A DNA stretch of 64,000 nucleotides, taken from an uncultured Alphaproteobacteria bacterium. GTDB taxonomy: Bacteria > Pseudomonadota > Alphaproteobacteria > HIMB59. Under the pieces are notes generated by a model. That model did not search any database and had not been told where the DNA came from. It worked only from the letters and a program-made list of their open reading frames with translations. The stretch covers positions 83,817 through 147,816 of the forward strand of contig CACDXE010000003.1 of the NCBI GenBank assembly GCA_902556735.1, given 5' to 3'. Positions 1 to 64,000 of this stretch are shown piece after piece; positions within the stretch are counted from its first letter, which is position 1; the number at the start of each line of letters is the position of its first letter. Both the position numbers and the translations under genes were made by a program.

Positions 1-975
1 ATAGTGATTAATATTAATAGATTTGAAGTCTAATTTTTTCTTATATTGCAGAAGTTTATTGGATTTGTAAACATTAACGTAATTTTTCGAAAAATTAAAA
101 GAATTTATAATTTCACTATATTTATCCAAGTCAGAGCTACAATCTAAAATAACATCTAATTTAGAAAAGTTAGCTAACTTAATAGCGTCCTTAATATTAT
201 AAATATTAGCATTCATTTCTAGATCATCAGATATGAGTAAACCTTTGAACCCAATTTTTTTTCTAATGATATTATCAATAATATAATTTGAAAAAGTGGC
301 GATGTTAGTTTTATCCCACGATAGATATTTAATATGTGCAGTCATTGCCAAAGGAAGGCTATTAAAATATTTAAATAATTTGGTGTGATCCTGAAGAGAG
401 ATTTTACTCAATTTAGTTATTGGCATAGTCAAATGAGAGTCTTTATTTGTTACGCCATGTCCAGGAATGTGTTTCATTATTGGAATTAGCCCAAAATAAA
501 TTAAATTTTCTAATAATATTTTTTGCAAAATTAAATTAATATTAATGTTTGGTCCAAAAGTTCTTTTTTTAATCATTAAGATTGTATTTTTAATTGGTAA
601 ATCTAGAACAGGAACTGTGTTAACATCGAAATTTAGTTTTTTTAGATAATAAGATGTTATGAAGGATTTCAAAAAAACTAACTGCTTTGATAAAGAAGGG
701 TATCTTAAATAAATTTTATAAAGCTCAAAATTATCTAAAAAATTAAATTTTTTAAATTTTTTAAATCTATTTACAATGCCACCCTCTTGATCAATAAATA
801 TTAATGTATTTTTACTTAATGATTTAATTGATTGATTTAACTTTGATATTTGAGGAATATTACTGATATTTCTTGTAAAAATTATTACCCCAAAAGGTTT
901 TATCTTCGAAATAAAATTTTTTTCTTGTTTAGATAAAGAAATACCTTTAACGGATATAATTATTGGATAATTCAT
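1..975 (-). CDS. nagZ: beta-N-acetylhexosaminidase NagZ (GH3), 3' end runs off the window
   Basis: Not in the ORF track. Translated by hand from ATG at 975: MNYPIIISVKG...GVIIFTRNI...DQEGG...MKHIPGHG...DSH...LISDDLEMNA. No stop in frame over 1-237, where I checked every codon. Confidence 0.9.
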   Translation of the reverse strand, partial: MNYPIIISVKGISLSKQEKNFISKIKPFGVIIFTRNISNIPQISKLNQSIKSLSKNTLIFIDQEGGIVNRFKKFKKFNFLDNFELYKIYLRYPSLSKQLVFLKSFITSYYLKKLNFDVNTVPVLDLPIKNTILMIKKRTFGPNININLILQKILLENLIYFGLIPIMKHIPGHGVTNKDSHLTMPITKLSKISLQDHTKLFKYFNSLPLAMTAHIKYLSWDKTNIATFSNYIIDNIIRKKIGFKGLLISDDLEMNANIYNIKDAIKLANFSKLDVILDCSSDLDKYSEIINSFNFSKNYVNVYKSNKLLQYKKKLDFKSININHY

Positions 976-1118
976 TTTATAAAATCAAATTCATCAGCAG
1001 TAATAGTTATAAAATTATCAAAAAAAATATACTTCAAGTAATTATCAAAAAACAGATAAGAAAATAATAAAATCAGTATTAAAAAAAAAATAATTATTAC
1101 TATTTTTAGATTTTTCAC
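972..1118 (-). CDS. 48-aa single-pass membrane protein, candidate minimal FtsN lacking the SPOR domain
   Basis: GTG 1118 to TGA 972 encodes MKNLKIVIIIFFLILILLFSYLFFDNYLKYIFFDNFITITADEFDFIK. It overlaps the argS stop (GTGA) and the nagZ start (ATGA) by 4 nt each. Confidence 0.65.
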   Translation of the reverse strand: MKNLKIVIIIFFLILILLFSYLFFDNYLKYIFFDNFITITADEFDFIK

Positions 1119-2764
1119 ATTTGTAATTTAGGCTGAATGCCTAAAATTTTTAATCCTTCGTCTAATACATTTTGATAATTATGTAATAACTTAATTAGAT
1201 TAGAGGAAATATTATTCTCATTATCTAAAAATTTTACTGATGGTTTATTTTTTGAAGAGGACCATAATGTATGGAAATATGACGACAAACTCTCTAAGTA
1301 GTGTGCTATTAAATGAACTTCTTTTTTTAAATATGCAGATTTTACTACATTATCCCACTCCAATAGTTTTTTATATAAGTTTTTTAATTCTGAAGTAACT
1401 ATAATGGGTGTATCAACAACTTTATTTACTTTATTTAAAATGGATTGTGTTCGTGCATAAGAATACTGAATATAATAAATAGGATTTTCCTTATTCTCTC
1501 TCTTAATTAAATCTATGTCTAAATCCATGTGAGTATCATTTTTTCTGTAAGACATAAAATATCTAAAATTATCAATTCCTATTTCATCTATTAAATTTTT
1601 AAGTTCAAAAATGTTACCCTCTCTTTTTGATAGTTTTTGTATTTTATTATCTCGTTTTAAATTGACAATTTGACAAAAAACAACTGAAAAATCAATTTTT
1701 GGGTGTAAAGAAGTTATCGCTGATGACAATCTTTTGAGATATCCTAAATGATCAGCGCCCCATATATTTATTAGTTTATTAAATCCTCTTTGAAATTTAT
1801 CTTCATGATAAGCAATATCATTTGCAAAATAAGTGGGAGTGCCATCATTTTTAGTTAATGCTCTATCTTCATCATCTTCAAAAAGAGTTGATTTAAATAT
1901 AGTTAGCTGATTATCCTTTAAAGTGCCCGTAAAATCCTTAGGGGCATTTAATTGACCTTCGTATGTTAGATTTTTTTGCTTGAATTTTTCAAGAATTAAT
2001 GGGAGATGACCCTTGTCCATAATGGTTGTTTCATATGAAATTTGATCGAATTTAATACCTGCTGTGCCAAGTGTTTGAAGCGTCTGACTGACAAGATTTT
2101 CTATAGCATAATTTACTATATTGATTTTCTCATCGAAACTTAGCTTATTATCAAATAATGGTTTAAATTTTTCGTAACAGTTCTTTGCTATATCATTAAT
2201 GTAATCACCTTTGTAAAATTGTTTTTCATTAAGATTTAGATTATTTGTCTGTGAAATAGAATAAAGTATTGAAGATAGAAATTCATTAATTTGATTACCT
2301 GTGTTATTTACATAATATTCACGAGTTACAGGATGTCCAAAATACTCAAATAAATTAGATAAAATATCTCCAACAACTGCACCTCTTCCATGTGCTAGGT
2401 GTAATGGACCTGTTGGATTTGCAGATACAAATTCAATATTTACCTTTTCATTTTCTTTAAATTCTTTTTCGTTATTGAATAATTGAGGATTAAAACTTTC
2501 ATCCTTAAGAAAAAAATTTATAAAGCCAGGTCCAGCAATTTGTACTTTTTCAAAATTATTTAAATTAATAGCCTTTAAAATAATGTCTGCTAATTGATTT
2601 GGATTTTTTCCAAATATTTTTGCAAATTTTAGAGCAGCATTAGTTGTAAAATCTCCTTTTTTGTCAAAAAGTGTTTCAACTTCAACATCTTCAAAATTAA
2701 TACTAACGTTCTTATCAATTTTAATTAATATTTCAAAAAGAGATTTTTTTAATTTATGTAACAT
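1115..2764 (-). CDS. argS: arginine--tRNA ligase
   Basis: EFVSANPTGPLHLAHGR (HIGH motif), KLSKREG (KMSKS-like), YYIQYSYAR. Confidence 0.97.
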   Translation of the reverse strand: MLHKLKKSLFEILIKIDKNVSINFEDVEVETLFDKKGDFTTNAALKFAKIFGKNPNQLADIILKAINLNNFEKVQIAGPGFINFFLKDESFNPQLFNNEKEFKENEKVNIEFVSANPTGPLHLAHGRGAVVGDILSNLFEYFGHPVTREYYVNNTGNQINEFLSSILYSISQTNNLNLNEKQFYKGDYINDIAKNCYEKFKPLFDNKLSFDEKINIVNYAIENLVSQTLQTLGTAGIKFDQISYETTIMDKGHLPLILEKFKQKNLTYEGQLNAPKDFTGTLKDNQLTIFKSTLFEDDEDRALTKNDGTPTYFANDIAYHEDKFQRGFNKLINIWGADHLGYLKRLSSAITSLHPKIDFSVVFCQIVNLKRDNKIQKLSKREGNIFELKNLIDEIGIDNFRYFMSYRKNDTHMDLDIDLIKRENKENPIYYIQYSYARTQSILNKVNKVVDTPIIVTSELKNLYKKLLEWDNVVKSAYLKKEVHLIAHYLESLSSYFHTLWSSSKNKPSVKFLDNENNISSNLIKLLHNYQNVLDEGLKILGIQPKLQM

Positions 2765-3863
2765 ATTTTTTATAGAAATTTATAGCATACTGATCTGTCA
2801 TACCACATACATAATCGACTATTATTTGTTGCTTATCTGTATCATATTGTAATTTTTCTTTCCATTTAGATGGAAGCATAGAGGTATCATTATTTAATAA
2901 TTTAATTATAGATACTAAAATTTTTTCAGCTTGCGTTCTATTTTTATATACAAAATCAGATGTGTAAAAAAATTCGAATAGAAAATTTTTAAGAAATTTT
3001 ACTTTATCTAATACTGGAGGACTAAACTTAACCAAAAAATTTGTGTTTATTATAACATCTTCAATCGATCGTATTTGTGAATTATTAGAAAGAGTATTTT
3101 CAGTTTCGTTAAGAAGATCCAAAATTAAGTAGTTCATAATGGATCTTGAAAAGTAATTTCTTGCAATACTTTTATCTAAGTTTGCAATGTATGAAAAATC
3201 TATAAAATTAAATTGTTCTTTATTTTCAGCTAAACTTGATATTGTCAGAATACCTGATCTTAAAGCATCATCGAAATCATGAGCTATGTAAGCTATATCA
3301 TCAGACAACGATGCGATTTGAGCCTCTAATGAGGGATTCTTATTTAAATCAAATTTAAAATTTTTTGATAAGTCGTAGTTTCTATTTGTTTCTTGTATTT
3401 TTCCATTATGCTTTATTAAACCATCTATTGTTTCCCAAGTTAAATTTAAACCATCAAAATTTATATATCTCTTTTCTAATAATGTAATTTGTCTAAAAGA
3501 TTGATAATTATGGTTAAAATTTGCATCTAATTCTTGAGTAATTATTTCTTCGCCCACATGACCAAAAGGACTATGACCTAAATCATGAGATAGTGCTATA
3601 CATTCAGTGAGATCTTCATTTAAAGACAATTTTCTACTTATAGATCTTGCTATTTGAGATACCTCAAGAGTATGTGTTAGTCTATTTCTATAATAATCAC
3701 CTTTTTCAAACATAAATACTTGTGTTTTATCTTTTAGTTTTCTAAAGGCTGTTGAATGATAAATTCTGTCTCTATCTCTTTCGTAAAGTGATCGATGATC
3801 ATTTATTTCATCGTAAAGTCTTCCTTTTGAATTTTCTGGTAAAGCTGATAAATTACTGAACAT
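2754..3863 (-). CDS. dgt: deoxyguanosinetriphosphate triphosphohydrolase (HD domain)
   Basis: RDRDRIYHSTAFRKLKDKTQVF, RNRLTHTLEV, HDLGHSPFGH, DDIAY. Likely start is ATG 3863 (MFSNLS); the ORF-track extension to 3908 overlaps erpA. Confidence 0.93.
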   Translation of the reverse strand: MFSNLSALPENSKGRLYDEINDHRSLYERDRDRIYHSTAFRKLKDKTQVFMFEKGDYYRNRLTHTLEVSQIARSISRKLSLNEDLTECIALSHDLGHSPFGHVGEEIITQELDANFNHNYQSFRQITLLEKRYINFDGLNLTWETIDGLIKHNGKIQETNRNYDLSKNFKFDLNKNPSLEAQIASLSDDIAYIAHDFDDALRSGILTISSLAENKEQFNFIDFSYIANLDKSIARNYFSRSIMNYLILDLLNETENTLSNNSQIRSIEDVIINTNFLVKFSPPVLDKVKFLKNFLFEFFYTSDFVYKNRTQAEKILVSIIKLLNNDTSMLPSKWKEKLQYDTDKQQIIVDYVCGMTDQYAINFYKKYVT

Positions 3864-4190
3864 ATGGGAAGTATTAATATAACAGATAAAGCTATAAATA
3901 AAATTCAAGAAGTTCTAAAAGATCAAAATATGAAATATTTTAGAATCAGAGTCAAAGGTGGTGGATGTTCTGGATTCCAGTACGTATTTAAAAGTGAAAA
4001 TGTAATTAATGAAACCAAAGATCATGTATTTAATTTTAAAGATTTACAAATTTTGATCGATAAAAATTCTATGACTTTCATAAATGAGTCTGAATTAGAT
4101 TATAAAGATGAATTGATAGGCTCTAGTTTCTCTATTTCAAATCCTAATGCTAAAAATTCTTGTGGCTGTGGCACATCATTTAGCGTTTAA
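3864..4190 (+). CDS. erpA: iron-sulfur cluster insertion protein ErpA (HesB/IscA family)
   Basis: GGGCSGFQY and NPNAKNSCGCGTSF motifs. Confidence 0.93.
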   Translation: MGSINITDKAINKIQEVLKDQNMKYFRIRVKGGGCSGFQYVFKSENVINETKDHVFNFKDLQILIDKNSMTFINESELDYKDELIGSSFSISNPNAKNSCGCGTSFSV

Positions 4191-4192
4191 TT

Positions 4193-4960
4193 GTGAAAAT
4201 AATTAGTTGGAATGTAAATTCTTTAAGAGCTCGAGAACCACTTATAGAAAAAATAATAAAAACAGAAGCTCCAGATATATTTTGCTTACAAGAACTGAAG
4301 ATATTAGATAAAGAATACGTAGAAAATTTTTTTAATCAATTTTCATTGAAAACAGTGGCTGAAACTCAAAAAAGCTATAATGGGGTAAGTGTTTCTTGTA
4401 AAAGTGAGATTGTATTAAATGAAAATCCCTTAAAAAGGTTAAATATGACACAAGCAAGAAACAATACAGTTATTATAAAAGATAAAAATTTAGCAATCCT
4501 CAATTGTTATTTCCCTAATGGAAATCCTATAGATACAGACAAATTTACAAATAAACTTGAATGGATGAAATTACTTTATAGAGAAATAGAAATACTTAAA
4601 AAAGAACATGAAGTTTTATTAATGGGAGATTTTAATGTTATTCCAGATGATGAAGATGCTCATGATATTAAAAAATATAAAAATGATGCTCTAGCACAAC
4701 CTGAGTCTAGAAAAGAATTTTATAAATTAATAAATCTAGATCTAATTGATGTGTTTAAGACTACTCCAAAAAAACAAAGTTATACTTTTTTTGACTACAA
4801 AACTTACAAATTTGGAAAAGAAGAAGGAATAAGAATAGACTTTTTTCTTTTATCTCCATTTTTGAAAAGTAAAATAATGAAACTAAAAGTATTAAAAGAA
4901 TACCGTGATATGGATAGACCCTCTGATCATTGCCCTATTCTTATAGATTTAAATATCTGA
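4193..4960 (+). CDS. xthA: exodeoxyribonuclease III
   Basis: SWNVNS, CLQELK, YFPNG, GDFNV, RIDFFL, SDHCP. Confidence 0.95.
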   Translation: MKIISWNVNSLRAREPLIEKIIKTEAPDIFCLQELKILDKEYVENFFNQFSLKTVAETQKSYNGVSVSCKSEIVLNENPLKRLNMTQARNNTVIIKDKNLAILNCYFPNGNPIDTDKFTNKLEWMKLLYREIEILKKEHEVLLMGDFNVIPDDEDAHDIKKYKNDALAQPESRKEFYKLINLDLIDVFKTTPKKQSYTFFDYKTYKFGKEEGIRIDFFLLSPFLKSKIMKLKVLKEYRDMDRPSDHCPILIDLNI

Positions 4961-6661
4961 ATAAGTCTTTTTTTCTAATTTACCACCAGGGTGTGTAACT
5001 GCCCCTAGGTTTGCAGGTCCAACAGTTTTCATATATTTCCATAAAGTACCTGACATAAACTCTGGTTCTTTATTAACCCATTTAATTTTTCTATCGGATA
5101 ACGTTTTTTCGTCTACATTCAAATTTAGTATATTTTTCTCTGCATCAATTTCTATTTCATCACCATCTTCAACTAACGCTATAGGCCCACAATCATAAGC
5201 CTCTGGGCCTACATGGCCGATACAAAAACCTCGTGTACCTCCAGAGAACCTTCCGTCAGTAATTAAAGCTACCTCTTCGCCAAGATCTTGTCCATAAAGG
5301 GCACTAGTGGTAGATAGCATTTCTCTCATACCTGGTCCTCCTTTTGGGCCCTCGTATCTTATAATCACAACATGACCAGGTTTAATTTTACCATTTAAGA
5401 CAGCGTCTAGAGCATGTTCTTCTCTATCAAAGCAAATTGCCTTTCCTTTGAACTGTAATTTTTTAAGTCCAGCTATTTTTACAATCGCACCATCAGGAGC
5501 AAGTGAACCTTTCAAACCTACCACGCCACCTGTTTTAGTAATTGGGCTACTGACAGGATAAACAACATCTTGATTTTTTGGTAACTCCACATCTTTTACA
5601 TTTTCAGCTAACGTTTTTCCAGTAACAGTCATGCATGATCCATCAATCAACCCGCCATCAATGAGTGCTTTAATTAGAACAGGAACGCCACCAACTTCAT
5701 ATAAATCTTTAGCTACATACTTCCCCCCCGGGGCTAAATTACCTATATAAGGTGTTGATTGGAAAATATTACAGACATCTTCCAAAGTAAATTCAATACC
5801 AGCTTCATGAGCCATAGCAGGTAGATGTAAACCTGCGTTGGTTGATCCACCTGATGCTGAAACAACCACAGCCGCATTTATTAGTGATTGTTTTGTAACA
5901 ATATCCCTAGGTCTCAAGTTTTTTTCAATTAATTCCATAACTACTTTTCCACTTTCATAAGCATATTTATCTCTACTTTCATAAGGAGCTGGTGTCATAG
6001 CAGAACCTGGAAGAGCTAAACCAATAGTCTCTGAAACGCATGCCATGGTATTTGCGGTAAACTGTCCGCCACAGGATCCAGCAGATGGACAGGCAACACA
6101 CTCAATGTCATGGAGTTCTTGGTCTGAAATCTTTCCTGTTGAATGTTTTCCAACAGCTTCAAAAACATCTACTATTGTTACGTCCTTATCCTTATAAACA
6201 CCTGGTAATATAGATCCACCGTACATAAATACAGATGGCACATTAAGTCTTAGCATTGCCATCATTAAACCTGGCAAAGATTTATCACACCCAGCTAAAC
6301 CAACTAAGGCATCATAACAGTGCCCTCTTACAGAAAGTTCAGTTGAGTCAGCTATAATCTCCCTACTAGTTAAAGAAGATTTCATTCCCTCATGACCCAT
6401 AGCAATACCATCAGTAACAGTAATCGTGGTAAATTCTCTTGGTGTACCTTTTGCATCCCACACACCTTTTTTGGCTGATTGAGCTTGGCGAGAAAGTGAA
6501 ATATTGCAAGGGGCAGACTCATTCCATGTGGTTACTACACCAACAAAAGGTTGTTTAATCTGTTCTTCAGTAATTCCCATAGCATAATAAAAAGCTCTAT
6601 GTGGTGCACTTTTAGGACCTACAGAAACATGTCTACTTGGTAATTTGCTTTTATCAACCAT
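4949..6661 (-). CDS. ilvD: dihydroxy-acid dehydratase
   Basis: PCN, DGIAMGHEGM, GCDKSLPG, CGGQFTANTM, GGSTN, GPKGGPGMREM, TDGRFSGG. Confidence 0.97.
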   Translation of the reverse strand: MVDKSKLPSRHVSVGPKSAPHRAFYYAMGITEEQIKQPFVGVVTTWNESAPCNISLSRQAQSAKKGVWDAKGTPREFTTITVTDGIAMGHEGMKSSLTSREIIADSTELSVRGHCYDALVGLAGCDKSLPGLMMAMLRLNVPSVFMYGGSILPGVYKDKDVTIVDVFEAVGKHSTGKISDQELHDIECVACPSAGSCGGQFTANTMACVSETIGLALPGSAMTPAPYESRDKYAYESGKVVMELIEKNLRPRDIVTKQSLINAAVVVSASGGSTNAGLHLPAMAHEAGIEFTLEDVCNIFQSTPYIGNLAPGGKYVAKDLYEVGGVPVLIKALIDGGLIDGSCMTVTGKTLAENVKDVELPKNQDVVYPVSSPITKTGGVVGLKGSLAPDGAIVKIAGLKKLQFKGKAICFDREEHALDAVLNGKIKPGHVVIIRYEGPKGGPGMREMLSTTSALYGQDLGEEVALITDGRFSGGTRGFCIGHVGPEAYDCGPIALVEDGDEIEIDAEKNILNLNVDEKTLSDRKIKWVNKEPEFMSGTLWKYMKTVGPANLGAVTHPGGKLEKKTYSDI

Positions 6662-9258
6662 TATTGAATATTAATTAATATACTATCAATTTTAGACAAT
6701 TCCATATTAATTGAACTTTGTCTCTCTTTATTTTGATCAATGAGATCTTTTGGAGCTTTTGATACAAAATTTTCATTTGATAAATTTTTATCAATCGTAT
6801 TTTTTTCTTTTTCCAAAAAGCTTTTATTTTCTTGAAGTTTTTCTTTAATTTTAGATTTATCAATTTGGCTAGTGGAAATTTCAAAATCAAACTCTTTAAA
6901 AGGTAAAGTAACACTATTGTCTTTATGGGATGATGAAAGTTTTTTTCTTGTTAAAAATTCAAATGTTTTTTTATTATCTTCTAAAATTGTTTGAATTAAT
7001 TGGTTTTTAGAAAAAATTTCTACAGTATCTTCTTTTTTGATTTCAAAAAGTTTTTCTATTGACCTGTATTCTTCTATAAAATCAATAAATAATTTTGTTT
7101 TAAATACATGTTCACTCTCTGTTTTTAAATCAACATAGTCCCACTGATGACTCATCAAGATATCTTTATTATTTTTACCCCACAATTTTTCAGTAATAAA
7201 AGGAATCACTGGATGTAAAAGTTGCAATAAAGAATTAAATACTAAATGAAAAGTTTGTTTGGTTTCATCTCTAAATTGATTGTCGTCTAAAAGATTTTTA
7301 GAAAGTTCAATATACCAGTCACAAAAAGTATGCCATGTAAAATGATATAGTTGATTAGCCACTTCATGAAAATAGTATTTCTCATAATTTTCTTGAACTT
7401 TTTTATATAACTCTTGAAACTCATTTATAATCCAAATATTAAAAATATGGTTAGGGTTAACTTTGCCATTATCTGTAAATGGATAAATTCCTTTAAATTC
7501 AGCAAACTTATAGGCATTGGTGATTTTAGTAACGAAGTTTCTATAACCAGCAATGCGTTGCTCACTTAACCTTACATCCCTTCCAGGTGTATTTAATGAT
7601 GTTAGAGTAAAGCGCAGTGTATCTGCACCATACTTGTCAATTATTTCTAAAGGATCTATGACATTACCTTTTGATTTTGACATTTTTTGACCTTTTTCAT
7701 CACGAACGAGAGCATGAACATAAACAGTTTTAAAAGGTGTTTCTGACATAAATTTATTACCCATCATCATCATGCGGGCAACCCAGAAAAAGATGATATC
7801 AAAACCCGTAACTAGTACAGAATTAGGGTAAAATGTATCTAATGTTTGTTCTTTGTTGGGCCATCCCAATGTAGAGAAAGGCCAAAGAGCTGAGGAGAAC
7901 CAGGTGTCTAAGACGTCTTGATCTCTTTTTAAAATTATTTTATCCGCTTTATAAAAGTCTACAGCTAAATTTTTCGCTTCTTCTTCAGTTTCTGCACAAA
8001 ATTCTTTTCCATCAGGACCATACCAAACTGGAATTTGATGTCCCCACCATATTTGTCGAGAAATACACCATGGTCTTATATTTTCCATCCATTGAAAGTA
8101 TGTTTTCTCCCAATTTGAGGGAAAAAATTTTGTATCACCGTCTTTTACAACTTTCATTGCCTGTTTTGCTAATACTTCAGCATTACAAAACCACTGATGA
8201 GTTAAAAAAGGTTCGACAACAGTGTTCGAGCGATCACCATATGGTATTGAAGTTTTATAATCTTCAATTTTTTCTAAAAAACCTTTTTCTTTTAGCAATT
8301 GAACAACTTTTTTTCTTGCCTCAAATCGATCTAAACCCTGAAATTCTTTTGGACAATTTTCGTTCAATGATCCGTCTTCGTTTAGAATATTCAATAGTTC
8401 TAAGTTGTGCCTTTTACCGATTTCAAAATCGTTAAAATCGTGTGCTGGGGTAATTTTAACTGCACCACTTCCCATTTCCGGATCAGAATATTCATCAAAT
8501 ATAAGTGGAATAGATCTTGATGTTAAAGGAATAGTAAAAGTTTCTTTTTTTAATGAAGTATATCTACTGTCATTGGGGTTAACTGCTATAGCAACATCAC
8601 CAAAAATTGTTTCTGGTCTAACTGTTGCAACAGTTATACTCTCAGAATTAGAGCTTGGATATTTTATATAGTAAATTTGGGTGCTTACATCCGTAGGAAC
8701 AACTTCTAAATCAGAAATAGCTGTTTTAAATTTGGTATCCCAATTAACAAGAGCTTGATCTTTATATATCAACCCCTCTGTATATAATTTAACAAAAACC
8801 TTTCTAACTGCAGATGACAATCCGTCATCCATCGTAAATCTTTCCCTTGACCAATCACATGAACTACCAAGCCTTTTTAATTGATTTATGATTGTGGAAC
8901 CCGAATATTCTTTCCACTCCCATATTTTTTCAATGAACTCTTCTCTTGTGAGATCTTTACGATAAATATTTTTCTCAGCTAAGTTTCTTTCCACAACCAT
9001 TTGTGTTGCTATGCCTGCATGGTCTGTTCCAGGTTGCCAAAGAGTATTAAATCCATTCATTCGGTGATATCTTGTTAAAATATCCTGAATAGTGTTATTA
9101 AGTGCATGTCCCATATGCAACGACCCTGTTACATTTGGAGGAGGTATACAAATAGAAAAGTTTTTATCAAAATTGTATTTAGGTTTAAAACATTCTTTGT
9201 CTAACCAAAGCTGATAAATTTCATTTTCATATTCTTTTTTATTTTGAAATTCATCCAT
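6661..9258 (-). CDS. valS: valine--tRNA ligase
   Basis: PPPNVTGSLHMGH, WCISRQIWWGH, KMSKSKGN, C-terminal coiled coil (FVSKAP). Confidence 0.97.
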   Translation of the reverse strand: MDEFQNKKEYENEIYQLWLDKECFKPKYNFDKNFSICIPPPNVTGSLHMGHALNNTIQDILTRYHRMNGFNTLWQPGTDHAGIATQMVVERNLAEKNIYRKDLTREEFIEKIWEWKEYSGSTIINQLKRLGSSCDWSRERFTMDDGLSSAVRKVFVKLYTEGLIYKDQALVNWDTKFKTAISDLEVVPTDVSTQIYYIKYPSSNSESITVATVRPETIFGDVAIAVNPNDSRYTSLKKETFTIPLTSRSIPLIFDEYSDPEMGSGAVKITPAHDFNDFEIGKRHNLELLNILNEDGSLNENCPKEFQGLDRFEARKKVVQLLKEKGFLEKIEDYKTSIPYGDRSNTVVEPFLTHQWFCNAEVLAKQAMKVVKDGDTKFFPSNWEKTYFQWMENIRPWCISRQIWWGHQIPVWYGPDGKEFCAETEEEAKNLAVDFYKADKIILKRDQDVLDTWFSSALWPFSTLGWPNKEQTLDTFYPNSVLVTGFDIIFFWVARMMMMGNKFMSETPFKTVYVHALVRDEKGQKMSKSKGNVIDPLEIIDKYGADTLRFTLTSLNTPGRDVRLSEQRIAGYRNFVTKITNAYKFAEFKGIYPFTDNGKVNPNHIFNIWIINEFQELYKKVQENYEKYYFHEVANQLYHFTWHTFCDWYIELSKNLLDDNQFRDETKQTFHLVFNSLLQLLHPVIPFITEKLWGKNNKDILMSHQWDYVDLKTESEHVFKTKLFIDFIEEYRSIEKLFEIKKEDTVEIFSKNQLIQTILEDNKKTFEFLTRKKLSSSHKDNSVTLPFKEFDFEISTSQIDKSKIKEKLQENKSFLEKEKNTIDKNLSNENFVSKAPKDLIDQNKERQSSINMELSKIDSILINIQ

Positions 9259-9261
9259 TTG

Positions 9262-9924
9262 CTAAAAAACAAATGGTTCAGATTGAACATATTTATAAAT
9301 ATAAGACGAAGAAGCTTCATCTATAACAAACTTATTCGATTTGCCTCCTACTTTTATATATTTAACGATCTTATGTTTAAAATCTTGATTATCAATTATA
9401 CAAACTATCTCTGCATTATCAGATGCATTTTTAATTATATTTATGGGCTCTTCATCAAGTGAACCATTAATAATAATCTTTTGGTATTTTTTTATATTTG
9501 GCTTTTTGTTATTGAAAAATTCCTCTATCGTTAAATCTAATAAAGAGGCATTGAACAAACCGTCTTTCATACTATTTTGGAAAACTCCAGTCATTTGAAT
9601 AGAGGACTCTATACAGTCAATATTAGAGGAAAATTTATTTATAATAGATGTTGATGTACCAAATCCAGAACCAATTTCTAAAATACTCTCATCATCAATC
9701 TCTCCCAAAGCTTGTAATAAATGAAATGATGTTAAAGGAGGTAGAACAAAGCGACCATCGTCTAAAAATATAATTTTATCAGAATAAGCTAAATGTTTAT
9801 AAGGTTTTGGATACAAGTTTTCTCTTGGAAATAATTCAATTTTTTCAATTAAAGATGAGTTTTTTATACGATTAGCTCTTAGTTGATTAAGAACCATATT
9901 TGTTCTTGCTTGTTCAAAATTCAT
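9262..9924 (-). CDS. pcm: protein-L-isoaspartate O-methyltransferase family protein
   Basis: ARTNMVLNQLR N-terminus, PRE, LEIGSGFG SAM motif, C-terminal FVF typical of the alphaproteobacterial Pcm. Confidence 0.8.
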   Translation of the reverse strand: MNFEQARTNMVLNQLRANRIKNSSLIEKIELFPRENLYPKPYKHLAYSDKIIFLDDGRFVLPPLTSFHLLQALGEIDDESILEIGSGFGTSTSIINKFSSNIDCIESSIQMTGVFQNSMKDGLFNASLLDLTIEEFFNNKKPNIKKYQKIIINGSLDEEPINIIKNASDNAEIVCIIDNQDFKHKIVKYIKVGGKSNKFVIDEASSSYIYKYVQSEPFVF

Positions 9925-10006
9925 GATAAAGTTTGATTTATAACAAAATTAATTGTTTTTCATAGATCATATTCGCCTCATATAAAATAATAGTGTAAAT
10001 TAAACT

Positions 10007-10585
10007 ATGAAAATTTTTAGTGTTTTTATTTTAATTACCTTTTGTTCATTATCCTATGCTCATCAACCTGTAATAAATGACTCAAACCCAAATAAACCTA
10101 ATGAGGCATATCTAATAGAAAAACCAGAAATATCAAAAGCAATATACTCTAAATTAAATGGTGATCCACATTATTACTTAATAAATTCTGATCAGAAATT
10201 TAATTTTTATGTTGGTATTACCGTTCCAAAAATTGATGATTGTAATACATTTAGAAAGTTCTCATTTAGTATTTTAGAAGGTAAAGACCTTGGGTTAAGT
10301 GTCATCGAGGAAGTTGATGGTCAAAATTTTGAGTGGTGGGAATGGTATGAGCCTTATGGTAAAAAATGGTATTGGATAGGACCACAAATTGGTGAAAATT
10401 TTAAAAGTACAGTAACTTACGAACCAGGTTCATACTACATTAAAGTTTTCAATGAAATTAATATGGGTAATTACGTTCTTGCAACTGGAGATATAGAAAA
10501 ATTTGGACCTACTGTTATTGCTAAACTGCCATTAATAATGCCAAAAGTTAATAAATTTTGGGACAATGAACATTGTGTAAAATAA
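10007..10585 (+). CDS. hypothetical exported protein
   Basis: 192-aa ORF with a signal peptide (MKIFSVFILITFCSLSYA/HQP) and aromatic-rich WYEPYGKKWYW. Confidence 0.75.
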   Translation: MKIFSVFILITFCSLSYAHQPVINDSNPNKPNEAYLIEKPEISKAIYSKLNGDPHYYLINSDQKFNFYVGITVPKIDDCNTFRKFSFSILEGKDLGLSVIEEVDGQNFEWWEWYEPYGKKWYWIGPQIGENFKSTVTYEPGSYYIKVFNEINMGNYVLATGDIEKFGPTVIAKLPLIMPKVNKFWDNEHCVK

Positions 10586-10848
10586 AGTTTTCATAATATT
10601 CACAAATTAAAAAATACAAAATCCAATTTATTTGATAAGATAGAATCACCTAGAGGATAGGTTTAAGGATGGAGGTTAAAAAGATGAAGCCACCAAAGTA
10701 AGTAATTTAAGTCATCACTTAACAAAATTTCTCATTATCTATTGCTTTTTTTACCTTTTAACATAACTAATCCTAATAAATTTTTTTATTTATATTGCTG
10801 TAATCTTTGAACAACTCATGAATTTTTTTATTTTAATTTTTATTAAAT

Positions 10849-11991
10849 TTAAGGATTTAAATTTTCAATATAATTTAAGCGACCCAAGATTTCATCTCTG
10901 TCCATATAATAACCTTGAAGGTGCCTTTCTCCAGAATTGGCATCATATTCTTTTCTACCATGTAACACTCTTCGATTATTAAAACTAAAAATATCTCCGG
11001 CTTGCATACGAAAGTTAATTTCAAACCTCTGGTCATGAAGTAAGCTTAAAAGCTTTCTGTATGCTGAGTAAAAATGATCCATCTGATCAGGATGGCAGTC
11101 CATAACTCCCATGTAAGCAACGCTGAACCTAATATCATTATAATCATTATTGTGATCGAGAGTTATTATAGGTTTATGCATTACTCTAATTGTATTAGTT
11201 GTGTAGTCTCTATTTACAAATTTTACATACGTATTAAGTAGTACGTCATAATCATTTGGGTGATTATTTTTTAAATAATCAATAACCTTAAAACCATCTA
11301 CAGCAACTGACTCACCCCCAGTAGCATTATTTATTAAGCAGTGAAGAAACTGATATCCTGGAGCAATCTCATAATATGGTAAATCAATATGATTTCTTAG
11401 ACCTGCAGCAGTATAAGCTGAATTATTAGGGTTAGGTATATCAATGACCTCAAATGGTGTTTTAAAAAAAGTTTCTCGAGTGTGACTTATATTTTTCAGG
11501 ATATCAAAACCAGAATTTACATCTGTCGGAGCATTTTTAACAATTGAAATACCAAAAAAATTTAGTTGCTGTAACCACTTTTTTAAACCATCATCACTAC
11601 TATTTATTTCGCTGTAATCTATTTGAATATCAGTAAATGTATCTTGCATGGATTTATCCCAAATCCTATATGGTGAAACGTACTCTCGACTGTGTTTTAA
11701 AGAATAACAATTATGTCTCAACCAATCTCTCTCATAAACACTTTTATGCCCTCCTTCACTCCATTCAATCTCAAGATTACCTTCACTATTTAGAGAGTAA
11801 TTTTTAGGGTGAATATCTTCAGATACATCCAGCAAATTAAAAGTTCGTTCACGAGCTGTTGGATGCACTTCAGAAGGACAATTATCTCTCAACCATAAGA
11901 AATTATATTTACTTTTAAAACCATCACTCCAATTTACCAAAATAGACTTGTTATTTTTATCGATTGTTTTAATTGAAAGATTTTCGCTCAT
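10849..11991 (-). CDS. gamma-butyrobetaine dioxygenase-like Fe(II)/2-oxoglutarate dioxygenase (TauD/TfdA family)
   Basis: WLRDNC N-terminal domain, HIDLPYY (HxD), FLHCL, DGF, NRRVLHGR, RHLQGYY. Confidence 0.88.
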   Translation of the reverse strand: MSENLSIKTIDKNNKSILVNWSDGFKSKYNFLWLRDNCPSEVHPTARERTFNLLDVSEDIHPKNYSLNSEGNLEIEWSEGGHKSVYERDWLRHNCYSLKHSREYVSPYRIWDKSMQDTFTDIQIDYSEINSSDDGLKKWLQQLNFFGISIVKNAPTDVNSGFDILKNISHTRETFFKTPFEVIDIPNPNNSAYTAAGLRNHIDLPYYEIAPGYQFLHCLINNATGGESVAVDGFKVIDYLKNNHPNDYDVLLNTYVKFVNRDYTTNTIRVMHKPIITLDHNNDYNDIRFSVAYMGVMDCHPDQMDHFYSAYRKLLSLLHDQRFEINFRMQAGDIFSFNNRRVLHGRKEYDANSGERHLQGYYMDRDEILGRLNYIENLNP

Positions 11992-11992
11992 A

Positions 11993-12964
11993 TTAAAATT
12001 TATTAAATGTTTTATTCCAATTAGGAAAATTATTTCTATGATATTTATTCAAAGTTTTCATGATTTCAATCAAAAAAATATCTCTTTGCACCTCTAGATC
12101 TTTAATAGTGTATTTTCCTGCCTGTTTTTTTGTGCCTGAAATCATTAATTTTTTTAGTTTTGCATCAAGTTTTGGCGCCTTTAATTTAGTCCAAGGTAAT
12201 TTAAGAGCAGGTCCAAACTGCTCTAACATGTGTTTCATACCAGTTTGCCCTCCTGCAAGATGAAAAGTTAGACAAACACCCATAAAAGACCATCGTAGAC
12301 CAGGTCCATAAACAATCGCATCGTCAACATCTTGAGTCGAAGCAATTCCATCTTTAATTATGTGAAGTGCCTCTCTCCAAAGAGCCTCCTGTAAGCGATC
12401 AGATATATAACCCTCAATTTCTTTTTTTACAATCAAAGGCTTCATTCCTATTCCCTCGTAAAACTTCTTAGCTCTGGTAATTGTGTTTTTCTTTGTTTGC
12501 TTTCCTGATACCAACTCGACAAGAGGTAATAAATATACAGGGTTAAATGGATGTCCTATACAAACTCTTTCTGGATAATTACATAAAGATTGAATTCTTG
12601 TAGGCAAAAGTCCTGATGAACTAGACGCTATGATTATATTTTTTGGCAATAATTTATCTATATGTTTAAGAAGTTTCTTCTTTAACTTTTCATTCTCTGG
12701 AGCATTTTCTTGGACAAAGGTGGTTGAATGAAGAGACTCTCTGAGATCAGAATAAATTTTCAAATTACTAAGTTTTGCATTTTTGTTTAAACCTAACCTT
12801 TTAAGGCTCTTTAAAGCTGTTTTAGTATTTGATAATAGTTGCTTTCTTGCCTTAACACTTGGGTCATAAGCATTAACTATTAGACCACATGCTAGCATTC
12901 TAGCAGCCCATCCAGCGCCAATGACACCAGCACCGACTATTGTGACAATCTTTTTTTTAATCAA
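11993..12964 (-). CDS. lcdH: L-carnitine dehydrogenase (3-hydroxyacyl-CoA dehydrogenase family)
   Basis: GAGVIGAGWAAR, QENAPE, HPFNPVYLLPLVE, DRLQEALWRE, GPGLRW, QFGPALKLPWTKL. Confidence 0.88.
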   Translation of the reverse strand: MIKKKIVTIVGAGVIGAGWAARMLACGLIVNAYDPSVKARKQLLSNTKTALKSLKRLGLNKNAKLSNLKIYSDLRESLHSTTFVQENAPENEKLKKKLLKHIDKLLPKNIIIASSSSGLLPTRIQSLCNYPERVCIGHPFNPVYLLPLVELVSGKQTKKNTITRAKKFYEGIGMKPLIVKKEIEGYISDRLQEALWREALHIIKDGIASTQDVDDAIVYGPGLRWSFMGVCLTFHLAGGQTGMKHMLEQFGPALKLPWTKLKAPKLDAKLKKLMISGTKKQAGKYTIKDLEVQRDIFLIEIMKTLNKYHRNNFPNWNKTFNKF

Positions 12965-13015
12965 CTTTTAAAAATATATTAACTCATAAATATTAAATTA
13001 TGATATTTTTTTTGT

Positions 13016-13438
13016 ATGATTATATATATTTGTAAGTTCCTTCATCTTATATCTCTGTTTATTGCTGGAGGAGGAGGTATTGGTAGTGCTGTTATACAAT
13101 CTATATATATAAAAGAAGGTAAAGTGCCCGAGCCTCATTTGGCTAGAGGTTTTAAGGTTTTAGCATTTTTATCTTTATTAGCTATCATCACAATGTGGGT
13201 TACTGGAATTATTTTGCTATTGGTAATATACGGCTCATTTAATTTAGGTTGGACTTTTCATATGAAATTATTTGGAGCTAGCTTAATTTTAATAACAGCC
13301 ATATTTATAAATATGCATTTATATGTATCAGCTAAAAAAAGCCTATCCCCCAATCAAAAATATATCAAAAATTCTGGGTCTTTGTCTAGATTAGGCCTGA
13401 TTCTTGCCATAGCTGGTGCAATAGGATCTTTTGTCTGA
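13016..13438 (+). CDS. four-helix membrane protein of unknown function
   Basis: Four hydrophobic segments; His residues in FLHL and FHMKL. Confidence 0.7.
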   Translation: MIIYICKFLHLISLFIAGGGGIGSAVIQSIYIKEGKVPEPHLARGFKVLAFLSLLAIITMWVTGIILLLVIYGSFNLGWTFHMKLFGASLILITAIFINMHLYVSAKKSLSPNQKYIKNSGSLSRLGLILAIAGAIGSFV

Positions 13439-13478
13439 CCATATTTATTTTTTTTTTAGTTTATGGTATTTTTTCTAA

Positions 13479-14471
13479 ATGAAAGTTGACTTAGACAAAT
13501 GGCATCATTGTGAAGTTGATAAAGAAGAATTTGTAAAGCTTCTTAAGAAGTCTGATTATCAAGGTTTTAAACACATGTTTATTTTCTTTGGGTCTTTAAT
13601 GGTATTCGGTGTTTTAGCTTATATGACATGGGGGACTTGGTGGTCTTTATTATTTTTTTTAATTTATGGAAATATATGGAATTGCGCAGATCCTATTTGG
13701 CACGAAACAGGACATAAAACAGCATTTAAAACTAACTATTGGAATAACTTTTTTTATCAAATTGGTAGTTATATGAATGGATTTGAACCAGTAAGATGGA
13801 GGTGGTCTCATTTCCGTCATCATGGTTATACTTACTTTGATGATCCTCTTGATTTTGAAATAGCAATAAGAAAACCAACTGATGTTTTTTACTTTTTCAG
13901 TTTATTTATACCTTTCTTTGACATAATTAATTTTAAAAAAACAACTCAATACGAAACTATTCTTCATGCTTTAGGCAAAAAAACAGAGGTAATGAAACAA
14001 GTAATTCCTGAAAGAGAACATCAAAAGTGCATAAACTCTTCAAGATTACATGTTGGTATTTGGATCTTATTAATTTCAATGTCAATTACTTTTCAGACTT
14101 GGTTGCCGGTTTTATATTTTTTACTTCCAAACTTTTATGGGATAACACTCAAAAGACTTTTTGGATTAACTCAACACACTGGGCTAAAAGATAATATCAA
14201 AGATCATAGATATAGTACTAGAACAATGCATTTAAACCCGATCTTCAGTTTTTTATATTGGCAGATGGAATATCACATTGAACATCATATGTACCCTACT
14301 GTGCCATCGCATAATTTGCCTAAACTTCACCAATTAGTTAAAGATCAGATGCCTCCTGCAAAAAAAGGTTTATGGGGAGCATACTCTGAAATCATCCCTA
14401 CAATTTTAAAACAAGCAAAAAACCCTTCATATGAATTACAAGTAGCCGTTCCATCTAATAATAATGGCTGA
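13479..14471 (+). CDS. fatty acid desaturase-family di-iron membrane oxygenase (MocD-like)
   Basis: His boxes HETGHKTAF, WSHFRHH, YHIEHHMYP; TQH; TM segments. Confidence 0.85.
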   Translation: MKVDLDKWHHCEVDKEEFVKLLKKSDYQGFKHMFIFFGSLMVFGVLAYMTWGTWWSLLFFLIYGNIWNCADPIWHETGHKTAFKTNYWNNFFYQIGSYMNGFEPVRWRWSHFRHHGYTYFDDPLDFEIAIRKPTDVFYFFSLFIPFFDIINFKKTTQYETILHALGKKTEVMKQVIPEREHQKCINSSRLHVGIWILLISMSITFQTWLPVLYFLLPNFYGITLKRLFGLTQHTGLKDNIKDHRYSTRTMHLNPIFSFLYWQMEYHIEHHMYPTVPSHNLPKLHQLVKDQMPPAKKGLWGAYSEIIPTILKQAKNPSYELQVAVPSNNNG

Positions 14472-15249
14472 AAGAATTACCGTTTTTGATTTATGGAGTC
14501 AAAAAGGGAAAAAAAAATGGCCTCAAACTCATATAGATACTGCAAAAGAGGCAGAAGCTGCATATAAAGCAGGAATTGAAATAATTTCCTGTGAACCCGA
14601 TCATCAGTTCAAGGATGTAAGAAAAGTTGCTCCAACAGCATTTTTATCTGTTGGTCTTAAACATGGATTGGTGAGTTCTCCTCAAGAGGCAATAAAAAAA
14701 GGTTTTGAAATAATGGAAATGGGTGCTGATGCTATTTATTGTTCGCACTCTATTAACTTTATTGAGGCAATGGCAAAGGAGGGAATTCCTATAACAGCTC
14801 ACGTTGGTTTGGTGCCTAACCTCTCAACTTGGACTAATTTCAGAGCGGTGGGCAAAACTGCAGAAGAAGCATTAAAAGTCTATCAAAACGTCAAAGATCT
14901 TGAAAGTGCAGGTGCAGCTTGTGTAGAAGTAGAAGTAGTTCCTGTTGAATTAGCAGATTATATTACAAAAAATACAAGAATGATTACCATGGGAATGGGC
15001 TGTGGAGATGTTTGTGATACGCAGTATCTTTTTTGTAATGACATACTTGGTACTAATAAAGGTCATTACCCAAGACATGCAAAAAAATATGTAGATATAT
15101 TATCTAAAGAGGATGAGTTACAAAAAATAAGGGTTGAAGGATTTAAAATGTTTGTTGATGACGTTAAGAACGGGCAGTATCCTGAAGATAAACATTTAAT
15201 AAAAATGGAAGAGAAAGAACTAGATAATTTTTTAAATAAAATTAAATAA
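14464..15249 (+). CDS. divergent PanB-like (ketopantoate hydroxymethyltransferase fold) enzyme
   Basis: HVGLVP, EVEVVP, GMGCGDVCDTQYL...DILG and PRHAKKY align to PanB, but the TAYD and LVGDS motifs are missing. Confidence 0.75.
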   Translation: MAERITVFDLWSQKGKKKWPQTHIDTAKEAEAAYKAGIEIISCEPDHQFKDVRKVAPTAFLSVGLKHGLVSSPQEAIKKGFEIMEMGADAIYCSHSINFIEAMAKEGIPITAHVGLVPNLSTWTNFRAVGKTAEEALKVYQNVKDLESAGAACVEVEVVPVELADYITKNTRMITMGMGCGDVCDTQYLFCNDILGTNKGHYPRHAKKYVDILSKEDELQKIRVEGFKMFVDDVKNGQYPEDKHLIKMEEKELDNFLNKIK

Positions 15250-15250
15250 G

Positions 15251-16708
15251 ATGAAAAAAAACTTTTTTAGAAAAGTTGCTTTTGGTTTAAGTCCCAATGA
15301 AAAAATAAACGATGATCCCTTAAATTGGGCTAAACAACAATTTGATACTGTGCCAAAATTTGTTTGGGAAAAAAAACTTCCTAATCTTGAAGAACAACAA
15401 GACAAATATGGCAAATGGGTTTATGAAGACCGTAAAGTTTTAAGAGAAAAATATAAAAATGACCGACTAGCTTATGAAAAAGAAAAAGATAATTTAAGAG
15501 TAATTACAGGAGAGAAATTTTTTGAGCCATTAGAGTTATCTGTGAGACATTCTACGGCCCTAGCTTCAAACTCACCAGCGTTTGAGAGAATGTGGCATTT
15601 TTGGGGTAACTTTTTTGCGATTAGTGAAAAGGATTTTTTAGCAAGTTTTTCTACAGGTGTTTATCAGCGAGAGATTATTCGACCTAATATGGTGAATACT
15701 TTTGAAGATTTAGTTTATTCGGTGACTACATCATGGTGCATGCTTCATCACCTTGATAACGCTGAGAATATTGGACCTAACTCAATAGAAGGTTTGAGGG
15801 AGAATTCAGATAGTGATAATGAAAAAGTAGGTCTCAATGAAAATCATGCAAGAGAATTACTAGAACTGCATACACTCTCACCTGAGGGGAAGTACTCTCA
15901 AAAAGATGTAATCGAGATGGCAAAGGTTATGACAGGTTGGCGACATTTATGGAATAATAAAAAATTAGAGGCAGGTCCTATTAAATTTCAACCTGAATAT
16001 CATGAACAAGGACCATATAAAATTTTAGGAAAAATTTACGACATCAAAGATTTTAATACTGTTAATCAAGGAAAAGAGTTAGGAATAGTAATTAAAGATC
16101 TAGCTAACCACCCAGCTACTATTAGGCATGTAGCAAGAAAGCTATGCCAACATTATATTTGTGATGAACCAACAGAGGAAATGATTGCAAGTATTGTTAA
16201 AAAATGGAAACAAAATGATGGCAATTTAATTGAAGTTCACAAATCAACTATGGAGGCAGTATTTGATTATGGTTCAAATTATCAAAAATTTTCAATGCCA
16301 GAATTGTGGCTTTTACAAAACTCAAGGATGTTAGGACTAAATTATATTTACTTGTTTCCCAAAGGTTTTGAGTTTAATGGATCTAGACCTAGTAGAAGTC
16401 ATAGGCTGGTTAAGGATATACTGTGGGAAATTGGTCATCCCATTTATCGAGCTAAACAACCTAATGGTTTTATTGATCTTGAAGATGAATGGCTGTCACC
16501 TGAGTTAATTATTCGTAGACTAGCGGCAGCTAGAAGATTTGCTGACATCACCAAATCTAATGTAATTTATGATCAGGATTATTTTTTAAATGTAATTGAA
16601 AAGAATTTTGATCAACCAGAAAATTTACTTAATTTAATGAAAGATCCAGTATTTTATGCTGATCGGTTTGCTATTTTTGCAAATAGTCCCGAGGTAATGA
16701 GAGTATGA
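15251..16708 (+). CDS. DUF1800 family protein
   Basis: ERMWHFWGNFF, MLHHLDN, GLNENHARELLELHTL, MTGW, HPAT, QPNGF. Confidence 0.9.
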   Translation: MKKNFFRKVAFGLSPNEKINDDPLNWAKQQFDTVPKFVWEKKLPNLEEQQDKYGKWVYEDRKVLREKYKNDRLAYEKEKDNLRVITGEKFFEPLELSVRHSTALASNSPAFERMWHFWGNFFAISEKDFLASFSTGVYQREIIRPNMVNTFEDLVYSVTTSWCMLHHLDNAENIGPNSIEGLRENSDSDNEKVGLNENHARELLELHTLSPEGKYSQKDVIEMAKVMTGWRHLWNNKKLEAGPIKFQPEYHEQGPYKILGKIYDIKDFNTVNQGKELGIVIKDLANHPATIRHVARKLCQHYICDEPTEEMIASIVKKWKQNDGNLIEVHKSTMEAVFDYGSNYQKFSMPELWLLQNSRMLGLNYIYLFPKGFEFNGSRPSRSHRLVKDILWEIGHPIYRAKQPNGFIDLEDEWLSPELIIRRLAAARRFADITKSNVIYDQDYFLNVIEKNFDQPENLLNLMKDPVFYADRFAIFANSPEVMRV

Positions 16709-17853
16709 ATTGTACTAGAAGAAGTTTTTTAAAAGGTAGTTTAGCAACTATTTTCTTTTCAAATTTTAATATCCCACTTTATGGGTCTATTTCAAATACT
16801 AAAAAAAATCTTGTAATTATAAGTCTCAGAGGAGGAATGGACGGTTTAACTGCTGTACCAGTGAATGACATCCTTATCAACAAATACAGATCTGATTTAA
16901 TTTTAAAAAATAAATTAAAACTTAATTCAGATTTTTCTTTACATCCTAAATTAAAAACACTTCATAGCTTATGGTCTCAAAATTTAGCAGCCGTAATTCA
17001 TGCAACAAATGTGCCCTATACAGGAAGATCTCATTTTGATGGACAAAATATAATGGAAACAGGTGCCTTAAAAGCTTACACCAAAAAAACAGGTTGGCTA
17101 GGAAGGGGAATGAAATCATCAGGTCTATATGGTTCAAGTCTCGCCTTAAGTTTACCAATGCCACTTTTACTGAGAGGTGTTGAGGGAAATAACAATTATT
17201 TTCCTACTTGGATGCACCTTCCAAAAAGAGAGGTTATTGAAAGAATAACAAGAGCCTATGATGGAATTGAGCATGACAAACTACAGGAGGTTTACAATGT
17301 AATAATGAATAGACCTCTTACTATGCAAGGTGGAGATGAAACTCTAGATAGCCTATCAAAAAGAACAGCTAAAATTTTAAAAGATCCTCTTGGTCCAAAA
17401 GTGGCTGTTTTCGATATCGAGGGCTTTGATACACATACAGCTCAAGGGACAGACAATGGTGAACATGCAGATAATCTTCATGATATAGATTTAATTATTA
17501 AAAACCTCCATACTGGTATGGGAAGTGATTTTAATAATACATTAATATTGACGCTCACAGAATTTGGAAGAACAGTAGAACAAAATGGTGGAAACGGAAC
17601 AGAACATGGTTATGGTTCAGCTATTTTAATGGCAGGAGGACTATTGAAAAAATCTCAAGTTTTTACTGATTGGCCAGGTTTAAAAAAAAATAGTTTATTT
17701 GAAGGAAGAGATCTTAACAGCACTATTGATGCCAGATCAATATATGCTTCTGCCATGTCAAGTGTATTTGATACTGATTTTGAAAAAATAAAAAGAGAAG
17801 TTTTTTGGGAACAAAATATAAAAAATTATTCTGAAAATTTATTCAAATCATAA
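16705..17853 (+). CDS. DUF1501 family protein with Tat signal
   Basis: TRRSFLK twin-arginine motif, LRGGMDGL, RSHFDGQ, GWLGR, GFDTH, TEFGRT, NGTEHG. Confidence 0.9.
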   Translation: MNCTRRSFLKGSLATIFFSNFNIPLYGSISNTKKNLVIISLRGGMDGLTAVPVNDILINKYRSDLILKNKLKLNSDFSLHPKLKTLHSLWSQNLAAVIHATNVPYTGRSHFDGQNIMETGALKAYTKKTGWLGRGMKSSGLYGSSLALSLPMPLLLRGVEGNNNYFPTWMHLPKREVIERITRAYDGIEHDKLQEVYNVIMNRPLTMQGGDETLDSLSKRTAKILKDPLGPKVAVFDIEGFDTHTAQGTDNGEHADNLHDIDLIIKNLHTGMGSDFNNTLILTLTEFGRTVEQNGGNGTEHGYGSAILMAGGLLKKSQVFTDWPGLKKNSLFEGRDLNSTIDARSIYASAMSSVFDTDFEKIKREVFWEQNIKNYSENLFKS

Positions 17854-17854
17854 G

Positions 17855-19240
17855 TTAAATTGAGTCTAAATATAATTCAATATCCAACTCAGTAACAGCA
17901 CTTGCAACTTTATTATACTCCATCTCCTTTATAGCGATAAAAGCTTTATGGAGTTCAGATCCTAAAGTTTCTTTTAAGAATAATGATTTTTTAGATAAAT
18001 TAATTGATGAGTTCCAATCTGTTGGAATTTTATTCTTACTAGATGATTTTTTTAAATATGAATTACCAGTAGTCTGTTTGTCAGCATTTATTTTATTAGT
18101 TAATCCTTTTTTAATTGCTGAAACAACCGTTAATGCAACTAAATATGGATTTGCATCTACACCAGAAACTCTGTGTTCAATTCTTCTATTATGAGAGTTG
18201 CTGGTGGGTATTCTAAAAGCCACAGATCTATTATCTATACCCCAATTGGGTCTAGTGGGAGCATAAGAGCCTAATACAAATCTTCTCCAACTATTTGCAT
18301 TTGGAGCAAATATTAACATACTCTCACCCATATATTTTGAGAGTCCTCCAAGAGCATAATTAAGTTTCTTGCTAATTTTTTCTTTGTTCTTCTCAGCAAA
18401 TATATTTTTGCCTTTTTTGTCATACAATGAAATATGAAAGTGCATACCAGAACCAGTTATATTCTCCATCGGTTTTGCCATAAAGCATGCTGTCACACCA
18501 TGCGCTCTTGCTTGTGCTCTAATAATTCTCTTTAATCTTAAAATATCATCAGCTGCTTTCAATAATGAGCTTTGATGTTTAAGAGTAAGTTCATATTGAC
18601 CAGGTGCGTATTCTGAAATAATAGTTTCGGCATCTACTTTTGCAAGTTTTGTGGCTTTATATATATCATCTATTAGTGGCATCATACCATGAAGGTGATC
18701 AACTGAGTAAACATCTGTTTTTTTAATTGAAGCTTTTTTTCCAATTATAGATTTTGCTGGCTTAAGTTTTCCATACTCATCCAGTTCATTTGAAACCAGA
18801 AAAAATTCTAATTCAAATGCTCCAAAACAAGAGATACCATCTTTTTTTAATTCTTGTATTTTATTTTCCAAAACATTTCGTGGGTCAGTTAATAGTTTAT
18901 TACCATCAATATCATACATGTTCATGAATAACTCACCTCTTGGTGGTTTGCTGTTATGCAATAACTTAAGTGATGATGGTATAGGCCAAGCTTTTATGTC
19001 ACCATCACCCTGCTCTAAAATCAATCCTGTTTCAGGTGTATCCTCACCAGTAATATCCATTCCAAGTAATGAAAGAGGAAATTGCCTACCTGACTTATAC
19101 AAATTTAATAACTCATTTCTTCTAATTATTTTTCCACGACCTACACCATTACAATCATGCATTACAATATCGAATGATTTTACTTGTGTATTTCTTTTCA
19201 AAAAATTATGTACTTCAGATAAATAATTTTTAGTTTTCAT
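17855..19240 (-). CDS. glutamine synthetase-family gamma-glutamyl ligase (PuuA-like)
   Basis: RGK, ELEFFL, SEYAPGQYE, FMAKP, GSGMHFH, WGIDNR, RIEHRVSGVDANPYL. Confidence 0.85.
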   Translation of the reverse strand: MKTKNYLSEVHNFLKRNTQVKSFDIVMHDCNGVGRGKIIRRNELLNLYKSGRQFPLSLLGMDITGEDTPETGLILEQGDGDIKAWPIPSSLKLLHNSKPPRGELFMNMYDIDGNKLLTDPRNVLENKIQELKKDGISCFGAFELEFFLVSNELDEYGKLKPAKSIIGKKASIKKTDVYSVDHLHGMMPLIDDIYKATKLAKVDAETIISEYAPGQYELTLKHQSSLLKAADDILRLKRIIRAQARAHGVTACFMAKPMENITGSGMHFHISLYDKKGKNIFAEKNKEKISKKLNYALGGLSKYMGESMLIFAPNANSWRRFVLGSYAPTRPNWGIDNRSVAFRIPTSNSHNRRIEHRVSGVDANPYLVALTVVSAIKKGLTNKINADKQTTGNSYLKKSSSKNKIPTDWNSSINLSKKSLFLKETLGSELHKAFIAIKEMEYNKVASAVTELDIELYLDSI

Positions 19241-19279
19241 GACATATATTTATAATATAAAAATATTAATATAAACTTT

Positions 19280-19975
19280 ATGTCTAAACTACAGTTAATC
19301 TATTTCAATCTTAGAGCTTTGTGTGAGGCTCCAAGGATGATGCTACATACTGCGGGTATCGAATATTCATATGAAATGGCATGGGATTATTTTAAAAAAC
19401 CATGGGTTGATGTCAAAAAAGAGGTGATTTTTCATAAATTACCTTTGCTTGTTATAGATGAGAAAATTGAAATATGGCAAAGCAATACTATCTCAAGATA
19501 TATAGCTAAACTTACAAACAATATCCCCAATAATGAGGAAATGGTAGCATATGCTGACTCTATATTTGAGTCTGCCCATGATTTATTTTTTCCTTTAAAT
19601 CCAACAATAAATGTTTGGGTTGGTGAAATGCACTTAAAGAATAAAAAAAATCTTTTAGATGAAATTTTACCCAAAGCTTTTACAAATTTTGAAAAGTTAC
19701 TAAGTAAATATGAAGGTAATTTTTTTTTAGGAGAAAGAGCATTTTATTGTGACTTTAATGTTTATCATCATGTTTCACTAGCATTGCTATTAGATGATAA
19801 AATTTTAGATAACTTTCCAAAGTTAAAAAAATTTATGAGCGATTTTGAAAAGATTCAAGGTATTTTAGATTATCTGGAGTCAAGACCCAAACTTATTGGA
19901 ATTGGTACTTGGCCAAAAGTAGTAATTGATGGTATAGAATACACATCTGGCACTGATCCCGATTACAAATATTGA
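19280..19975 (+). CDS. glutathione S-transferase family protein
   Basis: LIYFNLRALCEAPR, KLPLL, QSNTISRY, terminal YLESRP. Confidence 0.85.
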   Translation: MSKLQLIYFNLRALCEAPRMMLHTAGIEYSYEMAWDYFKKPWVDVKKEVIFHKLPLLVIDEKIEIWQSNTISRYIAKLTNNIPNNEEMVAYADSIFESAHDLFFPLNPTINVWVGEMHLKNKKNLLDEILPKAFTNFEKLLSKYEGNFFLGERAFYCDFNVYHHVSLALLLDDKILDNFPKLKKFMSDFEKIQGILDYLESRPKLIGIGTWPKVVIDGIEYTSGTDPDYKY

Positions 19976-20928
19976 TTAAAATATTAATAATTGGTGCTGG
20001 TGCATGGGGGACTACTTTAACCCACATACTAGCTAAAAATAATAGTAATGTGTTTATATGGTCAAGAAATAAAAATATTTCAAAAGAAATAAATCTTAAA
20101 AAAACAAATTCGAAATATTTTCCAAAAAAAAAACTATCAAAAAATATAAGATCTATTTATGGAAATTTTTCTACTGATAAATTTGATTATATATTTTATG
20201 TATTACCAGCAGGTGTATTTACAACATTTTCAAAAAAATATTTATTAGGTAAAAAAATTTCTAATTTAATTTTATGTTCAAAAGGAGTAACAAGTGACGG
20301 TAAATTTTTATCTGATGTGGCAGAGAAAAATTTAAATATAAATAATTTGTTTTATCTATCAGGTCCTAGTTTTGCTGATGAAGTAATAAATGGTAAAATG
20401 ACAGCTTTAAGTATGGCTAGTTTGAATAAATCTAAAAAAATTGGTAGTCTCTTTAAAGGTTCAAATATTAGAATATATTTTTCAAAGAATTTAAAATCAC
20501 TTGAATACCTCTCAATTTATAAAAATGCGTATGCTATAGGAGCTGGCATTATAGACTCAATTAAATTAGGAAATAACGCTAAGGCTGCATATATAACAAG
20601 ATGTATTTCTGAAATAAAAAAATCGATGAAATATCTAAAATTAGAGACAAGTTCAATCAATAGTCTTGGGGGTTTGGGAGATATAATATTATCTTGTAAC
20701 TCTTCAAAATCTAGAAATTACTCATATGGATATAATTTAATCAATAAAAGGAATTCTAAAACCAAAAAAACAATCGAAGGTTTAAACACTTGCTTATCGC
20801 TTAGTAAAAGTAAAAAAATAATAGTAAATAATCAGCCGATTTTAAATTCAATTATAAATATAATTAATGGAAGTTCTCCTAATAAAGAAATAGAAAAACT
20901 ATTCACTAGAAATTTCAAATCTGAATAG
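19972..20928 (+). CDS. gpsA: NAD(P)H-dependent glycerol-3-phosphate dehydrogenase
   Basis: GAGAWGT, SKG, LSGPSFA, KNAYAIGAG, GLGDIILSC, SRNY. Confidence 0.92.
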   Translation: MIKILIIGAGAWGTTLTHILAKNNSNVFIWSRNKNISKEINLKKTNSKYFPKKKLSKNIRSIYGNFSTDKFDYIFYVLPAGVFTTFSKKYLLGKKISNLILCSKGVTSDGKFLSDVAEKNLNINNLFYLSGPSFADEVINGKMTALSMASLNKSKKIGSLFKGSNIRIYFSKNLKSLEYLSIYKNAYAIGAGIIDSIKLGNNAKAAYITRCISEIKKSMKYLKLETSSINSLGGLGDIILSCNSSKSRNYSYGYNLINKRNSKTKKTIEGLNTCLSLSKSKKIIVNNQPILNSIINIINGSSPNKEIEKLFTRNFKSE

Positions 20929-20992
20929 TTTTCATAAAGTTTAGAATATTTAGTAGGAAACTAATATATAAAAATATATAAAATTTATTAAT

Positions 20993-21066
20993 GGCCCGCT
21001 GGCAGATTGGTTATGCAGAGGACTGCAAATCCTTGTAGCTCGGTTCGATTCCGGGGTGGGCCTCCA
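20993..21066 (+). tRNA. tRNA-Cys(GCA)
   Basis: GGCCCGC acceptor pairs with GTGGGCC; anticodon arm GAGGA-CT-GCA-AA-TCCTT; GGTTCGATTCC T-arm; encoded CCA. Confidence 0.97.
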
Positions 21067-21825
21067 CTACTTCATTTCATCAATTATTTTTTTTAAGGTT
21101 CTTGATGTAAGATCTAGAATTCTTTTTCCTTTATCTGCAGTGGATTTTGTAGGATTGCCAATTATACCTGTCTTGGACAAATCTTTTGTATTCCAAGCTC
21201 TTTTAATTGTTCTTTCATAAGAAATTATTTTTTTAGATTTAAAGTCAGATGAGAGTTTGTTTCTTTTAATTTTATTTAATTTTATCAACTCTGGATAAAG
21301 GTGGAGCATTATTGATGTTTCAAATTCACCTCCATGATATCCATAAAGTAATTCCTTTTTTGGAATAATTTTTTCAAAACCTTTAAATAGAAAATAATGT
21401 GCCTTAACAATATCGACAGCTTTATATCTACTTTTAATTTCTTTAGCAGCTATATCTAAGTGACTAATTTGTCCGCCATGACTATTTAAAAAGATAAATT
21501 TTTTATATCTACGAATACATAACTCACCAACTATGCTGATAATATAATCAATATAATTTGTAGAGTTCGAAGATAGAGTGCCCTCAAAGCTATTATGCTC
21601 ACTCGCTGAACCTATAGAGATATTTGGTAGAATTAAATATTTATTAAGTTTGGGATATTTCTTAATAAAAGTATTTAAAATTCCATCTAATATTAATTTA
21701 TCAGTACCTGATGGAAGGTGTTCTCCATGTTGTTCTACAGATGAAAATGGGAGAATAAGTATTTTATTTTTACCTAATTTACTAATGTCTGCTGATGTTA
21801 AATCGGACCAAAACTTTGATAGCAT
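21067..21825 (-). CDS. creatininase family amidohydrolase (ArfB/MftE-like)
   Basis: EQHGEHLPSGTD, SEH, NSHGG, HGGEFETS. Confidence 0.9.
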   Translation of the reverse strand: MLSKFWSDLTSADISKLGKNKILILPFSSVEQHGEHLPSGTDKLILDGILNTFIKKYPKLNKYLILPNISIGSASEHNSFEGTLSSNSTNYIDYIISIVGELCIRRYKKFIFLNSHGGQISHLDIAAKEIKSRYKAVDIVKAHYFLFKGFEKIIPKKELLYGYHGGEFETSIMLHLYPELIKLNKIKRNKLSSDFKSKKIISYERTIKRAWNTKDLSKTGIIGNPTKSTADKGKRILDLTSRTLKKIIDEMK

Positions 21826-21854
21826 AAGTGATATTTAACATTTATATAATTATT

Positions 21855-22817
21855 ATGGAAACTTATTCTCTATGGCTTAAGAATGAAAATAAACCAATTA
21901 TTAAGAAAAAAATACTAAGCTATAAAAAAAATTCTAAAACTGTTCTTGTAAAAACTCTTTATTCAGGAATTAGTAAGGGCACTGAGAGATTAGTAGCATC
22001 TGGTAATATTAGCAAAGATCAGTTCGATATAATGAAATCTCCTTTTCAAGAGGGATCTTTTTCTTTTCCAATTAAATACGGTTACATTAATGTTGGTAAA
22101 ATAGTTGAGGGCCCAAAAAAATATTTAAATAAAAATACATTCTGCCTTTACCCCCATCAGTCACTATTTAAGATTGATATAAATAATGTGAATATTTTAA
22201 AAGGTAATGATGATATTCGAAAATATTTACTAACAGCAAATATGGAAACAGCTATTAATATCTTTTGGGATACTCAAGCAAAATTAAATAACAAAATATT
22301 GATAATAGGGATGGGCTCTGTTGGTATTTTAACTGCCTACTATTATAAATTACTAAAATTTAAAAATGTCTTTATTACTGACATAAATATTAAAAAGAAG
22401 AAATTTGCAAATATTTTAGGACTAAAATTTATTAATTTTAAAAAAATTAAAGACTTAGATGTTATAATTAATACAACATCTAATTATGATGTATTAAACC
22501 AATCACTAAAAAAATTAAATTTAGAGGGAAAATTTATTGAGGCTAGTTGGTATGGAAATAGAAAAGGTCATATAAATTTAGGAGGTAATTTTCACTCAAA
22601 GAGATTAAAAATTATTGGTTCTCAAGTTTCAAATATTCCAAAGTATTTATCAAAAAAATATGATTATAAAAAGAGATTGAATTTAGCAATTAATGCTTTA
22701 TCTAATAACCAGCTTCTTAAATTAATAAACACAGAAAGTGACTTTCAGGACTTAGAGAAAGATTATATTTCAATATTAAATAATCCAGAAAGCATAATGC
22801 ATGCTATAAAGTATTAA
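21855..22817 (+). CDS. medium-chain (Zn-binding ADH-like) dehydrogenase
   Basis: LYSGISKGTE, KYGYINVG, METAIN, GMGSVG, SWYG, FHSKRL..SQV. ATG 21855 preferred over GTG 21828. Confidence 0.85.
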   Translation: METYSLWLKNENKPIIKKKILSYKKNSKTVLVKTLYSGISKGTERLVASGNISKDQFDIMKSPFQEGSFSFPIKYGYINVGKIVEGPKKYLNKNTFCLYPHQSLFKIDINNVNILKGNDDIRKYLLTANMETAINIFWDTQAKLNNKILIIGMGSVGILTAYYYKLLKFKNVFITDINIKKKKFANILGLKFINFKKIKDLDVIINTTSNYDVLNQSLKKLNLEGKFIEASWYGNRKGHINLGGNFHSKRLKIIGSQVSNIPKYLSKKYDYKKRLNLAINALSNNQLLKLINTESDFQDLEKDYISILNNPESIMHAIKY

Positions 22818-22818
22818 A

Positions 22819-23226
22819 ATGTATTCAATTACTGTTCGAAATAATATTTTAATTGCACATTCTCTCCCGGGTGAGGTTTTTGGACCAGCACAGAATATGC
22901 ATGGAGCGACCTACATAGTTGATGCAGAGTTTTATGCAAAAGAGATTAACAAATATAACATTATTATGGATCTCGGGGTTGTAACAGAAATTCTCTCTGA
23001 TGTATTAAAATTTTATAGTTATAAAAATTTAGACGAAGTTGAAGAATTTAAAAATATTATTACCTCTACGGAATTTCTTGCTAAAGATATTTTTGACAGA
23101 ATATGCGATAAATTACAAAAAGATTACATAGAAGATTTTAACAAGTTGCATAAAATTAAAATTATTTTAACTGAGTCAAATGTAGCTTGGGCTTCTTATG
23201 AACAAGAGATCAGTAATACACAATAA
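22819..23226 (+). CDS. 6-pyruvoyl-tetrahydropterin synthase family protein (COG0720, PTPS-IV-like)
   Basis: AHSLPGEVFGPAQNMHGATY, NLDE, TEFLA, LTES..AWA. It lacks the QueD Cys/HGH signature. Confidence 0.88.
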   Translation: MYSITVRNNILIAHSLPGEVFGPAQNMHGATYIVDAEFYAKEINKYNIIMDLGVVTEILSDVLKFYSYKNLDEVEEFKNIITSTEFLAKDIFDRICDKLQKDYIEDFNKLHKIKIILTESNVAWASYEQEISNTQ

Positions 23227-24241
23227 ATCTTATTATTTTATTTATCCGGGTGATATTAATACAAAAACAGGTGGTTACATTTATGAAAAAAATATATTAA
23301 AAAGAGCAAAAAAAATTAAATTCAATTTAAATGCTATCAAACTTGCTAACAGCTTTCCCTTTCCTAAAGAAAATGACTTAAAAAATCTAAAAAAAACTTT
23401 AGAAAAATTACCTGATAATGCGGTACTAATTTTTGATGGATTAGTTTTTGAGTGTATTGATAGTATAATAAACTATCTAGATAGATTTGTAGTAATAGCT
23501 CTTATACACCACCCTCTTTATCTAGAATTTAATGGTAATCAAAGTCAATTTTTTCTTAAGAACGCTAAAAAATTATATAAGAAAACGAAAAAAATAATTG
23601 TCACTTCAAATGATACAAAACAACTAATTTTTGAAAAATTTAAAATTAATAAGCGTAAAATTCAAGTTGTAGAGCCTGGAATAGAAAAATTAAGAAAATA
23701 TAAATATAAAAGGGATAAAAATATAAATTTACTATCTGTGGGAAGTATTATTGAGAGAAAAAATTATCATTATCTGTTAAACGAATTAAGATACATGGAT
23801 AAAATAAAATTAAATATTGTAGGAGATATAACTAGAGAGAGTAAATACTATAATAGATTACTAAAAATTATAAATAATTATAGATTAAGTAAAAAAGTTA
23901 AGTTTCATAGTAATGTATCGACTAATTTACTATCAAAACTATATTCTAAGTGTGACTTCTATGTCTCAGTAAGTAAATATGAAGGTTTTGGCATGTCACT
24001 TGCTAATGCCCTTCAACTCAAAAAAATGATTATTACATATAAAACTAAAACAATTATGAGTACTCTAAGAAGAGATGGAATTATCTACTTAAATAATTTT
24101 AAAGAAAAAAGTTTATCAAAATTAATTACTAAAAATGCATTTAATTCAGATTTATCAAAAAAATTAACACAAAATAAGAGAAAATTTTTAACACCAACAC
24201 AATCTGGGGATCTTTTTATCAAGATAATAAAAAATGCATAA
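23198..24241 (+). CDS. glycosyltransferase family 4
   Basis: TGGYIY, DGL, LIHHPL, VGSIIERK, YEGFGMSL. Confidence 0.85.
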   Translation: MNKRSVIHNKSYYFIYPGDINTKTGGYIYEKNILKRAKKIKFNLNAIKLANSFPFPKENDLKNLKKTLEKLPDNAVLIFDGLVFECIDSIINYLDRFVVIALIHHPLYLEFNGNQSQFFLKNAKKLYKKTKKIIVTSNDTKQLIFEKFKINKRKIQVVEPGIEKLRKYKYKRDKNINLLSVGSIIERKNYHYLLNELRYMDKIKLNIVGDITRESKYYNRLLKIINNYRLSKKVKFHSNVSTNLLSKLYSKCDFYVSVSKYEGFGMSLANALQLKKMIITYKTKTIMSTLRRDGIIYLNNFKEKSLSKLITKNAFNSDLSKKLTQNKRKFLTPTQSGDLFIKIIKNA

Positions 24242-25022
24242 ATTTAATAATGATTGGCTATTTCTTCGAGAGAAAATTGATAAAGTTTCAAGAAATAAAA
24301 AAATTATAGAAAAAATTAATAAATATTTTCAAGACTACAAAACATTGTCTATTGCTGATTTAGGTTGTGGAACAGGTTCCAACTATAGATATTTGTACCC
24401 CAAACTTAAAAAAAGACAATCATGGGATATGATAGACATATCATTTGAGTCAATTAAAGAATTTAAGAAAAAAACAAATAATAAGAATAAGATTATAAAT
24501 ATAAATTATAAAAAATTTGATTTAATCAAAAATATAAAAAGTTTTAAATTCGAAAAATACGATATTATTACAGGATCTGCGTATTTAGATATAATGCCAA
24601 AAAATTGGTATTCAGAATTTAAAAAACAAAATCTAAATACAAAAGTTATATATTTTTCAATTAATTATGATGGATTTTTTAAATTTTTACCAAAACATAA
24701 AAATGACCAATACGTTTTAAGTTTATTTAATAAAGATCAGGAGTCAGATAAAGGTATTGGGCAAAAAGCAGTTGGTAAAAACTGTAGTCAAATAATTAAT
24801 AAATTGTTTTCTAAGTCACATAAAACATTTGTTTTTGACTCGAGTTGGAATGTATCAAAGAATAAAAAATTTCAAAATATGTTTTTAGATTTTTGTGAAA
24901 ATGTACTTGAAAAAAATAAGATATCATTAGATAGATGGTTAGATTTTAGAAGGGAAAATGTTAAAAAAAATAAATCAAAATTATTTCTAAGAAATAAAGA
25001 TTTTTTAGCTTTAAAACTCTAA
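24234..25022 (+). CDS. class I SAM-dependent methyltransferase-like protein
   Basis: WLFLRE N-terminus, DLGCGTGSN, GSAYLD, NYDG. Confidence 0.8.
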   Translation: MHKFNNDWLFLREKIDKVSRNKKIIEKINKYFQDYKTLSIADLGCGTGSNYRYLYPKLKKRQSWDMIDISFESIKEFKKKTNNKNKIININYKKFDLIKNIKSFKFEKYDIITGSAYLDIMPKNWYSEFKKQNLNTKVIYFSINYDGFFKFLPKHKNDQYVLSLFNKDQESDKGIGQKAVGKNCSQIINKLFSKSHKTFVFDSSWNVSKNKKFQNMFLDFCENVLEKNKISLDRWLDFRRENVKKNKSKLFLRNKDFLALKL

Positions 25023-25841
25023 ACTTACTATTATTTCTTCACCAAATTTATAAATTTTATTTTTTGTTCTAATTACTTTTTTTAAATTTGTTATAGGTTT
25101 TATATTTATAGAATTAATACCAGAACCAATTATTGTAGGTGCTATTATAAATTGCATAATATCTAATAATTTATTCTCAAGAAATTTAGATATAGTTTTA
25201 GAACCACCTTCTACTAATACGAACTTAAAACCTAAATTATTTATATGTTTGTGTATAAGATTTGTGAAGTTTCTTTCAGGTAATTTATAAATTTGTGTAT
25301 TTTTTAAATTCTTTTTAATATTAGAGTGTGTAAATATGATATTTGAAAAACCATCTTTAAATATTTGATAGTTATTTGTTAATTTTAGAGACGGATCTAT
25401 AATTATCCTCTGAGGATTTGAGCCCTTAATTGCTCTTGTAGTGAGCAAGGGATTATCTTTTTTTATTGTATTTACACCAACTATAACTGCATCACACACT
25501 GAACGAAGACTATGAAGGTATGAAATACTATTTTTATCATTAATGTAATGAGAATTGCCGTTTAAAAGTGCAATTTTACCGTCTAAGCTTTGCCCAATTT
25601 GACCGATATAGAATTTTTTTTTTATCATCAATATTGGTAACAAAATTTGTGCTATTTCATTTATTTTTTTTTCAATCTTACAATTAAAATTAACGCCATT
25701 TTTATCAATTAAAATATGATTGGTTTTAGAATGTTGACTAAGTACAAACGATTTGTTAATTAAATCAATTCTTAAGATATTTGATTTTTTTTGTTTTTTT
25801 ACAAATTCAAATAGTGAAGAAATATTATGCTTTGTTATCAT
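25011..25841 (-). CDS. RibD C-terminal reductase domain protein (no deaminase domain)
   Basis: GQSLDGKIA, DAVIVGVNT..DNPLLT, VEGGSKT, IAPTIIGSG. Confidence 0.87.
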   Translation of the reverse strand: MITKHNISSLFEFVKKQKKSNILRIDLINKSFVLSQHSKTNHILIDKNGVNFNCKIEKKINEIAQILLPILMIKKKFYIGQIGQSLDGKIALLNGNSHYINDKNSISYLHSLRSVCDAVIVGVNTIKKDNPLLTTRAIKGSNPQRIIIDPSLKLTNNYQIFKDGFSNIIFTHSNIKKNLKNTQIYKLPERNFTNLIHKHINNLGFKFVLVEGGSKTISKFLENKLLDIMQFIIAPTIIGSGINSINIKPITNLKKVIRTKNKIYKFGEEIIVSLEF

Positions 25842-25882
25842 TTTTCATCTGTATCAAGTACTATTGAGTATATATATAGTCT

Positions 25883-27001
25883 ATGAGTTTAAAATCAAAT
25901 TTTGGCACATTTATTGATAGAGCTATCAATGAGCTTAGAACCGGAAGACCAATAGTTATTAAAGAAAATAAAAATTATTGGATGTTCTTTAATATTGAAC
26001 ATTCGGACAATAAAATTCTAAATCAATTCAATCAATACCTACAAAAAGACAAATATCTTTTAATCACAAAACAAAAAGCAAAATCAATATTTGAAAATAA
26101 ATTATCAACAAATATTTATTTAAAAATAAATAAAAAAATATCAAACAAATCTTTATTAAGTTTATTCATTAACCCTTTATCTGATCAAAATAAAATATTA
26201 TTTAAAGATGAGCCTTATATCAAAAGTAAAGAGTTCCATAATGTCTGTTTAGATATAGCCAAAAATGCGAAGGTAATACCATCACTTGTATTTAAAAAAA
26301 TTAATTCTAAATACTATAAAAATATTGATAATCTAATATTACAACTTGGTCTATTAAGATTTAACCATAAAGAGTTAAAAAATCAGAATAAATTTATAAC
26401 TAATAGTATCAGATTAGTTTCAAGTGCAAATGTGCCCTTACCAAATGTTGCATCTACTACATTTAATATTTTTAAGTCATATATTGGTGCTAGAAGACAT
26501 ATCGCGATCATAATTAAACCAAAAAATTTAAAACAACCAACAAACCTTAGAATTCACTCAGCTTGTTTTACTGGGGATATATTTCACTCTAGAAAATGCG
26601 ATTGCGGAGAACAATTAAATAATTCTTTAAACTATATGGTAAAAAATAAAGGGGGTATTATCCTTTATTTAGATCAAGAAGGGAGAGGTATAGGACTAGC
26701 CAATAAAATGAGGGCATATTCTCTTCAGTCAAGAGGCTTGGATACTATTGATGCTGATCACAACATAGGTTTTTTAGATGATGAAAGAGATTTTAATATT
26801 GCCGCTAAGATACTTAAGTTATTAAAAGTAAATAAAGTCAATATTATCACAAATAATTTTACAAAAGTCTCTTCTCTTAAAAAAGCTGGTATTAAAATTG
26901 CCAAGCAGATAAATACAAAGCCTACAATTAACAAATTTAATAAGAATTATTTTAAAACAAGAGTAAAAAAAACAGGTTACGGTTTCAAAAATTTAGACTA
27001 A
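25883..27001 (+). CDS. ribA: GTP cyclohydrolase II with a degenerate RibB-like N-terminal domain
   Basis: RIHSACFTGDIFHSRKCDCGEQL, QEGRGIGL, DERD. The N-terminus RAINELRTGRPIV resembles RibB but has no catalytic residues. Confidence 0.88.
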   Translation: MSLKSNFGTFIDRAINELRTGRPIVIKENKNYWMFFNIEHSDNKILNQFNQYLQKDKYLLITKQKAKSIFENKLSTNIYLKINKKISNKSLLSLFINPLSDQNKILFKDEPYIKSKEFHNVCLDIAKNAKVIPSLVFKKINSKYYKNIDNLILQLGLLRFNHKELKNQNKFITNSIRLVSSANVPLPNVASTTFNIFKSYIGARRHIAIIIKPKNLKQPTNLRIHSACFTGDIFHSRKCDCGEQLNNSLNYMVKNKGGIILYLDQEGRGIGLANKMRAYSLQSRGLDTIDADHNIGFLDDERDFNIAAKILKLLKVNKVNIITNNFTKVSSLKKAGIKIAKQINTKPTINKFNKNYFKTRVKKTGYGFKNLD

Positions 27002-27005
27002 AAAT

Positions 27006-27245
27006 TTAGTCAAAGTCTCCTCGTTCTAATCTATCTTCGTATTCATTTGAGGACTCGGAAATAGTGCTAAGCTGTTTTTTGGTCATAATTTTTAGAGTTT
27101 TTTTTATAGCAAGTTGGTAAGTATGTAACTTTTCAACAATATTTCTTTCGCTGGTGTTTCTCATCATTTGACTTAGGGCTCTATTTAGTTCAGTAAGTCT
27201 GCCTAACAACGTATTATCGTCATCATTATCATCATCGTAATACAT
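27006..27245 (-). CDS. hypothetical protein
   Basis: 79-aa ORF with an acidic N-terminus (MYYDDDNDDDN) and helical character. Confidence 0.6.
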   Translation of the reverse strand: MYYDDDNDDDNTLLGRLTELNRALSQMMRNTSERNIVEKLHTYQLAIKKTLKIMTKKQLSTISESSNEYEDRLERGDFD

Positions 27246-27308
27246 TAATCAATATTATAATAATTCTGAGGATCATAAATAAAATAATTAAATAAATAAC
27301 TTAATAAT

Positions 27309-27410
27309 TTATTTTTTTTTTCTATAAAATAATAATCCAATTATAATTATCCCAATACCTATAATCATTAGAAGTTCACCTGCATTCCAAAACCATATTA
27401 AGAATTCCAT
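27309..27410 (-). CDS. 33-aa small membrane protein
   Basis: Translated by hand: MEFLIWFWNAGELLMIIGIGIIIIGLLFYRKKK*. Starts 4 nt after the CMD gene stop. Confidence 0.6.
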   Translation of the reverse strand: MEFLIWFWNAGELLMIIGIGIIIIGLLFYRKKK

Positions 27411-27414
27411 TGAG

Positions 27415-27822
27415 TTATTTTTCTATGTCTTCATCAAATATTTCATCTACCGGCACTTGTATACTATTGGCAAGTTGATTTGTTTTTGCTGCAAGAGCTA
27501 CAATATTTAGAAATTCTGAATATTCGTCTTCAGTCATCCCAAGTTTTTTTGCTGCAGCTGTGTGTGAGTGTGTGCAATACGAGCAATTATTTGTTATAGA
27601 GACTGCCATATAAATCATTTCTTTAGTTTTATTTGAAATTATGGTTTGTTTAACCATTAAATCTTTAACATCACTCCAAACATTTTTTAGTAATTGAGGG
27701 TCGAATGATAAATATTTCCAAAAATTACCTATATAAGTTGTGTTTCTTGATTGTTTAATATCTTCATAGACTTCCTTTATAATTGGATGATTACCATCAT
27801 CAGTTCTTTTAATTGTGCTCAC
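27415..27822 (-). CDS. carboxymuconolactone decarboxylase / AhpD family protein
   Basis: KEMIYMAVSITNNCSYCTHSHT (CxxC...H). Confidence 0.88.
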   Translation of the reverse strand: MSTIKRTDDGNHPIIKEVYEDIKQSRNTTYIGNFWKYLSFDPQLLKNVWSDVKDLMVKQTIISNKTKEMIYMAVSITNNCSYCTHSHTAAAKKLGMTEDEYSEFLNIVALAAKTNQLANSIQVPVDEIFDEDIEK

Positions 27823-27884
27823 CAGTGGTACCTTTCTTTATTATAATTGATATATAGTCATTAAATCATAATATCCCTCTAGTT

Positions 27885-29078
27885 TTGATTAATTTTATAA
27901 ATAAAAATTCAAATTTATTAATATTTGGCTTTCTAATAGCATTCGCATCAGGATTTGGACAAACATTTTTTATCTCTCTTTTTAGTGAAGATTTTAGAGA
28001 AACATTTAACTTAAGTAATACTCAATTTGGCAGTCTGTATTCAATAGCTACAATTTTAAGTGCGTTAACTATTATATGGGCTGGCAAACTTATAGATACG
28101 GTCTCTCTTAAAAAATATACTTTAGCTATTGTATTAGGTCTTTCAATAACATGTTTTTTTGCAAGTATTGTGTTTAATGTAATTCTTCTTTTTTTTGTAA
28201 TTTATTTTTTAAGACTTTTTGGACAAGGGCTTATGGGACACACTTCAAGAACGACCATGGCAAGATACTTTAAAGGTAATAGAGGAAAAGCATTAGCTAT
28301 ATCTGGATTTGGTTTTTCTTTTGGTGAGATGATCTATCCATTGGTAGTAGTAATTTTAATATTAACTTTTGGCTGGAGAATTACCTGGTTTAGTTCATCT
28401 GTATTTATAATAATATTTTTTGGGGTTTTTTTATACTACCTATTGAATAAAAATAATTTTAAAAGTGAATCTGGGTTCGAGAATGAAGATATAAAAAATT
28501 CATTTTCATGGAGAAGAAGAGATGTCTTAACAGATCTTAAATTTTATCTTTATTTACCTCTTACATTATTTATGTCATTTACAGTAACTGGTTTTTTATT
28601 TCATCAAGTTTTTATTGGGCAATTAAATAATTGGACAATGTTAGATATTGCACAAAGTTTTATTTTTTATGCAATCTGTGGAATTGGTGGTTCATTGGTT
28701 TCTGGTTTGTTAGTCGATAAATTTTCTGGTAGGAGTGTAATCACATTTCACTTAATTCCCATGGCTTTAATATTTATTGTGATGTTATTTTCAAATCATA
28801 TATTTGTATTATATCTTTACATGGCAGGTCTTGGATTATCAAATGGCTTTACTGAAAATATGTCTAATTCTTTGTGGGCAGAAATGTACGGAGTCAAAAA
28901 CCTAGGTGCAATAAGGGCCCTTTTAACATTTTTTGGTGTTTTGGCCTCAGCTGCCTCCCCTTTCTTATATGGATTGATATTGGATGAAACAAATTCGATA
29001 AACACCTTGATCTATATGAGTCTTGCCTTAATAATTATTTTTTCTTCTATGAGCTTTATAGGTAATAAAATTAAATAA
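27885..29078 (+). CDS. MFS transporter
   Basis: About 12 TM segments, GFGQTFFISLF, GKLID, RGKAL, AEMYG..NLGAIR. Confidence 0.9.
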   Translation: MINFINKNSNLLIFGFLIAFASGFGQTFFISLFSEDFRETFNLSNTQFGSLYSIATILSALTIIWAGKLIDTVSLKKYTLAIVLGLSITCFFASIVFNVILLFFVIYFLRLFGQGLMGHTSRTTMARYFKGNRGKALAISGFGFSFGEMIYPLVVVILILTFGWRITWFSSSVFIIIFFGVFLYYLLNKNNFKSESGFENEDIKNSFSWRRRDVLTDLKFYLYLPLTLFMSFTVTGFLFHQVFIGQLNNWTMLDIAQSFIFYAICGIGGSLVSGLLVDKFSGRSVITFHLIPMALIFIVMLFSNHIFVLYLYMAGLGLSNGFTENMSNSLWAEMYGVKNLGAIRALLTFFGVLASAASPFLYGLILDETNSINTLIYMSLALIIIFSSMSFIGNKIK

Positions 29079-29571
29079 AATAACCTTTTTTAAAAGCCTC
29101 AATAGCTATCAAAGCACATCCTTTAGCATCTGATAATGCATCGTGATGATTTAATGGAATTCTTAAATTTTTACATACTGTATTTAGTTTATTGTTTTCA
29201 AATTCCCAATATTTTCTTGCGATTGCAACAGTATCTTTAAATTCTTGTTTAGGTAGGTCGATATTATAAAAATAACAACATGAGTGTAGGACAGATCGAT
29301 CAAAAGGAGCATTATGTGCAAAAAAGTAATCAACAGCTGATAATTCACTCTTAATTTGGCGCCACACTTTATCAAATGTTTTAGCTTTCTTTAACATATC
29401 CCATGTTAAACCATGAATATCTGTAAAATGAACTTCAGGTTTAGGTGGTCTTATTAAATGGGAGACTTTTTTTATAATTTTAGTTTTATTGAATATTACA
29501 TATCCAATAGCACATGCTGATGTCCTCTCACTTGTGGCTGTTTCAAAATCTATGGCTGCAAATAATTGCAT
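29071..29571 (-). CDS. DEDDh 3'-5' exonuclease (DNA Pol III epsilon-like)
   Basis: IDFETA, IHGL, AHNAPFD, HHDALSDA. Confidence 0.9.
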   Translation of the reverse strand: MQLFAAIDFETATSERTSACAIGYVIFNKTKIIKKVSHLIRPPKPEVHFTDIHGLTWDMLKKAKTFDKVWRQIKSELSAVDYFFAHNAPFDRSVLHSCCYFYNIDLPKQEFKDTVAIARKYWEFENNKLNTVCKNLRIPLNHHDALSDAKGCALIAIEAFKKGYFI

Positions 29572-31274
29572 TAAAATAATTGATCAATTTGATTTTGATA
29601 TTTTTTTTGTACTTCATGTCTCCTAACTTTCATTGTGGGAGTCATTAGGTTATTTTCAATACTAAAAGGCTCATCAATAAAGATAAACTTTTTTATTTTT
29701 TCTGGTTGAGTTAAGTCTTTATTTACTTCATCAATATATCTTTGAATATCTTCATAACTAGATTTACTCTCTGAGTTTAATACTAATAATGCTACAATAT
29801 AATTCTTTTGTTCACCAAAGACACAGGCTTGTTCTATCTCAGGAGATAAAGTTAATAGATTTTCAATCTTTGATGGTGCAATATTATCACCTCCTAGGGA
29901 AACTATTATATCCTTTTTACGATCTGTAATTTTAAGATAATTGTCTTCATCAAATTCACCAATATCCCCCGTATGGAGCCAACCATCTTTTATTGTTTGC
30001 TGAGTAGCCTCTTTATTATTCCAATAGCCCAGCATAAGGTTCTCCCCTTTAACTAATATTTCACCATCTTCTGCTAATTTAACTTCAACTCCAGGAAATA
30101 TAGGACCAACTGTATCAACTTTTACTTTATTTAATAAATTGCAGCTTACAACTGGTGAGGTTTCTGTTAAGCCATAGCCTTGTAAAGTCTTTAAACCAAG
30201 GGCATTAAGCGCCTCACCTACTTTACTATCAAGAGGTCCTCCACCTGATATAAAAGCCTCTAATCTGCCACCAAAATTATTTTTTACTTTTTTTCTGACT
30301 AATTTATCTAATATTAGGTTAATTATATTTTCACTAAAACTTAATTTAATATTTTTAAATTTTTTTGTCCCTAGCTGGATAGTCTTATTAAACAAATTTT
30401 GTTTAAAATTAGACTGATTTTTGAGATTAATCTTCATTTTTGCATGGAGATTATTATAAAATCTTGGAACAGCAGTCATTATATGAGGTTGTGCAATTTT
30501 TACTGTAGGCAGAAGTGTTTCAATACTTTTATTATAAAATACTTTTGCTTCTAAAATAATCTGAACAAATTGAACTGCATGTTCATATGAATGAGATAAA
30601 GGTAACCAAGTAAGAAAGGTTAAATCTGGACTCTTTATAGTTTTAAGAAGTTCATACGCTCCTTCGCAATTACTTAATATGCCTCCATGACTTAAAATAA
30701 CACCTTTCGGTAATCCTTGTGTACCTGACGTGTAAATAATGCAAGCTGGATCTTTTCTCTTAATTTCTTTAATTTTTTCTCTATTATTTTTATTGTCATC
30801 TGTTAAGTCATTTAAAAATACTAAATTTGAAATTGAATTATTTTCAAAATAATCAAAACATAAGATAAATTTGAAATTATATCTAACTTTTTCGCTGGCA
30901 GATAAAATAGTCTGAAGTAAATTTTTATTTGAAACTATTAAACCAACAGGCTGAGAGTCATTTAAAATATGCTCAAAATCTCTTGATGTATAAGTTGTAT
31001 AGTTGGGGACACAGATAAGTTTATTAGACATTATAGCGATATCAGAGGCCATCCATTCAGGTCTATTTTCTGAAACCAATAAAACTCTCTCTAATTCACC
31101 TAAATATTTGTTTGCTAAAAAATTGTGTATTTTCGTTGTTAGATTTTTTGTCTCTAACCAACTCATTGAGATAACTTGATTGTTTGAGTCGAGTTTTAGT
31201 AAGTGTTGATTATTTTCGTTCTTATCTGCTTGAAAATAAAATAATTCTGGAAGATTATTAAATTTATTCATCAT
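29571..31274 (-). CDS. long-chain fatty acid--CoA ligase
   Basis: IIYTSGTQGLPKG, LPLSHSYE, QGYGLTE, GWLHTGD, ITDRKKD. Confidence 0.92.
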   Translation of the reverse strand: MMNKFNNLPELFYFQADKNENNQHLLKLDSNNQVISMSWLETKNLTTKIHNFLANKYLGELERVLLVSENRPEWMASDIAIMSNKLICVPNYTTYTSRDFEHILNDSQPVGLIVSNKNLLQTILSASEKVRYNFKFILCFDYFENNSISNLVFLNDLTDDNKNNREKIKEIKRKDPACIIYTSGTQGLPKGVILSHGGILSNCEGAYELLKTIKSPDLTFLTWLPLSHSYEHAVQFVQIILEAKVFYNKSIETLLPTVKIAQPHIMTAVPRFYNNLHAKMKINLKNQSNFKQNLFNKTIQLGTKKFKNIKLSFSENIINLILDKLVRKKVKNNFGGRLEAFISGGGPLDSKVGEALNALGLKTLQGYGLTETSPVVSCNLLNKVKVDTVGPIFPGVEVKLAEDGEILVKGENLMLGYWNNKEATQQTIKDGWLHTGDIGEFDEDNYLKITDRKKDIIVSLGGDNIAPSKIENLLTLSPEIEQACVFGEQKNYIVALLVLNSESKSSYEDIQRYIDEVNKDLTQPEKIKKFIFIDEPFSIENNLMTPTMKVRRHEVQKKYQNQIDQLF

Positions 31275-32082
31275 TAATTATAGTTTCATAAAACTCATCC
31301 ATCTTATTCATTAAATTTTCATCATAAGTTACTAAATGTTCATTCTCATCAACGAAATAACTACTTTTAGGTGAATTTGCTAATTTGTAAATTTTTTCAC
31401 CCATTCTAAATGGAACAATATCATCCCCTGTGGCATGCATAATAAATAAAGGGGAGATAACGTTTTTAATCTTTTTATCACTTAAATACTTATCTTTAAG
31501 CATGATTGAAACAGGAAGGTATGGATAATGAAATTTAGCTGCATCTATCATTGAAGTAAATGGTGCCTCCAGGATTAGACCCTTAAAATTATTATTCTGA
31601 GCTATCTCTATACTAACAGCAGTTCCTAACGACTCCCCATAAATAATGATGTCCTTTTTAGAAATATTTTTTTCTTCAAGCCATTTTATAGCACTTCTAG
31701 CGTCATCATATAAACCATCCTCAGTAGGTTCACCCTCATTACCGCTATATGATCTCCAAGAAATAAGTAAAATATTTTGGTTATATTTTGATAACTTGTT
31801 AATTTTATAAAATCTATTTTCAATAGGACCAGCATTACCATGAAACATTAGTAATGTAGTTTTAGTATTAGATGGATGTTTATAAAAAATTGACCTTAAT
31901 TTTATATTTGAGCTATTTTCAATAAATACTTGTTCAGCAGGAATAATTAGTAATTCATCATCATAATTATCAATTTGAGGGACATAAAGAAGAGATCTTT
32001 GTTTTGTATAAACATAAAAGATAATTAAAAGGTATATAAATAATAATATTAAGATGATCTTGATTGTTAATGAGTAATTCAT
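31264..32082 (-). CDS. membrane-anchored alpha/beta hydrolase
   Basis: N-terminal TM, FHGNAG, GESLG nucleophile, D..VP, terminal His. Confidence 0.88.
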   Translation of the reverse strand: MNYSLTIKIILILLFIYLLIIFYVYTKQRSLLYVPQIDNYDDELLIIPAEQVFIENSSNIKLRSIFYKHPSNTKTTLLMFHGNAGPIENRFYKINKLSKYNQNILLISWRSYSGNEGEPTEDGLYDDARSAIKWLEEKNISKKDIIIYGESLGTAVSIEIAQNNNFKGLILEAPFTSMIDAAKFHYPYLPVSIMLKDKYLSDKKIKNVISPLFIMHATGDDIVPFRMGEKIYKLANSPKSSYFVDENEHLVTYDENLMNKMDEFYETIINDE

Positions 32083-32501
32083 TTAATTCTGTAAATAAAC
32101 TTATCAAAATATCCTTGGGCAGATTTAGGAAATTTTTTTAATTTAGAAAAATTAACTTTTGATTTTTTATATTTGTAAAAAATATGGCCGATAGAAGGTA
32201 TATTTTTATTTAAGGTACCTGTTGATATTGAGATATAATCATTAGAAAATTTTTTTTGAAAAAATAATGAACTACCACAAATTGAACAAAAACCTCTTTT
32301 ATAATGTTTACTAGAAATAAACCACTTAAGAGTTTTTTTACTTTTAAAATTTAGATTTTCTTTTTTTACTTTTGTATAAGAACTAAATTCAGCATTTGAA
32401 GCCTGGCACATCTGGCAATGGCAAAAAACTGAGTATCTACATTCATTTTTAATCTCAAAGCTAATTTTCTTGCAAAGACAAGAGCCTTTAATTTTTTTCA
32501 T
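32079..32501 (-). CDS. GFA family Zn-binding protein
   Basis: GSCLC, CHCQMC, RGFCSICGS. Confidence 0.88.
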   Translation of the reverse strand: MKKIKGSCLCKKISFEIKNECRYSVFCHCQMCQASNAEFSSYTKVKKENLNFKSKKTLKWFISSKHYKRGFCSICGSSLFFQKKFSNDYISISTGTLNKNIPSIGHIFYKYKKSKVNFSKLKKFPKSAQGYFDKFIYRIK

Positions 32502-32755
32502 TTATTCATCATTTTGTGCTTTGCTAAAGATATACCGTTTTTTATTTTAAAATCATACGACTCCTCAAATGATGATAATTGCCAACCAGAAAGTCTATTT
32601 TTTAACTCAGAAATATTATTTATTTTCCATTCATTTGTAGTATTTTCGTCTTTCCATATCACTTTTTCTTCAGAAGTTCTAGAACAGCCATAACAGTATC
32701 CGGTTAATGGATCAGTTTTGCATATTGATATACAAGGTGAAATAATTTTTTCCAT
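32498..32755 (-). CDS. DUF1289 family protein
   Basis: SPCISIC...GYCYGCSRT..E...W. Confidence 0.85.
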   Translation of the reverse strand: MEKIISPCISICKTDPLTGYCYGCSRTSEEKVIWKDENTTNEWKINNISELKNRLSGWQLSSFEESYDFKIKNGISLAKHKMMNK

Positions 32756-32864
32756 GGACACATTATATCCAAATAAACCCTAATATCATTGAAAATTATT
32801 TTTAAAATCGTATTAAAAAATGCTAATTGAAAAATTAAAAAATTATTGTAGTTTGATGCAACGT

Positions 32865-32939
32865 TCCGCAGTAGCTCAGCGGTAGAGCATTCGGCTGTTA
32901 ACCGACAGGTCGTAGGTTCGAATCCTACCTGCGGAGCCA
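32865..32939 (+). tRNA. tRNA-Asn(GTT)
   Basis: TCCGCAG...CTGCGGA acceptor stem, AGCTCAGCGGTAGAGC D-arm, CT-GTT-AA anticodon loop, GGTTCGAATCC, CCA. Confidence 0.97.
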
Positions 32940-32946
32940 GTTTCTT

Positions 32947-33858
32947 ATGAACTCCAAACACTTCTTATCTACTTTATGTCTAATTGTAGCATCGATAATT
33001 TGGGGTACTGCATTTGTGGCTCAAACTACTGGAATGGAATTTATTGGTCCACTAACTTTTACTAATATGCGTTTTTTAATTGGAGGAATAATAGTTTTAC
33101 CTTTTGCTATTTATGAAATTAATAAAATTAAAAAACTCAAAAATAAAAAAAAATTTATATTCGTAGTTCTGTTAACTGGTTTAAGTTTATTATTGGGAAC
33201 TTACCTTCAACAATACGCATTACAGTATACTAAAGTAGGAAATGCAGCTTTCTTAACTATATTATATGTTCCATTTGTTCCTATAATATCAAGATTATTT
33301 TTAAAAAAGAAAATACACTGGAGTATTTGGTTATCTGTATCAATATGTCTCGTAGGATCTTATTACTTAACTCTTGAAAATAGTTTTGAAGCACAATTTG
33401 CTGATATACTTGTAATTATATGTGCTTTATTTTTTGCAATACATTGCATTCTAATTGATGAATACTTTGAAATTATAAATGCACCATTTACTTTAGCATC
33501 ATCTCAATTTCTATTATGTTTTTTTTATAGTTTACCTTTTATATTTATTTTTGAAAATCCTACTATTGATGGAATATCAAAAGAAATCTTTGAGCTTTTA
33601 TATGTGGGTGTAATGTCTAGTGGAATTGCTTATACCCTTCAAGTTTTTGGTCAAAGGTATGTAAAACCCTCTACAGCGGCAATTACGTTTTCTCTTGAAG
33701 GAGTATTTGGATCGTTAGCAGCTTGGGTTATTCTTTCTCAATTTTTGACAAATGTTCAGATTTTTGGGTGTTTTTTAATACTTATTGGTGTACTCGTTGC
33801 ACAACTTTTACCCTTAATTAACAAAGAAGCAGCCCTAAATAGGTTTTATAGTGAATAA
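32947..33858 (+). CDS. DMT/EamA family transporter
   Basis: IWGTAFVAQ, 10 TM segments, IAYTLQ, SLEGVF. Confidence 0.9.
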   Translation: MNSKHFLSTLCLIVASIIWGTAFVAQTTGMEFIGPLTFTNMRFLIGGIIVLPFAIYEINKIKKLKNKKKFIFVVLLTGLSLLLGTYLQQYALQYTKVGNAAFLTILYVPFVPIISRLFLKKKIHWSIWLSVSICLVGSYYLTLENSFEAQFADILVIICALFFAIHCILIDEYFEIINAPFTLASSQFLLCFFYSLPFIFIFENPTIDGISKEIFELLYVGVMSSGIAYTLQVFGQRYVKPSTAAITFSLEGVFGSLAAWVILSQFLTNVQIFGCFLILIGVLVAQLLPLINKEAALNRFYSE

Positions 33859-33902
33859 ATAATCCTACTTTTTATCTAACAAATAAAATAAAATCACACA
33901 TT

Positions 33903-35264
33903 ATGAGTGAGGATAGTAAATTTTTTTTAAAAGACAGTGATGTGCCAAAACAGTGGTACAACCTGGGAGCGGATTTAAAAGAGCCTATGAGCCCACCCTT
34001 AAATCCAGGAACAAAACAACCAATAGGTCCAGATGACTTAGCACCTTTATTTCCCATGGAATTAATAATGCAAGAAGTTACACAAGAGAGGTATATTGAT
34101 ATTCCAGGACCAGTTTTAGAGGCATACAGTCGTTGGAGATCTACACCACTAGTAAGGGCTAGAGCTTTAGAGAAAGCATTAGATACACCAGCAAGAATTT
34201 ATTACAAATACGAAGGAGCAAGTCCTTCAGGTAGCCATAAACCTAATACTGCTTTAGCACAGGCTTTTTATAATAAAGAGGCAGGTGTAAAAAAAATAGC
34301 AACTGAGACTGGAGCTGGTCAATGGGGTACAGCTTTAAGTTATGCCGGAGCAGTATTTGGAATAGAAATAAAAGTATTCATGGTAAAAGTAAGCTATGAT
34401 CAAAAGCCTTACAGAAGAGCTATAATTGAAAGTTACGGTGGAAGTGTTGTAGCTAGCCCGTCAAATGAAACAAATTCAGGTAGAGCCATTCTTGAAAAAG
34501 ATCCAAATAGTTCAGGCTCGCTTGGTATAGCAATCTCTGAAGCAGCTGAAGTTGCAGCTACAAATGATGATACAAAATATGCATTAGGTAGTGTTCTTAA
34601 TCATGTTTTAATGCATCAGTCTATAATTGGGCAAGAGGCACTACTACAAATGGAAATGGCTAATGATTATCCTGATATAGTTATAGGATGCACTGGTGGA
34701 GGAAGTAATTTCTCAGGTTTATGTAATCCTTTTTTAGGAAAAAAATTTAGAGGAGAACAAGATGTTCATGCTATTGCAGTTGAGCCATCTTCTTGTCCTT
34801 CTTTAACTAAAGGTAAATATTCCTATGACTTTGGTGATACTCTAAAATCTGCACCATTGTTAAAGATGCACACATTAGGCTCTGATTTTATGCCATCACC
34901 CACACATGTAGGTGGACTAAGGTACCATGGAATGTCTCCAATGCTATCGCATTTAGTTCATAATGGTCATATGGAACCTAGAGCTTATGGTCAAAAGGAG
35001 TGCTTAGAAGCCGGTATACAATTTGCCAGAACTGAGGGCATTATGCCTGCACCCGAAGCTACTCACGCAATTAAAGGTGCTGTTGATGAAGCTCTTAAAT
35101 GCAAAGTAGAGGGTAAATCAAAAGCTATTTTGTTCAATCTTTGTGGGCATGGTCATTTTGATATGCAAGCATATATGGATTATTTTTCAGGTAATCTTGC
35201 TGAAGATAAATTCGATACTGAAGCTTTTGAAGAGTCTATGGCATCAATACCTGCTGTAAATTAA
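33903..35264 (+). CDS. trpB2: TrpB2-type tryptophan synthase beta-like PLP enzyme
   Basis: PKQWYN, GSHKPNTA (PLP Lys), ETGAGQWG, GGGSN, PLLKMHTLG, LRYHG, NLCGHGHFD. Confidence 0.92.
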   Translation: MSEDSKFFLKDSDVPKQWYNLGADLKEPMSPPLNPGTKQPIGPDDLAPLFPMELIMQEVTQERYIDIPGPVLEAYSRWRSTPLVRARALEKALDTPARIYYKYEGASPSGSHKPNTALAQAFYNKEAGVKKIATETGAGQWGTALSYAGAVFGIEIKVFMVKVSYDQKPYRRAIIESYGGSVVASPSNETNSGRAILEKDPNSSGSLGIAISEAAEVAATNDDTKYALGSVLNHVLMHQSIIGQEALLQMEMANDYPDIVIGCTGGGSNFSGLCNPFLGKKFRGEQDVHAIAVEPSSCPSLTKGKYSYDFGDTLKSAPLLKMHTLGSDFMPSPTHVGGLRYHGMSPMLSHLVHNGHMEPRAYGQKECLEAGIQFARTEGIMPAPEATHAIKGAVDEALKCKVEGKSKAILFNLCGHGHFDMQAYMDYFSGNLAEDKFDTEAFEESMASIPAVN

Positions 35265-36535
35265 TTTACATTAGGTAAATCATCAAAATTTGATGTGTAT
35301 GCGGGACTTAAGTTTTGTCGTCTAGTTATGTAAAACTTTTCGTAGTTTTCTTTAGCAACACAAATAGTCCCGCTTCCGTATCTGTTATTTAGATTATCAA
35401 ATACCTTATTTACCCTAATTTTTTTTAAAATACTCTCTTCTGATTGACGAAAAAATAAATCTCTATTGTATTCCCCCTCTGGAATTAAATCTGAGAGTAA
35501 AACACCTGCTTTTTTATATTTAATTTCTGGTCGATAAATAGATTTTAGTGCCTTTATAGCAAATTTAATCGTCTCAAATAAGTCATTTGATGGAGATATA
35601 AAATCATAAGTTCTAGCTGCATGGTATTGTTTATTATTGTTGTTAAATTTATTTGAACGAATAAATGTAGTAATTCTTTTTGCCTGCAAACCATCAGATC
35701 TAATCTTTTCAGAGGCTCTAGTAGCATAAGATATTATTCTTTTCTCTAAATCATGGAAACTAGTTACATAACTCTCGAAAGATCTTGATACTCGACATTG
35801 TTTTTTTGGTTCAGATCTCTCTACTATAGGTATACATATTTCACCATGTAGTTCTCTATAGGTTCTCTCTCCCACTACTCCTAGGTGTTGCCTAACCCAC
35901 CTTGGGTCTGTTTTGTATAGATCGTATGCGGTGTAGATACTATTTTTTTGAAGAAATTTTTCTATCCTAGCTCCTATTCCCCAAATATCACCCACCCCTA
36001 ATACCTTTAGGGATATTTCTATTTGTTTTTGATTTATAATTTCTACTACTTGCGATCCTAGTTCATCTTTTTTAGCTAGATGGTTTGCTACTTTTGATAA
36101 TGTTTTATTGTTAGCTATTCCTATACTTACAGGTATGCCTATCCACTTTCTTATTATTTTTTTTATTCCTTCTGCTCTTGAAACAAAACTTCTCTCTGAA
36201 TATTTATTTAATATTAAAAAAGCTTCATCTATAGAATAAACTTCCAATCTATCACAATGCTCTTTTAATACTCCCATTACCCTAGATGAGATATTTCCAT
36301 ATAAACTATAATTTGATGAAAACACATGCACTGGATATTTTTTTATTATTTGCTTTATCTCAAAGAAAGGTACTCCCATTTTAATTCCTAATTTCTTAGC
36401 TTCAGAACTTCTAGCTATGACACATCCATCGTTGTTTGATAGAACTACAATAGGTTTTTTACTTAAATCGGGTTTAAAGATAGTCTCACACGAGGCATAA
36501 AATGAATTACAATCTACTAGGGCCACTATATTCAT
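35261..36535 (-). CDS. umuC: DNA polymerase V subunit UmuC (Y family)
   Basis: DCNSFYASCE, SNNDGC, SSNYSLY, YSIDE, LSPAYT. Confidence 0.93.
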   Translation of the reverse strand: MNIVALVDCNSFYASCETIFKPDLSKKPIVVLSNNDGCVIARSSEAKKLGIKMGVPFFEIKQIIKKYPVHVFSSNYSLYGNISSRVMGVLKEHCDRLEVYSIDEAFLILNKYSERSFVSRAEGIKKIIRKWIGIPVSIGIANNKTLSKVANHLAKKDELGSQVVEIINQKQIEISLKVLGVGDIWGIGARIEKFLQKNSIYTAYDLYKTDPRWVRQHLGVVGERTYRELHGEICIPIVERSEPKKQCRVSRSFESYVTSFHDLEKRIISYATRASEKIRSDGLQAKRITTFIRSNKFNNNNKQYHAARTYDFISPSNDLFETIKFAIKALKSIYRPEIKYKKAGVLLSDLIPEGEYNRDLFFRQSEESILKKIRVNKVFDNLNNRYGSGTICVAKENYEKFYITRRQNLSPAYTSNFDDLPNVN

Positions 36536-36538
36536 GGG

Positions 36539-36976
36539 TTATTTAATAAATTGACGAATAGCGCTGGTAACAACTCCCCATATCTCTAATTCTGCATACT
36601 CTGATATTAAAATATTTTTATACAATGGGTTCTCAGCTTTTAAGATGGCAGAACCATCTGTCTTAATAACTAGTCGTTTGACAGTTAAATTTCCCTCGAA
36701 TATAGCTATTACTATATCTCTACTTTTAGCTTCTAAACTCCTATCTACAACTAATATGTCGCCATCATTAATTCCAGAATCTACCATGGAGTCACCACTA
36801 GCTCTCATTAGAAAAGTTGACAGGTGATTTTTGATCAATAGCTCTGATAAGCTTAGATTATTTTCTATATAATCATCAGCTGGGGATGGAAATCCAGCTG
36901 AAATCTTAGACAAAATATATGGCACAGACTCAAGGTTATTGTCCTTATTAGTCTTTACTGGGATATTTTTGTTCAT
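36539..36976 (-). CDS. umuD: DNA polymerase V subunit UmuD (S24 autopeptidase)
   Basis: AGFPSPA cleavage site, GDSM (Ser), TVKRL (Lys), IWGVV. Confidence 0.93.
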   Translation of the reverse strand: MNKNIPVKTNKDNNLESVPYILSKISAGFPSPADDYIENNLSLSELLIKNHLSTFLMRASGDSMVDSGINDGDILVVDRSLEAKSRDIVIAIFEGNLTVKRLVIKTDGSAILKAENPLYKNILISEYAELEIWGVVTSAIRQFIK

Positions 36977-36985
36977 ATTTTGTTC
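36971..36985 (-). promoter_or_regulatory. alphaproteobacterial LexA (SOS) box overlapping the umuD start codon
   Basis: GTTC-ATATTTT-GTTC, an exact GTTC-N7-GTTC direct repeat. Confidence 0.85.
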
Positions 36986-37041
36986 TTTTATAAACTATAA
37001 TAGACCCGAAAGGAATAAAAAAAATTTTAAAATAAAACTTA

Positions 37042-37314
37042 TTATTCGTCGCTATGTGAATTAATTTTTTGGTTAACAATAGCGAGTTGCTCACATAAAG
37101 ACTTAGTGTGAGAGATAAATACGTATAAAACCAAATAAAGTGATATGAAAATTAAAATAAAATCTAAGTTAATTAAATTAGGTGTTTTTAGAAAAATCTT
37201 ATTAATAAGAACAGAACCTATAAAGCTAGTTACAAAAGGTGCTAATCTAGAAAAAATAAGAAAATTACGAATTAGTATATTCCTTTGACTATATAAATTT
37301 GTGTTATCTTCCAT
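37042..37314 (-). CDS. hypothetical membrane protein
   Basis: 90 aa with two hydrophobic segments. Confidence 0.55.
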   Translation of the reverse strand: MEDNTNLYSQRNILIRNFLIFSRLAPFVTSFIGSVLINKIFLKTPNLINLDFILIFISLYLVLYVFISHTKSLCEQLAIVNQKINSHSDE

Positions 37315-37344
37315 AAATATAAACTAAAGTAAATATATTAGAAA

Positions 37345-37791
37345 ATGGGCAAAATTAAAGCAATCAATGTTAGTAATCTTGATGGAAAGAGTACTTTTTA
37401 TGTAAATCAAGCAATCTTAATTAAAAATAAAGGGATTATTAATGACAGGTATTATGAAAATTTTAAAGAAAATTACGAACAGGTTACTTTTATTGAGTCT
37501 GAAAAAATTGATGATTTAAACAAGAAAATAAAACAGAAATTAGAATATAAAGATTTTAGAAGAAATATAATTACATTAGGTATTAACCTGAACGAAACTT
37601 TAAACAAAAAGATACAAATAAATAATGTAGTTTTTAAAGTACATCAATTATGCCAACCATGTAAATATCTACAGGATAAATTAGGAATAAAAAATTTAGT
37701 CAAACTTTTAGCATTTAAAAGTGGAGTGCGAGCTGAAATTTTAAAATCAGGACAGATTTCTAATTATAATCAAATAAAAATAATTGAATAA
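37345..37791 (+). CDS. MOSC domain protein
   Basis: GIINDRY, QVTFIE, RRNI, CQPC, GVRAEIL..GQI. Confidence 0.85.
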   Translation: MGKIKAINVSNLDGKSTFYVNQAILIKNKGIINDRYYENFKENYEQVTFIESEKIDDLNKKIKQKLEYKDFRRNIITLGINLNETLNKKIQINNVVFKVHQLCQPCKYLQDKLGIKNLVKLLAFKSGVRAEILKSGQISNYNQIKIIE

Positions 37792-38823
37792 CTACTCCCA
37801 AATATCAAAAAAATTTCTTGTTTTTCCGGGTGTTAAAATTGATAGAGGATTAAATATAAAATCTGTTTTGTTTCCATTCTTTTTAACTTTAAAATCTGCA
37901 GCTAAAAGACTTTCTTCGATGTTTTTACCAAATAACTCTTTCAAAAAAGGTACGTCTTTAAAATTCTTTTCAAATAAATATAATGGTCCATAAGTGCCAT
38001 TAACTAGTGCAACTTTTTTTGAGGGATTTGCCTCCCCTTTAAACGAAAAGGCTACAGTTCCTCCTAACATGATAGCATGATCAAAAGTAAAAATTTTACC
38101 TCTCTTCTGGACTGGTACCTCTAAATAGTTAAATTCGTCTTGGCTATTTTGTAAAACAGAAAAAATATCCAACATCCTCGAGGTAAATAGTAGGTTGTAA
38201 AATTTTGAGTTTTTATTAATGCTAAAATCTTTAACTTTAATAACCAAATCATAATCATCGAATTTTCTAAATGAGCCTTTACCAATCAAGGCACCTCCAA
38301 TCATATTTTTGGATACTTTTTGCGCGTAAAAAAATTGTCCTGCATTTTTTGAAAATAAGTAAATTTGTTTGTCTCCATCTAATTGTGGTAAAATTGACAA
38401 TTCAAATTCTTTTTTACTATCATAAAACATCATGGACTCAAATCCTTCATTATAAACAAAGTTAAGCTTATTAGAGAAAAGTGAGTAATCTTCAGAGATC
38501 AACATTTCAGATATTTCCCAATTAAAGTTAATTTTTTTATTTAATTTTTTGTTTTTTTGTGGTTTAGGGAAAACTTTTTTGAAATCATCAAATGATATTT
38601 GATCAGTATTTAAAAGAATATAAATCTCATTATTATGATAATTAATTATTCCAAAATTTCTTTGACCATTAATATTTAAATCAAATTTAATTTCTTTTAT
38701 TTTGTCACCTTCAAAATCAATATTTAATAAGTTATCGCCTTTCTGAAAAGTGAAATCATAAGCGAACAATTTAAAAGAGAGGAGTATTATAAATAATAAT
38801 TTTAATAGAAAAGTTTTATACAT
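37792..38823 (-). CDS. short AsmA-like (YhdP-type C-terminal domain) protein
   Basis: N-terminal signal/TM; C-terminus GTYGPLY...VPFLKELF...NPLSILTPGKTRNFF resembles the AsmA_2 C-terminal motif. Confidence 0.6.
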   Translation of the reverse strand: MYKTFLLKLLFIILLSFKLFAYDFTFQKGDNLLNIDFEGDKIKEIKFDLNINGQRNFGIINYHNNEIYILLNTDQISFDDFKKVFPKPQKNKKLNKKINFNWEISEMLISEDYSLFSNKLNFVYNEGFESMMFYDSKKEFELSILPQLDGDKQIYLFSKNAGQFFYAQKVSKNMIGGALIGKGSFRKFDDYDLVIKVKDFSINKNSKFYNLLFTSRMLDIFSVLQNSQDEFNYLEVPVQKRGKIFTFDHAIMLGGTVAFSFKGEANPSKKVALVNGTYGPLYLFEKNFKDVPFLKELFGKNIEESLLAADFKVKKNGNKTDFIFNPLSILTPGKTRNFFDIWE

Positions 38824-39908
38824 CTATTAATGTTGACTCCAAAAAATCAATTATATCACCATCAAGAACATTTTCAGCATTCGATGTCTGATAGTTTGTC
38901 CTAAGATCTTTAACCATTTTATAAGGATGAAGAACATAAGATCTTATCTGATTGCCCCAACCAATTTGTTTTTTATTATTCTCTTCCTTTTTTTTTTCTT
39001 CATTTTTTTTATCTAATTCAATTTCATATAACCTAGATTTTAGCATCTTCATTGCTGTATCTCTATTTCGATGTTGTGATCGTTCACTCTGGCTTTGCAC
39101 AACAATATTATATTTTAAATGAGTTATTCTTACAGCACTATCAGTTGTATTAATGTGTTGACCTCCTGCACCTGAAGCTCTAAATGTATCTATTCTTAAA
39201 TCTTTATTATTGATATCAATTTTAATATCTTTATCTATTTCTGGATATACCCAGACACTAGAAAAGCTAGTGTGTCTTCTTTTATTTGAGTCAAAAGGTG
39301 AAATTCTTACTAATCTATGAATACCAGTCTCATTTTTCAAATAACCATAACATTTAAAACCAGATATCATCATAGTTAAATTTTTGAGACCAGCTTCTTC
39401 ACCTCTTTGAAAGTCAACAATTTTATATTTATAATCATTCTTTTCTGCAAAGCGTTGATACATTCTAGACAACATTTCAGCCCAATCTTGACTTTCAGTA
39501 CCTCCTGCACCTGCATGTATTTCTAAAAAAGCATTACAATGATCTGTCTCTTCATTCAAAAGAGATTTAATTTTAATTTTTTCACACTCTTTTTTTAAAT
39601 TATTAACCTTACTAACTAACTCATTTATATCTTTATCACTTAAAGACTCATAAATTTCTGTAAATTCTCTAAATTCACTCAATTGATTTGAGACATAATC
39701 AAAATCATTAATAATGTTAGTATTCTGTTTTAATTTTTCTTGAGATTTATTTATTAAATTAATGTTATCCCAGTTTTTTGGATTAGTAATTATTTTATTA
39801 AGATTATCAATTTCTTTAGTGGTGTTTTCGTAGTCAAAGACTCCTCCTTGTCAAGTTTACTAATGAGTCTATCTCATTAATTAGATTTAATAACTCAGAT
39901 TTATCCAT
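38816..39908 (-). CDS. prfB: peptide chain release factor 2, expressed via a programmed +1 frameshift
   Basis: GGTESQDW, SPF, GAGGQ. The upstream 24-codon ORF from ATG 39908 (MDKSELLNL...RRSL) ends at CTT TGA C. Confidence 0.96.
39833..39848 (-). promoter_or_regulatory. prfB +1 ribosomal frameshift site
   Basis: Minus strand AGGAGG-AGT-CTT-TGA-C (internal SD, 3-nt spacer, slippery codon plus UGA). Confidence 0.95.
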
Positions 39909-42199
39909 TAATTAATTCCGCCTATACTTTCAATTTTATTAATATTATCTAATATTTCCAATTGTTCTTTTGTAAAATAATCAATAATTGAATTTTGTCC
40001 ATCAGAAATCATACCATTATCTTTATCAACTTTTTTAATAATTAAATCATTAGGCACTATAAATTTGTCATTTATATTTTCATAATATAAAAGATAATTT
40101 TCGATAATAGATTTAAAAATAGGTAAAGCAACAGAGGATCCAGTTTCTCTGTATCCTATTGATCTAGGTGTATCATATCCAACATATACTCCTATTACAT
40201 ATCTAGGAGTGAGTCCAAAAAACCATAAGTCTTTACTATCATTTGTGGTTCCTGTTTTTCCAGCAATTGGATAATCAATTTTATTTAGAGATTTTCCCGT
40301 TCCTCTTTCAACGGCTCCTTCTAGAATATTTAAAATTTGAAAAGAAGTTTGCGGAGATATTACTTTTTCCTTTTGTGGTTTAATAATTGGCATTCTATAT
40401 GACCTATCTTCAGTTGAAAATGAACAATAATTACATCTAAAATATTCGTTATTAATAATTAACTCGCCATCGTTTGAAACAACTTTTTTAATTATTGATG
40501 GCTCAACTATATATCCTCCATTTAAAAAGATTGAATAAGATTTAGCTAGATTCAAAAGATTATTTTCTACTGCGCCAAGGAGAGTTGAGTGGACATCAGT
40601 ATCAATATTATTATTGTAGAAATTTATTTTGTCTAAAAAATTATTAACTGAGTTTAAACCTAAATCGAGACCAATTTTTAATGTCACTAGATTATTGGAT
40701 GTTTCTAAGGCTCTTCTAAATGTTAATTCGCCATATGACTTATTAGAATAATTTTTAGGTACCCATACTGGAAGATTTTTGCCTTGATCTAGAAGAATAT
40801 CAGAGTCTAGTATTAAAGTATTTGGTAAGAATTTTTTTGTCTCTAACGCATGCGCATAAATAAATGGTTTTATTGACGATCCTGGTTGTCTATAAGCTTG
40901 AGTTACTCTATTAAAATTACTGACTTCATAATTTACTCCGCCAACCATAGAAACTATATTTCCATTAAAAGGATCCATAATAACTACAGATCCATCAATT
41001 TCATGTAATTGAACTGCGTAAAAAGTATCATCTATTTTAGTAACAAATATGTAGTCATTTAAATTTAGATAGTTATTTGGTGAGATCTTTTCTGGTCCAT
41101 AAATGTTTTTATCCTTATTTAAATTAATTATTTCATCAGTGTTTATTATTGATAATTCAATAAAATTAGAACTTTTATTTATAACTTTAGCAATTTCCCA
41201 ATGATTATTCTGATATTTTAAAATATCTTCCAAGTTTTTATAACTTCCCTCCCAAGATCTATATCTTCTCTCAAATAAAGCTAAATTATCAATTAAAGAT
41301 TTTTCTGATATCTTTTGGAGACTTTGGTCTATTGTGGATTGTATATAGAATGCATTTTCATTATATGTTTTTGAATTTAAGTAATTCAGTATAAAGTCAG
41401 TTTTGTAATCTGATTTGTATTTTTTATTGTTTCTATCATACAAGTCTATTTCTAAATTAGAATAAAAATTAAATTGTTCTTGTGTAATAAATTTATTTAT
41501 CTCCATTTGTTTTAATACATAATTTCTTCTATCTAAGGCTTTATTGTAGTTTTTTTTTGGGTCATAATTATTTGGTCCTTTAGGAAGAGCTGCAAGATAT
41601 GCATATTCATGTATATCTAAGTCAAATATGGATTTATTAAAATAATTAAATGAAGCTGACGCTACACCGTATGAGCGTCTTCCAAAATAAATTTCATTTA
41701 AATATAGTTCTATTATAAATTCTTTTGAGTATTCTCGCTCTATTCTAAGTGATAAGATTAATTCTTTAACCTTTCGTGAAATAGTTTGGTCTCTATTAAG
41801 TAAAATATTTTTTACTAATTGTTGTGTTATTGTAGAAGCTCCAACATAATTATTATTATTTTTAGAATAAATATTTTTTAAATTAATAATAGAAGCATTT
41901 ACTATTCCTCTTATGTCAAAACCCTGATGTTGAAAAAATGTTTTATCTTCTGCAGAAATAATAGCATTAATCATATTTCTGGGTATGTCTTTATAATCTA
42001 AATAGAATCTATCTCTATTTCCCACATGATACATCAGCTCATATTTCTCATCATAAATTTTAGTTATTTCATTTGGAAAATATTGAGATATATTATGGTC
42101 AGGTAAATCTTGTTGAATTTTCCATAAATACAGAATTATTATGGATATGCCTAATATAGAGAGTATGAAAATGTACTGTAAATATTTAAAGAGTTTCAT
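39908..42199 (-). CDS. mrcA: penicillin-binding protein 1A (class A PBP)
   Basis: AEDKTF, GASTITQQ, RKVKE, YLNEIY, RQPGSSIKP (SxxK), SNN, KTGT. Confidence 0.93.
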   Translation of the reverse strand: MKLFKYLQYIFILSILGISIIILYLWKIQQDLPDHNISQYFPNEITKIYDEKYELMYHVGNRDRFYLDYKDIPRNMINAIISAEDKTFFQHQGFDIRGIVNASIINLKNIYSKNNNNYVGASTITQQLVKNILLNRDQTISRKVKELILSLRIEREYSKEFIIELYLNEIYFGRRSYGVASASFNYFNKSIFDLDIHEYAYLAALPKGPNNYDPKKNYNKALDRRNYVLKQMEINKFITQEQFNFYSNLEIDLYDRNNKKYKSDYKTDFILNYLNSKTYNENAFYIQSTIDQSLQKISEKSLIDNLALFERRYRSWEGSYKNLEDILKYQNNHWEIAKVINKSSNFIELSIINTDEIINLNKDKNIYGPEKISPNNYLNLNDYIFVTKIDDTFYAVQLHEIDGSVVIMDPFNGNIVSMVGGVNYEVSNFNRVTQAYRQPGSSIKPFIYAHALETKKFLPNTLILDSDILLDQGKNLPVWVPKNYSNKSYGELTFRRALETSNNLVTLKIGLDLGLNSVNNFLDKINFYNNNIDTDVHSTLLGAVENNLLNLAKSYSIFLNGGYIVEPSIIKKVVSNDGELIINNEYFRCNYCSFSTEDRSYRMPIIKPQKEKVISPQTSFQILNILEGAVERGTGKSLNKIDYPIAGKTGTTNDSKDLWFFGLTPRYVIGVYVGYDTPRSIGYRETGSSVALPIFKSIIENYLLYYENINDKFIVPNDLIIKKVDKDNGMISDGQNSIIDYFTKEQLEILDNINKIESIGGIN

Positions 42200-42253
42200 T
42201 TTATTTAATAAACAAATTAATAATAATTTATCAAATATAAAGGATTTAAAAAC

Positions 42254-43903
42254 ATGTCTAAAAGAATTTTTGTTGATGGCAGCATCAATAGTGAACTATG
42301 TATCATTGCGACTGATGGGCAAGAAATTAACTATTTTGACTACTCAGATGATTTAGCTTCAAGCAAAAAAAATAATATTTATCTTGGAACTGTATCCAGA
42401 GTAGAACCATCTCTACAAGCAGCATTTATAGAATTTGGATCAGAGAAAAAAGCTTTTTTGCCTTTTGATGAAATTCACCCAAGTTACTTTAAAGTTCCTC
42501 ATAATGAGAAGCAAATTGCAAATAAAGATAAAAATAATGAAATTGATGATGAAAAAGAAAATAAGAAACAATTTCTCTCTTTTTATAGAAAATACAAAAT
42601 CCAAGATGTTATAAAGAAAGATCAGGTATTACTAATACAAATAGTAAAGGAAGAGAGAGGCACCAAAGGAGCAGCGATAACCACATTCATTTCTTTACCA
42701 GGTAGGTACAGTGTTTTATTTCCAAATAATTCCTCCTCTGGCGGTGTATCCAAAAAAATTTCTAACCCTCTTGATAGAAAAAGACTTAAAAAATTACACG
42801 ATAATTTTAATTTGCCTGATGGTATGTCTTTAATAATAAGAACAAATGCAATATCAGCAGAAGATGATGATATTGTCGCAGATTTTAATTATCTAAGAAA
42901 ATTATGGACCAAAATAAGAGATGATACTCTTAAATCAAAAGCACCTGTGCTTATAACAGAATTAGATACACCAATAATTAAAGTCGCAAGAGATTTCAAT
43001 CAAAGAACAATACAAGAAATAATCTTCTCAGATTTAAAAACAATGAAATTATATAAAAAACTAGAAAAAGATTTTAGTGTAAAATCAAATAAGAAAATTA
43101 CTCACTACAATGATAAGCTTCCTCTTTTTGAAAGTTATGGTATAAAAAATCCAATAAATAGTCTAACTGAAGAAAATATTTACTTAAAATCTGGTGGATA
43201 TCTAGTGATTAACCCTACTGAGGCACTTACAAGTATAGATATAAACTCTGGAAGATTTACATCAGAGAAAAATATAGAAATAACTGCATTAAATACAAAT
43301 TTAGAAGCCAGTGAAGAGATATTCAAACAAATTCAATTAAGAAATATTGCAGGATTAATTGTTATTGATTTTATTGACATGAATATTAATACAAATAACT
43401 TAAAAATTGAGAGAAAAATTAAGGAATTGTTTTATAAAGATAAAGCCAGAGTTCAAATTACAAAAATTTCTCAATTTGGATTAATGGAAATATCAAGACA
43501 AAGAATTGGACAAAGTATTTATGAAACATTTTATAATAAATGTGATTGCTGTGATGGTAGTGGTTTTAAGAAAACAAACTCAATAGTAATTTATAATATG
43601 ATTTCGGATATAAAAGGCATAAATGCTATTGGTAATAGAGATGATATTGAAATTCAAATTGATGAAAAATTCTACAATGATAATTACAAAGAAATTGATA
43701 AGAAAATAAAATCAACTAAATCAACGTTTAATATTAGTTTTGTCAAAAGATCTAACACAAAAAATATATATGAATTAGATAATGATTTAATCACTAAAGT
43801 AAGAAACAATTCAAAAGAAATTTTAGATAAAAGTAAGATTGATGATTCAAATAAAGAAAAATCATATAGAAGAAAAATAAAAAAAAAACTAATTGATAAT
43901 TAA
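42254..43903 (+). CDS. rne: ribonuclease E/G
   Basis: NIYLG..RVEPSLQAAF, KEERGTKGA, IDINSG, IDFIDM, SRQR, CDCCDG. Confidence 0.92.
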   Translation: MSKRIFVDGSINSELCIIATDGQEINYFDYSDDLASSKKNNIYLGTVSRVEPSLQAAFIEFGSEKKAFLPFDEIHPSYFKVPHNEKQIANKDKNNEIDDEKENKKQFLSFYRKYKIQDVIKKDQVLLIQIVKEERGTKGAAITTFISLPGRYSVLFPNNSSSGGVSKKISNPLDRKRLKKLHDNFNLPDGMSLIIRTNAISAEDDDIVADFNYLRKLWTKIRDDTLKSKAPVLITELDTPIIKVARDFNQRTIQEIIFSDLKTMKLYKKLEKDFSVKSNKKITHYNDKLPLFESYGIKNPINSLTEENIYLKSGGYLVINPTEALTSIDINSGRFTSEKNIEITALNTNLEASEEIFKQIQLRNIAGLIVIDFIDMNINTNNLKIERKIKELFYKDKARVQITKISQFGLMEISRQRIGQSIYETFYNKCDCCDGSGFKKTNSIVIYNMISDIKGINAIGNRDDIEIQIDEKFYNDNYKEIDKKIKSTKSTFNISFVKRSNTKNIYELDNDLITKVRNNSKEILDKSKIDDSNKEKSYRRKIKKKLIDN

Positions 43904-45041
43904 ATTTAAATTTATTTGGTTTTTATTTATTTTAAATATTTTTAATAACTTACAAAGCTATGAAATCATAAGAGATCCTATTTTTGAAGATTATTTTATA
44001 AATTTAAGTAATAATTTTAACCACAATGAAGTTAATGTTTATTTAGTTAAAAACAAATCAGCAAATGCTTTTGTAATTGAAGATAATATATATTTTACAA
44101 CTGGATTGTTCGAATTAATAAAAGATGAAGATACTCTCAAAGCAATTTATTTTCATGAATACGGACATGTTTTTCATAATCATTTTCAAAGTAAAAAAGT
44201 TAAAATTCAACAAACTAATAATAAATCTTCATTCTATAATTTATTTTCTGTTGGTTTGGTTGTTCTTACAGGCAATGCAAATATTGGAATTGGTTCATCT
44301 ATAACTTTAAACACTAACCTAATTAGAGAAATATCAAAACACTCAATTAGTTTTGAAATACAAGCAGATAATTTTATGAAAAGACAGATAAAAAAAAATA
44401 AAATAAATATTACAGAGTTAATATCTTTTTTAAATAATGGATCAAAAACAAATAATAGTTATTTCAGAACACATCCAAAAAATGAAGATAGAATTAATAA
44501 TCTAAAAGAAATAAATTTTCCTAAATATGAAAATTCAATAAAATTTGAATGGATAAAATCAAAATATTCGAATAATTCAAAAATTGATTTATTTAATATT
44601 TTTTTTAAAGATTTAGAAAAGGGTATATTCCATCAAGATCAAGAATTTAGTAAAATTAATAAAGAACTGATTAAATACGAAGCTTTTAAAAAAGGTATTT
44701 TTGTAAAAGATTGGATAGATGATTTTCAAAAATTAATTGATATAAATCATAGCTCTTTTCTTAAAATTGAATACATAAATTATATTTTAGATAATAATTT
44801 AAATGAAAAATATTACATTATTGAAAAATTTAAATTTGATAAAGATTTGATGGATGAATATTTTTACCATTACATATATGGAAAATACTACAATAAAATA
44901 AATGAAATTAACCTGTCTAACTTCTATTTTTGTCAATTTTATAAAGCTATAAACTCCGAAAATAAAGCTGATTTTTTTTGTGAAAAATATGATATTAAAG
45001 AGATTCCAAAATTAGATAGATCGTATGCCCTATTTAAATAG
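43893..45041 (+). CDS. M48 family metalloprotease
   Basis: IIRDP, NAF, HEYGH (HExxH), EIQAD, YFRTHP..RI. Confidence 0.85.
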   Translation: MIIKFKFIWFLFILNIFNNLQSYEIIRDPIFEDYFINLSNNFNHNEVNVYLVKNKSANAFVIEDNIYFTTGLFELIKDEDTLKAIYFHEYGHVFHNHFQSKKVKIQQTNNKSSFYNLFSVGLVVLTGNANIGIGSSITLNTNLIREISKHSISFEIQADNFMKRQIKKNKINITELISFLNNGSKTNNSYFRTHPKNEDRINNLKEINFPKYENSIKFEWIKSKYSNNSKIDLFNIFFKDLEKGIFHQDQEFSKINKELIKYEAFKKGIFVKDWIDDFQKLIDINHSSFLKIEYINYILDNNLNEKYYIIEKFKFDKDLMDEYFYHYIYGKYYNKINEINLSNFYFCQFYKAINSENKADFFCEKYDIKEIPKLDRSYALFK

Positions 45042-46017
45042 AAAACAAATATTGGGACTCATTAGGAAAAAACAAATATATTCTGATAAATCTTTAATTA
45101 AAAATCAAATACAACCTGCTTCACTTGATTTAACTTTATCTGCAAAATGTTATAGAATAAAAGCCTCTTTTATTCCAAATAAAATAAAGATTTCTAAGGT
45201 TATAAAAGAATTATCATTAACATATATTGATCTAAATCAAAATAAACTTTTAGAAAAAAATTGTATTTATTTGTGTGAATTAAATGAAAAGTTGAATTTA
45301 CCAAATGACATAATGGGAAAATCAAATCCAAAAAGCACAACTGGTAGATTAGATATTTTTACTCGTGTAATTACTGAAAATGGCACAGAGTATGACTACA
45401 TAGATTATGAATATAATGGTAAATTATATCTAGAAATTATACCTCAGTCTTTTAGTATTATCATTAAGAAAGATATATCTTTAAATCAAATAAGATTTTT
45501 TCAAGGATCAAATATTGATGAAAAAATTAGACAAATAAAAATATCTGTATCAATAAAAAAAAATGAAATAACAGCTTACAAAGCAAAAAAAATTACCTCT
45601 GCTATCGATTTAAATAAAATTAACTTTTATAAATCAGACAAATATTGGGATAAAATCATTCCTGAAGATAATTACTTTATAGTTGAGAGAGATGAGTTTT
45701 ATATACTTCGATCTAAAGAGACGATAATCGTTAAAAATAATCAAGCTGCGGAACTAGAACCATTTAAGGATAGTTTTGGTAATTTTAGAGTACACTATGC
45801 CGGTTTTTTTGACCCTGGTTTTGGTAATAATAAATCAGGTACACCTGCTGTTCTTGAATTACGCGCTTACGATACACCATTTATAATAAGAGACGGTCAG
45901 CTAGTAGGACAACTAAATTATTATAATATTAATGAAATTAAAAAAGAAAGTTACGGAAAAAGTATTAAATCCAATTACTTTAATCAAAATTTAAAATTAG
46001 CTAAACAATTTAAATAA
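45025..46017 (+). CDS. dcd: dCTP deaminase (alphaproteobacterial long type)
   Basis: QIQPASLDL, NPKSTTGRLDIFTR, FRVHYAGFFDPGFG, LKLAK. Confidence 0.9.
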   Translation: MPYLNRKQILGLIRKKQIYSDKSLIKNQIQPASLDLTLSAKCYRIKASFIPNKIKISKVIKELSLTYIDLNQNKLLEKNCIYLCELNEKLNLPNDIMGKSNPKSTTGRLDIFTRVITENGTEYDYIDYEYNGKLYLEIIPQSFSIIIKKDISLNQIRFFQGSNIDEKIRQIKISVSIKKNEITAYKAKKITSAIDLNKINFYKSDKYWDKIIPEDNYFIVERDEFYILRSKETIIVKNNQAAELEPFKDSFGNFRVHYAGFFDPGFGNNKSGTPAVLELRAYDTPFIIRDGQLVGQLNYYNINEIKKESYGKSIKSNYFNQNLKLAKQFK

Positions 46018-46070
46018 CATGATTGTATATAAGTGTTTTATTTTTTAATCTATCAAGTATATTATTTTTA

Positions 46071-46505
46071 ATGTTAGATAAAAAAACTAATAACACTCTT
46101 GATATTTTAATTAAAAAATTAAAAGACAATAAATTAGGATCTATTAAATTATCAAACAAGATAAATACTATAGAGGTATCTAATTATGCTGAAAACCAGA
46201 ACTCACACCAAATCACTCAAAATAGCTCTCCTACTGAGCATCAGAATACAAAGAATGTTATAAACGAAGGAATTATAACAATTGATAGCCCCATGGTGGG
46301 AATTATTTACTTAACTCCAAAACCTAGCTCACCACCTTTTGCTAAAAAAGGTCAAAAAATAAAAAAAGGCGACACAATATGTTTAATTGAAGCTATGAAA
46401 ACGTTTAATGAAATCAAATCTGACAGAGATTGTACAATAAAGTCGGTAATGATTAAAAATGGTGAAGCAGTTGAATTTGGTCAACCTCTCTTCGAAATAT
46501 TGTAA
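46071..46505 (+). CDS. accB: acetyl-CoA carboxylase biotin carboxyl carrier protein
   Basis: SPMVG, IEAMKTFNEI, VEFGQPLF. ATG 46071 preferred as start. Confidence 0.93.
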   Translation: MLDKKTNNTLDILIKKLKDNKLGSIKLSNKINTIEVSNYAENQNSHQITQNSSPTEHQNTKNVINEGIITIDSPMVGIIYLTPKPSSPPFAKKGQKIKKGDTICLIEAMKTFNEIKSDRDCTIKSVMIKNGEAVEFGQPLFEIL

Positions 46506-47849
46506 TTGTTTAAAAAAATATTAGTAGCAAATAGAGGGGAAATTGCAGTTCGTATTATACGAGCATGTAAAGAGCTAGATATCAAAACAGTAGCTATTCA
46601 CTCTAATGTAGATACAGAGGCAATGCATGTGAAACTAGCTGATGAAAGTATTTGTGTTGGCAGTGCCTTACCAAATGGAAGTTATTTAAATATTCCGAGT
46701 ATAATTAGTGCTATTGATATAACTGGAGCTGATGCTGTTCATCCAGGTTATGGTTTTTTAAGTGAAAATGATAAATTTTCAAAAATATTGAGTCAACATA
46801 ATGTCAAGTTTATAGGACCAAGTTCTAAGTCTATCCTAGAATTAGGTAATAAAAGCAATGCTTTAAGTTTAGCAAGTGAGTTTGGATTACCCATATTAGG
46901 AAATAAAAATTCAAAAGATATAAAAAATACAAATGAAGCTGTAAAAATAGCTGAAGATATTGGGATGCCTGTAGTAATTAAAGCTGCCTATGGTGGTGGA
47001 GGTAAAGGAATGAGAGTTTTTTATGATAAAACTGAAATAGATAATTTTTTTTCTCAATTAAAAGCTGAAGCAAAAAATTATTTTGGTGATGATACAATGT
47101 ATGCTGAGAAATTTTTAACTAATGCAAAACATATTGAATTTCAGGTAATATCAGATCCTGAAAATAATTATGTAGAAATAATTGGACAAAGAGATTGCTC
47201 TATTCAACGCAAAAATCAAAAGATCATTGAAGAAATACCATCTGAGTTTGTGTATATCAACAATTTGGAAAAAATTGAGAAAAATATAAAAGAATTACTT
47301 CTTGAAAATAAATATGAAGGCTTAGGAACATTAGAATTTTTATATCAAGATAACGAGGTATTTTTTATTGAAATGAATACAAGATTACAAGTTGAACATC
47401 CAGTAACTGAAGAGGCCTATGATATAGATTTAGTCAAATATCAAATAATGGTTGCTGCAGGTTATAAAATTGATTTAACAGAGTCGATAAAAAGAAATCA
47501 CACAATAGAATGTAGAATAAATGCAGAAAATGCAAAAGATTTTTCACCAAGCCCAGGAACAGTGAACTTTATAAATGTACCAGGAGGCAGAGGGGTTAGA
47601 GTAGATACAGCCTTATACACAAATTACAAAGTTAACCCTCACTATGATAGTCTAGTATTAAAGATAGTATCAAAAGGTAAAGATAGAAATGAGGCAATAT
47701 CAGTAATGAAAAGAGCCCTAGATGAAATTATTATAGATGGTATTGATACAAATATTAATTTACATAAATGGATATTAAATCAAAAAGATTTTATAAGAGG
47801 TACATACAATACAAACTGGCTAGAAAAAAATATTTTAAAATTTAATTAA
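46506..47849 (+). CDS. accC: acetyl-CoA carboxylase biotin carboxylase
   Basis: ANRGEIA, HPGYGFLSEN, GGGGKGM, EMNTRLQVEH, ECRINAE. Confidence 0.96.
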   Translation: MFKKILVANRGEIAVRIIRACKELDIKTVAIHSNVDTEAMHVKLADESICVGSALPNGSYLNIPSIISAIDITGADAVHPGYGFLSENDKFSKILSQHNVKFIGPSSKSILELGNKSNALSLASEFGLPILGNKNSKDIKNTNEAVKIAEDIGMPVVIKAAYGGGGKGMRVFYDKTEIDNFFSQLKAEAKNYFGDDTMYAEKFLTNAKHIEFQVISDPENNYVEIIGQRDCSIQRKNQKIIEEIPSEFVYINNLEKIEKNIKELLLENKYEGLGTLEFLYQDNEVFFIEMNTRLQVEHPVTEEAYDIDLVKYQIMVAAGYKIDLTESIKRNHTIECRINAENAKDFSPSPGTVNFINVPGGRGVRVDTALYTNYKVNPHYDSLVLKIVSKGKDRNEAISVMKRALDEIIIDGIDTNINLHKWILNQKDFIRGTYNTNWLEKNILKFN

Positions 47850-48187
47850 CAGTCTGTTAGTGAAATTTCATAAATTTTATTTGAATATAAATTTAATTCA
47901 TCAGTATATTTAAAAAACCATCCTATGAAAATATTATCGTTTTGAGAAATTTTTAATAAAGCAGCAGTATCAAGATACTTGTCAAATTCAATATTTTTAC
48001 AAGAAATTAATTCAAAAGATAGATTTCTAAATTGATAATTCTCGAAAAACTCAAGCACATATTTTGATGAAGAAGATTTATCTAAAATGAGCAACTTTGT
48101 ATTATTTAATTCTTTAGCTAATAATTGATTAAAAAAGAAACTACTTAAAAATAAAATTATTGATAATTTCTTCCAAAGATACTGCAT
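47846..48187 (-). CDS. DUF2155-like exported protein
   Basis: ILDK, C, IFIGW, YEISLTDC; follows mlaD as in other alphaproteobacteria. Confidence 0.6.
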   Translation of the reverse strand: MQYLWKKLSIILFLSSFFFNQLLAKELNNTKLLILDKSSSSKYVLEFFENYQFRNLSFELISCKNIEFDKYLDTAALLKISQNDNIFIGWFFKYTDELNLYSNKIYEISLTDC

Positions 48188-48581
48188 CGATATTATTAAC
48201 TGAGTAATCATTATTTTTAAGTGGTTCCTCGCTATTTCCTAATTGAATTTCGATATATGAAGATCCTATAAATCCATTATTCGATATTTTAAAAATAGAG
48301 TCATTAGGAATTATAATACTTTTTTCGATAGATGATGTAACTATCGCCATATAATTTTCTTTATCTAATTGAATATTTGAAATCTCCCCTACTTTAACAC
48401 CATTAATTTTCACATCATTACCTATACTAGTGTTACCTATATCAAAAAAGTCAGAGTTAATTTGAAGGGTCTCAATTTTATTGAGTAGGTTTATTTTAGA
48501 AGAAAAGTAAAAGATACTTATTAATGAAAGAATTAATATCAATAATCCAATTATAAATTCTATATTAATTTTTTTATTCAT
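48141..48581 (-). CDS. MlaD/MCE family protein
   Basis: EFIIG, GNDVKINGVKVGEI, IPNDS, GFIGSSYIEIQLG. Confidence 0.85.
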   Translation of the reverse strand: MNKKINIEFIIGLLILILSLISIFYFSSKINLLNKIETLQINSDFFDIGNTSIGNDVKINGVKVGEISNIQLDKENYMAIVTSSIEKSIIIPNDSIFKISNNGFIGSSYIEIQLGNSEEPLKNNDYSVNNIDAVSLEEIINNFIFK

Positions 48582-49035
48582 TTAAATCATTCAAATACCT
48601 AAGGAACATATCAATAGAATATGAGTCTTGAGTATGTTCAAATATATATTTTTTATCAGATTTATCTAAATAATCGCCAAATCCAGGTTCTATAGATAAA
48701 ACTTTTTTTCCAAAAATACCGTTGCTTTTAATTTTTATAATTGAGTCCTCAGGAATGTCATACTTTTTATCAACAAACCCATTTACAATAACATTATTAG
48801 AAGATGTTGTTATTTTACTTACATTTCCAATTTTAATACCAGCTATTTTAACATCAGTGTCGTTGTTAATACCTTCAACATAATTAAAAGTAGCAACAAA
48901 AGGTATAACGTTATTATTACTTGTATTTTTAAATATAAAAATAATTGTTACTAAAACTAATAAAAAAATAATACCAATTTTAAGATGGTATCTTGTATTG
49001 TATGAGTCAATTTCATTAATTATTTTGGCTGCCAA
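48574..49035 (-). CDS. MlaD/MCE family protein
   Basis: DVKIAGIKIGNV, IPEDS, GIFGKKVLSIEPG, TQDS. Confidence 0.85.
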   Translation of the reverse strand: MAAKIINEIDSYNTRYHLKIGIIFLLVLVTIIFIFKNTSNNNVIPFVATFNYVEGINNDTDVKIAGIKIGNVSKITTSSNNVIVNGFVDKKYDIPEDSIIKIKSNGIFGKKVLSIEPGFGDYLDKSDKKYIFEHTQDSYSIDMFLRYLNDLNE

Positions 49036-49328
49036 CTATTATAACCCTTATCTATTGTCTCTTTATGTTTAACTGAATGTTTTTGAACTCTTTTTTTTAC
49101 AAAACTTTCTTGACTGTTATCTTTCAATTCAAAAATAGAAATATCATCAGATGTGTTATGTAACCAGTTATGAAACTGTGTTGGTAATGACTCAGGTCCA
49201 AAGCCAGGGGCATAGACTACCCATCTTTTTGTAGAATTATTCTTATCGTGGTAATATTTATTACCTAGCGAATCTTTATGAACAAGAATACCATTAAAAA
49301 AAGAATATAATTTAAAGCCTAAAGACAT
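49020..49328 (-). CDS. NADH:ubiquinone oxidoreductase subunit NDUFA12 family protein
   Basis: DSLGNKYY, KRWVVY, HNWLH, YNSWQP. Confidence 0.85.
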   Translation of the reverse strand: MSLGFKLYSFFNGILVHKDSLGNKYYHDKNNSTKRWVVYAPGFGPESLPTQFHNWLHNTSDDISIFELKDNSQESFVKKRVQKHSVKHKETIDKGYNSWQPK

Positions 49329-49355
49329 GTCTAAATATAACAAATTAATAAGTTT

Positions 49356-50417
49356 ATGAGAATAATACTTATTACTTTTATTATAACAGTCAATTTATCA
49401 CATCCATTATTAGCAAAAATAGCCAGTGTAATAGGAAATCCAATAACACAAGAAATATATTTTGAAGTTAATAAAGATACAAAAAATTATCCTGCATCTT
49501 TAACTAAAATAATGACACTTTACATTATATTCGATGAATTAAGATTAAAAAATATTCATTTAAGTGATCATGTTTATTTCTCAAAATATGCTACATATCA
49601 ACAACCATCTAAATTAGGAATAAAAGAAAAAGATTTTATTACTGTTAATGAACTAATTGATTCATTAATAGTCAAGTCTGCTAATGATGCAGCAGTTGCG
49701 ATAGCTGAAAAAATATCAGGTAGTGAAAAAAAATTTGTTTTAAAGATGAATAAATATGCAAAAAAATTAAATTTATTGAATACAAATTTTGCAAATCCTC
49801 ATGGTCTTCCAAATAGAGCTAACTTATCAACAGCAAATGATATTTTTAAACTTAGCTCAAAAATAATTGTTGATTTTCCAGAGCATTTACATCGATTTAA
49901 AAAAACAAAAGTTAAAATTAAAGGAAAAAGTTACAAGACTCATAATACATTATTAAAATATGATCACTACATAGGTTTAAAAACTGGATATACGAGAAAA
50001 TCTGGTTTCCAAATATCACTTCTATCAATTAATAATGATGAGTATTTATTGGGTATATACTTTGGAGGAAATTCTGCTAAAGAAAGAAATAATAAAATTA
50101 ATTTTCTTATGAATAAATATAGAAATAAAGATGCTACTATGAGTGAAAAAACAAAAAAATTAATAGTCAAAAATCAAAAAAAAAGTACAAGTATTTATAC
50201 AATACAGACATCCTCTTTCAAAAAGATCAGTAAATCAAAAATGCATATTACTTTACTGAAAAATAAAATAAAAATATTAAGAAGTTTTGAACATAAAATA
50301 AAGAAAAATGGTAGATATTTTATAACTTATATAAATGTTGATGATCATCTAACAGCAAAAAACTTATGTAATGAGATTAAATTAAATAAACTAGACTGTT
50401 TGATTAAAGCTAGTTAA
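49356..50417 (+). CDS. D-alanyl-D-alanine carboxypeptidase (S11) with C-terminal SPOR-like domain
   Basis: YPASLTK (SxxK), SAND, NPHGL, KTG; C-terminal YTIQ...C...C. Confidence 0.88.
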   Translation: MRIILITFIITVNLSHPLLAKIASVIGNPITQEIYFEVNKDTKNYPASLTKIMTLYIIFDELRLKNIHLSDHVYFSKYATYQQPSKLGIKEKDFITVNELIDSLIVKSANDAAVAIAEKISGSEKKFVLKMNKYAKKLNLLNTNFANPHGLPNRANLSTANDIFKLSSKIIVDFPEHLHRFKKTKVKIKGKSYKTHNTLLKYDHYIGLKTGYTRKSGFQISLLSINNDEYLLGIYFGGNSAKERNNKINFLMNKYRNKDATMSEKTKKLIVKNQKKSTSIYTIQTSSFKKISKSKMHITLLKNKIKILRSFEHKIKKNGRYFITYINVDDHLTAKNLCNEIKLNKLDCLIKAS

Positions 50418-51785
50418 TTCTTTTATATCCAGTGAATATGACTCAAGTATTGATATTAATTTAATTAATTCTTTTTTAAATTTATCTTTAACAAAGTGTT
50501 CTAGTCTAAATACAATACAATTTTGAGTATTTGAAGCTCTTAAAAGGAACCAAAAATTTTCAGTTTCCAGTCTTACACCATCAATTGTAATTAAATTAGC
50601 TTTATTATCGTAGTGTTTAGGAATATCTTTTACTATTTTATTTAAAAGACTAAATTTAATTTTTTCATCACAGTATAATTTTATCTCAGGTGTTGATGAT
50701 GAATTCATATAAACACTTGTTAATTCGTTTAATGTTTTTTTTGTATTATTAAGTATCTTAATTAATTTCAAAGAAGCATATATAGCGTCATCATATCCAT
50801 AATATTTATAATTATAAAATATGTGTCCACTCATTTCACCAGCTATATCTGCATTTTTTGAAGATATCATCTCTTTGATTAAAGAATGTCCAGTTTTTGA
50901 CATATGAATGTCGACGCCATTATTTTTAAGTGTATCAAAAAGAATTTTACTGCATTTTACATCAGCTATAGCAACTAAATCTTTTTTTTCTTTTAAAAGA
51001 TCGAGAGACAAAAGTAAAAAAATAATATCTGAGTAAATTAATTCTCCTTTATTATCTAATATTCCAATTCGATCACCATCACCATCAAATGCAATACCTA
51101 AGTCAAATTGATTTTCTTTAATATAGTTTGATATCTGAATAATATTTTTCTTAATCGTTGGATCAGGGTGATGATTAGGAAAATTACCATCTATGCTTCT
51201 ATTTAAAATAATATTAGTTCCTTTTATAGAGTGAATAATTTTATGAATCATTGGTGCAATGGCTCCATTTCCTGGATCCCAAACTATTTTAAGCTTATCT
51301 AAATGATTAAATTGTGAAATAATTTCCTCTGTATAAGGAGTAATTACATCTTTAAATGTTAATTGACCCAACGTGGAGGATATAGACGCATCATCTAAAT
51401 CGTTTAAAGATTTTATCTTCTCTCCAAAAAAGGGTTTATTATTAATAATTATTTTTAATCCATTATATTCTTTTGGATTATGAGAACCTGTAATCATAAT
51501 TAAATTCGGAATATCTAGTACTTTTGTTGCATAATAACTAACTGGTGTTGGTAATAATGAAATATCCACTACATCAACACCATATCTTCTGAAGGTATCA
51601 ATAAGTTTATTTTTAATTTCTAAGGAAGATAATCTTCCATCATGACCAATAATGATTTTAGGAGTATTAATATTAGAAATTATATTTGAGATCTTTTTTG
51701 CAATATTTTGTATATCTTCTAAATTTAACGATTTTTGATAAATACCCCTAATGTCGTATTCTCTAAGTATTTCAGGGTTGATCAT
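50391..51785 (-). CDS. phosphomannomutase/phosphoglucomutase
   Basis: REYDIRG, TGSHNP, DGDGDR, GEMSGH, RASNTQ. Confidence 0.93.
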   Translation of the reverse strand: MINPEILREYDIRGIYQKSLNLEDIQNIAKKISNIISNINTPKIIIGHDGRLSSLEIKNKLIDTFRRYGVDVVDISLLPTPVSYYATKVLDIPNLIMITGSHNPKEYNGLKIIINNKPFFGEKIKSLNDLDDASISSTLGQLTFKDVITPYTEEIISQFNHLDKLKIVWDPGNGAIAPMIHKIIHSIKGTNIILNRSIDGNFPNHHPDPTIKKNIIQISNYIKENQFDLGIAFDGDGDRIGILDNKGELIYSDIIFLLLSLDLLKEKKDLVAIADVKCSKILFDTLKNNGVDIHMSKTGHSLIKEMISSKNADIAGEMSGHIFYNYKYYGYDDAIYASLKLIKILNNTKKTLNELTSVYMNSSSTPEIKLYCDEKIKFSLLNKIVKDIPKHYDNKANLITIDGVRLETENFWFLLRASNTQNCIVFRLEHFVKDKFKKELIKLISILESYSLDIKELTSFNQTV

Positions 51786-51794
51786 CGAAATAAA

Positions 51795-53093
51795 CTATAA
51801 ATTTAATATGTAAGTTGCAATTGATAAAAATGATAAAAATCCAAATACATCTGTGAAAGTTGTAAGAACTATTCCAGATGCCAAGGCTGGATCTATTTTC
51901 ATTTTATTAATTGTAATTGGGATAATTATGCCCACTAAACAAGCAAATCCTAAGTTTATTAAAATAGCAAAAGATATGGCAAACGCTAATACAAGACTAT
52001 CAAACCAATAATAAGCAATTAATCCCATTATTAAAGAAAGTGCAAAACCATTGATACTTCCAATTAAGAATTCTTTAACAACCAATTTAATATAGTTTGA
52101 ATTATTAATATCTTTTGTGGCAATAGCTCTAACGTATATGGTCATAGCTTGTGTGCCTGCATTGCCACCCATTGAAGCTACTATTGGCATCAGGACTGCA
52201 ATCGCTATCATTTGCTGTAATTGATCTGAATATATATCTATAACGAGAGATGCTAATATGGCTGTCAATAAGTTTAAACCCAACCATATGAATCTAGATG
52301 TAGCTGATGTAAAAGCACCCTTATAAAAGTCATTTACAAACAAACCTCCCAACTTTCTCATATCATCCTCTGACTCTTCGTGATCAATTTCAACAACATC
52401 ATCAACTGTCATGATACCTATCATTTTATTATCTAAATTTACTACAGGTGCCGAAACCAAGCCATACTGTCTAAAGGTGTAGGCGATATCTTCAATTTTT
52501 TCATCAGATTTAATAATATGTATATCTTTATAAATAATATCTTTTAATTTTTTTGATCTTTTTGATCTTAATACTCTTCCAGAGGGAATATAGCCTATAG
52601 GAATATTTTGGTCATCAACAATAAATATATTATAAAAATCTTTAGGCCCTCTTCGTGAATTCCTTAACTGATCAATTAATTCACCAACTGTTAAATTAGA
52701 TTTTATCGACAGATAGTCTCTATTCATGAGCCTACCAGCAGAATTTTCATCATACTGTAAACTTTCCTCAATTCTTTCTCTTTGCTGAGATCCAAGTTTG
52801 GAAAGTATTTGAACTAATTCTTTAGTTTCAAAGTCACCAAGGATTTCAACCGCATCATCTAAATCTAAGTATTTAATTAAATTAACTAATTGTTTATTTG
52901 GAATCATATGCAAAATATCATCACGCGTTTCTTCACGTAAGTAAGCAATAAAATCTGGGTGAAAGTTTTTGGTATGAGTTCTTAGTATAGACGACTGTAT
53001 TTCGTATGGGAGACTTTCAATACTATCTGCTTGATCTGCAGAATGAAGAGATTTTATTGACTCAATATATTCTTTTTTATTAAATTTTTGCAT
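51795..53093 (-). CDS. mgtE: magnesium transporter MgtE
   Basis: SAGRLM, CBS pair, TVDDV, MGGNAGTQ, DPALAS..TTFTDVFG. Confidence 0.95.
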   Translation of the reverse strand: MQKFNKKEYIESIKSLHSADQADSIESLPYEIQSSILRTHTKNFHPDFIAYLREETRDDILHMIPNKQLVNLIKYLDLDDAVEILGDFETKELVQILSKLGSQQRERIEESLQYDENSAGRLMNRDYLSIKSNLTVGELIDQLRNSRRGPKDFYNIFIVDDQNIPIGYIPSGRVLRSKRSKKLKDIIYKDIHIIKSDEKIEDIAYTFRQYGLVSAPVVNLDNKMIGIMTVDDVVEIDHEESEDDMRKLGGLFVNDFYKGAFTSATSRFIWLGLNLLTAILASLVIDIYSDQLQQMIAIAVLMPIVASMGGNAGTQAMTIYVRAIATKDINNSNYIKLVVKEFLIGSINGFALSLIMGLIAYYWFDSLVLAFAISFAILINLGFACLVGIIIPITINKMKIDPALASGIVLTTFTDVFGFLSFLSIATYILNL

Positions 53094-53107
53094 TTATATT
53101 ATAAATA

Positions 53108-53195
53108 TGGTGCGGACGAGAAGACTCGAACTTCCACAGGATTTGATCCCACAGCGACCTCAACGCTGCGCGTCTACCAGTTCCGCCACGTCCGC
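53108..53195 (-). tRNA. tRNA-Leu(GAG)
   Basis: Minus strand GCGGACGTGGCGGAACTGGTAGACGCG-CAGCG-TT-GAG-GT-CGCTG, long variable arm, GTTCGAGT, CCA. Confidence 0.96.
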
Positions 53196-53219
53196 AATTA
53201 ATAGATTAATTAATAAAGA

Positions 53220-53846
53220 ATGATTGAAATAAAACAACTAAAAGGGCAAAAAAAATATCAAGAAATTACAAAATTGATGAATAAACATATTCAAAAAATG
53301 TCTGAAAATATAAAAGAAGAGGAAATATGGTTCTTAGAACATCAAAATGTCTTTACTGCAGGAAGCTCTACTCCTAAAGAATTTAAAATAGATAAAATAA
53401 ATAAGATCCCAGTGATTAAAGTTAATAGAGGTGGCAAAATTACATTTCATGGCCCTGGCCAATTAGTCATTTATCCCTTAATTAATTTAAAAAAAAGAAA
53501 AAAAAATATTATAGATTACATAAATTCTATAGAGGACATTTGCATAAAAGCATTTAAGAGAAGTGATATAAAACTTTATAGAAAAAAAGAAAAAAATAGA
53601 GGTTTGTGGGTTGAAAACAATAATGAGTTAAAAAAAATAATATTTATTGGTTTAAGATACTCTAGAGGTATCATTCATCATGGTTTATCAATTAATTTTG
53701 ATCTTGATTTAAATAATTTTCAAAAAATCGATCCTTGTGGTCTTAAATCCAAAGATATAAGTAGCTTAAAAGAATTAAAAATAAATTATGATAAAAGAAA
53801 AATATATCAAGATCTTAAAGAGGAATTTATGAAAGTATTTTATTAG
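53220..53846 (+). CDS. lipB: lipoyl(octanoyl) transferase LipB
   Basis: LEH..VFTAG, RGGKITFHGPGQLVIY, HGLSIN, PCG. Confidence 0.93.
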   Translation: MIEIKQLKGQKKYQEITKLMNKHIQKMSENIKEEEIWFLEHQNVFTAGSSTPKEFKIDKINKIPVIKVNRGGKITFHGPGQLVIYPLINLKKRKKNIIDYINSIEDICIKAFKRSDIKLYRKKEKNRGLWVENNNELKKIIFIGLRYSRGIIHHGLSINFDLDLNNFQKIDPCGLKSKDISSLKELKINYDKRKIYQDLKEEFMKVFY

Positions 53847-54639
53847 GGTTTATTTTAAATTTATAAAATTTCCCATCTAATTTAAAAATAATTTTATAAG
53901 AACAAAGAAGAAGTTTATTAAATTTATTACCAGAAAACTTCTTATCACCGATTATAGGGTTTTTATTAAGATAGAATTGAAGTCTGATTTGATGTTTTTT
54001 TCCTGTAAATAATTTAATCAAATAACAATTTTCATGATTATCTAATTGAATTTTTCTATAAGCTAGTTTTAATTCTTTCTTATCAGAATTATAGTTAATC
54101 AACGTATCAGCGTTTTTATTAAATTTATTATTAGTTACTGAAATATAGAATTTTTTAATTTGATTATTTAAAAATAACGAAGAGATTTTACTAGCAGTAA
54201 TTCTATTTTTTGCAAAAAACATGACACCTGAGGTGTCTTTGTCTAATCTGTGAACTATATATAATTTATGTTTGATTACATTTTCATATATATCTTTTAA
54301 TGAAATAAATACTTTAGATCCTCTTTGAACAGAATATCCATCAATTTTGTTAATAACTATAAAATCATCGTTTTGAAATATTATATGATCTTTAAAAATC
54401 TTTTTTTTATCTTTATTTAGTTTAATAGTATTTGATAACTCATTATTGATCTCAAATTTATAATATATATATACAACATCACCTTTTATTAATGGCGAAT
54501 TAGCTTTAGATTTTTTGTTATTAATTTTTATTTTGTATTTTCTAATTAATCTTTGTAACAAAGATAAAGGTATAGACTCAAAATATTGAAATAAAAACTT
54601 ATCTAATCTTTTATAACTTTGATCTATCTTAATTTGCAA
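53827..54639 (-). CDS. RluA-family pseudouridine synthase (RluC-like)
   Basis: S4 domain RLDK, NK..G, VHRLDKDTSG, TGKKHQIR, PIIGDKK. Confidence 0.9.
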   Translation of the reverse strand: MQIKIDQSYKRLDKFLFQYFESIPLSLLQRLIRKYKIKINNKKSKANSPLIKGDVVYIYYKFEINNELSNTIKLNKDKKKIFKDHIIFQNDDFIVINKIDGYSVQRGSKVFISLKDIYENVIKHKLYIVHRLDKDTSGVMFFAKNRITASKISSLFLNNQIKKFYISVTNNKFNKNADTLINYNSDKKELKLAYRKIQLDNHENCYLIKLFTGKKHQIRLQFYLNKNPIIGDKKFSGNKFNKLLLCSYKIIFKLDGKFYKFKINPNKILS

Positions 54640-54985
54640 ATCTGAGACTAATCATATGAAATAAATAAAAGAAAATAAAAGATATAAAAATGTTAAAAGA
54701 AAAATATATTAATGCTTTGAAAAAAGATTTATCAGAAACTAATGAAAATAGTTCAATATTGAAGGAAGAAAGAGTAGTAAAACTGCCAAAAAAACCGACA
54801 TAAACAAAAATATATAGTGCACCATTAAATTTATTTAAAAAATAACCTGCCATAGCAGATCCAATGATATTTACTAATATTGTTGCTGAGGGTAGCCCTA
54901 AAAAAGTAAAGTTTAAAATATTGAAGAAGTAACGAATGCTTGATCCTAATATAGCACCTATCACGAGTGCTAAATAAGATGACAT
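54629..54985 (-). CDS. crcB: fluoride channel CrcB/FluC
   Basis: GAILGSSIRY, VNIIGS, GFFGSFTTLSSF. Confidence 0.9.
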   Translation of the reverse strand: MSSYLALVIGAILGSSIRYFFNILNFTFLGLPSATILVNIIGSAMAGYFLNKFNGALYIFVYVGFFGSFTTLSSFNIELFSLVSDKSFFKALIYFSFNIFISFIFFYLFHMISLRFAN

Positions 54986-54991
54986 AGAATT

Positions 54992-55348
54992 TTATTTTAC
55001 GAACTGAATAATACTTGTGTGAGCAAAATCACCAAATCTGTTGCCTTTTTTAATAATGCGAGTATATCCACCATTTCTATTTTTATGCTCTTTAGAAATC
55101 TCAGAAAATAATTTTTGACAAGCTTCCTTATTATTAAAAAGCTTAGCTAATATATATTTTCTATTACTTAAGTTATCATTTTTAGCTTTTGTAACTAATT
55201 TCTCGATAAAAGGTCTAAGCTCTTTTGCTTTTTCAGTAGTTGTAGTAATAGTCTCGTGCTTAATTAGACTAATAGATAAGTTTTTTAACAAAGCCAATCT
55301 ATGTGAAGAAGTTCTATTTAATTTTCGTTGTTTAAGTCCGTGTTTCAT
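54992..55348 (-). CDS. rplQ: 50S ribosomal protein L17
   Basis: LNRTSSHR, RNGGYTRI. Confidence 0.97.
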   Translation of the reverse strand: MKHGLKQRKLNRTSSHRLALLKNLSISLIKHETITTTTEKAKELRPFIEKLVTKAKNDNLSNRKYILAKLFNNKEACQKLFSEISKEHKNRNGGYTRIIKKGNRFGDFAHTSIIQFVK

Positions 55349-56376
55349 TATACTTTAAAAGGATCTTCATATTTTTTTGATAGCTCTTCTATGTTTTCCG
55401 GTGGCCACCCGGGTAAGTCCATTCCCATAGACAGACTCATTGAAGATAGTACTTCTTTTATCTCATCAAGAGATTTTCTACCAAAATTAGGTGTTCTTAA
55501 CATTTCTCCTTCAGTTTTTTGAACTAAATCACCAATGTAAAAAATATTATCATTTTTTAAACAATTTGCTGATCTTACAGATAACTCAAGTTCGTCAACC
55601 TTCTTAAGTAGGTTCTTATTAAACTGGGGTTCGTTTGAGGATTGTAATTTTTTTCTCTCATCTTCTGTTGGCTCTTCAAAATTAATAAATGGTTTAAGTT
55701 GGTCCTGAAGTATTCTTGCAGCTAAAGCAGCAGCATCATCTGGGGATACAGTTCCATTAGTTTCAATGTCTAAAATAAGTTTATCAAATTCAGTGTCTTG
55801 ACCGATGCGTGAGTTTTCAACATTAAAAGAGACTCTTTTTACAGGGCTGTAGGTGGCATCTAAAATAATTTGACCAACACTTTTATTTTCATTATCTTTA
55901 TTTTTTTCTGCAGATATATAACCTTTATTCACGTCTAAGAATATTTCTAGATTCACCTCTCTATTAGAGTCAACATTCATAATTACAGTGTCTTTATCAA
56001 CAATTTCAACTTCTGGGTTATCTTCGAAATCTGAGGAGAGAACCTCTTTCGGTCCTTTAATATTTAAACTTAGTTTTTGTGGGTGACTGCTTTTTGAATT
56101 AAAAGTAACGTTTTTAAGGTTCATTATAATATCAGTAACGTCCTCTCTAACACCCTCGATTGTAGAAAATTCGTGAAGAACACCATTGATTTTAATAGAA
56201 GATATAGCTGTACCTTGCAATGATGATAATAGTACTCTTCTTAGAGCATTTCCTAATGTGGTACCAAAACCTTTTTCCAATGGTTCGATGACAACTGTTC
56301 CAAACTTTTTGTTATCGCTAATTTTATAATCAACTTTGTTTGGTTTGACCAATGTAATCCAATTATTCTCTATCAA
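55348..56376 (-). CDS. rpoA: RNA polymerase alpha subunit
   Basis: [35 protein letters not shown]. Confidence 0.98.
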
Positions 56377-56398
56377 TTTTTAACTCCTATTAATTAAT

Positions 56399-56797
56399 TT
56401 ATACTCTTCGTTTCTTTTTAGGTCTGCATCCGTTGTGAGGAAGCGGTGTAACATCTTTAATATTATTTATTATAAAACCAATGTTTTGTAGAGCTCTTAA
56501 CGCTGACTCTCTTCCTGAACCAGGACCTTTCATAAGGACATCAAGTTTTCTTAAGCCAATATCATAGGCTTTTTTTCCTGCAGCATCAGTAGCTATTTGA
56601 GCAGCATAAGGGGTTGATTTTTTTGAACCTCTAAAGCCCATAGAACCACTTGAGGACCATGAAACTGCATTTCCACTTACATCAGAGATTGTTACAATCG
56701 TATTATTAAAAGAGCTTTTTATGTGGACAATACCATTTTGTCCAAAGCTTTTTTTTATTTTTTTTTTATCAGTAGTTTTTTTTTCGTTTTTAGCCAT
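56399..56797 (-). CDS. rpsK: 30S ribosomal protein S11
   Basis: [21 protein letters not shown]. Confidence 0.98.
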
Positions 56798-56798
56798 G

Positions 56799-57176
56799 TT
56801 ATTTTGTTACTTTTTTCTTTCCTGCTATAGCTACGGCTTTACCTTTTCTAGTTCTAGCATTAGTGTGAGTTCTTTGGCCTCTTGTAGGGAGCTGTTTTCT
56901 GTGTCTTAGACCACGGTAACAACCTAAATCTTTTAATCTTTTAATATTTTGGGATACTACTCTTCTAAGGTCACCCTCAACAGTATAGTTTTCATCTATA
57001 GATTTTCTTATTTTTGAGATTTCATCCTCAGAGAAATCTTTTATTCTCTTTGTTGGATCTAAGCTATTTGCTTTTAAAATATCCATAGCATACTTGGGAC
57101 CTATTCCATGAATATATGTTAGAGAAATTAATGCTCTTTTATTAACTGGTAAATTTACACCTGCTATTCTTGCCAA
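56799..57176 (-). CDS. rpsM: 30S ribosomal protein S13
   Basis: [20 protein letters not shown]; TTG start with an AGGAG SD. Confidence 0.98.
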
Positions 57177-57197
57177 TTGAGAACTCCTGAATGGGTG

Positions 57198-57226
57198 AAA
57201 TTATTAAAAAAGCATTTAAAAGTCAA
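57198..57226 (-). promoter_or_regulatory. putative sigma70 promoter of the alpha operon
   Basis: Minus strand TTGACT-N17-TAATTT upstream of the rpsM SD. Confidence 0.55.
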
Positions 57227-57237
57227 TATAAATTACC

Positions 57238-57792
57238 TCAATTAAATCCAAGTTTATCAACGATTTTAGCAGTTACAGCACTGATTTCATCGTTAGCTTG
57301 AATATCAGTTACTTGATAATTTTTTTTTAATGAATTTAATATTTCTTGATGAGATTTTTTATAAATTTGTAGTCTTTTTTCAAAAAAACTGTCATCCGCC
57401 CTAGATTCTTCCAAAGACCTTTTTTTAATTCTTTGAAGAAGCTGATCATCATCAACCTCAAAGTTGATAATACTTAAAACTTCGTTCACAAATATTTCAA
57501 TAAGTGAGTCAGCTTGTATTGAACTTCTAGGAAATCCATCAATTAAAATCTGTTCGTTTGTCAATGTGTTAACTTTTTCTTTTAATACTGAAATTACAAC
57601 TGTGTCTTCAATTAAGTCACCATTATCCATTTTATTCTTAATTTCTTTTCCCAAAACACTCTGGTCTTGAGATTTCTCTTTCAACAGCGAGCTAACAGTT
57701 AAAATATTAAGATCAGGCAAAATAGTATCTTTTAAAATATTAGCTTGTGTGCCCTTACCACAACCAGGGGGGCCAATAAATACTATAACCAT
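57238..57792 (-). CDS. adk: adenylate kinase (short LID type)
   Basis: GPPGCGKGTQ, DGFPR, RADD. Confidence 0.93.
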   Translation of the reverse strand: MVIVFIGPPGCGKGTQANILKDTILPDLNILTVSSLLKEKSQDQSVLGKEIKNKMDNGDLIEDTVVISVLKEKVNTLTNEQILIDGFPRSSIQADSLIEIFVNEVLSIINFEVDDDQLLQRIKKRSLEESRADDSFFEKRLQIYKKSHQEILNSLKKNYQVTDIQANDEISAVTAKIVDKLGFN

Positions 57793-59111
57793 TTACTTTT
57801 ATAAATTTTATTTTTACTTAATAATTTTTCATATTGAGATGAAAATAATTGTGTTTGAATCTGTGAAAAGAAATCCATTGCCACAATAACGACTATCAAA
57901 AGACTTGTTCCTCCTAAATAAAAAGGAACTGATAGCCTAGCAATTAAAAATTCTGGAATTAAGGCAATTAAACCTAAATAAATAGCACCTACAAAAGTTA
58001 ACCGATAAATAACGTGTTCTAAGTAGGTAGCTGTTTGCTCACCTGGCCTGTAGCCTAAAACAAAACCTCCATTGTTTCTTAAATTTTCTGCCTGTTCTTT
58101 AGGATTAAAAACAATACTAGTATAAAAAAATGCAAAGAAAACAATCAGACCGAAGAAAAAAGCCATATAAAGTGGTTTTCCATGAGATAAGTAAAATCCT
58201 AAACTAGATAAGAAACCGGAACTTTCAGGTGAAAAATTAGAAATTGTATTTGGAAATAATAGCAACGATGATGCAAAAATAGCAGGAATAACACCAGAAA
58301 TATTTATTTTGATTGGTAAATAAGAAGATTGACCACCAAATACTTTATTTCCTACTTGGCGTTTTGGATATTGAACTAATAACCTTCTTTGAGCTCTTTC
58401 TATAAATACAATTATTACTATCAGTATTAGAAGTAAAAAAATTATTGATATAATTGCAATAGCTGATAAAGCTCCAGTTCTTCCAAGTTCAAATGTGTTG
58501 AAAATAGCAAAAGGAAGATTTGCTACAATACCTGAGAATATTATAATTGAAATTCCACTTCCAAATCCATTTTCAGTTATCTGTTCACCCAGCCACATTA
58601 AAAATATAGTTCCAGATGTCATTGTTATGACTGCAGAAATTTGAAAGAAAGCTACACTTCCCAAAGTTGGATCTACTGTATCTGATAAATTTAGTATACC
58701 ATTTGAAATACCATAACTTTGAAAGAGTCCTAAAAGTATTGTTAAATATCTTGTGTATTGTTGAATTTTTTTCCTACCTTGGGTGCCCTGTTCTTTAAGA
58801 GCTTTTAAACTATCAAAGGATGACTGCATTAGTGTCATTATAATAGATGCTGAGATATATGGCATAACTCCTAACGTAAATATAGACATACGCATTAAAG
58901 CTCCACCAGAAAACATGTCGAATATTCCTAAAATTCCCCCACGATGTTGTTCAAATATTTGTTCTAAAACAGCTGAGTTAATACCTGGGACTGGAATATA
59001 TGTTCCAAGACGATAAACAGCTATTGCGAATAAAACAAAACCTAATTTTTTAAATAAGCCAGAGCTTTTAATTGCTTCGCTATAATCAATATTTGGTACT
59101 TTTATATTCAT
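57783..59111 (-). CDS. secY: preprotein translocase SecY
   Basis: LGVMPYISASII, WLGEQIT, GVIPAIFA, RPGEQT, GGTSLLI. Confidence 0.98.
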   Translation of the reverse strand: MNIKVPNIDYSEAIKSSGLFKKLGFVLFAIAVYRLGTYIPVPGINSAVLEQIFEQHRGGILGIFDMFSGGALMRMSIFTLGVMPYISASIIMTLMQSSFDSLKALKEQGTQGRKKIQQYTRYLTILLGLFQSYGISNGILNLSDTVDPTLGSVAFFQISAVITMTSGTIFLMWLGEQITENGFGSGISIIIFSGIVANLPFAIFNTFELGRTGALSAIAIISIIFLLLILIVIIVFIERAQRRLLVQYPKRQVGNKVFGGQSSYLPIKINISGVIPAIFASSLLLFPNTISNFSPESSGFLSSLGFYLSHGKPLYMAFFFGLIVFFAFFYTSIVFNPKEQAENLRNNGGFVLGYRPGEQTATYLEHVIYRLTFVGAIYLGLIALIPEFLIARLSVPFYLGGTSLLIVVIVAMDFFSQIQTQLFSSQYEKLLSKNKIYKSKWL

Positions 59112-59120
59112 AATCTAAAA

Positions 59121-59555
59121 TTATGATGTAGATCCACCTAGTTCTTCTATTCTTTTTTTGGCACCAGGAGTAACCTTAAAATTTTTAAATTGAAGTTTCT
59201 TTTTAAACTGAATTGAGTCGATTAGTTTAATTGATTTTTTATGATCTTTCTTTTTTAAGAAGCCCTCTTGTATTAAAAAGTTATTATCAATTAAAGAGTT
59301 TTCTTTAAATTTATTAAAACTAACTAAAGACAAAGTTAAAGATTTAGGATTTATTTTTTTTAATGAATTAAAACCTCTTTTCGGGGTTTTTCTATAAATA
59401 GGCATTTGACCACCCTCAAAATTTCTAACAGCAACACCTGACCTAGATTTTTGCCCTTTGTGACCCCTACCAGCTGTTTTTCCTAATCCAGAACCAATTC
59501 CTTTACCTTTTCTTTTTCTTTTTGTTTGGCGTTGTTTTGAAATTTGATTAATCAT
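59121..59555 (-). CDS. rplO: 50S ribosomal protein L15
   Basis: [21 protein letters not shown]. Confidence 0.97.
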
Positions 59556-59557
59556 TC

Positions 59558-60070
59558 TTAGTTTTCTCTTTTACTAATTACAGAATTTATCTCTATGCTT
59601 CTTCTGGCAGACACTGATTTTGGTGTATTGATACTTTTTAAAGCTTTAATTGTTGATCGAACAATGTTGTGTGGATTTTTTGTTCCGATAGCTTTAGATA
59701 CAACATCCGAAATGCCCAATGCCTCAAAAATAGCTCTAGATGGGCCGCCAGAGATTATACCTGTTCCTTTTGGAGCAGATCTTAAAATTACTGTGCTTGA
59801 GGAAAATTTAGCTTTTACATCATGGTGAATAGTCCTACCCTCTCTTAAAGGAATTCTAACCATTGTTTTTTTGGCTTCTTCAGAAGCTTTTCTGATTGCT
59901 TCAGGTACTTCTTTAGCTTTTCCTGATCCAAAACCAACTCTACCTTGTCCATCACCACTTACAACTAGGGCAGCAAAACCAAATCTTCTTCCACCTTTAA
60001 CAACTTTAGATACTCTTCTAACTGAAATAAGCTTTTCTATTAATTCTTTATTTGTATTATTTTCTAACAT
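59558..60070 (-). CDS. rpsE: 30S ribosomal protein S5
   Basis: [19 protein letters not shown]. Confidence 0.97.
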
Positions 60071-60417
60071 TAAAACGATAAACCCTTTTCTCTTGCTGCA
60101 TCAGCTAATACTTTAAGCCTTCCATGATACTTATATGACCCTTTATCAAATTTTACTTCTTTAATACCTTTTTCTATAGCAAGTTCAGCAATTTTTGAGC
60201 CAACGATTTTAGCTACATCAACTTTTTTTTGTCCCTCAGCTTTCTCTAATTTAACTGAAGAAAATGAGCATAATGTTTTATCATTACTCTCGGATAATAC
60301 TGAAGCATAAATATGTTTAGAAGATCTAAAAACTAAGAGTTTGTGTTTTTTTATATTGTTCAATTTTTTTCTAACTCTTAATTTTCTACGAACAGCTCTA
60401 GTTTTACCTTTGTTCAT
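60070..60417 (-). CDS. rplR: 50S ribosomal protein L18
   Basis: [22 protein letters not shown]. Confidence 0.96.
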
Positions 60418-60932
60418 TATTTTTTCTTACCTTCTTTTCTATAAATTCTTTCACCTTCATATCGAACACCCTTACCTTTATAAGGCTCTGGCTTTCTAAA
60501 TGATTTGATTTCGGCTGCAACTTGACCAACTAATTGTTTACTTGTGCCAGTAACTACCACAATATTTTTTTCAACTTTTATAGAAATACCCTCAGGAATT
60601 TCAAAGTTGATATCGTGACTAAAACCGAGTGATAAGACGAGCTTTTTTCCAGAAACATTAGCTTTGTATCCAGTTCCAATTAGTTCAAGTCTTTTTTCGA
60701 ATCCTTTTGAATTACCGATAATTTCATTCTTAACATTTGCATAAATAGTTCCAAGAAGTGCTTTATTTTCTCCAGAGAAATGTAAAAGATTATCTTTATG
60801 GTCAACTTTAATTCCAACAGGAAGTACAGTTGATGATTTTCCCAACTTACCTTCAAAATTAATTTCGTTATCATTCATAGAAACTTTTATATCTTCAGGA
60901 ATATTAATTGGATTTCTTGCTAATCTTGACAT
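60417..60932 (-). CDS. rplF: 50S ribosomal protein L6
   Basis: LSLGFSH, PEPYKGKGVRY. Confidence 0.97.
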   Translation of the reverse strand: MSRLARNPINIPEDIKVSMNDNEINFEGKLGKSSTVLPVGIKVDHKDNLLHFSGENKALLGTIYANVKNEIIGNSKGFEKRLELIGTGYKANVSGKKLVLSLGFSHDINFEIPEGISIKVEKNIVVVTGTSKQLVGQVAAEIKSFRKPEPYKGKGVRYEGERIYRKEGKKK

Positions 60933-60935
60933 ATT

Positions 60936-61322
60936 TTAGAAAACGCTTATTAGCACTTCCCCTCCTACTTTTTTTTCCCTTGCATCTGAGTCAGACATAA
61001 CACCCATTGAGGTTGATAATATTGTAGTACCTAAACCTCCAATAGTCTTAGGAATTTCTTCTACAGAACTATAAACTCTACATCCTTGTTTTGTAATCTT
61101 TTCGATTTTATTAATTAACGGTGAGCCTTTGTAGTATTTAAGTGTAATCGAAATATCTTTCTTTGCATCACCTAAAATTTCAAAATTTTCAATATATCCC
61201 TCTTTTTTTAACACATCACAAACATTAACATTTAATTTTGAAAATATCGCTTTAACTGAAACTTTGTTGGCTTTTTGGCCATTTCTTATTCTAGTAATCA
61301 TATCTGCTAGAGTGTCACTCAT
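60936..61322 (-). CDS. rpsH: 30S ribosomal protein S8
   Basis: ADMITRIRN, STSMGVM, GGEV. Confidence 0.97.
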   Translation of the reverse strand: MSDTLADMITRIRNGQKANKVSVKAIFSKLNVNVCDVLKKEGYIENFEILGDAKKDISITLKYYKGSPLINKIEKITKQGCRVYSSVEEIPKTIGGLGTTILSTSMGVMSDSDAREKKVGGEVLISVF

Positions 61323-61323
61323 A

Positions 61324-61629
61324 CTACCAACTCGCTTTCGTTAAACCTGGTATTTGACCCTTACCAGCCATATCTCTGATAGCTATTCTAGATAAATTAA
61401 ATTTACTATAAACACCGCGAGGCCTACCAGATAGGAAACATCTGTTTCGGTATCTTATTCTTGATGAATTTCTTGGTAATGACTCAAGTTTCATTTGTAT
61501 CTTTACTCTTTCTTCAAATGGTAAATCTTTATTAGATAAGAGACTTTTTAATTTTTTCCTTTTTTCACTAAGTCTGTCGATCAGTATTTTTCTATTAATA
61601 TTTTTTTGTATTGCGCTTTGTTTTGCCAT
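61324..61629 (-). CDS. rpsN: 30S ribosomal protein S14
   Basis: [25 protein letters not shown]. Confidence 0.97.
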
Positions 61630-61631
61630 GG

Positions 61632-62168
61632 TTAATTCAGAAATGGAAAGTTCATTAATTTTAAAAGTTCATACCCCTCTTTGTCATTATTTGCAGAAGT
61701 GGCAATAGTGATATCAAAACCGAAGATATTTTCAACATTTTCAACACTAATTTCAGGAAAAATTATATGATCTTTAATACCTATGGTAATATTACCATGG
61801 CCATCAAATGACTTTTTGTTATAACCTCTGAAGTCTTTAATACGAGGCATAGCAATATTTACAAGTCTATCATAAAACTCCATCATTATATTTTTTCTGA
61901 GAGTAACAGAAAGCCCTACTGGCATTCCTTTTCTAACTTTAAAAGAGGCAATAGCTTTTTTTGACATTCTAACGACTGGTGATTGACCAGTTATAAGAGA
62001 TAAATCTTTTTTTATTTTTTCAATAGCTTTGTTATCCTCTTTAATAGCTCCGATACCTGCGTTGATTACTATTTTTGATATTTTTGGTACAGCAAGCTTA
62101 TGAGATATTTCTAGATTTTTGGCTAACTGTTCAGAGACATTGAAAAGTTCTTGAATTGAATTTGTCAT
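61632..62168 (-). CDS. rplE: 50S ribosomal protein L5
   Basis: [24 protein letters not shown]. Confidence 0.97.
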
Positions 62169-62476
62169 TAGTATTTATCTCCTGATGATTTTAAAATTCT
62201 AATTTTTTTTCCACTTTCAATTTTGAAACCTACTTTGGAAGATTTTTTTGACTTCGAGTCATAAGCCAAAATATTTGAAATATGAATTGGCATTTCTTTG
62301 TCAACAATACCACCTTTAGACTCTTGAGATGGCTTTTGATGTTTTTTACTTACGTTAATACCAGATATCACAACTTTATCAGAAGAGTTTATGATTTTTG
62401 AAATCTTTCCAATCTTACCTTTGTCTTTACCGACTCTCACGATAACTTCGTCACCTTTTTTGTATTTTTTAATCAT
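62168..62476 (-). CDS. rplX: 50S ribosomal protein L24
   Basis: GKDKGKIG, KKHQKP, IHISN. Confidence 0.97.
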   Translation of the reverse strand: MIKKYKKGDEVIVRVGKDKGKIGKISKIINSSDKVVISGINVSKKHQKPSQESKGGIVDKEMPIHISNILAYDSKSKKSSKVGFKIESGKKIRILKSSGDKY

Positions 62477-62844
62477 TATAATACCTCAGGAGCTAAGCTA
62501 ACTATTTTCATCATATTTCTTTTTCTAAGCTCTCTTGTAACGGGTCCAAAAATTCTTGTTCCAATTGGTTCATTTTGTTTATCTAAAAGAACAGCTGCGT
62601 TAGAGTCAAATTTAATTGATGTACCGTCTTCCCTAATTAAAGGCTTTTTTGTTCTTACTATTATTGCTCTTTGAACTTCGCCCTTTTTCACTTTAGATCT
62701 TGGAATAGCATCTTTGACTGAAACAACAATAATGTCTCCTATTCTTGCATATCTTCTTTTTGATCCACCGATAACTTTTATGCAGCTTATTAATCGTGCT
62801 CCAGAATTATCTGCTACTTGTAAATTTGACTCTGCTTGTATCAT
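62476..62844 (-). CDS. rplN: 50S ribosomal protein L14
   Basis: [22 protein letters not shown]. Confidence 0.98.
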
Positions 62845-63071
62845 TATTTAATAACTTCCCATGATTTATTTTTAGAAATAGGTCTAGTTTCTTGAATTCT
62901 TACAGAGTCTCCGACAATAATTTTATTGTCACTGTCATGAGCAAGATACTTTTTTGAGACTCTTATTATTTTTTTATAAACAGGATGGGTAGTCTGTCTT
63001 GTTACCAAAACAGATATGGTTTTATCACCAGATTTTTTTACAACTTTTCCAGTTAAAATACGTTTAGGCAT
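62844..63071 (-). CDS. rpsQ: 30S ribosomal protein S17
   Basis: DKTI.V, HPVYKK, ETRPISK. Confidence 0.97.
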
Positions 63072-63219
63072 TTTTATTTAGCCTTTCTTTTGTTAATAGT
63101 GATGCGATTTGCTTTTTAACTTTTTTAAATTGAGAGGTATCTGTGAGTTGACCGCTTTTCTTCATAATTTTAAGGTTAAATAACTCTTTTTTTAAACTAT
63201 TTATATCTTTATAAGCCAT
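63064..63219 (-). CDS. rpmC: 50S ribosomal protein L29, short 51-aa form
   Basis: Not in the ORF track. [51 protein letters not shown], lying between rplP and rpsQ. Confidence 0.92.
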
Positions 63220-63632
63220 TAAAATTGATCCAATGATACGAATGTTGTTTTTACAGGTAATTTAGCAGATGCTAGTTCAAAAGCTTTTTTTGCCAAATGC
63301 TTGTCAACACCATCGACCTCAAACATTATAGTTCCTGGTTTTACTCTGCAGACCCATCTATCGATTGCGCCTTTTCCTTTACCCATTCTAACTTCTGCAG
63401 GTTTCGCTGTGACTGGTACGTCTGGGAAAACTCTAATCCAAAGTCTTCCAGCTCTTTTTAAAAATCTAGTAATAGCTCTTCTAGATGCCTCAATTTGCCT
63501 TGCTGTTACTCTTTCAGCATCTAATGATTTAAGTCCATAATAACCAAATGTTAGTTCATAGTTACCTTTGGCACTACCGTGTATTCTTCCTTTGTGCTGT
63601 TTTCTATATTTTGTATTCTTCGGTAATAACAT
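63219..63632 (-). CDS. rplP: 50S ribosomal protein L16
   Basis: [23 protein letters not shown]. Confidence 0.98.
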
Positions 63633-64000
63633 TAATTGGTTTTCTCTTTTTTATCATCTGATCTATTTGTTGTATTTTTACTCTCGCCTTTATAAAGCCA
63701 AACCTTAATTCCAATAATTCCATAAGTAGTTAAAGCTCGAGCAGTAGCGTAATCTATATCAGCTCTAAGGGTATGTAAAGGTACACTTCCCTCAGAAAAC
63801 TTTTCTGATCTTGCAATTTCAGCGCCACCCAGTCTACCGCCACATACAATTTTAATGCCCTTTGCACCAAGTTTAATTGCCGATAAACCTGATTTTTTCA
63901 TCGCTTTTCTAAAAGCAACTCTCTTTTCAAGTTGTCTCGCAATAGAGTCTGCTACTAATGATGCGTCTGTTTCAGGTTTTTTTATTTCTTTTATATCCAA
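63632..64000 (-). CDS. rpsC: 30S ribosomal protein S3, 5' part outside the window
   Basis: [31 protein letters not shown]. Confidence 0.97.

Follow-up and report, generated by a model that had tools for sequence, protein, structure and literature searches.

In the window, by which we mean the whole 64,000-nt stretch of DNA analysed here, the genes argS and nagZ of a HIMB59 bacterium seem to be separated by a small gap that lies in the slot of ftsN. This raises the question of whether the gap holds a gene, and whether such a gene could be what is left of FtsN. HIMB59 corresponds to the AEGEAN-169 lineage (according to the accessible part of PMC10308909), and the source genome of the window is an assembly of 1.16 Mb that is 76% complete. 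The first-pass annotation had described an open frame filling the gap exactly, with 4-nt overlaps at each end. The sequence bears this out, the GTG start sharing bases with the argS stop (ATGTGA) and the TGA stop with the nagZ start ATG (AAATGA). The features of the locus are given in Table 1; the nagZ product has 338 aa, and the next gene is scpA.

Table 1. Features of the argS-nagZ locus, in window coordinates
Feature	Coordinates	Strand	Remarks
48-aa single-pass membrane protein gene, ftsN slot	972..1118	-	Runs from GTG to TGA, with a 4-nt overlap at each end
Predicted transmembrane (TM) helix, residues 6-24, 19 uncharged	1047..1103	-	Sequence and alignment
Aromatic juxtamembrane segment, residues 25-35, conserved, genus-specific	1014..1046	-	Alignment
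Last 13 residues (36-48), aligning to the first strand of the alphaproteobacterial FtsN periplasmic motif	975..1013	-	
argS, arginine-tRNA ligase, upstream neighbour	1115..2764	-	Pfam
nagZ, GH3 beta-N-acetylhexosaminidase, downstream neighbour; leaves the window	1..975	-	Pfam
dgt-like HD phosphohydrolase, heading the conserved cluster	2754..3908	-	Pfam

A conserved small gene between argS and nagZ

The encoded peptide has the layout ascribed to it earlier, namely a basic N-terminus (K2/K5), one TM segment of 19 uncharged residues (6-24) and a short tail of 24 residues with the terminus ITITADEFDFIK. Its cytoplasmic end consists of the 5 residues before the predicted TM helix. From the two lysines and the acidic tail we infer an N-in/C-out topology, and residues 25-35 likely form an amphipathic helix. 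Such a frame had been judged unlikely to arise by chance, and in 100,000 base shuffles a frame was open at the fixed position in 1.0%.

An argS match was obtained in 50 genomes of the genus, of which 45 loci were examined and 41 hold the full argS-nagZ interval. The frame was intact in all 41, at 47-51 aa, and also in two more genomes (L013 and L015), giving a total of 43/43. As for the remaining four of the 45 loci, two are open up to the contig end, one is open over the 22 codons present and one stops at the argS stop. ArgS identity across these same-genus genomes ranges from 58 to 98%. The other two frames on the same strand carry 3-11 stops in all 41 sequences, and among the three reverse frames just one is open, in a single sequence. 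For 28 distinct indel-free alleles the dN/dS of the frame was 0.17, with 18, 7 and 31 variable columns at the three codon positions; its tail (0.13) and TM segment (0.19) compare with values of 0.10 for ArgS and 0.12 for NagZ (28 closest genomes). Residues D42, F46 and I47 are invariant in the 41 genus peptides. The last codons show scant synonymous change (GAT in 41/41, TTT in 40/41), so that initiation of nagZ may add to their conservation. Conservation of the frame in relatives and a dN/dS below 1, both put forward beforehand, were therefore observed, and the frame is a real coding gene conserved under purifying selection.

In one locus (L056, genome G112) the NagZ frame stops at 264 aa, argS has internal stops and the small frame is intact; the breaks in NagZ and argS are likely assembly errors. 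Two longer database relatives of the peptide (P0131 and P0132, of 129 and 134 aa) were likewise rejected as assembly errors: each occurs only once, on a short contig, and its frame continues past the stop into an apparent out-of-frame nagZ.

The suggestion that gene callers miss this frame proved mostly correct. None of six genus peptides looked up in a collection of 15 billion proteins was present, and a profile search among proteins of 25-90 aa gave five clusters with 8 members in total, the neighbouring NagZ clusters being far larger (843, 401 and 217 members). A profile search of all proteins returned mostly full-length proteins and added nothing on the short forms. In a HIMB59-labelled record, to which proteins of the same-genus genome G041 are identical, argS (AFS49271.1) and nagZ (AFS49272.1) have consecutive accessions, which means that no protein is annotated between them. 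The 48-aa peptide matches no Pfam or NCBIfam family, and Rfam gave no match within window positions 1-5000. One RNA contig, from one of four runs, covers the frame and both junctions; since such libraries can contain DNA, this is not proof of transcription.

The ftsN slot in other alphaproteobacteria

At class level, among 68 loci (of 210 genomes with a match), a TM protein of 207-756 aa lies directly after argS in 61, and 55 of these 61 proteins have a SPOR-type C..C ending. L143 (TM mis-called) and L088 and L094 (Pelagibacteraceae) were dropped before these counts, and the set is also without L097, L105, L117 and L129, whose loci hold no candidate. nagZ is present in 31/37 of the longer loci, and the consensus of the slot proteins reads vPlIrAd..P.KvkPddPGGm.VPhQDKlvY.rl. 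Two of these proteins were tested against the Caulobacter FtsN model (NF050813) and both matched it under the cut-off. The statement that ftsN of Caulobacter itself lies between argS and nagZ could not be confirmed: L297 and L298, the loci that match this model best, show the order dgt-ftsN-nagZ with no argS between, and argS adjacency of ftsN is hence common, not universal. The motif of L297 is itself diverged at P..PGG.

In the sister family of the genus, a TM protein of 166-180 aa follows argS and precedes scpA in 25/25 loci examined (of 63 with argS). Pfam detects its SPOR domain in just 4/19 proteins, under the cut-off. The top Foldseek match of the slot protein is the SPOR domain of DamX (E 0.03), and in a structural model the C-terminal domain folds like SPOR, with RlpA, DamX, DedD and CwlC at ranks 2-5 (Z 5.1-7.1). 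The gene order in this family (L062-L086) is argS-ftsN-scpA, without nagZ after ftsN, and the slot protein keeps a degenerate SPOR domain with two invariant cysteines despite no AmiC having been found. With FtsN-like proteins in both the sister-family and the class-level slots, the proposal that the window gene occupies the ftsN slot without a SPOR domain stands; in 43/43 genomes the genus protein ends at 47-51 aa and a C-terminal SPOR domain is absent.

A parallel series was seen in the Pelagibacterales, where a SPOR-less TM gene fills the argS-nagZ slot in 45/45 loci examined (of 67 with a match). Its product has 85-94 aa in 37 loci of the Pelagibacteraceae (L163-L192, L201-L207) and 59-69 aa in 8 loci of the sister family of the Pelagibacteraceae (L193-L200), the 48-aa peptide being the shortest of the slot series. 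The 59-69 aa form holds the whole alphaproteobacterial FtsN motif, ends at or just past IY and aligns to alphaproteobacterial FtsN at 96% in hhalign; judging by sequence, it is the cleanest natural minimal FtsN found in this analysis, and both it and the 85-94 aa form are better candidates for one than the 48-aa peptide. The Pelagibacteraceae form has a strand like LPILENDT and reaches 8% in the same comparison, and 13 of 22 of these proteins meet the E. coli E-domain consensus, mostly at the terminal F.FW.LL. Gene finders call the Pelagibacterales genes as hypothetical, an example being AAZ21779.1 (labelled uncharacterised). That the losses in these families were independent rests on kinship labels, not on a tree.

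A full-length FtsN elsewhere in the genome had been named as evidence against the proposal. With the sister-family and class profiles searches of 45 and 35 genus genomes turned up no second or full-length FtsN, the weak matches being ~800-aa frames (E 0.001-0.07), a 227-aa own ORF matching the linker, and one in G015. PF05036 (SPOR) was not found in the source genome, which is 76% complete, and in this genome and the 99% complete G041 the class profile gave no SPOR match outside a DD-carboxypeptidase. A SPOR match at window positions 50136-50411 was considered as a relocated FtsN and rejected, as it is the tail of this enzyme. The gene itself, for a D-Ala-D-Ala carboxypeptidase with a C-terminal SPOR-like domain, lies at 49356-50417 (+) and occurs genus-wide although AmiC was not found.

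Direct homology of the peptide to FtsN is modest. The first-pass annotation had looked to a profile HMM for an alignment with the juxtamembrane part of FtsN, and this failed: the alphaproteobacterial FtsN HMM puts the frame at rank 22 among the 8555 ORFs of the source genome (E 8.4), with the alignment confined to the TM. hhalign of the genus peptide against the sister-family protein gave 7%, which is not significant; the best hhalign value of 68% was equalled by 8/40 tail shuffles, and an FtsL decoy reached 32%. Both MAFFT and hhalign match the tail to one and the same strand of the motif in each of the four other lineages. In a matrix pooled from these four lineages, the C-terminal 13-mer was chosen in 17/17 peptides and outscored 125/125 post-TM controls from the same genome, with 24/2000 column shuffles matching it; without the Pelagibacter set, whose register was picked partly by eye, the support falls to 6/125 controls and 167/2000 shuffles. 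A matrix from the alphaproteobacterial set only was not significant, 83/125 controls scoring equally high. The peptide is in a consistent register with the first strand P-l-I-x-A-D-x-x-P-x-K, and the alphaproteobacteria-only HMM, matrix and hhalign are not significant.

The I-x-A-D segment that the first-pass annotation ascribes to these proteins does exist in alphaproteobacterial FtsN, but it is only the first third of a conserved block of ~30 residues, of which P..PGG and QDK.VY are the best conserved. The peptide ends within this block, just ahead of the conserved P of P..PGG; the stop codon precedes the distal motif P..PGG..P.QDK.VY, which is absent, and NF050813 gives no match for the peptide. 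None of 17 genus peptides meets the E. coli E-domain consensus (WYLF)x(YFL)hxxL (as given in the accessible text of bioRxiv 10.1101/2023.05.12.540521), the C-terminal FDFIK fitting its first five positions and ending before the invariant L. The notion that the peptide retains the divisome-activating core is not supported, since it has lost the most conserved part of the motif and matches the E. coli consensus in 0/17. SPOR and the distal motif having been tested and being absent, we regard the peptide as a likely orthologous remnant and do not file it as an FtsN family member. The case for its ancestry leans above all on where the gene lies, on how the protein is built and on the parallel series.

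The divisome of the genus and a possible role of the peptide

Two genomes of the genus, G041 and G004, retain mraZ-mraW-ftsL-ftsI-murEF-mraY-murD-ftsW; G041 also retains ftsQ-ftsA-ftsZ, and an ftsB-like gene is present in both, the small divisome genes being named by position and shape. The FtsL, FtsB-like and FtsQ-like proteins match no NCBIfam model. The source assembly has no ftsW or ftsI match, an absence that its 76% completeness can explain. The FtsI proteins of the genus (482-489 aa; L236-L250) carry a 32-residue deletion in the head region in 13/14, with loss of the RG..DR motif, in an alignment made without L243 (FtsI cut) and L252 (FtsI frame not recovered). FtsL has kept the glutamate of the AEW motif in 14/14, which in our reading corresponds to E. 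coli E87; its P.R part is gone. For E. coli FtsN, the essential helix has been modelled on FtsL L86/E87 and FtsI V84, V86, Y168 and P170 (in the part available of bioRxiv 10.1101/2023.05.12.540521). A strict co-evolution of peptide truncation and FtsI head deletion was rejected: in G043 the short peptide coexists with an FtsI head that is almost complete, which means that the losses did not happen at the same time.

The source genome contains two ftsB-like genes (G000:C14:6066-6350 and G000:C1:178867-179148, at 49% and 82% to the G004 query), and two are also found in G021, G013 and G042. In FtsI, G004 (L236) shares just 74-76% identity with relatives such as G021 and G024, although the ArgS sequences of all of them match the window's at ~96% identity. 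The dcw block of G004 may possibly have been replaced or have evolved fast.

AmiC (PF01520), the amidase that generates the ligand of SPOR, was not found in the three SPOR-less families (0/9 genomes of the genus, 0/4 and 0/7 of the Pelagibacterales), nor in the sister family, which still keeps a SPOR-like domain (0/6), and it is present in 16/19 other alphaproteobacteria; in these counts related genomes are not independent of one another, and a SPOR-like end is retained in the lineages or loci of 9 genomes that lack the amidase. SPOR domains are described as binding amidase-denuded glycan (PMC7822825, accessible part).

It is highly probable that the frame is a shrunken orthologue of alphaproteobacterial FtsN, an ancestry supported by its slot, strand, predicted topology and apparent motif register and by the parallel truncations in two other families. 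The protein is probably still a divisome component; that it is still required for activation is somewhat doubtful. The best explanation, which we consider reasonably likely, is that of a shrunken FtsN orthologue that would still partner the septal wall synthase as a small protein anchored in the membrane. It would be made by translational coupling to argS and insert N-in/C-out, and its last 13 residues may dock as a strand on membrane-proximal FtsI/FtsQLB and so help to keep FtsWI active. SPOR might have been lost because, without AmiC, there would be little denuded glycan to bind, and loss of the distal motif might have taken place in a divisome in which FtsI and FtsL, too, have diverged at conserved periplasmic motifs of their own, synthase activity then being held without SPOR-based feedback. 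The short cytoplasmic end leaves little room for contact with FtsA and counts against an FtsN role. When the peptide was modelled in complex with the G004 proteins FtsI, FtsL and FtsB, the score was 0.00, which is evidence neither way. A bolder version, in which the protein is a working FtsN, the shortest found, whose 13 C-terminal residues constitute the irreducible activating element of FtsN in alphaproteobacteria, seems to us rather unlikely. If it held, the peptide and the 59-94 aa Pelagibacterales forms together would show that HIMB59 and SAR11 each evolved, independently, a division that can do without amidase and without SPOR feedback, and the essential domain in alphaproteobacteria could be mapped from the natural truncation series.

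It is also conceivable, though we think it unlikely, that the peptide derives from FtsN and has lost the activator role. The activating segment would then be the lost QDK.VY..L helix, the divisome would be FtsN-independent and the peptide a minor structural or stabilising subunit. The 59-69 aa Pelagibacterales proteins that stop just past IY and the Pelagibacteraceae proteins with a consensus match mostly at their C-terminus suggest that the distal helix is what is usually retained; the losses in FtsI (RG..DR and 32 head residues) and FtsL (P.R) fit as well, and Caulobacter has activating ftsW/ftsI alleles (reported in the available text of PMC11410940). However, the tail of the peptide is constrained as much as ArgS and NagZ, the FtsL glutamate has been kept, and QDK.VY..L is equated with the E. 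coli helix by inference.

It is quite improbable that the slot was taken over from ftsN by a small membrane protein of other descent with another job, e.g. control of the envelope or of peptidoglycan recycling together with NagZ. Profile homology to FtsN that is not significant, the lack of a Pfam or NCBIfam family and the genus-specific residues 25-35 would suit such a replacement, but the slot, strand, predicted topology and apparent motif register are those of FtsN-like proteins and truncations occurred in parallel in two other families. NagZ, moreover, is cytoplasmic, whereas the conserved tail is predicted to be periplasmic. The exact overlaps at both ends and the low synonymous change in the last codons might instead point to a function-free remnant, kept open only for translational coupling between argS and nagZ. 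This idea is largely refuted and very improbable, given a dN/dS of 0.13-0.19, a retained TM segment and near-invariant aromatic residues far from both junctions.

Comparison with known FtsN systems

Our literature search found no report of FtsN in SAR11 or HIMB59 and no study delimiting which region of FtsN is essential in alphaproteobacteria; ftsN goes unmentioned in the main text of a preprint on the SAR11 cell cycle (10.1101/2025.06.25.661606). A shrunken FtsN is known from insect symbionts, and the marine alphaproteobacterial cases are apparently new. The streamlined marine series (~170 aa with SPOR; 85-94, 59-69 and 47-51 aa without) indicates where Caulobacter FtsN might be cut. It also offers a likely identity for a hypothetical Pelagibacter gene and for an unannotated gene of the HIMB59 lineage, and bears on claims that division genes are missing from these abundant bacteria. 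That SPOR loss goes along with AmiC loss agrees with a model in which SPOR serves only the amidase feedback loop.

The FtsN-like proteins of alphaproteobacteria (Caulobacter CC2007, NF050813; Sinorhizobium RgsS) share with the peptide a single TM, a position before nagZ-scpA and mostly after argS, and a tail whose alignment register fits the first strand in their periplasmic motif. They differ in length (207-756 aa against 48 aa), and the peptide is without their linker, SPOR domain and P..PGG..QDK.VY. RgsS is essential and its SPOR domain dispensable (PMC7822825, PMC7327166, in the parts available). With E. coli FtsN, of which residues 1-119 are enough for division (as cited in the accessible text of PMC5013485), the peptide has in common a basic N-terminus, a TM and a short periplasmic tail, but it does not meet the E consensus and its cytoplasmic part has 5 residues.

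Truncated forms of FtsN are on record for Serratia symbiotica and Pantoea carbekii (PMC5013485, PMC4350177, accessible parts). As far as these sources go, the insect symbionts, Ishikawaella included, resemble our case in genome reduction, in the loss of SPOR and in the N-terminal membrane part that is left. These symbionts are gammaproteobacterial, whereas the 48-aa peptide comes from a free-living marine alphaproteobacterium, has another motif and is cut inside the conserved block. The slot genes of the Pelagibacterales share the argS-nagZ slot, the TM and the lack of SPOR and AmiC, and differ from it in their 59-94 aa, in being called by gene finders and in having kept the distal end of the motif.

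Follow-up and report, generated by a model that had tools for sequence, protein, structure and literature searches.

What does a compact run of seven genes beside tRNA-Cys make in a streamlined marine alphaproteobacterium, and why has it been retained? The window, which is the whole 64,000-nt stretch of DNA analyzed here, belongs to a genome (G000) that is 76% complete. An earlier note had described the run as a complete, undescribed pathway to a glycosylated, possibly methylated pterin- or flavin-like molecule. All seven open reading frames that it listed were found at their positions and on their strands, intact and abutting or overlapping:

20993..21066, plus strand: tRNA-Cys(GCA), a flanking landmark and variable insertion site, outside the pathway
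21067..21825, minus strand: creatininase-family amidohydrolase, predicted FAPy (AFRPP) deformylase (PF02633, 4e-53; metal motifs)
21855..22817, plus strand: MDR dehydrogenase, zinc-ligand-free, BchC-like (TIGR01202, 6e-14, under the cutoff)
22819..23226, plus strand: PTPS-IV T-fold protein (COG0720, FGPAQ; SCO6650, 3d7j, E 2e-34)
23198..24241, plus strand: GT4 glycosyltransferase with a phosphorylated polyol chain as its predicted acceptor (PF00534, 4e-22)
24234..25022, plus strand: class I SAM-dependent methyltransferase of an unnamed family (PF13649, 1e-7; DLGCGTG motif)
25011..25841, minus strand: RibD C-terminal reductase without deaminase, predicted non-deaminated DARP reductase (PF01872, 4e-29)
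25883..27001, plus strand: GTP cyclohydrolase II (GCH II), Tyr type, with N-terminal extension (PF00925, 1e-47)

The intergenic gaps are 29, 1, -29, -8, -12, and 41 nt, counted from ATG 21855 of the dehydrogenase gene (the likelier start; GTG 21828 is possible), and the creatininase stop codon directly abuts the tRNA-Cys gene, in keeping with the neighborhood first described. Pfam matches were obtained to Creatininase, PTPS, Glycos_transf_1, Methyltransf_25, RibD_C, and GTP_cyclohydro2, and a weak one, below the cutoff, to ADH_zinc_N. The seven genes are under purifying selection (dN/dS of 0.04 to 0.38 in 27 of 28 gene-pair comparisons, the other being undefined). A promoter scan stayed below the shuffle level (40 against 53.8), and no riboswitch was detected at Rfam gathering scores. 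Seven RNA-labeled marine runs from four studies contained 0.21 to 0.31 of the sampled words, which is not counted as expression evidence.

Relatives were surveyed in 71 genomes, all of one genus, so that counts over them are not independent. The same layout recurs in five genus relatives and in two genomes of a sister family, where the flanks differ from those of the window; the arrangement is thus not due to chance. Additional genes lie between tRNA-Cys and the creatininase gene in four relatives (G060, G058, G019, and G010). Integration at tRNA-Cys was considered and rejected, as no repeat of the tRNA end and no att-like repeat was found in the window. An apparent loss of the cluster with retention of ribA in G020 and G059 was likewise rejected: both contigs end at that point.

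The T-fold protein identifies the cluster. Its signature is FGPAQNMHGA, with neither the catalytic Cys nor HGH and with Ala in place of the third His. None of the PTPS-I/II/III (QueD) motifs (CxxxHGH, CxxxxxHGH, and ExxHGH) is matched, and the QueD model TIGR03367 gives 40.7 bits against a cutoff of 89. Across 42 PTPS-IV sequences, H14 (40/42), H28 (42/42), E85 (40/42), E119 (40/42), and A30 (39/42) are conserved. The FGPAQ motif, the PF00925 and PF01872 neighbors, and the similarity to SCO6650 place the protein in COG0720 subfamily IV, as the earlier note had suspected. With this query no second PTPS match was found in the 71 genomes, so the separate queD that it had asked for did not appear. 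The subfamily, its motif, and its GCH II and RibD_C neighbors are already in print (PMC5445326), and the structure of the prototype SCO6650 has been solved (PDB 3D7J); the system is therefore not undescribed. In the open-access papers searched, neither a product nor an assay or knockout phenotype of the cluster was found.

To place the window among other copies, we used a survey of other taxa comprising the 80 best-scoring loci among those scanned, rich in Streptomyces, of which 55 were full-length; these counts, too, are not independent. The genes do co-occur widely: the dehydrogenase-PTPS-GT4-methyltransferase core recurs in about 90% of the 55 full-length loci (dehydrogenase 50, GT4 49, methyltransferase 48), with ribA (39), creatininase (36), and RibD_C (27) being less constant. 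PTPS-IV stood without any cluster in 4/80 loci and on one plasmid. Phosphatases recur near the cluster, IMPase in 7/55 loci and a His phosphatase as well. No viral copies were found with this query, and about 8,700 stored stretches with a PTPS-IV cluster were estimated among GTDB species genomes. The region around SCO6650 in Streptomyces coelicolor, in which SCO6655 is a GCH II paralogue, shares with the window the FGPAQ motif, the GCH II and RibD_C neighbors, and the core. It differs in having a Met-type RibA where the window has the Tyr type, in carrying CDP-alcohol transferase, LPG-synthase-TM, and sulfatase genes that the window lacks, and in that the window's cluster RibA is the only intact one of its genome. 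The run is, in short, a trimmed version of the known PTPS-IV (SCO6650-type) cluster.

What was trimmed bears on the product. A CDP-alcohol phosphatidyltransferase gene is present in 44/55 full-length loci, an LPG-synthase-TM gene in 39/55, and a "sulfatase" gene in 17/55. The first two are missing from the seven-gene run, which leaves the claim of a complete pathway unproven. One explanation is that the cluster really serves to make an envelope decoration or the head group of a membrane phospholipid. The CDP-alcohol transferase would attach a GTP-derived unit to lipid, and after flipping, a sulfatase-family transferase would pass it on; the seven-gene form would then either stop at the soluble precursor or rely on lipid enzymes of the housekeeping set. 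Periplasmic-glucan glucosyltransferase genes adjoining the cluster in seven loci and on one plasmid, and a haloarchaeal copy that retains the CDP-alcohol transferase, point the same way. However, G000, at 76% completeness, has no orthologue of either lipid gene and only weak matches to other CDP-alcohol enzymes (E 4e-6 and 2e-4), and the seven-gene form is kept under selection in two marine families. We consider this explanation unlikely. Since the two lipid genes are at least as common as ribA elsewhere and have no orthologue in G000, the true end product may nevertheless be a lipid.

The presence of ribA raises the question of whether the cluster simply serves riboflavin synthesis. The cluster RibA retains the zinc Cys triad (C228/C239/C241), a Tyr (Y279) aligned with that of E. 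coli RibA, and the catalytic Arg (R302), so the intact motifs reported for it are confirmed. It scores 216.7 bits with NF001591 (cutoff 148), as expected of a DARP-forming GCH II, and is extended at its N terminus by about 170 residues, for which the best NCBIfam match, PRK08815, is below the cutoff. Cluster RibA is present in 43 genomes, a standalone ribA in 12, and both in 1. The standalone gene has been cleanly deleted in the clade, its site being empty in G000 and 5/5 others, and the GCH II domain of the rib-operon RibB fusion is degenerate, with neither Cys triad nor Tyr motif in 4/4 copies read. Apart from the cluster RibA, therefore, no intact GTP cyclohydrolase II was found in the clade. 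In a tree of 31 GCH II domains, the standalone ribA of the genus and the cluster RibAs join (95/94), a tentative grouping as the rows are aberrant in composition.

As the only intact copy found in the lineage, the cluster RibA likely starts riboflavin synthesis too, and a need for riboflavin, and probably folate, partly explains why a streamlined genome retains it. Retention in a minimal oligotroph, which the earlier note had taken as a pointer to a new product, thus loses part of its weight. That the genes do nothing else, the remaining six hitchhiking on an essential ribA, is very unlikely: although the clade has no other intact ribA, a complete ribD-ribE-ribB-ribH operon lies elsewhere in the relatives, purifying selection acts on each of the six partner genes, and both cluster-free and double-ribA relatives exist. 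The earlier note's own ground for refutation, that these are the genome's only ribA and ribD, thus holds for ribA, the only intact GCH II found, but not for ribD, since the RibD_C is not the sole RibD. Furthermore, all three cluster-bearing genomes of the sister family have a separate 198-residue ribA, that is, a second ribA beside the cluster, which argues that the cluster has a purpose of its own. The lack of ribE and ribH, correctly reported for the cluster and extending to G000, is an assembly gap, and host riboflavin auxotrophy was rejected: ribH is present in 11/11 near-complete relatives, and contig C7 starts just downstream of the operon's place. A possible parallel exists in Haloferax volcanii, where HVO_1284 (ArfA) presumably lies within the PTPS-IV cluster. 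Its deletion causes riboflavin auxotrophy (table, PMC8305020), and a PTPS-IV cluster of Haloarcula includes an enzyme of this class; one cyclohydrolase, there a GCH III rather than a GCH II, may thus serve riboflavin as well.

The RibA type also bears on the creatininase. Met occupies the Tyr position in 32/54 cluster RibAs, and Met-type GCH II is said, in work by Spoonamore from 2006, to be FAPy-forming; the window enzyme has Tyr and is thus not of the SCO6655 type. Creatininase accompanies 40/41 Met/His/Leu-type cluster RibAs (32/32 of the Met type), is absent from 3/12 Tyr-type loci, and is missing from the closed genome G001. A Tyr-type RibA should have no need of it. The window protein has the creatininase fold with the metal ligands expected of an ArfB/BrbF formamidase, its E31/H33/D42/H116/E167 motifs aligning with solved creatininases. 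Creatininase-family FAPy deformylases are documented, and ArfB/BrbF AFRPP formamidases share with the window protein both family and linkage to a GTP cyclohydrolase; in the same study, two homologues of greater distance did not complement (PMC9478397). Unlike ArfB/BrbF, the window's kind is dispensable for riboflavin in G001, and its formamidase role is predicted.

The RibD_C protein has no Pfam match to a deaminase domain, and Q81 occupies a site that is Lys in bifunctional RibDs and Asn in the archaeal DARP reductases. That site is Gln in 20, His in 6, and Ser in 2 of 28 cluster RibD_C sequences and Lys in 2/2 rib-operon RibDs. We take the Lys site to be that of uracil recognition and Glu85 of the PTPS to anchor the 2-amino-4-oxo edge. 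The Gln or His replacing Lys in 26/28 sequences, together with the retained Glu85, points to a non-deaminated substrate. Like MJ0671/ArfC and Rib7, the archaeal and fungal DARP reductases, the protein has a single domain, no Lys, and the phosphate-binding Arg and EGG. Its residues fit the archaeal type, but it differs in having Gln or His rather than Asn, in scoring below the TIGR01508 cutoff (84 against 186 bits), and in co-occurring with a bifunctional RibD.

The remaining core enzymes are consistent with tailoring of such a substrate. Zinc MDR alcohol dehydrogenases bind catalytic zinc through a Cys/His ligand pattern. The earlier label of Zn-ADH-like fits the fold (MDR; model pLDDT 94.8; nearest to butanediol, glucose, and polyol dehydrogenases at 11 to 16% identity) and fails on zinc: across 38 family sequences SxGTE is invariant, no Cys is conserved, and invariant Ser and Tyr occupy the zinc-ligand places. 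The GT4 family profile is nearest 6kih (5e-41), 3c4q (3e-32), and 7qsg (9e-32), enzymes for phosphorylated polyols, and such an acceptor is predicted; the known tetrahydrobiopterin glucosyltransferase 5ze7 is a poor match (2e-11). The methyltransferase (model pLDDT 95.5) has no close solved relative and carries Asn near the C terminus where at least 90% of the family has His. Structure searches with the dehydrogenase and methyltransferase returned folds and no substrate.

With moderate confidence, we propose from these sequence features that the cluster likely makes a soluble, glycosylated, methylated 2-amino-4-oxo pterin-type molecule from GTP and that its RibA likely also feeds riboflavin and folate. 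The product class first suggested would thus stand as the likeliest, as a glycosylated, methylated GTP-derived molecule. RibA would convert GTP to DARP (2,5-diamino-6-ribosylamino-4-pyrimidinone 5'-phosphate), and the creatininase would remove formyl from any escaped FAPy intermediate. RibD_C would reduce DARP to the ribityl form with no deamination, which would keep the 2-amino group and commit the intermediate away from riboflavin. The dehydrogenase may then oxidize a secondary alcohol of the side chain, the Cys-less T-fold protein may close the second ring while holding the 2-amino-4-oxo edge via Glu85, and GT4 may place a sugar on the polyol chain, which is still phosphorylated at that point. 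The final steps would fall to the methyltransferase and to a phosphatase encoded outside the cluster; in the larger versions found elsewhere, a lipid anchor would follow. The step order is loose, given that RibD_C occurs in only 27/55 loci and creatininase is missing from 3/12 Tyr-type loci.

Two other fates of GTP-derived rings were weighed against this pathway. Deformylases, dehydrogenases, glycosyltransferases, and methyltransferases are typical of disposal chemistry, and nucleobase-type transporters flank one plasmid copy, as expected if the cluster salvaged or detoxified damaged guanine nucleotides or imported pterin or flavin fragments. Yet 39/55 loci have a linked GTP cyclohydrolase, either GCH II or, in the Haloarcula cluster, GCH III, the sister family has it in duplicate, and no transporter is a regular member, so that we give salvage little credence. 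Coenzyme F420 is a product of actinomycetes and haloarchaea, two groups in which the cluster occurs, and requires a deaminated ring. CofG was above the cutoff in 0/5 near-complete relatives, four of them cluster-bearing (4/14 in a control), and no cof gene recurs next to the cluster. A role of PTPS-IV in F420 synthesis, stated in one sentence without data and citing unpublished work (PMC5041015), is hence highly improbable.

The cluster RibA may also supply folate synthesis. FolE was found in 0/71 and 0/60 genomes and FolE2 in 0/10 (the sister family being outside this count); folB, folK, and folP are present, and no GCH IA or IB was found. A second TrpF-family gene is present in exactly the same 46/71 genomes as folP and adjoins folK wherever folK was found, beside a folK-folB-folP-pabCAB group; in G000 it lies on contig C2 at 131076-131738. 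Its product scores 33.5 bits with PF00697 (cutoff 22.7), and C12 and D136 are invariant in 11 sequences; TrpF employs a catalytic Cys and Asp. Chlamydia RibA and TrpF together make dihydroneopterin monophosphate, bypassing FolE and FolQ (PMC4161248). The folB/folK/folP genes, the lack of GCH IA/IB, an intact RibA, and a TrpF-family isomerase are common to both. The Chlamydia enzyme, however, is a single promiscuous TrpF, found by screening and encoded outside the folate cluster. In the present lineage, by contrast, folK has a second and divergent TrpF paralogue tail-to-tail with it, canonical trpF is elsewhere, pabABC is canonical, the host is free-living, and the bypass activity is predicted. 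The paralogue is probably a dedicated form of the Chlamydia bypass. Salvage of pterins might also make up for the missing FolE. No second TrpF/folate case was found in the open-access papers searched.

Alternatively, PTPS-IV might itself stand in for FolE, carrying DARP through the later half of the GTP cyclohydrolase I reaction to dihydroneopterin, which would agree with the lack of FolE and FolE2, with folP in 37/43 cluster-RibA genomes, and with a T-fold bearing two His and an anchoring Glu. We regard this as quite unlikely. G010 (93% complete) has the cluster and neither folP nor folK, all five sister-family genomes without PTPS have a complete folate operon that includes the TrpF paralogue, folP tracks that paralogue exactly rather than PTPS-IV, and GT4 and the methyltransferase would be unexplained.

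With the TrpF paralogue as the folate enzyme, DARP would be split three ways: to RibD/RibH/RibE, to the paralogue (dihydroneopterin phosphate and folate), and to the cluster. We tentatively suggest that, in a lineage abundant in the ocean, one GCH II in the cluster is the single gateway to three pathways, namely, riboflavin, FolE-free folate via a dedicated TrpF paralogue, and a glycosylated, methylated molecule of pterin type, a new cofactor or pigment arising from Cys-less T-fold ring closure. Within that suggestion, and with the same caution, the TrpF route might be an order-wide, free-living form of a bypass shown so far only in Chlamydia. The cluster itself is known; the dependence on a sole RibA and the folate TrpF paralogue are new here. 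By taking the place of a housekeeping gene, an accessory cluster has become fixed in a streamlined genome. The cluster is very common, and of its versions the seven-gene one, which has no membrane proteins, should be the simplest to express. If these proposals are true, the TrpF paralogue would be an enzyme dedicated to making folate without FolE, and metabolic models that call these bacteria folate-pterin auxotrophs would need correction.

Seven open reading frames (ORFs) lie beside tRNA-Cys at window positions 21067 to 27001, where the earlier note had placed them, with intergenic gaps of 29, 1, -29, -8, -12, and 41 nt. Profile matches recovered the same families that it had assigned: creatininase, dehydrogenase (ADH), PTPS-IV, GT4, methyltransferase, RibD_C, and RibA (GTP cyclohydrolase II [GCH II]). 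Each gene is 21 to 29% GC, which is low, though not without parallel in the window. Comparison with four relatives gave dN/dS values of 0.04 to 0.38 in 27 of 28 cases (one was undefined), with dS close to saturation for the two most distant relatives. The cluster is a real feature of a known kind. The 3′ side of tRNA-Cys (window 21066/21067; L010:12876-14366 and L014:3709-6107 in relatives) is a variable insertion site, holding one to four unrelated ORFs in the relatives G060 and G058 and none in the host assembly (G000; 1.16 Mb, 76% complete). Two small ORFs, open in G027, G058, and G060, lie between ribA and an AhpD-like gene:

Window 27006-27245, minus strand: ORF of 79 aa with an acidic start
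Window 27309-27410, minus strand: hydrophobic ORF of 33 aa

Conserved residues offer clues to the chemistry. In the window RibA, the Cys triad, Tyr279, and Arg302 are all conserved. Among 54 cluster RibAs, the Tyr279 position holds Met in 32, Tyr in 12, His in 8, and Leu in 1 (1 unread); we take the Met type to be FAPy forming (FAPy, the formylated intermediate). Creatininase accompanies 40/41 non-Tyr and 9/12 Tyr cluster RibAs, a distribution that would be expected of a FAPy deformylase. RibD_C has Gln81, in contrast to Lys in bifunctional RibDs and Asn in two archaeal DARP reductases (DARP, 2,5-diamino-6-ribosylamino-4-pyrimidinone 5′-phosphate, is the RibA product); Gln or His occupies this position in 26 of 28 cluster copies and Lys in both rib-operon RibDs. 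PTPS-IV retains two His residues, Glu85, and Glu119 and lacks the Cys and third His. Given the roles in substrate recognition that we assume for them, the RibD_C and PTPS-IV residues together point to a substrate retaining its 2-amino-4-oxo edge. The dehydrogenase model has an MDR fold, nearest to diol and sugar dehydrogenases, and lacks zinc ligands. The GT4 profile lies nearest to 6kih, 3c4q, and 7qsg (sucrose-phosphate synthase and MshA types), with biopterin glucosyltransferase far below, and the methyltransferase has no close relative among solved structures. Overall, we somewhat favor a glycosylated, methylated pterin-type molecule as the product; any exact order of steps is doubtful. 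Creatininase-family deformylases have been demonstrated (PMC9478397).

The nearest structure to the window PTPS-like protein is SCO6650 (3d7j; E value of 2e-34), and the protein carries the FGPAQ signature, which PMC5445326 assigns to PTPS-IV (561 sequences, with PF00925 and PF01872 neighbors). A role for PTPS-IV in F420 synthesis has been claimed in print, on unpublished work (PMC5041015); no CofG above the cutoff was found in any of five relatives' genomes tested, and such a role is unlikely here. A GTDB genome scan (5/64 parts) confirmed 592 relatives. In the 55 loci with full flanks among the best 80 (a Streptomyces-rich sample; 25 shorter loci excluded), the neighbors were ADH (50), GT4 (49), methyltransferase (48), creatininase (36), RibD_C (27), "sulfatase" (17), and inositol monophosphatase (7). 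CDP-alcohol phosphatidyltransferase occurs in 44/55 of these loci, and LPG-synthase-TM and ribA in 39/55 each. That lipid genes are commoner than ribA, that RibD_C and creatininase are optional in other clusters, and that F420 has been put forward all count against the pterin-type reading. No orthologue of the transferase, LPG-synthase-TM, or sulfatase was found in the 76%-complete G000; the window thus carries the soluble core together with the enzymes that feed it.

The family also occurs in other settings. Six of seven annotated plasmid regions carry this cluster and one a lone PTPS-IV; a Haloarcula copy includes GTP cyclohydrolase III. Five loci (L057, L058, L092, L109, and L022) have no cluster partner within 9 kb of PTPS-IV, and six proteins of 373 to 855 aa (P0125, P0126, P0130, P0135, P0136, and P0141) contain three or four PTPS-IV-like stretches each, as tandem T-fold forms. 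A histidine phosphatase adjoins the cluster in G019 (L018:6454-6996) and related marine loci (L042 to L044, by creatininase); the G000 cluster has none adjacent, and in other taxa the phosphatases are of the IMPase or PAP2 type. Genes for MdoH-like periplasmic-glucan glucosyltransferases adjoin the cluster in several proteobacteria (L049, L052, L054, L081, L083, L097, L112, and L026).

The only ribA in G000 is the cluster copy. Neither ribE nor ribH was found in G000; ribH occurs in 49/71 genus genomes, including 11/11 near-complete ones. The canonical rib genes that the earlier note proposed seeking elsewhere form a ribD-ribE-ribB-ribH operon in relatives, away from the cluster and lost off a contig end in G000. 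In this operon RibB is fused to a GCH II domain missing the Cys triad and Tyr motif in 4/4 read. Across the 71 genomes, intact ribA is of two kinds, a cluster copy in 43 and a standalone copy, whose neighbors are rmuC and an aminomethyltransferase gene, in 12 (9 assigned by reading the locus; the other 3 and several contig-edge cluster copies were classed by score and length), and only G010 has both.

L009:4804-5877 and L005:5205-6281: RibB fusion with a degenerate GCH II domain that has no Cys triad; it sits in the rib operon across the whole genus
G000:C4:79643-80228 (outside the window): deletion site of standalone ribA, between aminomethyltransferase and rmuC

The standalone site is cleanly empty in G000 (∼1.1 kb deleted relative to G005), and the gene is also missing from it in five of five other cluster-bearing genomes. 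Because standalone ribA is deleted and the RibB-fused GCH II is degenerate, riboflavin synthesis in this clade probably starts with cluster RibA.

Folate synthesis appears to draw on the same enzyme. With positive controls detected, FolE (GCH I) was found in 0/71 genus genomes and FolE2 in 0/10, and folP and folK are present in 46/71 and 45/71. Outside the window, G000 carries a second TrpF-family gene beside the folate genes (G000:C2:131076-135853; L036), a candidate dedicated RibA-coupled folate entry enzyme:

G000:C2:131695-135853: pabB-pabA-pabC-folP-folB-folK operon
G000:C2:131076-131738: second TrpF-family gene, tail to tail with folK

Canonical trpF lies on a different contig. Of the 71 genomes, the 46 with folP are precisely those that carry the paralogue; it adjoins folK in 45/45 folK genomes (as a short open frame in one, G053) and retains the TrpF Cys and Asp. 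It is present in 0/12 genomes with standalone ribA, which also lack folP and folK. In the sister family, it scores >220 bits in 43/60 genomes, FolE is found in 0/60, and it flanks the same folate operon in G269 and in 5/5 PTPS-free genomes read; being kin, these genomes make the folate counts two families rather than 130 observations. At 1e-30, G269 was the sole match in a sample of 300 class genomes. In Chlamydia, TrpF converts the RibA product to dihydroneopterin monophosphate (PMC4161248), whereas here a dedicated second TrpF would take that step, a conversion that by analogy we consider likely. Such a route argues that PTPS-IV is not the source of free dihydroneopterin. No second case of a TrpF/folate bypass was found in the literature searched.

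The seven-gene layout is identical in the sister family, where PTPS is found in 38/60 genomes, all of one genus. Cluster-bearing genomes there keep a separate 198-aa ribA (3/3 tested), so the cluster has its own role. In the proposed mechanism, cluster RibA would make DARP that is divided among riboflavin (very likely), folate (likely), and the cluster's own route. What is new here is the trimmed gene content, the status of the cluster RibA as sole RibA, and the probable linked TrpF/folate bypass.
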